Virus record (IMG/VR): IMGVR_UViG_3300029214_000065
Length of the DNA: 5,764 bases
Direction: 5' to 3' (one strand)
From: a virus
In this document: positions 1 through 5,764 of the stretch, in pieces
How positions within the stretch are numbered: position 1 is the first letter of the stretch
Layout of the letters: the number at the start of each line of letters is the position of its first letter
Notes under the pieces: generated by a model
Databases searched by the model: none
The model's input: only the letters and a program-made list of their open reading frames with translations
What the model was told of the DNA's origin: nothing
Made by a program: the position numbers and the translations under genes

Positions 1-94
1 ACTACAATCTATAGAAAACATGCAAGAGCAGCTAAGAGGAATGATAGCTGACAACGACATAAAAGTCGAAACAAAAGAGGAAAAAATACAACAG
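1..94. repeat. Terminal redundancy, copy 1 (identical to 5671-5764). It marks the circular junction of the 5670-bp genome.
   Basis: Exact 94/94 nt identity between 1-94 and 5671-5764, read directly from the sequence. The VP2 reading frame is continuous across the junction. Confidence 0.9.
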
Positions 95-604
95 GCATGG
101 TGGGATATGAGAAACGCTATGGGTACAGCCATGGTTAAAGAAGCAGAAATCGGGCTCACTAAGAGCCAAAAGGAATTAGTTGACAAAGAGGTCAACTATT
201 TTATCTATCGAATTGTAACCGATAGACTAAAAGCAAACGCCGCAGGGAAATCTGCGGACGCCTCAATGCTAGGAGCAGAGGCACAGAAAGAATCTGCCAA
301 AGCACGTTGGCTCGATGCTGAAACAAATCAGCAAAAAGCACGAGTGTTTGCCGACGAAGTAAAAGCAAAAATAGAATATATGGGCGAGAGAATCGACATA
401 GAAAAAGAAAAGATTTTACAAGACTGGATATATAAATCGATTAACGCAGGGATTCAAATCGGAGATTTGATTTCAACTTTTACACCACAAGGTGCCGCAA
501 TAAAGACGGTAAAATCTGTATTCGGTCAAAAAAAACCGAAGCAATATGATACACCAACAGGTGGAAAACCGTGGTGGGAAGCAGACGAGTACAAAGGTCG
601 ATAA
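2..604 (+). CDS. VP2: C-terminal portion of the VP2-like minor capsid / DNA pilot protein (Microviridae H/VP2 family). The gene starts at 5144 and wraps across the circular junction; the ATG at 20 is internal.
   Basis: Frame (codons start at positions congruent to 2 mod 3) is open from position 2 and identical to the ORF that starts at 5144. It ends at TAA 602-604. Composition is Ala/Gln/Lys/Glu-rich and coiled-coil-like, typical of pilot proteins. The provided ORF 20-604 is just the first internal Met. Confidence 0.8.
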   Translation, partial: LQSIENMQEQLRGMIADNDIKVETKEEKIQQAWWDMRNAMGTAMVKEAEIGLTKSQKELVDKEVNYFIYRIVTDRLKANAAGKSADASMLGAEAQKESAKARWLDAETNQQKARVFADEVKAKIEYMGERIDIEKEKILQDWIYKSINAGIQIGDLISTFTPQGAAIKTVKSVFGQKKPKQYDTPTGGKPWWEADEYKGR

Positions 605-620
605 CGTTCCACGTGAAACA

Positions 621-650
621 ATGCGGGCTAACAACCCGCATTATTTTTTT
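621..650 (+). terminator. Rho-independent terminator after VP2 (analogue of phiX174 T_H), immediately upstream of Rep.
   Basis: Perfect 7-bp GC-rich stem ATGCGGG(621-627)/CCCGCAT(635-641) with 7-nt loop CTAACAA, followed by TATTTTTTT (642-650). The T-run is conspicuous on this otherwise T-poor strand. It lies 17 nt after the VP2 stop. Confidence 0.65.
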
Positions 651-675
651 ATAAATCATTATAAATCAAGATATT

Positions 676-1587
676 ATGTGTCTATATACCGAATATATGA
701 TTAATAAAAAGTATCTACCAAACAAAAAAAACGGCGGTAAACCTCCTGTATGCAAGGATATGCGAACTTATTACGTACCGGTAAAGTGCGGAAAATGTTT
801 GGAATGCAAACAGCAAAAGCAAAGAGAATGGATAGTAAGATTATCCGAAGAAATAAGAAATGATAACAACTGTTTATTCGTTACACTGACATTCAACGAA
901 ACAAACTTGAAATCATTTCAATGTTCAGACGAAAATGAAACCGCAACACTAGCAGTAAGACTATTCCTAGAAAGAATCAGAAAAAAAACAGGAAAATCTG
1001 TTAAGCATTGGCTAATAACAGAACTAGGAGAAAAGAACGGCAGAATACATCTACACGGTCTAATCTGGACAAATGCAAGCCTGATTAAGGAAAAATGGCA
1101 ATACGGTAACGTATTCATAGGAACATTCGTAAACGAGCGAACTATATTCTACATAACAAAATACATGCTAAAAGAACAAATAATAAAGCCAAATTTCGAA
1201 GGAAAAATATTGTGTAGTAGCGGTATAGGGAAAAGCTATTTAAATCGAGCAGACGCAAAAAGAAACGCATTTAAAGGGGAAGATACAAACGAAACCTACA
1301 GATTAAAAAACGGACAAAAAATAAACTTACCTACATATTACAGAAACAAACTATATGATGAAGAGCAAAAGGACCAGCTTTGGATTGCAAAACAAGAAAG
1401 AGGATATCGCTATATAATGGGAGAAAAGGTAAGTACAGAAGACGAAACTACATACATGAATCTGTTAAGATTCTATCAAGAAAAAGGGAAAAGAATACAC
1501 AATGACAATCCTGAAAAATGGGACAAAGAAAAGCACCTAAAAAGACTAAAAAAATTGCAAGCATATCGAAAAAAGAACAAGCTATAA
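676..1587 (+). CDS. VP4: Rolling-circle replication initiator protein (Microviridae VP4 / phiX gene A family, HUH endonuclease).
   Basis: 303-aa ORF. The N-terminus MCLY...VPVKCGKCLECK..REW matches the gokushovirus VP4 Cys-cluster N-terminus (VPCGKCxxCR..W). RCR motif I is LFVTLTF (877-894), motif II is RIHLHGLIW (HUH, ~1039-1065) and motif III is FYITKYMLK (two catalytic Tyr, 1147-1173). An alternative start at ATG 697 is possible. Confidence 0.93.
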   Translation: MCLYTEYMINKKYLPNKKNGGKPPVCKDMRTYYVPVKCGKCLECKQQKQREWIVRLSEEIRNDNNCLFVTLTFNETNLKSFQCSDENETATLAVRLFLERIRKKTGKSVKHWLITELGEKNGRIHLHGLIWTNASLIKEKWQYGNVFIGTFVNERTIFYITKYMLKEQIIKPNFEGKILCSSGIGKSYLNRADAKRNAFKGEDTNETYRLKNGQKINLPTYYRNKLYDEEQKDQLWIAKQERGYRYIMGEKVSTEDETTYMNLLRFYQEKGKRIHNDNPEKWDKEKHLKRLKKLQAYRKKNKL

Positions 1588-1640
1588 TTATAATATTATA
1601 TTTTATTTAATTATAAAGAAATATATATGATGATAATAGC

Positions 1641-1760
1641 CTGTTGAAACTGTTGATAAAGTAGTTAATTAACTGAAAATAAGAAAATTAAAATGTTAAT
1701 AAACTGTTGATAAGTTTTTGATAAATAATAAGGAAATAATTTGGAAATTTAAAAACAGAA
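1641..1760 (+). repeat. Iteron-like repeat cluster in the AT-rich intergenic region. It contains AACTGTTGATAA x2 (1648-1659, 1702-1713), the TTGATAA core x4 (1653, 1707, 1718, 1866) and ~40-bp imperfect direct repeat R1 (1718-1756), which is repeated as R2 at 1866-1905.
   Basis: Direct reading. R1 is TTGATAAATAATAAGGAAATAATTTGGAAATTTAAAAA and R2 is TTGATAAATAAAGGAAAATATATTTGGAAAATTAAAAT, about 85% identical with small indels. CTGTTGA also occurs at 1641-1647. Confidence 0.6.
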
Positions 1761-1887
1761 TTTCGTAAAATAAAAAACGAAAAATACAAATTTTAAAGGA
1801 AAAAGTTTTAAACAAGTTATAAACAGGATATCAACCGATTTTAATATAGTTATTAACAAGTTATGTTGATAAATAAAGGAAAATATA

Positions 1888-1920
1888 TTTGGAAAATTAA
1901 AATAAATAACAGTATATTTG
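1888..1920 (+). promoter_or_regulatory. Candidate Bacteroidetes sigma-A-type promoter: -33 TTTG (1888-1891), 21-nt spacer, -7 TATATTTG (1913-1920). A second exact TATATTTG lies at 1884-1891.
   Basis: Exact matches to the Bacteroides consensus -33 TTTG / -7 TAnnTTTG with 19-21 nt spacing (established consensus). TTTG is rare on this T-poor strand. The first ATG downstream is at 1935. No other TAnnTTTG was found elsewhere in the genome. Confidence 0.4.
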
Positions 1921-1934
1921 TAAAAAAACAAAAT

Positions 1935-2120
1935 ATGATAAAAGAGAAATACGAAATCGAAATATACGATATAACAACAAACAGTATATCAGTATATGTA
2001 CAAGAAGCAACATCATTTTATAAGGCATTTTTAGCAGCAAAAGCCATGCAAAGAGTTTACAAAAACAATTGGAATAGAAAAACAGAAATACTAAGAATAG
2101 AAAAAAAATATTCCACGTAA
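1935..2120 (+). CDS. Small hypothetical protein p61 (MIKEKYEIEIYDITTNSISVYVQEATSFYKAFLAAKAMQRVYKNNWNRKTEILRIEKKYST). First ORF downstream of the candidate promoter. The ORF is open from ATG 1863 (85 aa), but that start would lie inside or upstream of the promoter.
   Basis: Open frame 1863-2120 with TAA stop. Codon third positions are A-rich like the recognised genes. The in-frame ATG 1935 lies ~15 nt downstream of the -7 box. No recognisable domain. Confidence 0.35.
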   Translation: MIKEKYEIEIYDITTNSISVYVQEATSFYKAFLAAKAMQRVYKNNWNRKTEILRIEKKYST

Positions 2121-2145
2121 ATAACCAATTAATTAATAAATAAAG

Positions 2146-2301
2146 ATGTTTTACAAATGGATATTAAAAATCGTACACCAACAAAGTGGAGAAATAAGAG
2201 AAATAGAAAAACAAGAATCTCTTACAAAAATTGCATCATGGGAAAAAGAAATCAAAAAATCAGGGTGGGAAATCATAACCATAAAAAAGATATACTTATA
2301 A
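2146..2301 (+). CDS. Alternative overlapping small ORF p51 (MFYKWILKIVHQQSGEIREIEKQESLTKIASWEKEIKKSGWEIITIKKIYL). Mutually overlapping with p58, and at most one of the two is likely real.
   Basis: 51-aa ORF, hand-translated. It has a protein-like mixed composition and A-rich third codon positions with many GAA codons. No homology recognised. Confidence 0.2.
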   Translation: MFYKWILKIVHQQSGEIREIEKQESLTKIASWEKEIKKSGWEIITIKKIYL

Positions 2302-2333
2302 TAAAAACAATATACGGAAAATTTAGATTATGA
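2157..2333 (+). CDS. Small extremely basic protein p58 (MDIKNRTPTKWRNKRNRKTRISYKNCIMGKRNQKIRVGNHNHKKDILIIKTIYGKFRL). Candidate ssDNA-binding/packaging protein (phiX J / gokushovirus VP8-like role).
   Basis: 58-aa ORF translated by hand (below the 60-aa track cut-off). It has 19 Lys+Arg against 2 acidic residues. Its TGA stop (2331-2333) overlaps the ATG of p66 (2330-2332) in an ATGA coupling arrangement. It overlaps an alternative ORF in another frame (2146-2301). Confidence 0.3.
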   Translation: MDIKNRTPTKWRNKRNRKTRISYKNCIMGKRNQKIRVGNHNHKKDILIIKTIYGKFRL

Positions 2334-2530
2334 ATGACAAAACAAAACAATTAATCAAAAATATCATTGTAGCCGTATTATCAGCCATATTAACATGGCT
2401 AGGAGTAAGCTGCACTAACATGTTGTCAATCAGTAAAAACAACAAAGGAAGCAATCAAACAATCGAAAACAAAACAAGCGGAGAAGCAACAGCAGACAGC
2501 ACAAGTATTAATTTATTCAATAAAAAATAA
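2330..2530 (+). CDS. Small membrane-targeted protein p66 with an N-terminal signal/anchor (K-rich n-region, 15-aa hydrophobic core IIVAVLSAILTWLGV, then SC). Candidate single-gene lysis protein or lipoprotein/secreted peptide.
   Basis: ORF 66 aa. The sequence is MNDKTKQLIKN + IIVAVLSAILTWLGVSC + a polar Ser/Asn/Thr-rich tail. GVS|C fits an SPase I (-3,-1 small) site or an imperfect lipobox. It is tightly packed with its neighbours (ATGA overlap upstream, 1-nt gap to p88). Confidence 0.55.
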   Translation: MNDKTKQLIKNIIVAVLSAILTWLGVSCTNMLSISKNNKGSNQTIENKTSGEATADSTSINLFNKK

Positions 2531-2531
2531 A

Positions 2532-2798
2532 ATGGAAATAGAAGAATTATTCGTAGTACGACCTGTATCTGAGGAACAAAAAGAATTCATTATAACTGTA
2601 GGAAAACACCTAGCAACGACAAAAAGATTCAAAACAAAAAAATCAGCAGAAACGTATATCAAATACCCTAAATGGGACACCACATTTGCGCTAGTCGCCG
2701 AAATGCTTGAATCGAAAAACGCAGCGGAAAGTCAAATTAAAGAAAATGCTAAAAAAGTAGTAAATAAAATCATTAACGACACAACAAAAGAATCATGA
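2532..2798 (+). CDS. Hypothetical protein p88, immediately upstream of and translationally coupled to the major capsid gene. Possible scaffold or DNA-binding accessory protein; function unknown.
   Basis: ORF 88 aa (MEIEELFVVRPVSEEQKEFIITVGKHLATTKRFKTKKSAETYIKYPKWDTT...). Its TGA stop overlaps the VP1 ATG (ATGA at 2795-2798). No TM segment and no recognisable motif. Confidence 0.5.
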   Translation: MEIEELFVVRPVSEEQKEFIITVGKHLATTKRFKTKKSAETYIKYPKWDTTFALVAEMLESKNAAESQIKENAKKVVNKIINDTTKES

Positions 2799-4735
2799 GC
2801 ATTACAAAATCAATCGGAAAAAACACTTTGGGCGGCGGAAAAAAAATGAACGTCCAAATGAGAAGTTATGAAAGATCAACACACGACCTATCATACGCGT
2901 GGCGCAGTACAATGGGAATCGGAACACTAGTTCCATTCCTATGTGAAATCGGATTACCAGGGGACACATGGGACATCAATCTGGTAGAAAAAGTACTGAC
3001 AAAACCAACAACAGGACCACTATTCGGCAGTTACAAAATGCAAATGGATATTTTCACCTGCCCAATAAGACTATATAACGCACTACTGCACAACAATGCA
3101 CTTAATGTAGGCTTAGACATGAAACAAGTTAAATTACCTGAATTTAACGTAAGCTGTCCAGCAGCATGTTATCCTGAAAAATCGAATGGCAACCAATGGA
3201 TTCAAGTAAACCCAAGCAGTATTTTCGCATACCTAGGAAGAAGAGGATTTACGGGGAGAAAACAAGGAATCTCATTCAACGCAACACCCGAAATTGCATA
3301 TTACGACATATTTAAGAACTACTATGCAAATAAACAAGAAGAAAACTGGTACATGGTTGACTATGACGGATACTGTACTATACAGGACAACTTAAGTTAT
3401 GATAGCAAAGGAAACGTAACAGATGGGTACTTTATATTCTATCCTAAAACAATAACCCAAACAACACAAGAAACAATAGGACCATTATACACATACACAT
3501 TCGGAGAGAAAGAATGGAATTTCACAACAATAACAGGCTGGTTTAATTTCACAGTCAACCAAGCAAACAACTACGTTAAAGTAACACTTAAAAACGAATA
3601 CAAAGCGACAACAACCGGAGTGGGGTTACCAATCGGTGGAAAATTAGCATCAGTAAAATTAATAATGGCAAAATCGATATTAAAAAGTTGGAAACTTACC
3701 GATATTGATGACATAAGAGAAAAAATCTTAGCCGCAGGAAGTACAGAAATATCATTCAATCAAAACGGAAAAACATATCTGGACTATTTGACAAAATACA
3801 CAGGAACAGCCACAACCGGCGGTAGTACTGCAATGAAAAGCAGTTACCCAATGTTCGGACTAGCAATAAAAACACTACAAAGCGACATCTTTAATAACTG
3901 GATTAATACAGAATGGATAGACGGTGATAACGGAATCAGCGCAATTACGGCAATCAGTACCGAATCAGGGTCATTCACAATCGACCAGCTCAACCTTTCA
4001 AAGAAAGTATATGATATGCTAAACAGAATCGCGCTATCTGGCGGAACTTATAAAGACTGGATAGAAACAGTATACACCAATGACTACACAATACATGCAG
4101 AAACACCAGTATACGAGGGTGGCGCATCATGTGAAATTGTATTTAATGAAGTAGTAGCAACCGGAGGAAATGAAACATTAGGTACATTAGCAGGTAGAGG
4201 TATATCAACAGGGCACAAAAACGGTAAATTACACCTAAAAATCAAAGAACCATGTTACGTTATAGGTATAGTAAGTATAACACCAAGAGTAGACTATTGT
4301 CAAGGAAACGCATGGCACACAGACTTGAAAACAATGGATGACTTGCATAAACCACAGCTAGACGGTATCGGTTTTCAAGACTTAACCTGCGATAAAATGG
4401 CATGGTGGAAAGACTACGACAGCGACGGAAAGAAATACGCAGTAGGGAAACAACCAGCATGGTTAGATTACATGACTAACTTCAATAAAACCTATGGCAA
4501 TTTTGCAATAGAAAATTCAGAATCATTCATGGTATTAAACAGATGGTACTACCCAAAAAACTCGTCAAACAACTGGAATACAGAAGAACTAAACACAACA
4601 ACATATATCAATCCTGAAGATTACAACTACATATTCGCCGACACTTCTTTAGGAAGTCAAAACTTTTGGGTACAAATCGGGGTCGGCATCGAATGTCGAA
4701 GAAAAATGAGTGCAAAACAAATACCAAATTTTTAA
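2795..4735 (+). CDS. VP1: Major capsid protein VP1 (Microviridae F/VP1 family), 646 aa. The size is consistent with alpavirus/gokushovirus-type VP1 carrying a large surface insertion.
   Basis: The N-terminal region RSYERSTHDLSYAWRSTMGIGTLVPFLCEIGLPGDTWDINL matches the conserved Microviridae MCP signature (RSxFDLSH..kTTfdaGxLvPi..eVLPGDTf). It is the longest ORF. Alternative internal start at ATG 2846 (MNVQMR). Confidence 0.93.
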   Translation: MSITKSIGKNTLGGGKKMNVQMRSYERSTHDLSYAWRSTMGIGTLVPFLCEIGLPGDTWDINLVEKVLTKPTTGPLFGSYKMQMDIFTCPIRLYNALLHNNALNVGLDMKQVKLPEFNVSCPAACYPEKSNGNQWIQVNPSSIFAYLGRRGFTGRKQGISFNATPEIAYYDIFKNYYANKQEENWYMVDYDGYCTIQDNLSYDSKGNVTDGYFIFYPKTITQTTQETIGPLYTYTFGEKEWNFTTITGWFNFTVNQANNYVKVTLKNEYKATTTGVGLPIGGKLASVKLIMAKSILKSWKLTDIDDIREKILAAGSTEISFNQNGKTYLDYLTKYTGTATTGGSTAMKSSYPMFGLAIKTLQSDIFNNWINTEWIDGDNGISAITAISTESGSFTIDQLNLSKKVYDMLNRIALSGGTYKDWIETVYTNDYTIHAETPVYEGGASCEIVFNEVVATGGNETLGTLAGRGISTGHKNGKLHLKIKEPCYVIGIVSITPRVDYCQGNAWHTDLKTMDDLHKPQLDGIGFQDLTCDKMAWWKDYDSDGKKYAVGKQPAWLDYMTNFNKTYGNFAIENSESFMVLNRWYYPKNSSNNWNTEELNTTTYINPEDYNYIFADTSLGSQNFWVQIGVGIECRRKMSAKQIPNF

Positions 4736-4738
4736 AGT

Positions 4739-5038
4739 ATGGGAAAAATTTTTAAACCTCAAGTAAAATTCGGGTTTCTAGAAACATATTCAGGAGAAAC
4801 AATTGAAACAAAGGTAGAACGTGTAACAGCTAATAATGAACCAATTACAGACGGGGCAGAAATTGTATACACAGAAAAAAAGAACGGTGTAATGCCTGAA
4901 TATAATGTCAGAACGGACAAGTGGGAAATTGCACAAGGAGCAATGGACAGAGTTCATGCGAACAAAATAGCACAAAGTAAATCATACGCAAATCCTGACA
5001 AAAAGAAAGACGAATCAACCGCACCAACAGCGGAATAA
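4739..5038 (+). CDS. Hypothetical acidic protein p99 between VP1 and VP2. Possible internal scaffolding (VP3-like) or other structural accessory protein; unverified.
   Basis: ORF 99 aa starting 4 nt after the VP1 stop (operon-like packing). It is Glu/Lys-rich with a K/D/E/S tail and A-rich third codon positions. No motif recognised with confidence. Confidence 0.5.
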   Translation: MGKIFKPQVKFGFLETYSGETIETKVERVTANNEPITDGAEIVYTEKKNGVMPEYNVRTDKWEIAQGAMDRVHANKIAQSKSYANPDKKKDESTAPTAE

Positions 5039-5067
5039 ACACTCACAACATATGAGTTAATAAATTA

Positions 5068-5084
5068 ACATGCGGTACGCATGT
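5068..5084 (+). other. Perfect GC-rich hairpin/palindrome ACATGCG-GTA-CGCATGT (7-bp stem, 3-nt loop) in the p99-VP2 spacer. Candidate mRNA-stabilising/terminator-like structure or complementary-strand origin element.
   Basis: Direct reading. The reverse complement of 5068-5074 equals 5078-5084. It lies 30 nt after the p99 stop. Confidence 0.5.
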
Positions 5085-5105
5085 GTTCTAATATATCGAG
5101 AATAC

Positions 5106-5136
5106 AGCGTATCGCTTTTTTATAACCAAAAAAGCG
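5106..5136 (+). other. Second set of alternative hairpins just upstream of the VP2 start: AGCG-TAT-CGCT + T6 (5106-5122, weak terminator-like) or CGCTTTTTT/AAAAAAGCG (5113-5121 / 5128-5136, 9-bp stem, loop ATAACC).
   Basis: Direct reading of inverted repeats. The two structures are mutually exclusive (shared CGCT), which suggests a regulatory switch or attenuator 8-30 nt before the VP2 ATG. Confidence 0.4.
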
Positions 5137-5143
5137 CGAAAAA

Positions 5144-5764
5144 ATGGCATTAGGATTAATAGCAGGTGCAGCACTTAACGGAATGGTAGGTGCTATACAA
5201 GGACAAAACCAGTACAATAGAGAAATCGACAAGATGAACTACCAGTACAAGCTAAACGCAGAAGCCGCTAAGCAAAATCAAGCACTAGCAAAAGACATGT
5301 GGGACTACACTAATTATGAAAATACAGTGAAACACATGAAAAACGCAGGCTTGTCAATAGGACTATTATACGGAACAGGCGGAGGACAAGGGCAAAGCAC
5401 CACAGCAGGAGGCAGACAAGAAGGTGTAGATATGGGAACAACACAAGCAGGTGGAATTTCCCTACAAGGAGCAAGCATACTCGCCGACATTAAGTTAAAA
5501 GAAGCCGAAGCGGAAAAAGCAGAAGCAGAAGCAAAGAAAACAGCAGGAGCAGACACACAGTATACGGAGTCACTAACTTCACTTAACAGCACAATAGAAG
5601 AATTAAACAAAGCAACAACAGCACTAAGAACAGCAGAGGCAGGAAAAGCCCAAGAAGAAACAAAACAGATACTACAATCTATAGAAAACATGCAAGAGCA
5701 GCTAAGAGGAATGATAGCTGACAACGACATAAAAGTCGAAACAAAAGAGGAAAAAATACAACAG
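5144..5764 (+). CDS. VP2: N-terminal portion of the VP2-like minor capsid / DNA pilot protein. It runs off the window end and continues at 2-604 (total ~377 aa on the circular genome).
   Basis: The frame is open from ATG 5144 (an in-frame TAA at 5123-5125 precedes it) to the end of the window, with no stops (hand-translated). The N-terminus MALGLIAGAALNGMVGAIQGQNQ is Gly/Ala hydrophobic. MWDYTNYENTVKHMKNAGLSIGLLYG matches the conserved Microviridae VP2 motif (..MSNTAYQR..DmkaAGLNPilay). It is followed by a Gly/Gln-rich segment and an EAEAEKAEAEAKK coiled-coil-like region. Confidence 0.85.
   Translation, partial: MALGLIAGAALNGMVGAIQGQNQYNREIDKMNYQYKLNAEAAKQNQALAKDMWDYTNYENTVKHMKNAGLSIGLLYGTGGGQGQSTTAGGRQEGVDMGTTQAGGISLQGASILADIKLKEAEAEKAEAEAKKTAGADTQYTESLTSLNSTIEELNKATTALRTAEAGKAQEETKQILQSIENMQEQLRGMIADNDIKVETKEEKIQQ
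5671..5764. repeat. Terminal redundancy, copy 2 (identical to 1-94).
   Basis: Exact direct repeat of window positions 1-94. Typical of a circular genome assembled as a linear contig. Confidence 0.9.

Follow-up and report, generated by a model that had tools for sequence, protein, structure and literature searches.

A conserved intergenic cassette as candidate replication-origin module in a Bacteroidales-associated microvirus

The locus and its genes

The window considered here, the whole stretch of 5,764 nt of IMG/VR record IMGVR_UViG_3300029214_000065, carries a terminal overlap of 94 nt and thus closes into a circle of 5,670 nt. Its Rep (VP4) gene (676-1587, + strand) codes for an HUH rolling-circle initiator (Pfam PF23343, E=1.2e-12; PHROG 942 'replication initiation protein', E=5e-33), the translation of which shows the motifs HLHGLIW and YITKYMLK. 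Phage_F, the F-type capsid protein, and REP_ORF2-G2P are Pfam matches in the window. An F-type capsid, a two-tyrosine HUH Rep, a circle of about 5-6 kb and a Bacteroidales host place the virus among the Bacteroidales-associated (Alpavirinae-like) Microviridae. Searches with single proteins in GenBank phages and IMG/VR returned no close relatives. Relatives were found sitting inside Dysgonomonas and Bacteroides scaffolds, with prophage-like copies and phage-host junctions also in other Bacteroidota DNA.

Two small genes on the + strand follow at some distance from Rep. The first, of 61 codons (1935-2120), has syntenic homologs in three relatives (L021, 62% identity, E=3e-20; L015; L009), aligned from residue 1; the second, of 51 codons (2146-2301), has homologs in two (L027, E=3e-14; L005, E=5e-12). 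The first-pass annotation had described a 740-bp region downstream of Rep as largely non-coding. As both conserved genes have syntenic protein homologs and the second starts within that span, the non-coding stretch comes down to 1588-1934, that is 347 nt, or about 6% of the 5,670-nt genome. Nor is a long gap atypical, as had been proposed for the Microviridae at large, when this clade is considered: the interval between Rep and VP1 measures 850-1700 nt in 63/63 relatives that have both genes.

A cassette of phased boxes

The region that begins with the very next base after the Rep stop codon is an origin-like cassette of 277 nt (1588-1864), made of two facing clusters of the 9-mer TTATNAACA, an end resembling a bacterial origin element to which we return below, and an A/T run. 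The repeats noticed at first reading are there: AAACTGTTGATAA occurs twice (1647 and 1701), TTGATAA four times, always on the + strand and within 1653-1872, and the duplicated element R1/R2 aligns 1718-1754 with 1866-1902 at 76% identity across 37 nt. Counted in this raw form they are weakly unusual within the genome, 18/200 shuffles reaching four TTGATAA and 22/200 reaching three near-copies of the 12-mer. The TTGATAA/AACTGTTGATAA units are in fact parts of TTATNAACA. All six 9-mers of this type in the genome fall in 1651-1872, and the cassette holds five of them, against a mean of 0.09 in dinucleotide shuffles (0/1000 shuffles reach five). There are about eight 9-bp boxes in the cassette, in two facing, helically phased clusters.

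The first cluster, on the - strand, opens with a tandem pair (1642-1659) in which TTATCAACA (1651-1659) is directly followed by GTTTCAACA (1642-1650) and then by GG (1640-1641); these boxes depart from TTATCCACA at one and three positions, respectively. Two more boxes in the same orientation (1694-1713), TTATTAACA (1694-1702) and TTATCAACA (1705-1713), stand 43 and 54 nt from the first and are 9/9 identical in L001, a relative of 93% identity. The facing cluster, on the + strand (1806-1858), comprises a weak TTTTAAACA (1806), TTATAAACA (1817), GATATCAACC (1827) and TTATTAACA (1850), each again 9/9 identical in L001, within an array of 11-nt period that spans 1803-1864. Across genomes, sequence logos show TTATNAACA to vary at position 5 only, which is also the variable position of the DnaA box. 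The array starts 17-65 nt past the Rep stop, with box spacings of 11, 12, 21, 31 and 43 nt, forward units coming before reverse units in 30/31 genomes; the first 500 nt past Rep have a box density 17-fold that of the remainder of the genomes. The expectation that the units are conserved while flanks drift is borne out for the boxes, in which the window and L001 agree at 54/54 positions, as compared with 84.9% outside them (p=5e-4; flanks 85%), but the fourth TTGATAA, at 1718, is not kept in L001.

These units had been likened, strikingly so it was said, to the origin of phiX174 (CAACTTG|ATATTAATAACACTATAGACCAC), the sequence of which, and its location inside gene A, we verified. The two phages belong to the same family, they share a two-tyrosine HUH initiator, and the hexamer TTGATA is common to both. 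The phiX174 origin, however, is single-copy and lies in the rep gene, whereas the units of the window are repeated 6-8 times, phased, on both strands and intergenic. The resemblance does not exceed chance: aligned locally to 1588-1934, the 30-mer reaches a best score of 21, compared with 18.4 +/- 2.3 in shuffled sequence, 16% of shuffles doing as well or better (27% for the 18-mer core), and the best match in the genome falls outside 1588-1934. We therefore discard a phiX174-type origin. Repeated nick sites are likewise not supported, since nicks in tandem direct repeats would defeat the termination of rolling-circle replication.

Boxes may nevertheless bind Rep without being nicked. In the dso of pMV158 the nic locus is accompanied by a bind locus, made of three direct repeats of 11 bp, and the iterons of geminiviruses and circoviruses stand beside a stem-loop; like these, the cassette displays phased short direct repeats close to rep, in A/T-rich surroundings. 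It might thus be the double-strand origin of rolling-circle replication, with Rep-specific iterons that the HUH protein, perhaps via its N-terminal Cys4 region, would bind before melting the A/T run and nicking there. The 11-nt phasing, reminiscent of the pMV158 bind locus and of geminivirus iterons, the stronger constraint on boxes than on flanks, the presence of the cassette beside rep in every genome that has it and the exactness with which this presence tracks the Rep phylogeny, a sister Rep clade having another element there, all speak for it. Yet linkage to rep is predicted by position alone, and one genome, L002, combines a Rep of this type with no cassette. The same box is found with Reps of 44-93% identity; it stays unchanged across those that are only 44-60% identical, so that iterons and Rep do not co-vary. 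No stem-loop that could present a nick emerges above shuffles on either strand (z = -1.0 / -0.7), nor is one conserved in the alignment, and the cassette also differs from these HUH origins in that its repeat matches a host initiator box found in host chromosomes. All in all, we hold Rep iterons to be an unlikely explanation.

The facing disposition of the clusters evokes still another possibility, a minus (complementary-strand) origin acting on the packaged single strand, as single-stranded DNA phages need one. The clusters would pair into a long hairpin, either rebuilding duplex DnaA boxes as in origins of the ABC-primosome type, or providing a promoter-like primer hairpin of the M13 type. 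They are indeed mutually inverted, and the fold of minimum free energy pairs 1637-1660 with 1820-1843. The folding energy is, however, no better than that of shuffles (the z values just quoted), the variable base of facing boxes is systematically non-complementary (G/A opposite G), the repeat periods are unequal (11 vs 12 nt), and the GC-rich hairpin elements of sister genomes make better candidates, which leaves a minus origin very improbable. A structured single-strand element in general was rejected on the same two grounds of folding and non-complementarity. Sites for IHF were set aside as well, since the consensus, WATCAANNNNTTR, fits by eye the variant TTATCAACAGTTTA only and not the common TTATGAACA.

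Distribution of the cassette

A core 24-mer of the cassette is found in a single copy per genome, always after Rep, at 33/89 loci, and again in 61 further Rep-bearing metagenome contigs, making about 95 related gut microviruses altogether. On the Rep tree presence of the cassette is monophyletic, and L002 represents a loss within the clade. A near-palindrome, GTTCCACGTGAAAC (606-619), present as a single-copy cis element 70 nt upstream of the Rep start, is linked to the same clade, as it occurs in 20 of about 35 cassette-clade genomes vs 1 of about 52 others. The cassette is well conserved: its median nucleotide identity of 79% equals or exceeds that of the Rep coding sequence (75%) in genomes where the Rep proteins share about 50% of their amino acids. 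It aligns in inverted orientation to L031 (289 nt, E=1e-19) and to L068, and this inversion is restricted to the lineage of the window. In many relatives unrelated GC-rich inserts of 100-350 nt separate it from the main promoter. When compared by BLAST with phages and plasmids, the region gave no match, possibly because of low-complexity masking, and an Rfam search had no hit in the window or in 15 relatives.

Integration is a further possibility. Sites resembling dif have been reported as att sites of BMV proviruses (PMC3091885), and the cassette might be an attP with accessory arms for the Xer recombinases of the host, as proposed for microvirus proviruses of Bacteroidetes. A Dysgonomonas provirus, L085, does carry a dif-like site, which includes a direct repeat of 13 bp, 4 nt after its Rep stop and in the same intergenic slot; but that provirus is devoid of the cassette, and nothing like its attP exists in the window. 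Taking a dif-like site as 28 bp, with two arms around a 6-bp spacer, the best score is 22/28, the level of shuffles, and none lies in the cassette. Furthermore, the host junctions of two contigs of the cassette clade (L105 and L124) are upstream of VP2/Rep, outside the cassette. Of the explanations weighed here, an integration site appears to us the least probable.

Likeness to the unwinding system of bacterial origins

We now turn to the end of the cassette nearest to Rep. The tandem pair and its GG are followed there by a stretch of period 3 that resembles DnaA-trios (1628-1639, + strand; read 3'->5': GAT AAT AGT AGT, against GAT AAT AAT AAT in L001), and then by an A/T run (1588-1627), a candidate DNA-unwinding element, which is composed of A and T save one G and lies flush with the Rep stop codon. 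In 67 distinct copies of the cassette the order TTATGAACA, GTTTCAACA, GG, period-3 stretch, A/T run is invariant. All of them (100%) have 3'-GAT-5' as their first trio, AT dinucleotides are conserved with period 3, and the distance from box to trio, 11 bp in the window, ranges from 11 to 13 bp. The homologous A/T run is 84% A/T over 75 nt and conserved to its end, ATTATAATAATAG.

This order of parts matches the layout of the basal unwinding system (BUS) of bacterial oriC, as worked out in the Richardson/Murray laboratory: tandem DnaA boxes, a GC spacer, DnaA-trios and an A/T-rich region, in the same order and with the same spacing (PMC8287927, PMC6669920). In published rows the box-to-trio distance peaks at 10-13 and the trio consensus is 3'-GAT-5' (PMC8287927). 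The rule against which the cassette was matched requires a box with at most two mismatches to TTATCCACA; a second, tandem box with at most four, separated by at most 3 bp, the upstream box being nearer the consensus; and a minimum of three 3'-NAN-5' trios, no more than 16 bp from the box and carried by the strand that runs 3'->5' away from TTATCCACA, the GAT consensus being strongest beside the box. For this polarity we assume the layout of E. coli oriC, together with the notation used in the table of predicted rows. The box at 1651-1659 (- strand) has one mismatch, and TTATNAACA boxes have one or two in the 67 copies; GTTTCAACA, with three, follows downstream of this better box with a gap of 0; the GC spacer is 2 bp; the A/T region lies beyond the trio-like stretch; and further boxes stand upstream in both orientations. 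The trios call for more caution. In the frame that begins with GAT the window has the middle A in two trios only; beyond these (AGT AGT) it is lost, as it is in most copies. Moving the frame by one base yields four NAN trios, with the middle A conserved in 100/97/61/93% of the 67 copies, and (NAN)x3 is easily obtained in A/T-rich DNA. Set beside a Deinococcus row, AATAGGTGT CAAAGGTGT CGGG AATGATAAT, the window reads AATAGTTGT CAAAGTTGT CC GATAATAGT.

The boxes themselves have known counterparts. TTATCAACA/TGTTGATAA has been documented as a DnaA box of T. tengcongensis (consensus TTATCNACA; the sequence was part of a gel-shift oligonucleotide) and of Cyanothece, and TTATTAACA, TTTTCAACA and TTATCAACA are boxes picked in the predicted oriCs of Odoribacter, P. 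gingivalis and Methylovorus. Most boxes, being TTATGAACA, depart twice from TTATCCACA, and their position 6 is A, whereas the E. coli consensus has a strong preference for C there; predicted oriC/BUS rows of Bacteroidales are heterogeneous and low-scoring. As compared with oriC, then, these putative DnaA sites differ in their position 6, in trios that, in most copies, decay after two, and in being located in a 5.7-kb single-stranded DNA phage, beside an HUH rep.

The end of the cassette, 50-80 nt without any other of its parts, recurs in the intergenic DNA of bacterial chromosomes. In L143, where it matches the window over 53 nt (91%, E=2e-16), it closes a region of about 500 nt that has more boxes, a perfect TTATTCACA among them; the genes on either side are divergent and the GC skew switches from -0.14 to +0.03, which is compatible with an oriC. 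Another counterpart, between corA and nadA (L103/L122), has no skew switch and lies 13 nt from a start codon, so that the counterparts cannot all be oriC. These composite ends have no phage genes nearby, and this points to a host protein rather than to Rep. It may be added that boxes of the TTATNAACA type, together with a BUS, are thereby indicated in chromosomes that look like those of Bacteroidota, for which oriC is still ill-defined.

Predicted promoters before the first small gene

The last part of the intergenic region has another character. On the + strand TAnnTTTG occurs in the 5,670 nt at 1884 and 1913 only, both times as TATATTTG; this motif at -7, with TTTG at -33, belongs to the motifs of Bacteroidota primary-sigma (sigma-AB) promoters which PMC7366714 takes from earlier B. 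fragilis work. R2 (1864-1894, + strand) consists of the box TGTTGATAA (1864-1872), 15 nt and TTTGGAA, and holds the first of these -7 boxes (1884-1891). The usual spacing from the -33 TTTG to the -7 box is about 19-21 nt. The 1913 box has TTTG at 1888-1891, 21 nt ahead of it, and thus forms a full promoter of this type (TTTG-N21-TATATTTG, 1888-1920, + strand), while the 1884 box has its TTG just 15 nt upstream. TTGATAA as a -33 element was discarded, its spacing being 15-16 nt. The -7 box at 1913 starts 22 nt from the ATG at 1935, which implies a very short leader; in relatives 32-36 nt separate box and ATG, in keeping with the modal 5'UTR of 23 nt in B. thetaiotaomicron. Because the only coding-strand -7 boxes of the genome stand just before the first small gene, R2 can be read as a promoter, and 1864-1934 as the predicted promoter region of the small-gene/capsid operon, probably the main one of the phage. 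R1, TTGATAA-N15-TTTGGAA (1718-1746, + strand), is promoter-like and oriented with the genes; its composite is present in 20/32 cassette genomes, always on the + strand, and all copies (22/22) share a spacer of precisely 15 nt, though it contains TA-N3-TTTG or TA-N1-TTTG instead of TAnnTTTG. R2, the second copy, is specific to the lineage of the window. A scan for sigma-70 promoters produced many matches in this A/T-rich DNA; it is not relevant to a Bacteroidota host.

Transcriptional control, the alternative that the first-pass annotation had kept in reserve, is thus supported for R2 and the 1913 box. Extended to the whole cassette, it would turn the boxes into operators for a small phage protein, or for DnaA as a transcription factor, which would govern the promoters of R1/R2 and 1913; the boxes would take no part in replication. 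The two canonical -7 boxes of the genome lie in this region, the box at 1864-1872 keeps a fixed 15 nt to the TTTGG of R2, box-N15-TTTGGAA is always on the gene strand, and the chromosomal counterparts sit just upstream of genes. Against this, operators need far less than 8-10 phased sites together with a tandem pair, a stretch of period 3 and a run of 40-60 nt made of A and T; GC-rich inserts separate the cassette from the main promoter in many relatives; and the BUS-like end is not lost when it is inverted and comes to lie on the far side. A purely transcriptional role seems to us distinctly improbable. In several relatives by virtue of these inserts, and in the lineage of the window by virtue of the inversion, the cassette behaves as a unit independent from the promoter.

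A putative origin module

What holds of the first-pass annotation is that there are repeats beside rep, which are conserved and phased within a strongly constrained cis-acting cassette that has an A/T stretch; initiation of replication from a place other than the Rep gene accounts for them best. Its proposal of Rep sites gives way: as 9-mers the units correspond to the DnaA box instead of a nick motif for Rep, and bacterial chromosomes have the composite as well. The cassette is probably a region where replication starts, not a nick site of the phiX174 type. More precisely, we give an even chance to its being an origin or unwinding module of the host-DnaA type, acting on the double-stranded replicative form and accompanied by promoters. 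This reading draws on the anatomy of the cassette, its conservation, its restriction to one Rep clade, its match to published oriC rules and its chromosomal counterparts; what we infer from the sequence is that DnaA would be the binder, that it would unwind the DNA and that unwinding would be coupled to Rep. DnaA (consensus TTATNCACA) would fill the candidate boxes and, starting at the box pair, oligomerise along the trio strand; the A/T run would melt, and replication of the replicative form would start at the melted DNA, which may either supply the single-stranded substrate that the HUH Rep requires or load the helicase of the host, for replication akin to that of plasmids.

Recruitment of DnaA by mobile replicons is familiar. 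P1 oriR, F oriS, pSC101 and RK2 oriV do so through DnaA boxes, in the theta mode and with iteron-binding Reps, and they resemble the cassette by boxes placed next to an A/T-rich unwinding region in a replicon that has its own rep. The window differs from them in encoding a rolling-circle nuclease, and separate iterons for Rep are not evident. We know of no precedent for DnaA boxes serving an HUH or rolling-circle phage, nor, to our knowledge, has a replication origin been mapped in microviruses outside the phiX174 group; our literature searches retrieved neither. Such microviruses dominate many gut viromes, and the present candidate is well bounded: a cassette of 277 nt with defined boxes, for which nature provides some 95 variants, one inversion and one loss. 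If correct, the DnaA reading would be the first link between the initiator of bacterial chromosomes and a rolling-circle single-stranded DNA phage, and would suggest how such phages could persist in Bacteroidales in the absence of an integrase.

One may go further, and more tentatively, and suppose that in this clade a portable module mimics the whole origin of the host chromosome, with DnaA-box arrays, BUS and unwinding element. Opening of the replicative form for Rep would then fall to host DnaA instead of supercoiling or a hairpin, or else DnaA would sustain a minichromosome-like replication in a persistent carrier state. We look upon this extension as rather doubtful. Such a module, being self-contained, could be flipped, as it is in the lineage of the window, and the flip would, if the supposition is true, switch the displaced and packaged strand. 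The GC skew at 4-fold sites, used to look for a switch of packaged strand, is at the low extreme in the window (z = -2.9) and in L001 (z = -4.0); it is equally low in L006, where the cassette has the standard orientation.

A conserved cassette after the Rep gene

Genome comparison demonstrates that the block of about 280 nt which follows Rep (1588-1864 in the window), here called the cassette, is strongly constrained, clade-specific and independent both of orientation and of promoter distance. In alignments its usual form runs from the Rep stop through a cluster A, a spacer, a cluster B and a tandem pair of TTATGAACA and GTTTCAACA, continuing with GG, CTATTATCATCAT and a run of about 50 nt, A and T only, that finishes with ATTATAATAATAG. 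A composite TT(G/A)ATAA-N15-TTTGGAA lies between cluster A and the spacer in 20/32 genomes, while a canonical promoter and small genes are found 3' of the cassette, directly or after unrelated GC-rich inserts. A 24-mer taken from the end of the cassette with the tandem pair is present once per genome in 33 loci, invariably after Rep, and also in 61 Rep-bearing metagenome contigs; its degenerate pattern is restricted, in IMG/VR, to these microvirus contigs. Presence of the cassette is monophyletic on the Rep tree, save for a few truncated contigs and the genome L002, and in nucleotide identity (median 79%) the cassette equals or exceeds the Rep coding sequence. Alone of about 95 genomes, the window and L001, its 93% relative, carry it inverted (window 1587-1864 aligns in reverse with the related locus L031 over 289 nt, E = 1e-19), so that in the window the A/T run lies directly against the stop codon of Rep. 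Despite this inversion, the N15 composite remains on the gene strand.

The first-pass annotation had seen here some 740 nt of largely non-coding DNA, atypical of the family. The non-coding part is in fact 1588-1934 (347 nt), since 1935-2120 and 2146-2301 are genuine genes, each with syntenic homologs in related genomes, and a Rep-to-VP1 interval of 850-1700 nt is universal in this clade.

Several other elements accompany these Rep genes. L002, alone among full-length genomes in having a cassette-clade Rep and no cassette, has in its Rep-to-VP1 interval (340-415) about ten tandem copies of a GC-rich 8-nt unit (TTGCCGGG/TTACCGGG), possibly an unrelated iteron array in the cassette's stead. The sister Rep clade (L041, L047, L029, L055, L020, L038, L032, L062) is without the A/T cassette; its first 300 nt or so after the Rep stop hold a conserved GC-rich element, about 150-200 nt long, in which hairpins are obvious (..GTGCACCC..GTGGTGTGCG..GGCGATATCAAGGTGCTAGACGCTAAGGAGGGCTACGCGCCCTC..), for example 100-260 nt after the stop in L041. 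This element, which has no Rfam match, may represent another kind of origin or a structured RNA; it includes GATATCAAGG, the reverse complement of CCTTGATATC, within which lies the nick core of phiX, CTTGATAT. Several members of both clades share a further conserved GC-rich element (GGGCTTTCCGGCTCAAACA...ATACTCGCCTYCWATCCCTAAC), also absent from Rfam, between Rep or cassette and promoter, as seen in L002 (5650-5750), L016 (about 290-360 nt past the stop codon of Rep), L029, L011 and L021. Finally, a single-copy 14-bp palindrome, GTT(C/T)CACGTG(G/A)AAC, occurs in 20 of about 35 cassette-clade genomes against 1 of about 52 others (window 606-619, L003 5796-5809, L004 3721-3734, among others). 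Its position varies: in five genomes, the window among them, it precedes the Rep start by 23-70 nt, and in most others it lies inside the small-gene region. The half-site, TTCCAC, is similar to the core of the DnaA box, and GTTCCACG is also seen at a chromosomal locus, L103.

Phased boxes

When the Rep-to-VP1 interval of 63 genomes was compared with the remainder of each genome, the enriched k-mers were GTTGATA (19-fold), GTTAATAA (11-fold), TTATGAAC (38-fold) and TATATTTG (16-fold). The first three are a single unit seen in two orientations, the 9-mer TTATNAACA, of which logos show position 5 alone to be free. Density of these boxes is 17-fold higher within 500 nt after Rep, and their spacings of 11, 12, 21, 31 or 43 nt put them on the same helix face. 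There are two clusters, which face each other, forward units preceding reverse units in 30/31 genomes. All six exact units of the window genome fall within 1651-1872, a number that no shuffle of the cassette attained.

The repeats from which the first-pass annotation started were counted and located correctly, the copies of AACTGTTGATAA being two of the boxes plus flanks; within this genome alone they stand out only marginally, 9-11% of shuffles equalling them. Their conservation in L001 holds for the six true boxes (54/54 positions identical, 84.9% elsewhere in the region, p = 5e-4), and fails for the fourth TTGATAA (1718), a degenerate box copy that is mutated there.

Likeness to chromosomal origins

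Considered as sequence, the cassette consists of phased 9-bp boxes, an end similar to the basal unwinding system (BUS) of bacterial oriC and an A/T run, with canonical promoters after it and chromosomal counterparts of its end. The E. coli DnaA box TTATNCACA differs from the unit at position 6 only, position 5 being free in both, and TTATCAACA/TGTTGATAA has been documented as a DnaA box for T. tengcongensis (consensus TTATCNACA) and for Cyanothece. The published BUS comprises tandem boxes, the better one upstream, a short GC spacer, DnaA-trios beginning with 3'-GAT-5' at a box-to-trio distance of 10-13 bp, then A/T-rich DNA (PMC8287927), a description with which the invariant end of the cassette broadly agrees. 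In the notation of the table in that study the window reads AATAGTTGT CAAAGTTGT CC GAT AAT AGT AGT and L001 ...CG GAT AAT AAT AAT, to be compared with the Deinococcus row AATAGGTGT CAAAGGTGT CGGG AAT GAT AAT.

We rate as most telling that bacterial intergenic DNA shares the 50-80-nt end of the cassette and no other part of it, as a module 'TTATNAACA-(G/A)TTTCAACA-GG-CTAT..A/T' plus extra boxes (L143 2702-3205, L131, L103 3236-3395, L122, L162 about 4780-4880). In L143, which matches the window over 53 nt at 91% identity, the shared end closes a region of about 500 nt between divergent rpiB and MORN-repeat protein genes; this region has more boxes, including a perfect TTATTCACA, the sign of GC skew flips across it, and it looks like an unannotated chromosomal origin. 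Further chromosomal contexts are L162 and L103/L122 (corA | nadA), the latter pair not origin-like, L103 being so judged by its GC skew.

It seems to us an even wager, on this architecture, that the boxes of the double-stranded replicative form serve host DnaA as binding sites and that this protein melts the A/T run, where replicative-form replication would begin. Melting might expose single-stranded DNA for the HUH Rep, the rolling-circle initiator of the phage, or else allow loading of the host helicase; a Rep nick site was not found in sequence analysis of the window. The main rival, that Rep itself binds the boxes, is rather improbable: chromosomal copies of the cassette end exist, boxes do not co-vary with Rep, and L002 has this Rep type without a cassette. 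If the cassette sets the displaced strand, the inverted lineage (window and L001) should package the opposite strand. At 4-fold-degenerate sites C exceeds G in both (GC skew -0.14 and -0.26), the standard-orientation cassette clade having a mean of +0.19 (sd 0.115) with one member, L006, overlapping them at -0.175, so that a tie between this skew and the inversion is tentative.

Origin architecture of the DnaA-box/BUS type is already known; a rolling-circle single-stranded DNA phage is a new setting for it, and for microviruses outside the phiX group we found no published account of iterons, of DnaA boxes or of a mapped origin. The interest is moderate to high, since the origin of gut microviruses becomes directly testable.

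Promoters and the duplicated element

The Bacteroidota promoter combines a -7 box TAnnTTTG with a -33 element TTTG (motifs cited in PMC7366714). On its coding strand the whole window genome has just two -7 boxes, at 1884 and 1913, each reading TATATTTG, and TTTG lies 21 nt upstream of the second. Among relatives, 44/63 genomes have a -7 box ahead of the first small ORF, and the distance from box start to ATG peaks sharply at 32-36 nt, giving a leader of about 20-24 nt, in agreement with the modal leader of B. thetaiotaomicron (23 nt). The -7 boxes therefore make R2 (1866-1902), one copy of the duplicated element, putative promoter DNA fused to a box. The other copy, R1 (1718-1754), is the conserved 'box-N15-TTTGGAA' composite, on the gene strand in all copies, its spacer measuring precisely 15 nt in 22/22; R2 is a second composite copy limited to this lineage.

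Other identities considered

The proposed kinship with the phiX174 origin did not survive comparison with the verified phiX sequence, similarity being no better than chance; moreover, several direct-repeat nick sites would, given the known mechanism, lead to early rolling-circle termination, which counts against a phiX-type reading. A single-strand hairpin origin was also rejected: fold stability does not exceed that of shuffles, and the facing boxes are mismatched at the variable base and have unequal periods. Rfam gave no match for the window or for 15 relatives.

Genome and host

The window represents a microvirus genome that is circular and 5,670 nt long (terminal overlap 94 nt), with all genes on the + strand: VP2 (5145, wrapping to 604), Rep/VP4 (676-1587; Pfam REP_ORF2-G2P, PHROG 'replication initiation protein'), four small ORFs, the F-type capsid VP1 (2795-4735) and a 99-aa ORF. 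An intrinsic-terminator-like hairpin, strong and followed by a T-run (AATGCGGGCTAACAACCCGCATT, 620-651), separates VP2 from Rep, and two more hairpins lie between the 99-aa ORF and VP2 (5068-5135). No canonical TAnnTTTG box precedes Rep in the window, so that Rep may be expressed via read-through or a non-canonical promoter.

GenBank phages include no close relatives; gut metagenomes are rich in Rep homologs (44-93% identity), and 89 related loci were gathered from Logan, IMG/VR and GTDB, 65 more being added later. Relatives are embedded in scaffolds of a Dysgonomonas isolate and a Bacteroides MAG, and cassette-bearing phage DNA is also fused to SusC-like TonB-dependent receptor and GH2 glycosidase genes, which places the host among Bacteroidales/Bacteroidota. 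In L105 (about 12860) a phage-host junction cuts off the Rep 5' end beside a GT4 glycosyltransferase gene, and in L124 (3900-5100) a host SusC-like receptor gene lies upstream of VP2-Rep-cassette-VP1; these joins, either defective proviruses or chimeric assemblies, fall outside the cassette.

Dif-like sites have been described for BMV proviruses (PMC3091885), and nothing similar to an Xer/dif site was seen in the window. The sister provirus L085 (Dysgonomonas sp. 521, about 6.0 kb; gene order small ORFs, VP1, ORF, VP2, Rep) is flanked (2660-2700, 8660-8700) by a 13-bp direct repeat TAATAGTAATTAT within dif-like sequences (ACATAA-TAGTAA-TTATGTAACAT), the right copy lying 4 nt past the stop codon of Rep and another dif-like sequence about 60 nt inside the left end.

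Follow-up and report, generated by a model that had tools for sequence, protein, structure and literature searches.

Genome organization

The window, by which we mean the whole stretch of 5764 bases that was analysed, is a microvirus genome, complete and circular: a unit of 5670 nt with a terminal redundancy of 94 nt, positions 1–94 being duplicated at 5671–5764. All credible genes lie on the plus strand, which is the strand given here and is 44% adenine. An identical VP1 is encoded on contigs of one human gut metagenome, ERR589508.

The replication initiator Rep (676–1587) matched phrog_942 and PF23343. It is followed by an AT-rich intergenic region of 347 nt (1588–1934), the part from 1588 to 1883 lying upstream of the putative promoter described below, and then by p61 (61 aa; 1935–2120), the first cistron after this Rep-proximal region. 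The small conserved ORFs p51 (2146–2301), p66 (2330–2530) and p88 (2532–2798), all with tblastn matches in relatives, precede the major capsid protein VP1 (646 aa; 2795–4735), whose start is overlapped by p88 as ATGA and which matched phrog_514 (E = 5e-47) and PF02305. A small protein encoded 3′ of VP1, p99 (4739–5038), is kept in nearly all relatives. The DNA pilot protein VP2 (phrog_8689) is a 376-aa ORF on the circular map, running from 5144 to 5764 and then from 1 to 604.

Some of the small ORFs warrant comment. Automated gene callers start the p61 ORF at ATG 1863 (85 aa, 1863–2120), which buries both of the promoter boxes described below inside the ORF; ATG 1935 is the more likely start. 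The ORFs at 2146 and 2157 overlap (2146–2333), and only the p51 frame is kept in relatives. p66 has a hydrophobic N-terminal segment ending in cysteine and is lipoprotein-like. It is 86–92% identical to the copies in L001, L021, L030 and L064, whose VP1 proteins are just 51–58% identical to that of the window, a difference that suggests strong constraint or recent exchange.

At E ≤ 1e-20, VP1 has 6978 relatives. Our comparison set comprised ~70 related loci with VP1 39–90% identical to that of the window, and no homologue of p61 was found among them. GenBank phages included no near relative, giving just short patch matches, so that close-range footprinting was not possible. No Rfam family matched the window or any of the seven relatives scanned with it.

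A probable composite promoter upstream of the first cistron

The spacing between the −33 and −7 elements of sigma-ABfr promoters is reportedly 19–21 nt. The elements themselves have been described as TTTG and TAnnTTTG (Bayley et al. 2000, as cited in PMC7366714 and PMC6847099), with a revised −7 consensus of TAHHTTTG (PMC6847099). The original prediction was that TAnnTTTG occurs twice ahead of p61, the TTTG of the first copy serving as the −33 element of the second at a spacing of 21 nt. TATATTTG is indeed present at 1884–1891 and at 1913–1920 on the plus strand, 43 and 14 nt, respectively, ahead of the ATG at 1935. The TTTG at 1888–1891 forms the 3′ end of the upstream copy and lies exactly 21 nt before the downstream copy, itself an exact match to TAHHTTTG. 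This TTTG-N21-TATATTTG arrangement is the sole TTTG-N17-23-TAnnTTTG on either strand of the window. The accompanying claim that the genome holds no other TAnnTTTG stood for the coding strand but not for the minus strand, which has three, at 366–373, 2356–2363 and 4809–4816.

A single TAnnTTTG box is not improbable. Two were observed on the plus strand where shuffled sequences gave 1.2 (P(≥2) = 0.35), and the five on both strands compare with 9.8 expected. The composite, TTTG-N19-21-TAnnTTTG, is improbable (P = 0.011 in dinucleotide shuffles of the genome and P = 0.005 when the 347-nt intergenic region alone was shuffled), the more so given that it sits immediately ahead of the first ORF. The tetranucleotide TTTG itself occurs 13 times on the plus strand and 88 times on the minus strand. 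Selection might also show as a depletion of TAnnTTTG from the antisense strand, where the window has three against 8.4 expected (P = 0.025), but ten lineages pooled have 66 against 70, and the idea was dropped as unsupported.

Conservation among related microviruses

Ten lineages with VP1 ~43–58% identical were treated as independent, and the 80 nt ahead of the first ORF beyond the Rep-proximal intergenic region were searched for a box. Its absence from close relatives had been named beforehand as refuting the promoter; instead, a TAHHTTTG box was in place in eight of the ten lineages (the window itself, labelled W, and L001, L021, L065, L003, L002, L015 and L005). L003 was counted by hand, since the script missed its box and ATG, which lie across the terminal repeat of the contig. 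The exact box was absent from the upstream windows of L063 and L067. Per 80-nt window, a box has a probability of 0.014 at the genome-wide rate, giving a binomial P of ~1e-11 with L003 not scored; a hand estimate against the richer intergenic rate gave ~1e-8.

The spacing is kept as well as the position. A −33 TTTG was present in seven of the eight box-bearing lineages, always 19, 20 or 21 nt upstream within a searched range of 17–23 nt. The motif could also be recovered de novo: in a prior-free enumeration of 8-nt patterns with six fixed letters across the ten upstream windows, TA..TTTG ranked first, occurring in eight lineages against 0.38 expected. None of the in-place boxes has a guanine at either n position, as TAHHTTTG requires. 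In the group that shares the long Rep-to-VP1 interval of the window, every member has a TAnnTTTG 14–63 nt before its first ORF, the variants being TATATTTG, TACATTTG, TATCTTTG, TAAATTTG, TAATTTTG and TACCTTTG.

The relative L029, with a VP1 90% identical to that of the window, retains TAAATTTG, here lying 20 nt before a first ORF other than that of the window (its sequence ends 20 nt upstream of this box). Together with the lack of a homologue for p61, this suggests that the promoter is kept while the gene behind it is swapped.

A chance match without function in AT-rich DNA would account for an isolated box, more than one being expected on the plus strand, but hardly for the composite or for a position and spacing kept across lineages (P ≤ 1e-8), and we regard this explanation as barely credible. 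The sigma-ABfr architecture of the original prediction is strongly supported by the conservation of the boxes and of their TTTG partners. The 1884–1920 segment is probably the main promoter, read by the housekeeping sigma-ABfr of a Bacteroidota host. As judged from its sequence and conservation it is very probably functional, and would be a new instance of a known host-specific promoter type rather than a new kind.

Choice of box, start site and leader

The presence of two complete boxes leaves a choice of −7 element. Both L001 and L064 have a single box; this aligns with the downstream box of the window, and their −33 TTTG aligns with the end of the upstream box. The alignment supports the downstream box as the −7 element and, in agreement with the original prediction, the TTTG of the upstream box as its −33 partner. 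Boxes in tandem are also seen in L002/L053 and in the L005 group.

Placing the downstream box on the published geometry (T−12 A−11 T−8 T−7 T−6 G−5; PMC6847099) gives a predicted start near A1925, 5 nt after G1920, with a leader of 10 nt. The upstream box could also be a second, weaker −7 box, and may give a minor start predicted near 1896 with a leader of 39 nt. Leaders from both candidate starts are unstructured, the 10-nt one folding at −1.5 kcal/mol.

The length of the predicted leader counts against the promoter reading. Leaders of Bacteroides thetaiotaomicron have a mode of 23 nt, with 3.7% under 10 nt (PMC7366714), so a 10-nt leader is short by this standard; it would also exclude the adenines at −11 to −13 from the mRNA. 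Were the upstream box (1884–1891) the working −7 element, with a start near 1896 and the downstream box secondary or inactive, the 39-nt leader would be typical of Bacteroides, for which the median is 32 nt (PMC7366714), and would retain the adenines at −11 to −15. Furthermore, L002 and L053 have a similar pair of boxes spaced 29 nt apart, of which it is the upstream member that matches exactly. However, no TTTG is found 17–23 nt before the upstream box, it is followed by G where the extended consensus TANNTTTGY has Y (PMC8748976), and the single box of L001 and L064 corresponds to the other copy. We consider it unlikely that the upstream box is the working element.

Translation starts and the sigma-70 alternative

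Translation starts in Bacteroidota have no Shine–Dalgarno (SD) sequence, are enriched in adenine at −3, −6 and −11 to −15, and have no nearby upstream AUG (PMC6847099, PMC7366714). For the window, none of 10 candidate starts had anti-SD complementarity better than −3.5 kcal/mol; the background of the genome has a median of −1.7 kcal/mol, and 21% of its positions reach −4 or lower. This bears out the claim that no gene start has an AGGAGG-like ribosome-binding site. Adenine is found at −3 in all eight of eight starts, at −11 and at −12 in seven of eight each, and at −6 in three of eight, and no ATG is present in the 20 nt before any start. The SD-independent translation of Bacteroidetes type that had been proposed thus fits these SD-less, A-rich starts.

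The same features bear on another reading of the segment, in which a sigma-70/sigma-A promoter (−35 TTGGAA, 17–18-nt spacer, −10 TATATT) serves a non-Bacteroidota host and TAnnTTTG is a by-product of AT-rich sequence. Sigma-70 promoters have TTGACA at −35 and TATAAT at −10, separated by 16–18 nt, and a scan for them scored TTGGAA-N17/18-TATATT at 1889/1890–1918 at 9/12, a passable match. The window scores in this way because TTTG-N19-21-TAnnTTTG is geometrically equal to TTGnnn-N16-18-TAnnnT. Some relatives also point towards sigma-70: L040, L042 and L043 look non-Bacteroidota and have strong AAGGAGG sites, and the L067/L070 lineage reads, by eye, TTGGTT-N17-AATAAT, one of its contigs abutting a Bacilli gene. 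Against this, the letters kept across relatives include a T before TTG and a TG after TAnnTT that sigma-70 does not need, while the −35 hexamers match TTGACA at only 3–4/6. Wholly SD-less genes like those of the window would be unusual for phages of Firmicutes or Proteobacteria, and the adenines at −3, −11 and −12 fit Bacteroidota. A sigma-70 promoter is, in our view, quite improbable.

SD sequences vary among the relatives. A strong AAGGAGG precedes both VP1 and a small gene in L040, L042 and L043, the last of which has one before Rep too. In the promoter-bearing L002, L003 and L053 a strong SD is confined to Rep, except that L002 has one before VP1 also. A change of host, or special control of Rep, may lie behind these two patterns.

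Terminator-like hairpins and the transcription unit

The coding strand carries exactly two hairpin-plus-T-run signals, at 620–650 and 5072–5121. A terminator had been claimed at 621–650, and the hairpin there is real: between VP2 and Rep, an 8-bp GC-rich stem with a 7-nt loop is followed directly by T7 (620–650), the hairpin folding at −12.8 kcal/mol (z = −3.5) when taken as 620–642 and at −11.8 kcal/mol when taken as 620–643. The second signal, missed by the original prediction, lies between p99 and VP2 and consists of a 17-bp hairpin (5072–5115; −22.5 kcal/mol) followed by T6 (5116–5121). The whole p99–VP2 spacer (5039–5143) folds at −27.6 kcal/mol (z = −5.1).

In ~35 relatives, the 5′ arm and loop of this second hairpin (GGTACGCAYGT...TATATATCAAGT) are found once per genome and at the same place. 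The stems covary among relatives, and at least five Ts follow in seven lineages. The element at 5072–5121 may be a terminator-like attenuator, a replication or complementary-strand origin, or both; it is the retention of the 5′ arm and loop sequence that suggests a possible further role in replication.

The original prediction envisaged one long mRNA from p61 through VP2, overlooking this conserved hairpin and its T6. With the hairpin positioned before VP2, the transcript is probably attenuated stepwise rather than running uniformly from p61 to VP2. The gene order suggests that the capsid block probably ends at the first attenuator, with VP2 behind it and Rep behind the second.

No consensus promoter was found for Rep. 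The sole candidate, TATTTTTT at 642–649, has a mismatch at G−5 and sits inside the T-run of the terminator. Expression of Rep by read-through is plausible given the lack of a consensus promoter of its own. In the nearest complete relatives (L001, L030 and L021) a hairpin and T7 lie directly after Rep, and L064 has the same hairpin and T7 after its Rep stop codon; the arrangement in the window is therefore not the family norm. With two terminators and a single promoter, the window could have a dose ladder in which capsid exceeds pilot protein and pilot protein exceeds Rep.

The likely course of expression can be outlined, in which the sigma factor, the host, the start site and the efficiency of each terminator are all inferred. 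Once the single-stranded genome had been converted to the double-stranded form, host RNA polymerase would bind the −33 TTTG (1888–1891) and the −7 TATATTTG (1913–1920). Transcription would begin near A1925, to which the upstream TATATTTG may add a minor start near 1896, and would cross p61, p51, p66, p88, VP1 and p99 before meeting the hairpin-plus-U-run signals, the first at 5072–5121 before VP2 and the second at 620–650 before Rep. Partial termination at both would give mRNA levels in the order capsid block > VP2 > Rep, much like the nested transcripts of phiX174. Every cistron would be translated without an SD, from A-rich, unstructured starts with adenine at −3.

The probable host

The promoter type, the SD-less starts, the gut origin of the window and the animal-gut relatives together make a Bacteroidota host likely; Bacteroidales, as the order, is inferred from the habitat. 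Prophage matches to Bacteroidales genomes had been suggested as a check on the host, and none was found in two scans of 185 579 species genomes each, one queried with VP1 and the other with an alignment of 24 VP1 sequences. The sole match, a 1.9-kb contig in a Bathyarchaeum MAG, is best explained as a binning artefact. That no host could be linked through a prophage, CRISPR or an isolate counts against the promoter reading; nor was any isolate, prophage or host label found for this clade of gut microviruses.

Several candidate anchors for the host were set aside. Both the B. fragilis phage phiHBP1, the sole isolated microvirus of Bacteroides (VP1 24% identical over 184 aa), and the Parabacteroides phage YZ-2015a (25% identity) are too distant, and KT264754, considered as a host-linked microvirus, proved to be a mink gokushovirus. 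The 9.2-kb contig L070 consists of a relative of the L067 lineage (1–3008) fused to mfd-sbcD-sbcC genes (3002–9224) of 25% GC, and the nearest named match of its SbcD is from a Bacilli MAG. The junction cuts mfd with an overlap of ~7 nt and the phage part closes on itself, so that L070 is probably an assembly or amplification chimera and was not used as host evidence.

Within the VP1 clade, regulatory signals differ between lineages. Most have TTTG-N19-21-TAHHTTTG and SD-less genes. L040, L042 and L043 have a GAnnTTTGCAATGT box that is homologous to the TATATTTGCAATGT of L001 with T−12 changed to G, and at the homologous place the L067/L070 lineage has ATTG...TAATTTTA, a better match to sigma-70. 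These differences raise the tentative and rather doubtful possibility that the signals turn over with the phylum of the host. If true, the host phyla of thousands of uncultured microviruses could be read from promoter and ribosome-binding-site signatures, and the clade would document jumps between phyla.

Comparison with known phages and promoters

Transcription in phiX174 starts from the promoters PA, PB and PD, with leaky terminators after J, F, G and H. Like phiX174, the window is a circular microvirus with its genes on one strand, which would be transcribed by host RNA polymerase only, and nested mRNAs with a gradation of protein doses could result from the hairpin-plus-U-run signals that lie between its structural genes. 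The three promoters of phiX174, by contrast, are of sigma-70 type, its genes are SD-led and gene A has a promoter to itself, whereas the window has one consensus promoter of Bacteroidota type and none for Rep. The gene map suggests that a 5.7-kb phage could set its protein ratios with one promoter and two attenuators.

Compared with the sigma-ABfr promoters of Bacteroides and Flavobacterium, the segment has the same exact −7 element with no guanine at the n positions, the −33 TTTG and an AT-rich spacer; it likewise precedes an operon of SD-less genes, and its 21-nt spacing is within the reported range. It is unusual in lying on a 5.7-kb ssDNA phage, in its 10-nt predicted leader and in having the −33 element within a second full −7 box. 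A literature search found no paper linking TAnnTTTG to Microviridae. This type of promoter is textbook for Bacteroidota and the finding is unsurprising in kind, but it has practical value: a conserved host-specific promoter together with SD-less starts gives a testable phylum-level host call for a clade without a cultured member, and the promoter would be a ready part for reporter tests or for rebooting the phage in Bacteroides.

phiHBP1 (PV598014) is the first isolated microvirus of Bacteroidota (PMC13064476). It too is a gut microvirus and has TAnnTTTG boxes immediately ahead of two genes: TAAATTTG lies 7 nt upstream of the ATG of VP1 and TATGTTTG 4 nt upstream of that of Rep. It differs from the window not only in its distant VP1 but in its T-rich coding strand, its gene order and the lack of a −33/−7 composite at these boxes. 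Alpavirinae, or ‘Family 5’ microviruses, are found as prophages of Bacteroides and Prevotella (PMC9239249). The window, at most a possible member, resembles them in gut origin, long VP1 (646 aa) and suggested Bacteroidota-type host; the species-genome scans gave no related prophage for it.

Repeats in the intergenic region

TTGATAA iterons are found four times in the window (at 1653, 1707, 1718 and 1866) and GTTAnnAACA twice (at 1816 and 1849), in the large intergenic region only. These iterons are also clustered at the corresponding position in L001, L064, L030, L021, L063 and L065. TTGATAAATAATAAGG resembles the phiX174 origin core, CAACTTGATATTAATAAC, and on the strength of this likeness is a candidate nick site for Rep.

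Such repeats allow the TATATTTG blocks to be read as an origin or iteron array, bound by Rep or host factors and with no role in transcription. The first box follows a TTGATAA iteron, of a type confined to the intergenic region in the window and its closest relatives, and lies inside a 37-nt direct repeat (1718–1754 and 1866–1902; 76% identical). However, the other copy of the repeat has no box, the motif matches the known promoter consensus letter for letter, and the iteron-less lineages L003, L005 and L015 still keep a box and its −33 partner before the first ORF. Because lineages without iterons keep the boxes, an origin or iteron role is very unlikely.

In L002, L003, L032 and L053 the post-Rep intergenic region contains a GC-rich block of ~130 nt that is kept between lineages (e.g. 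L003:5534–5709). This block has no counterpart in the window and no match in Rfam, and one hairpin within it shows two compensatory pairs.

The segment 1718–1790, which begins with the first copy of the 37-nt repeat, is a degenerate duplicate of the promoter block, with the TTTG kept, a spacer of 14 nt and the box GAATTTCG. In L063 a GAnnTTCG box, similar to this degenerate copy, is found in place of the consensus promoter.

Follow-up and report, generated by a model that had tools for sequence, protein, structure and literature searches.

Microviruses rank among the most abundant phages in the gut of mammals. To our knowledge, their lysis is unexplained outside the phiX174-like phages and a minority carrying an M15 peptidase. 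As of 2012, phiX174 was the only microvirus with an elucidated lysis mechanism (Roux et al. 2012, PMC3394797). The DNA analyzed here, a stretch of 5,764 nucleotides from the IMG/VR virus record IMGVR_UViG_3300029214_000065 (hereafter the window), raises the question of whether a small gene in its structural block, p66, could serve this function. A first-pass annotation had put p66 forward as a candidate single-gene lysis protein, arguing that the genome encodes no recognizable endolysin or holin. This statement holds for the window ORFs that were scanned in Pfam, PHROGs and NCBIfam, i.e., p85, p51, p58, p66, p88, VP1, p99, Rep and parts of VP2 (the 20-604 part of the wrap-around gene and its first 61 residues). 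Minus its 94-nt terminal repeat, the window corresponds to a genome of 5,670 nt.

The p66 coding sequence occupies positions 2330..2530 on the plus strand and comprises 66 codons plus TAA. According to the ORF list and the sequence its translation is MNDKTKQLIKNIIVAVLSAILTWLGVSCTNMLSISKNNKGSNQTIENKTSGEATADSTSINLFNKK, predicted to be the precursor of a small membrane-anchored protein of the lipoprotein type. Upstream lies p51 (2146..2301, plus strand), a conserved small gene with 48-71% identity in the relatives L001, L021, L029, L042-L044 and L046, whose homologs end just before the p66 homolog; in this genome the gap between the two genes is 28 nt. The first-pass annotation had described a translationally coupled block p58-p66-p88-VP1. 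The p58 frame (2157..2333, plus strand) overlaps p51, has a single weak match among the relatives (33%, E 0.007) and is probably not a gene; since p58 is not conserved and the overlapping p51 is, the block reads p51-p66-p88-VP1. Coupling is borne out at the downstream junctions, where the p66 stop is followed by one nucleotide and the ATG of p88, and the p88 stop and VP1 start overlap as ATGA. It does not extend to p58, which has an ATGA overlap of its own but whose frame is not conserved. p88 (2532..2798, plus strand) is a small gene always found directly 5' of VP1, with 52-69% identity in close and 31-39% in distant relatives. The co-oriented block ends with the major capsid protein VP1 (2795..4735, plus strand; Pfam Phage_F 1.8e-13, PHROG 514 5e-47). 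In scans for sigma-70 promoters, terminators and a promoter pattern of the Bacteroidetes type, no signal rose above chance.

p66 is a genuine gene under strong purifying selection. In 300 rounds of dinucleotide shuffling, the window never yielded a plus-strand ORF of at least 45 aa with a lipobox and a hydrophobic core, a combination carried by 13 of 878 antisense ORFs from microvirus loci. A single-sequence query retrieved 280 homologs and a profile search about 2,864 clusters, and the dN/dS of p66 is 0.04-0.19 at near-saturated synonymous sites (pS 0.52-0.83). The shuffles, the 280 to 2,864 homologs and the dN/dS well below 1 rule out a chance ORF. Within its clade p66 is the most conserved protein and the slowest-evolving gene in the genome, with 68-91% identity as compared to 51-58% for VP1, 50-64% for Rep and 33-49% for VP2. 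Recent horizontal transfer as a source of this high identity is ruled out because synonymous sites are near saturation. Constraint is strongest in the h-region and lipobox (pN/pS 0.06 at pS 0.57). The invariant helix could also have reflected constraint on the nucleotides themselves or a concealed gene in another frame. Both were ruled out by the pS of 0.57 inside the helix, and the ORF list contains no other plus-frame ORF overlapping it.

The architecture read from the sequence by the first-pass annotation, a Lys-rich n-region, a 15-residue core, GVS-C and a polar tail, was confirmed. The n-region (aa 1-11, MNDKTKQLIKN, 2330..2362, plus strand) is net positive (K4, K6, K10) and predicted to be cytoplasmic; its sequence varies among relatives at a pN/pS of 0.33 while its richness in Lys/Arg is kept. 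The hydrophobic core (aa 12-26, IIVAVLSAILTWLGV, 2363..2407, plus strand) has a Kyte-Doolittle mean of 2.55 over the 15 residues I12-V26 and is a putative transmembrane or signal-peptide helix. The lipobox L24-G25-V26-S27-C28 (2399..2413, plus strand) was evaluated with a PROSITE PS51257-type rule, which asks for K or R within the first seven residues, an uncharged hydrophobic stretch and a lipobox [LIVMFWSTAG]2-[LIVMFYSTAGCQ]-[AGS]-C whose Cys lies within positions 15-35. K4 and K6 provide the charge, and SAILTW-LG-V-S-C28 agrees with the rule. Cys28 is predicted to be lipidated by Lgt, with cleavage by LspA between S27 and C28.

Beyond the Cys, 38 residues rich in Ser, Asn, Thr and Lys and devoid of Pro make up a tail with two motifs that are conserved in alignments. 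The first, C-T-N-M-L-S-I-S-K-N-N (aa 28-38, 2411..2443, plus strand), corresponds to a family consensus C-T-[MLVN]-S-[ML]-S-[IV]-x-K-N-N across subfamilies, in which T29, K36 and N37 are nearly invariant even between distant ones; its alternating pattern looks beta-strand-like. The second, A-D-S-T-S-I-N-L-F (aa 55-63, 2492..2518, plus strand), matches the consensus [VA]-D-S-T-x-[IV]-N-x-x, with D56 invariant and S57 nearly so (alignments A1 and A4). p66 is the sole plus-strand ORF of the window that combines lipobox, hydrophobic core and such a tail. An AlphaFold model, a single long helix followed by disorder in the tail, was uninformative (pLDDT 59).

The family that includes p66 is large and unnamed, with about 2,900 protein clusters located on contigs of microvirus size. 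All full-length members (364/364) have the Cys, which is preceded by S, A or G in about 99% of them and followed by Thr at position +2. At least 50 GenBank genomes carry a family gene, annotated as hypothetical or not at all. Searches of p66 against Pfam, PHROGs, PADLOC and PDB sequences returned nothing above threshold, and no description of the family was found in the literature on microvirus lipoproteins, lysis genes and smalltalk function. Two long proteins matched by a narrow profile, P0150 and P0152, were rejected as repeat proteins with a chance 'SCTNxFTISKNEF' motif. For host assignment, p66 patterns were matched against 185,579 reference genomes, with no confirmed hit. For the VP1 clade, the one host link obtained is a prophage relative within a 104-kb contig of a Paludibacteraceae (Bacteroidales) MAG. 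A 16-kb scaffold on which the phage is fused to capsule genes resembling those of Firmicutes is probably chimeric, as its parts differ in GC (53% versus 39%); the junction cuts off a bacterial ORF and lies between the phage genes p115 and VP2.

Sequence comparison indicates that the N-terminal helix-plus-Cys module of p66 is homologous to a Bacteroidales mini-protein named smalltalk (NCBIfam NF033879; Pfam DUF6486, PF20096). By itself p66 reaches 19.3 bits against the NCBIfam model (E 7.5e-4, aa 11-27; cut-off 24.7) and 15.1 bits against DUF6486 (cut-off 22.7), thus staying below both cut-offs. A family member with 51% identity to p66 over 59 aa (P0162, E 5e-12) scores 44.1 bits against smalltalk, above the cut-off, and E 3.9e-12 against DUF6486; precomputed PF20096 assignments exist for its subfamily. 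The smalltalk model matched 5 of 11 distant family members, hhalign against the smalltalk alignment gave probabilities of 81-89% with the Cys aligned at 89%, and all seven tblastn matches in plasmids fell on genes annotated 'smalltalk protein' (Bacteroides, Parabacteroides, Segatella). The controls Lpp, phiX174 E and the p50 family scored 0 bits or less (phiX174 E, -1.2 bits). Short hydrophobic profiles can converge. The smalltalk proteins compared here were taken from plasmid and metagenome collections, as the protein-database search yielded only the microvirus subfamily.

Host smalltalk proteins comprise 31-42 aa and end 2-4 residues past the Cys. Their genes lie between an HU-like gene and an amidase gene in 5/5 annotated loci inspected and in the unannotated scaffold L229. 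Among metagenome loci, an Amidase_2 gene follows directly 3' in 57/69, and the tie to the HU-like gene on the 5' side is tighter (69/71 loci); a divergent smalltalk subtype occurs without the amidase. The linked amidase belongs to Pfam Amidase_2, has T7 lysozyme as its best PDB relative (E 3e-22) and carries no signal peptide. In the microvirus loci examined, the window included, no HU or Amidase_2 gene was detected.

None of 121 family-positive microvirus loci contains an M15 peptidase or Amidase_2, none of five M15-positive loci contains the p66 family, and M15-positive microviruses and family-positive records in GenBank show no overlap; the sample is biased by locus fetching, phylogenetically non-independent and includes only five M15-positive genomes. 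In the relative L034, with the order Rep-M15-TM48-p88-like-VP1, the p66 slot is occupied by an M15 peptidase and a 48-aa membrane protein, and in sister lineages other small membrane or lipoprotein ORFs adjoin p88-like/VP1. The first-pass annotation had named the conservation of a small membrane ORF at this position in related genomes as a check. p66 is found in all close relatives and uninterrupted in every relative that has it, but L011, a complete related genome, and L023 lack any small hydrophobic ORF. A membrane protein is therefore not obligatory in the clade, and the elimination argument for lysis is not airtight because of L011.

Taken together, p66 is best explained as a small protein of the cell envelope, made by a microvirus that infects Bacteroidales, and lysis effector is the likeliest of the roles considered. 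Candidate lysis protein is the best functional guess for p66, and the candidacy is strengthened by the missing co-occurrence with M15 or Amidase_2 in the 121 loci, by the equivalence of slots in L034 and by the homology to an amidase-linked mini-protein. The reading we tentatively favor, at somewhat less than an even chance, is that of a membrane lysis effector, possibly holin-like and making use of a host amidase. p66 would insert into the cytoplasmic membrane via Sec or YidC in an N-in/C-out orientation, with Cys28 lipidated and the protein possibly cleaved by LspA. Its functional core would be the membrane module and not the tail alone, because smalltalk has almost nothing beyond the Cys and the h-region of p66 is the most constrained part. 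Co-transcribed with VP1, p66 would accumulate late in infection and then compromise the membrane in a holin-like manner or otherwise deregulate peptidoglycan hydrolysis. A resident host amidase, e.g., the smalltalk-associated one, or other autolysins might then degrade the wall and release the virions; the phage would supply only the trigger and the host the enzyme. A holin by itself does not lyse the cell. Dependence on a host amidase is something we purely infer, and this counts against the lysis reading. The tighter tie of smalltalk to the HU-like gene, its subtype without the amidase and the below-cut-off scores of p66 also weigh against it. Known single-gene lysis proteins are usually fast-evolving, whereas p66 is the slowest gene of its genome. 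A further-reaching version, which we consider rather unlikely, is that Bacteroidales gut microviruses lyse their hosts via a captured and extended copy of smalltalk, which itself would be the natural membrane partner of the resident T7-lysozyme-like amidase; a phage of 5.7 kb would then unleash an endolysin encoded on the chromosome of its host.

An unlikely alternative to a holin-like effector is that p66 acts as an amurin-type single-gene lysis protein, its helix blocking a membrane enzyme of peptidoglycan precursor supply such that cells lyse at the septum upon growth. Targets could be MraY, MurJ or possibly Lgt/LspA with p66 as a pseudo-substrate, and phiX174 E and levivirus LysM would be the models. 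The single N-terminal TMD and the missing phage lysin are consistent with this, and the strong constraint on helix and lipobox (pN/pS 0.06), together with a conservation above that of the capsid, would fit binding to a conserved essential host protein. Set against it, an amurin would leave the invariant lipobox Cys, the periplasmic tail and the homology to an amidase-linked host mini-protein unexplained, and p66 has no Pfam match to any lysis family. The specific analogy to phiX174 E and MraY drawn by the first-pass annotation has no support beyond small size and a single TMD: there is no sequence relation to E (-1.2 bits for E with the smalltalk HMM), no Pro in the TMD and no embedding of the gene in another one.

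Exclusion of superinfecting phages or masking of a receptor, as known for Llp of T5 and Cor of phi80 and N15, is quite improbable as the function of p66. The mature lipopeptide would bind the receptor or another outer-membrane protein from the periplasm, protecting infected cells and sparing progeny from inactivation on debris. In its predicted form p66 is a small lipoprotein of a phage, and its periplasmic tail is conserved. The Cys is not followed by an acidic signal for surface export; judged by the export signals published for Bacteroidota lipoproteins, this suggests that the protein faces the periplasm. As a rule, genes for exclusion are accessory and vary together with the receptor-binding protein. 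p66 instead occurs in every close relative and holds its 68-91% identity while VP1 falls to 51-58%. Constraint peaks in its signal-peptide part, contrary to expectation for a merely secreted protein, and the mutual exclusivity of the family and endolysin genes in the loci examined likewise argues against exclusion.

It is very doubtful that p66 works like a colicin lysis protein or bacteriocin release protein (BRP), i.e., that a 39-residue lipopeptide, perhaps together with a stable signal peptide, permeabilizes the envelope, for instance through activation of an outer-membrane phospholipase. The layout agrees well, with a small precursor, a signal peptide with lipobox and a short Ser/Thr-rich mature lipopeptide. 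Against this, quasi-lysis spares the peptidoglycan and would trap virions of 25-30 nm, and we know of no Bacteroidales counterpart of OMPLA activation. p66 does not match Pfam Lysis_col even at E<=10, and host smalltalk essentially lacks a mature part, indicating the helix and not a lipopeptide as the active element. BRPs, lipoproteins of 47 aa, activate phospholipase A and kill the cell if over-expressed (PMC2896534). Finally, a non-lytic membrane role (a replication or assembly tether, a virion-associated or pilot-accessory peptide, or an envelope-stress modulator) would suit a gene conserved like a core gene in the structural block beside VP1, and the tightest link of smalltalk is to a DNA-binding HU-like gene, but it is highly improbable given that the family shifts between genome architectures (5' of VP1 here, 5' of a Rep of 498 aa in Dulem virus 232) and that relatives, unlike in the case of core structural genes, substitute unrelated small membrane proteins or M15 cassettes.

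The p66 family thus offers a concrete and very widespread lysis candidate, with Cys28, the helix and the KNN and DST motifs as targets for mutation, and it provides an unexpected tie to an uncharacterized host pair, smalltalk and its T7-lysozyme-like amidase. If the candidate were confirmed, lysis genes could be assigned in thousands of microvirus genomes from metagenomes, and p66 would point to a new protein-antibiotic target or to a means of triggering autolysis in Bacteroidales. Should the capture of smalltalk prove true, this would represent a single-gene lysis strategy unlike all known amurins, and the HU-smalltalk-amidase clusters would gain a function in the holin-like control of an amidase.

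In comparison to known systems, phiX174 E shares with p66 its origin as a small microvirus protein, the single N-terminal TMD and a genome without a muralytic enzyme. The gene for E, an inhibitor of MraY, lies out of frame inside gene D, and p66 occupies a slot of its own; E requires a Pro in its TMD, has a basic cytoplasmic C-terminal domain and lacks a lipobox, whereas p66 has a lipobox and no Pro. No Pfam or PHROG match places p66 in the E family. Colicin lysis proteins and BRPs (Lysis_col), which on their own cause lethal envelope damage (PMC2896534), are likewise tiny lipoprotein precursors with a short mature peptide, rich in Ser, Thr and Gly in their case. They differ in being enterobacterial plasmid genes acting via OMPLA and in having a signal peptide of 19 aa instead of the 27 aa of p66. 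Llp and Cor are, as predicted for p66, small phage-encoded lipoproteins acting on the envelope, but they belong to the accessory early or lysogeny genes and track the receptor-binding protein, whereas nearly all members of its clade have p66, at a conservation above that of the capsid. With a lipobox but not a single Pro, p66 is not an Rz1-like o-spanin, and no gene for an i-spanin-like type II membrane protein was found in the genome.

Class III holins such as T4 gpT resemble p66 in having one TMD, a positively charged N-terminus and, as predicted for p66, a C-terminal part in the periplasm (N-in/C-out). The lipobox Cys is not a holin feature, and the phage has no endolysin. A holin-family match was not obtained for p66 in Pfam, and one family member reaches Phage_holin_10 at an E of 0.049 only. 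Host smalltalk shares with p66 a Lys-rich and often Trp-containing start, an Ile/Val/Thr-rich helix and the stretch ...ALGV-x-S-C, both proteins being tied to Bacteroidales. Smalltalk is a mini-protein of about 30 aa, whereas p66 has 66 aa, 38 of them beyond the Cys. The genes also differ in location, that of smalltalk in HU-smalltalk-amidase clusters of bacterial replicons and p66 in microvirus genomes without an amidase. The pairing of a class III holin with a signal-less endolysin, as represented by T7 lysozyme, resembles the host arrangement, in which smalltalk lies directly 5' of a signal-less T7-lysozyme-like amidase.

The p66 ORF (2330-2530, + strand) encodes the product MNDKTKQLIKNIIVAVLSAILTWLGVSCTNMLSISKNNKGSNQTIENKTSGEATADSTSINLFNKK. 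As the first-pass annotation had described for this candidate single-gene lysis protein, the sequence comprises a K-rich n-region, a hydrophobic core of 15 residues, GVS-C and a polar tail. Three of the first 10 residues are Lys, the tail is devoid of Pro, and L-G-V-S-C28 is a lipobox under the PROSITE rule. Among the + strand ORFs of the genome, only p66 contains a strongly hydrophobic segment. None of 300 dinucleotide shuffles of the window gave a p66-like ORF, and the same filter would let through about 1.5% of the antisense ORFs found in microvirus loci.

On comparative sequence grounds, the p66 ORF is a real gene under unusually strong constraint. A search with the p66 sequence alone retrieved 280 homologues of 62-87 aa on microvirus-size contigs, and a profile built from diverse members of the family matched 2,864 clusters. 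The family is present in at least 170 IMG/VR loci and in at least 50 microvirus records in GenBank, where the gene is called 'hypothetical protein' or left unannotated and the faecal sources are human, lemur, rodent, tortoise, pig and mink. No description of the family was found in the literature. In eleven genomes of the window's subfamily, p66 showed pS values of 0.52-0.83, near saturation, with pN of 0.05-0.20 and dN/dS of 0.04-0.19. Identity to the window proteins in the same genomes was 68-91% for p66, compared with 52-69% for p88, 50-64% for Rep, 51-58% for VP1 and 33-49% for the pilot protein, making p66 the slowest-evolving protein of the clade. Recent transfer as the source of this high identity is ruled out by the saturated synonymous sites. 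Constraint is tightest in the hydrophobic core and lipobox taken together (pN/pS 0.06 at pS 0.57), which would not be expected of a mere targeting signal peptide.

In alignments of distant subfamilies the helix sequence varies while its hydrophobicity stays. Retained are the Cys, a Thr at +2, the motif C-T-[MLVN]-S-[ML]-S-[IV]-x-K-N-N and a C-terminal [VA]-D-S-T-x-[IV]-N; these alternating polar and hydrophobic motifs look beta-strand-like. The AlphaFold model of p66, of low confidence, shows only a long helix with a disordered tail. The lipobox Cys occurs in 364 of 364 full-length members, with Ser, Ala or Gly at position -1 in about 99%. Such a pattern is predicted by a lipobox and would be hard to reconcile with a plain membrane anchor. 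Some homologues (P0102; P0141, at 1593-1808 of locus L036) start with Met-Lys-Met, the dual-start motif of lambda holin S, which may be coincidence; p66 of the window has a single start.

The first and last 94 nt of the window (1-94 and 5671-5764) are identical, and the window is therefore a complete circular microvirus genome of 5,670 nt, assembled with overlap. No close DNA-level match was found among GenBank phages. All genes lie on the + strand: Rep/VP4 (676-1587; Pfam REP_ORF2-G2P, PHROG 942), VP1 (2795-4735; Pfam Phage_F, PHROG 514), a 99-aa gene 3' of VP1 and a pilot-like (VP2) ORF of 376 aa, which runs from 5144 across the junction to 604 and spans the origin. An AT-rich stretch (GC 17-29%) is followed by the small ORFs p85, p51/p58, p66 and p88, all 5' of VP1. 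The first-pass annotation had placed p66 in a translationally coupled block, p58-p66-p88-VP1. The stop/start arrangement of p66, p88 and VP1 is as it stated; p58 (2157-2333) has no conserved counterpart, whereas p51 (2146-2301), which overlaps it in another frame, is 48-71% identical in relatives and always stops just before the p66 homologue. p88 (2532-2798) had no match in Pfam or PHROG. Its family occurs throughout the window's VP1 clade, directly 5' of VP1 or one gene off (L033 5461-5811; L034 3367-3705; L035 1883-2242), and shares the motif ...F.I..G.H....K.F.T..EA..Y......W....A....; it is the second conserved gene of the 'structural' block without an assigned function. The Bacteroidetes-type promoter pattern TTTG-N-TAnnTTTG matched once, at 1888-1920, at the head of the p85-p51-p66-p88-VP1 block and just 5' of p85's second Met (~1935); with 1.4 matches expected by chance, this is not significant.

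The first-pass annotation had put forward, as a check, conservation of a small TM ORF at this position in related genomes. The order in the window's clade is (p51)-p66-p88-like-VP1, mostly with 4-nt overlaps, and 17 of 26 relatives retrieved by VP1 alone carry the p66 family. Seven others (L012, 2213-2365; L014, L015, L016, L019, L025 and L026), with VP1 40-53% identical, have no p66-family member and encode an unrelated protein of 49-59 aa, Lys-rich at its C-terminus and containing two hydrophobic segments. The protein of these sister microviruses, which also lack an endolysin, looks like a class II holin. L013 encodes a different 50-aa membrane protein. Among further loci, taken from the genome collection, L035 encodes an unrelated 56-aa lipoprotein before VP1. 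In L034, from the same collection, a Peptidase_M15-like gene and a 48-aa membrane protein lie between Rep and p88-like/VP1. The related genomes L011, complete with a 99-nt terminal repeat, and L023 have neither a recognisable lysin nor, in any + frame, a hydrophobic ORF segment.

In a second architecture, Dulem virus 232 (L030, 3177-3392) and Tortoise microvirus 40 (L031), the p66-family gene lies directly 5' of a ~500-aa Rep. The mature part there shares ~90% identity with its counterpart in L003, a genome of the window-type order, suggesting exchange of the gene among microvirus lineages. A single solid host link, to Bacteroidales, emerged for the clade: a prophage (L033, on the 104-kb Paludibacteraceae MAG contig JAZREU010000025.1), with an unrelated 67-aa lipoprotein (LTS|C32, 5792-5995) directly 5' of VP1. 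An ENA scaffold of 16,152 nt (L220) joins ~1.6 tandem microvirus copies to capsule-synthesis genes (CpsB, Wzz, LicD); its two parts, 1-6686 and 6686-16152, differ in GC (53% versus 39%). The junction cuts a bacterial ORF and sits between phage genes p115 and VP2; the scaffold is probably an assembly chimera and was left out of host assignment.

Among 140 microvirus loci, a sample biased by fetching route and phylogenetically non-independent, 121 carried the p66 family, 5 an M15 peptidase and none both; Amidase_2 was found in none. M15-positive GenBank records likewise did not overlap with p66-family-positive ones, and the cultured B. fragilis microvirus phiHBP1 has Peptidase_M15_3 and no p66. 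This mutual exclusivity of p66 family and lysins is supportive, not proof.

Residues 11-27 of p66 scored 19.3 bits with the NCBIfam model of smalltalk, a Bacteroidales mini-protein (NF033879), whose cut-off is 24.7 bits, and the match to Pfam DUF6486 (PF20096) was similarly sub-threshold. The family member P0162, which shares 51% identity with p66 across 59 residues (E 5e-12), scored 44.1 bits over the full smalltalk model and matched DUF6486 with E 3.9e-12. Its entire subfamily carries PF20096. Of 11 distant members of the p66 family, 5 matched smalltalk. When the family profile was compared with a profile of seven host smalltalk proteins, the probability was 89%, with the Cys residues aligned. 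In tblastn against plasmids, the P0162 N-terminus gave seven matches, each on a gene of Bacteroides finegoldii, Parabacteroides distasonis or Segatella copri that is annotated 'smalltalk protein'. Against a smalltalk HMM, the controls E. coli Lpp, phiX174 E and the p50 family scored 0 bits or less. The L033 lipoprotein (13.8 bits) and the 50-aa protein of L013 (p50) reached 13-14 bits, which faintly suggests that they too may be relatives. In the DUF6486-positive P0162-type subfamily (L222 74-545; L223 4577-5048; L224; L225), two called genes (97 and 61 aa) lie on the complementary strand just 5' of the p66 homologue, a strand on which Microviridae very rarely have genes.

Host smalltalk proteins have 31-42 aa (e.g., MKKSIWKQILQIIITVATSIVSALGVTSCMGHI) and end 2-4 residues past the Cys, so that any activity they have must sit in the helix/Cys module; this is in keeping with how exceptionally constrained the module is in p66. 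The order HU-like DNA-binding gene, smalltalk, N-acetylmuramoyl-L-alanine amidase was found in five of five annotated Bacteroidales loci inspected and one unannotated virome scaffold. A set of 80 metagenome loci included 69 evaluable cases for the amidase, and in 57 of these a same-strand Amidase_2 gene lay directly 3' of smalltalk; an HU-like gene lay 5' in 69 of 71. Exceptions were mostly a divergent smalltalk subtype, and one had a degraded amidase. The amidase (Pfam Amidase_2) has T7 lysozyme as its best solved relative, over the full length (E 3e-22), and no signal peptide. Holin/endolysin pairs classically have this layout, with a tiny membrane protein encoded directly 5' of a phage-type amidase that lacks a signal peptide, and the cluster looks like a domesticated cassette of this kind. 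DUF4248 and DUF3987/DnaB genes and polysaccharide loci often lie nearby (L226-L232, L233-L312; Bacteroidales replicons and gut metagenome contigs). Nothing was found in the literature on the smalltalk/amidase pair or on smalltalk function.

On the evidence, p66 is best read as this microvirus lineage's lysis effector, one that would act at the cytoplasmic membrane through a smalltalk-type module; in the most specific version of this reading, p66 would act like the host's own smalltalk and let a host amidase reach the wall. This would explain the strong conservation of the gene in a phage without a muralytic enzyme, its exchangeability with M15-plus-membrane-protein cassettes, a target invariant across hosts while the capsid diverges, and the constraint on the helix itself. 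Rival readings make p66 an E-like amurin, a colicin-lysis-protein-like lipopeptide (PMC2896534) or a protein with a non-lytic membrane role. A superinfection-exclusion lipoprotein fits worst, since p66 does not co-vary with VP1, is not accessory and is most conserved in its 'signal peptide'.

phiX174 E has been described as the sole elucidated microvirus lysis mechanism, and a minority of genomes as carrying M15 peptidases that may serve as endolysin (PMC3394797). p66 is related to DUF6486/smalltalk, yet falls outside it by cut-off, length and context, and it lies outside every named lysis family. That it embodies a new lysis strategy, in which the phage hijacks an amidase encoded by the host via a mimic of the amidase's membrane partner, we regard as rather unlikely.
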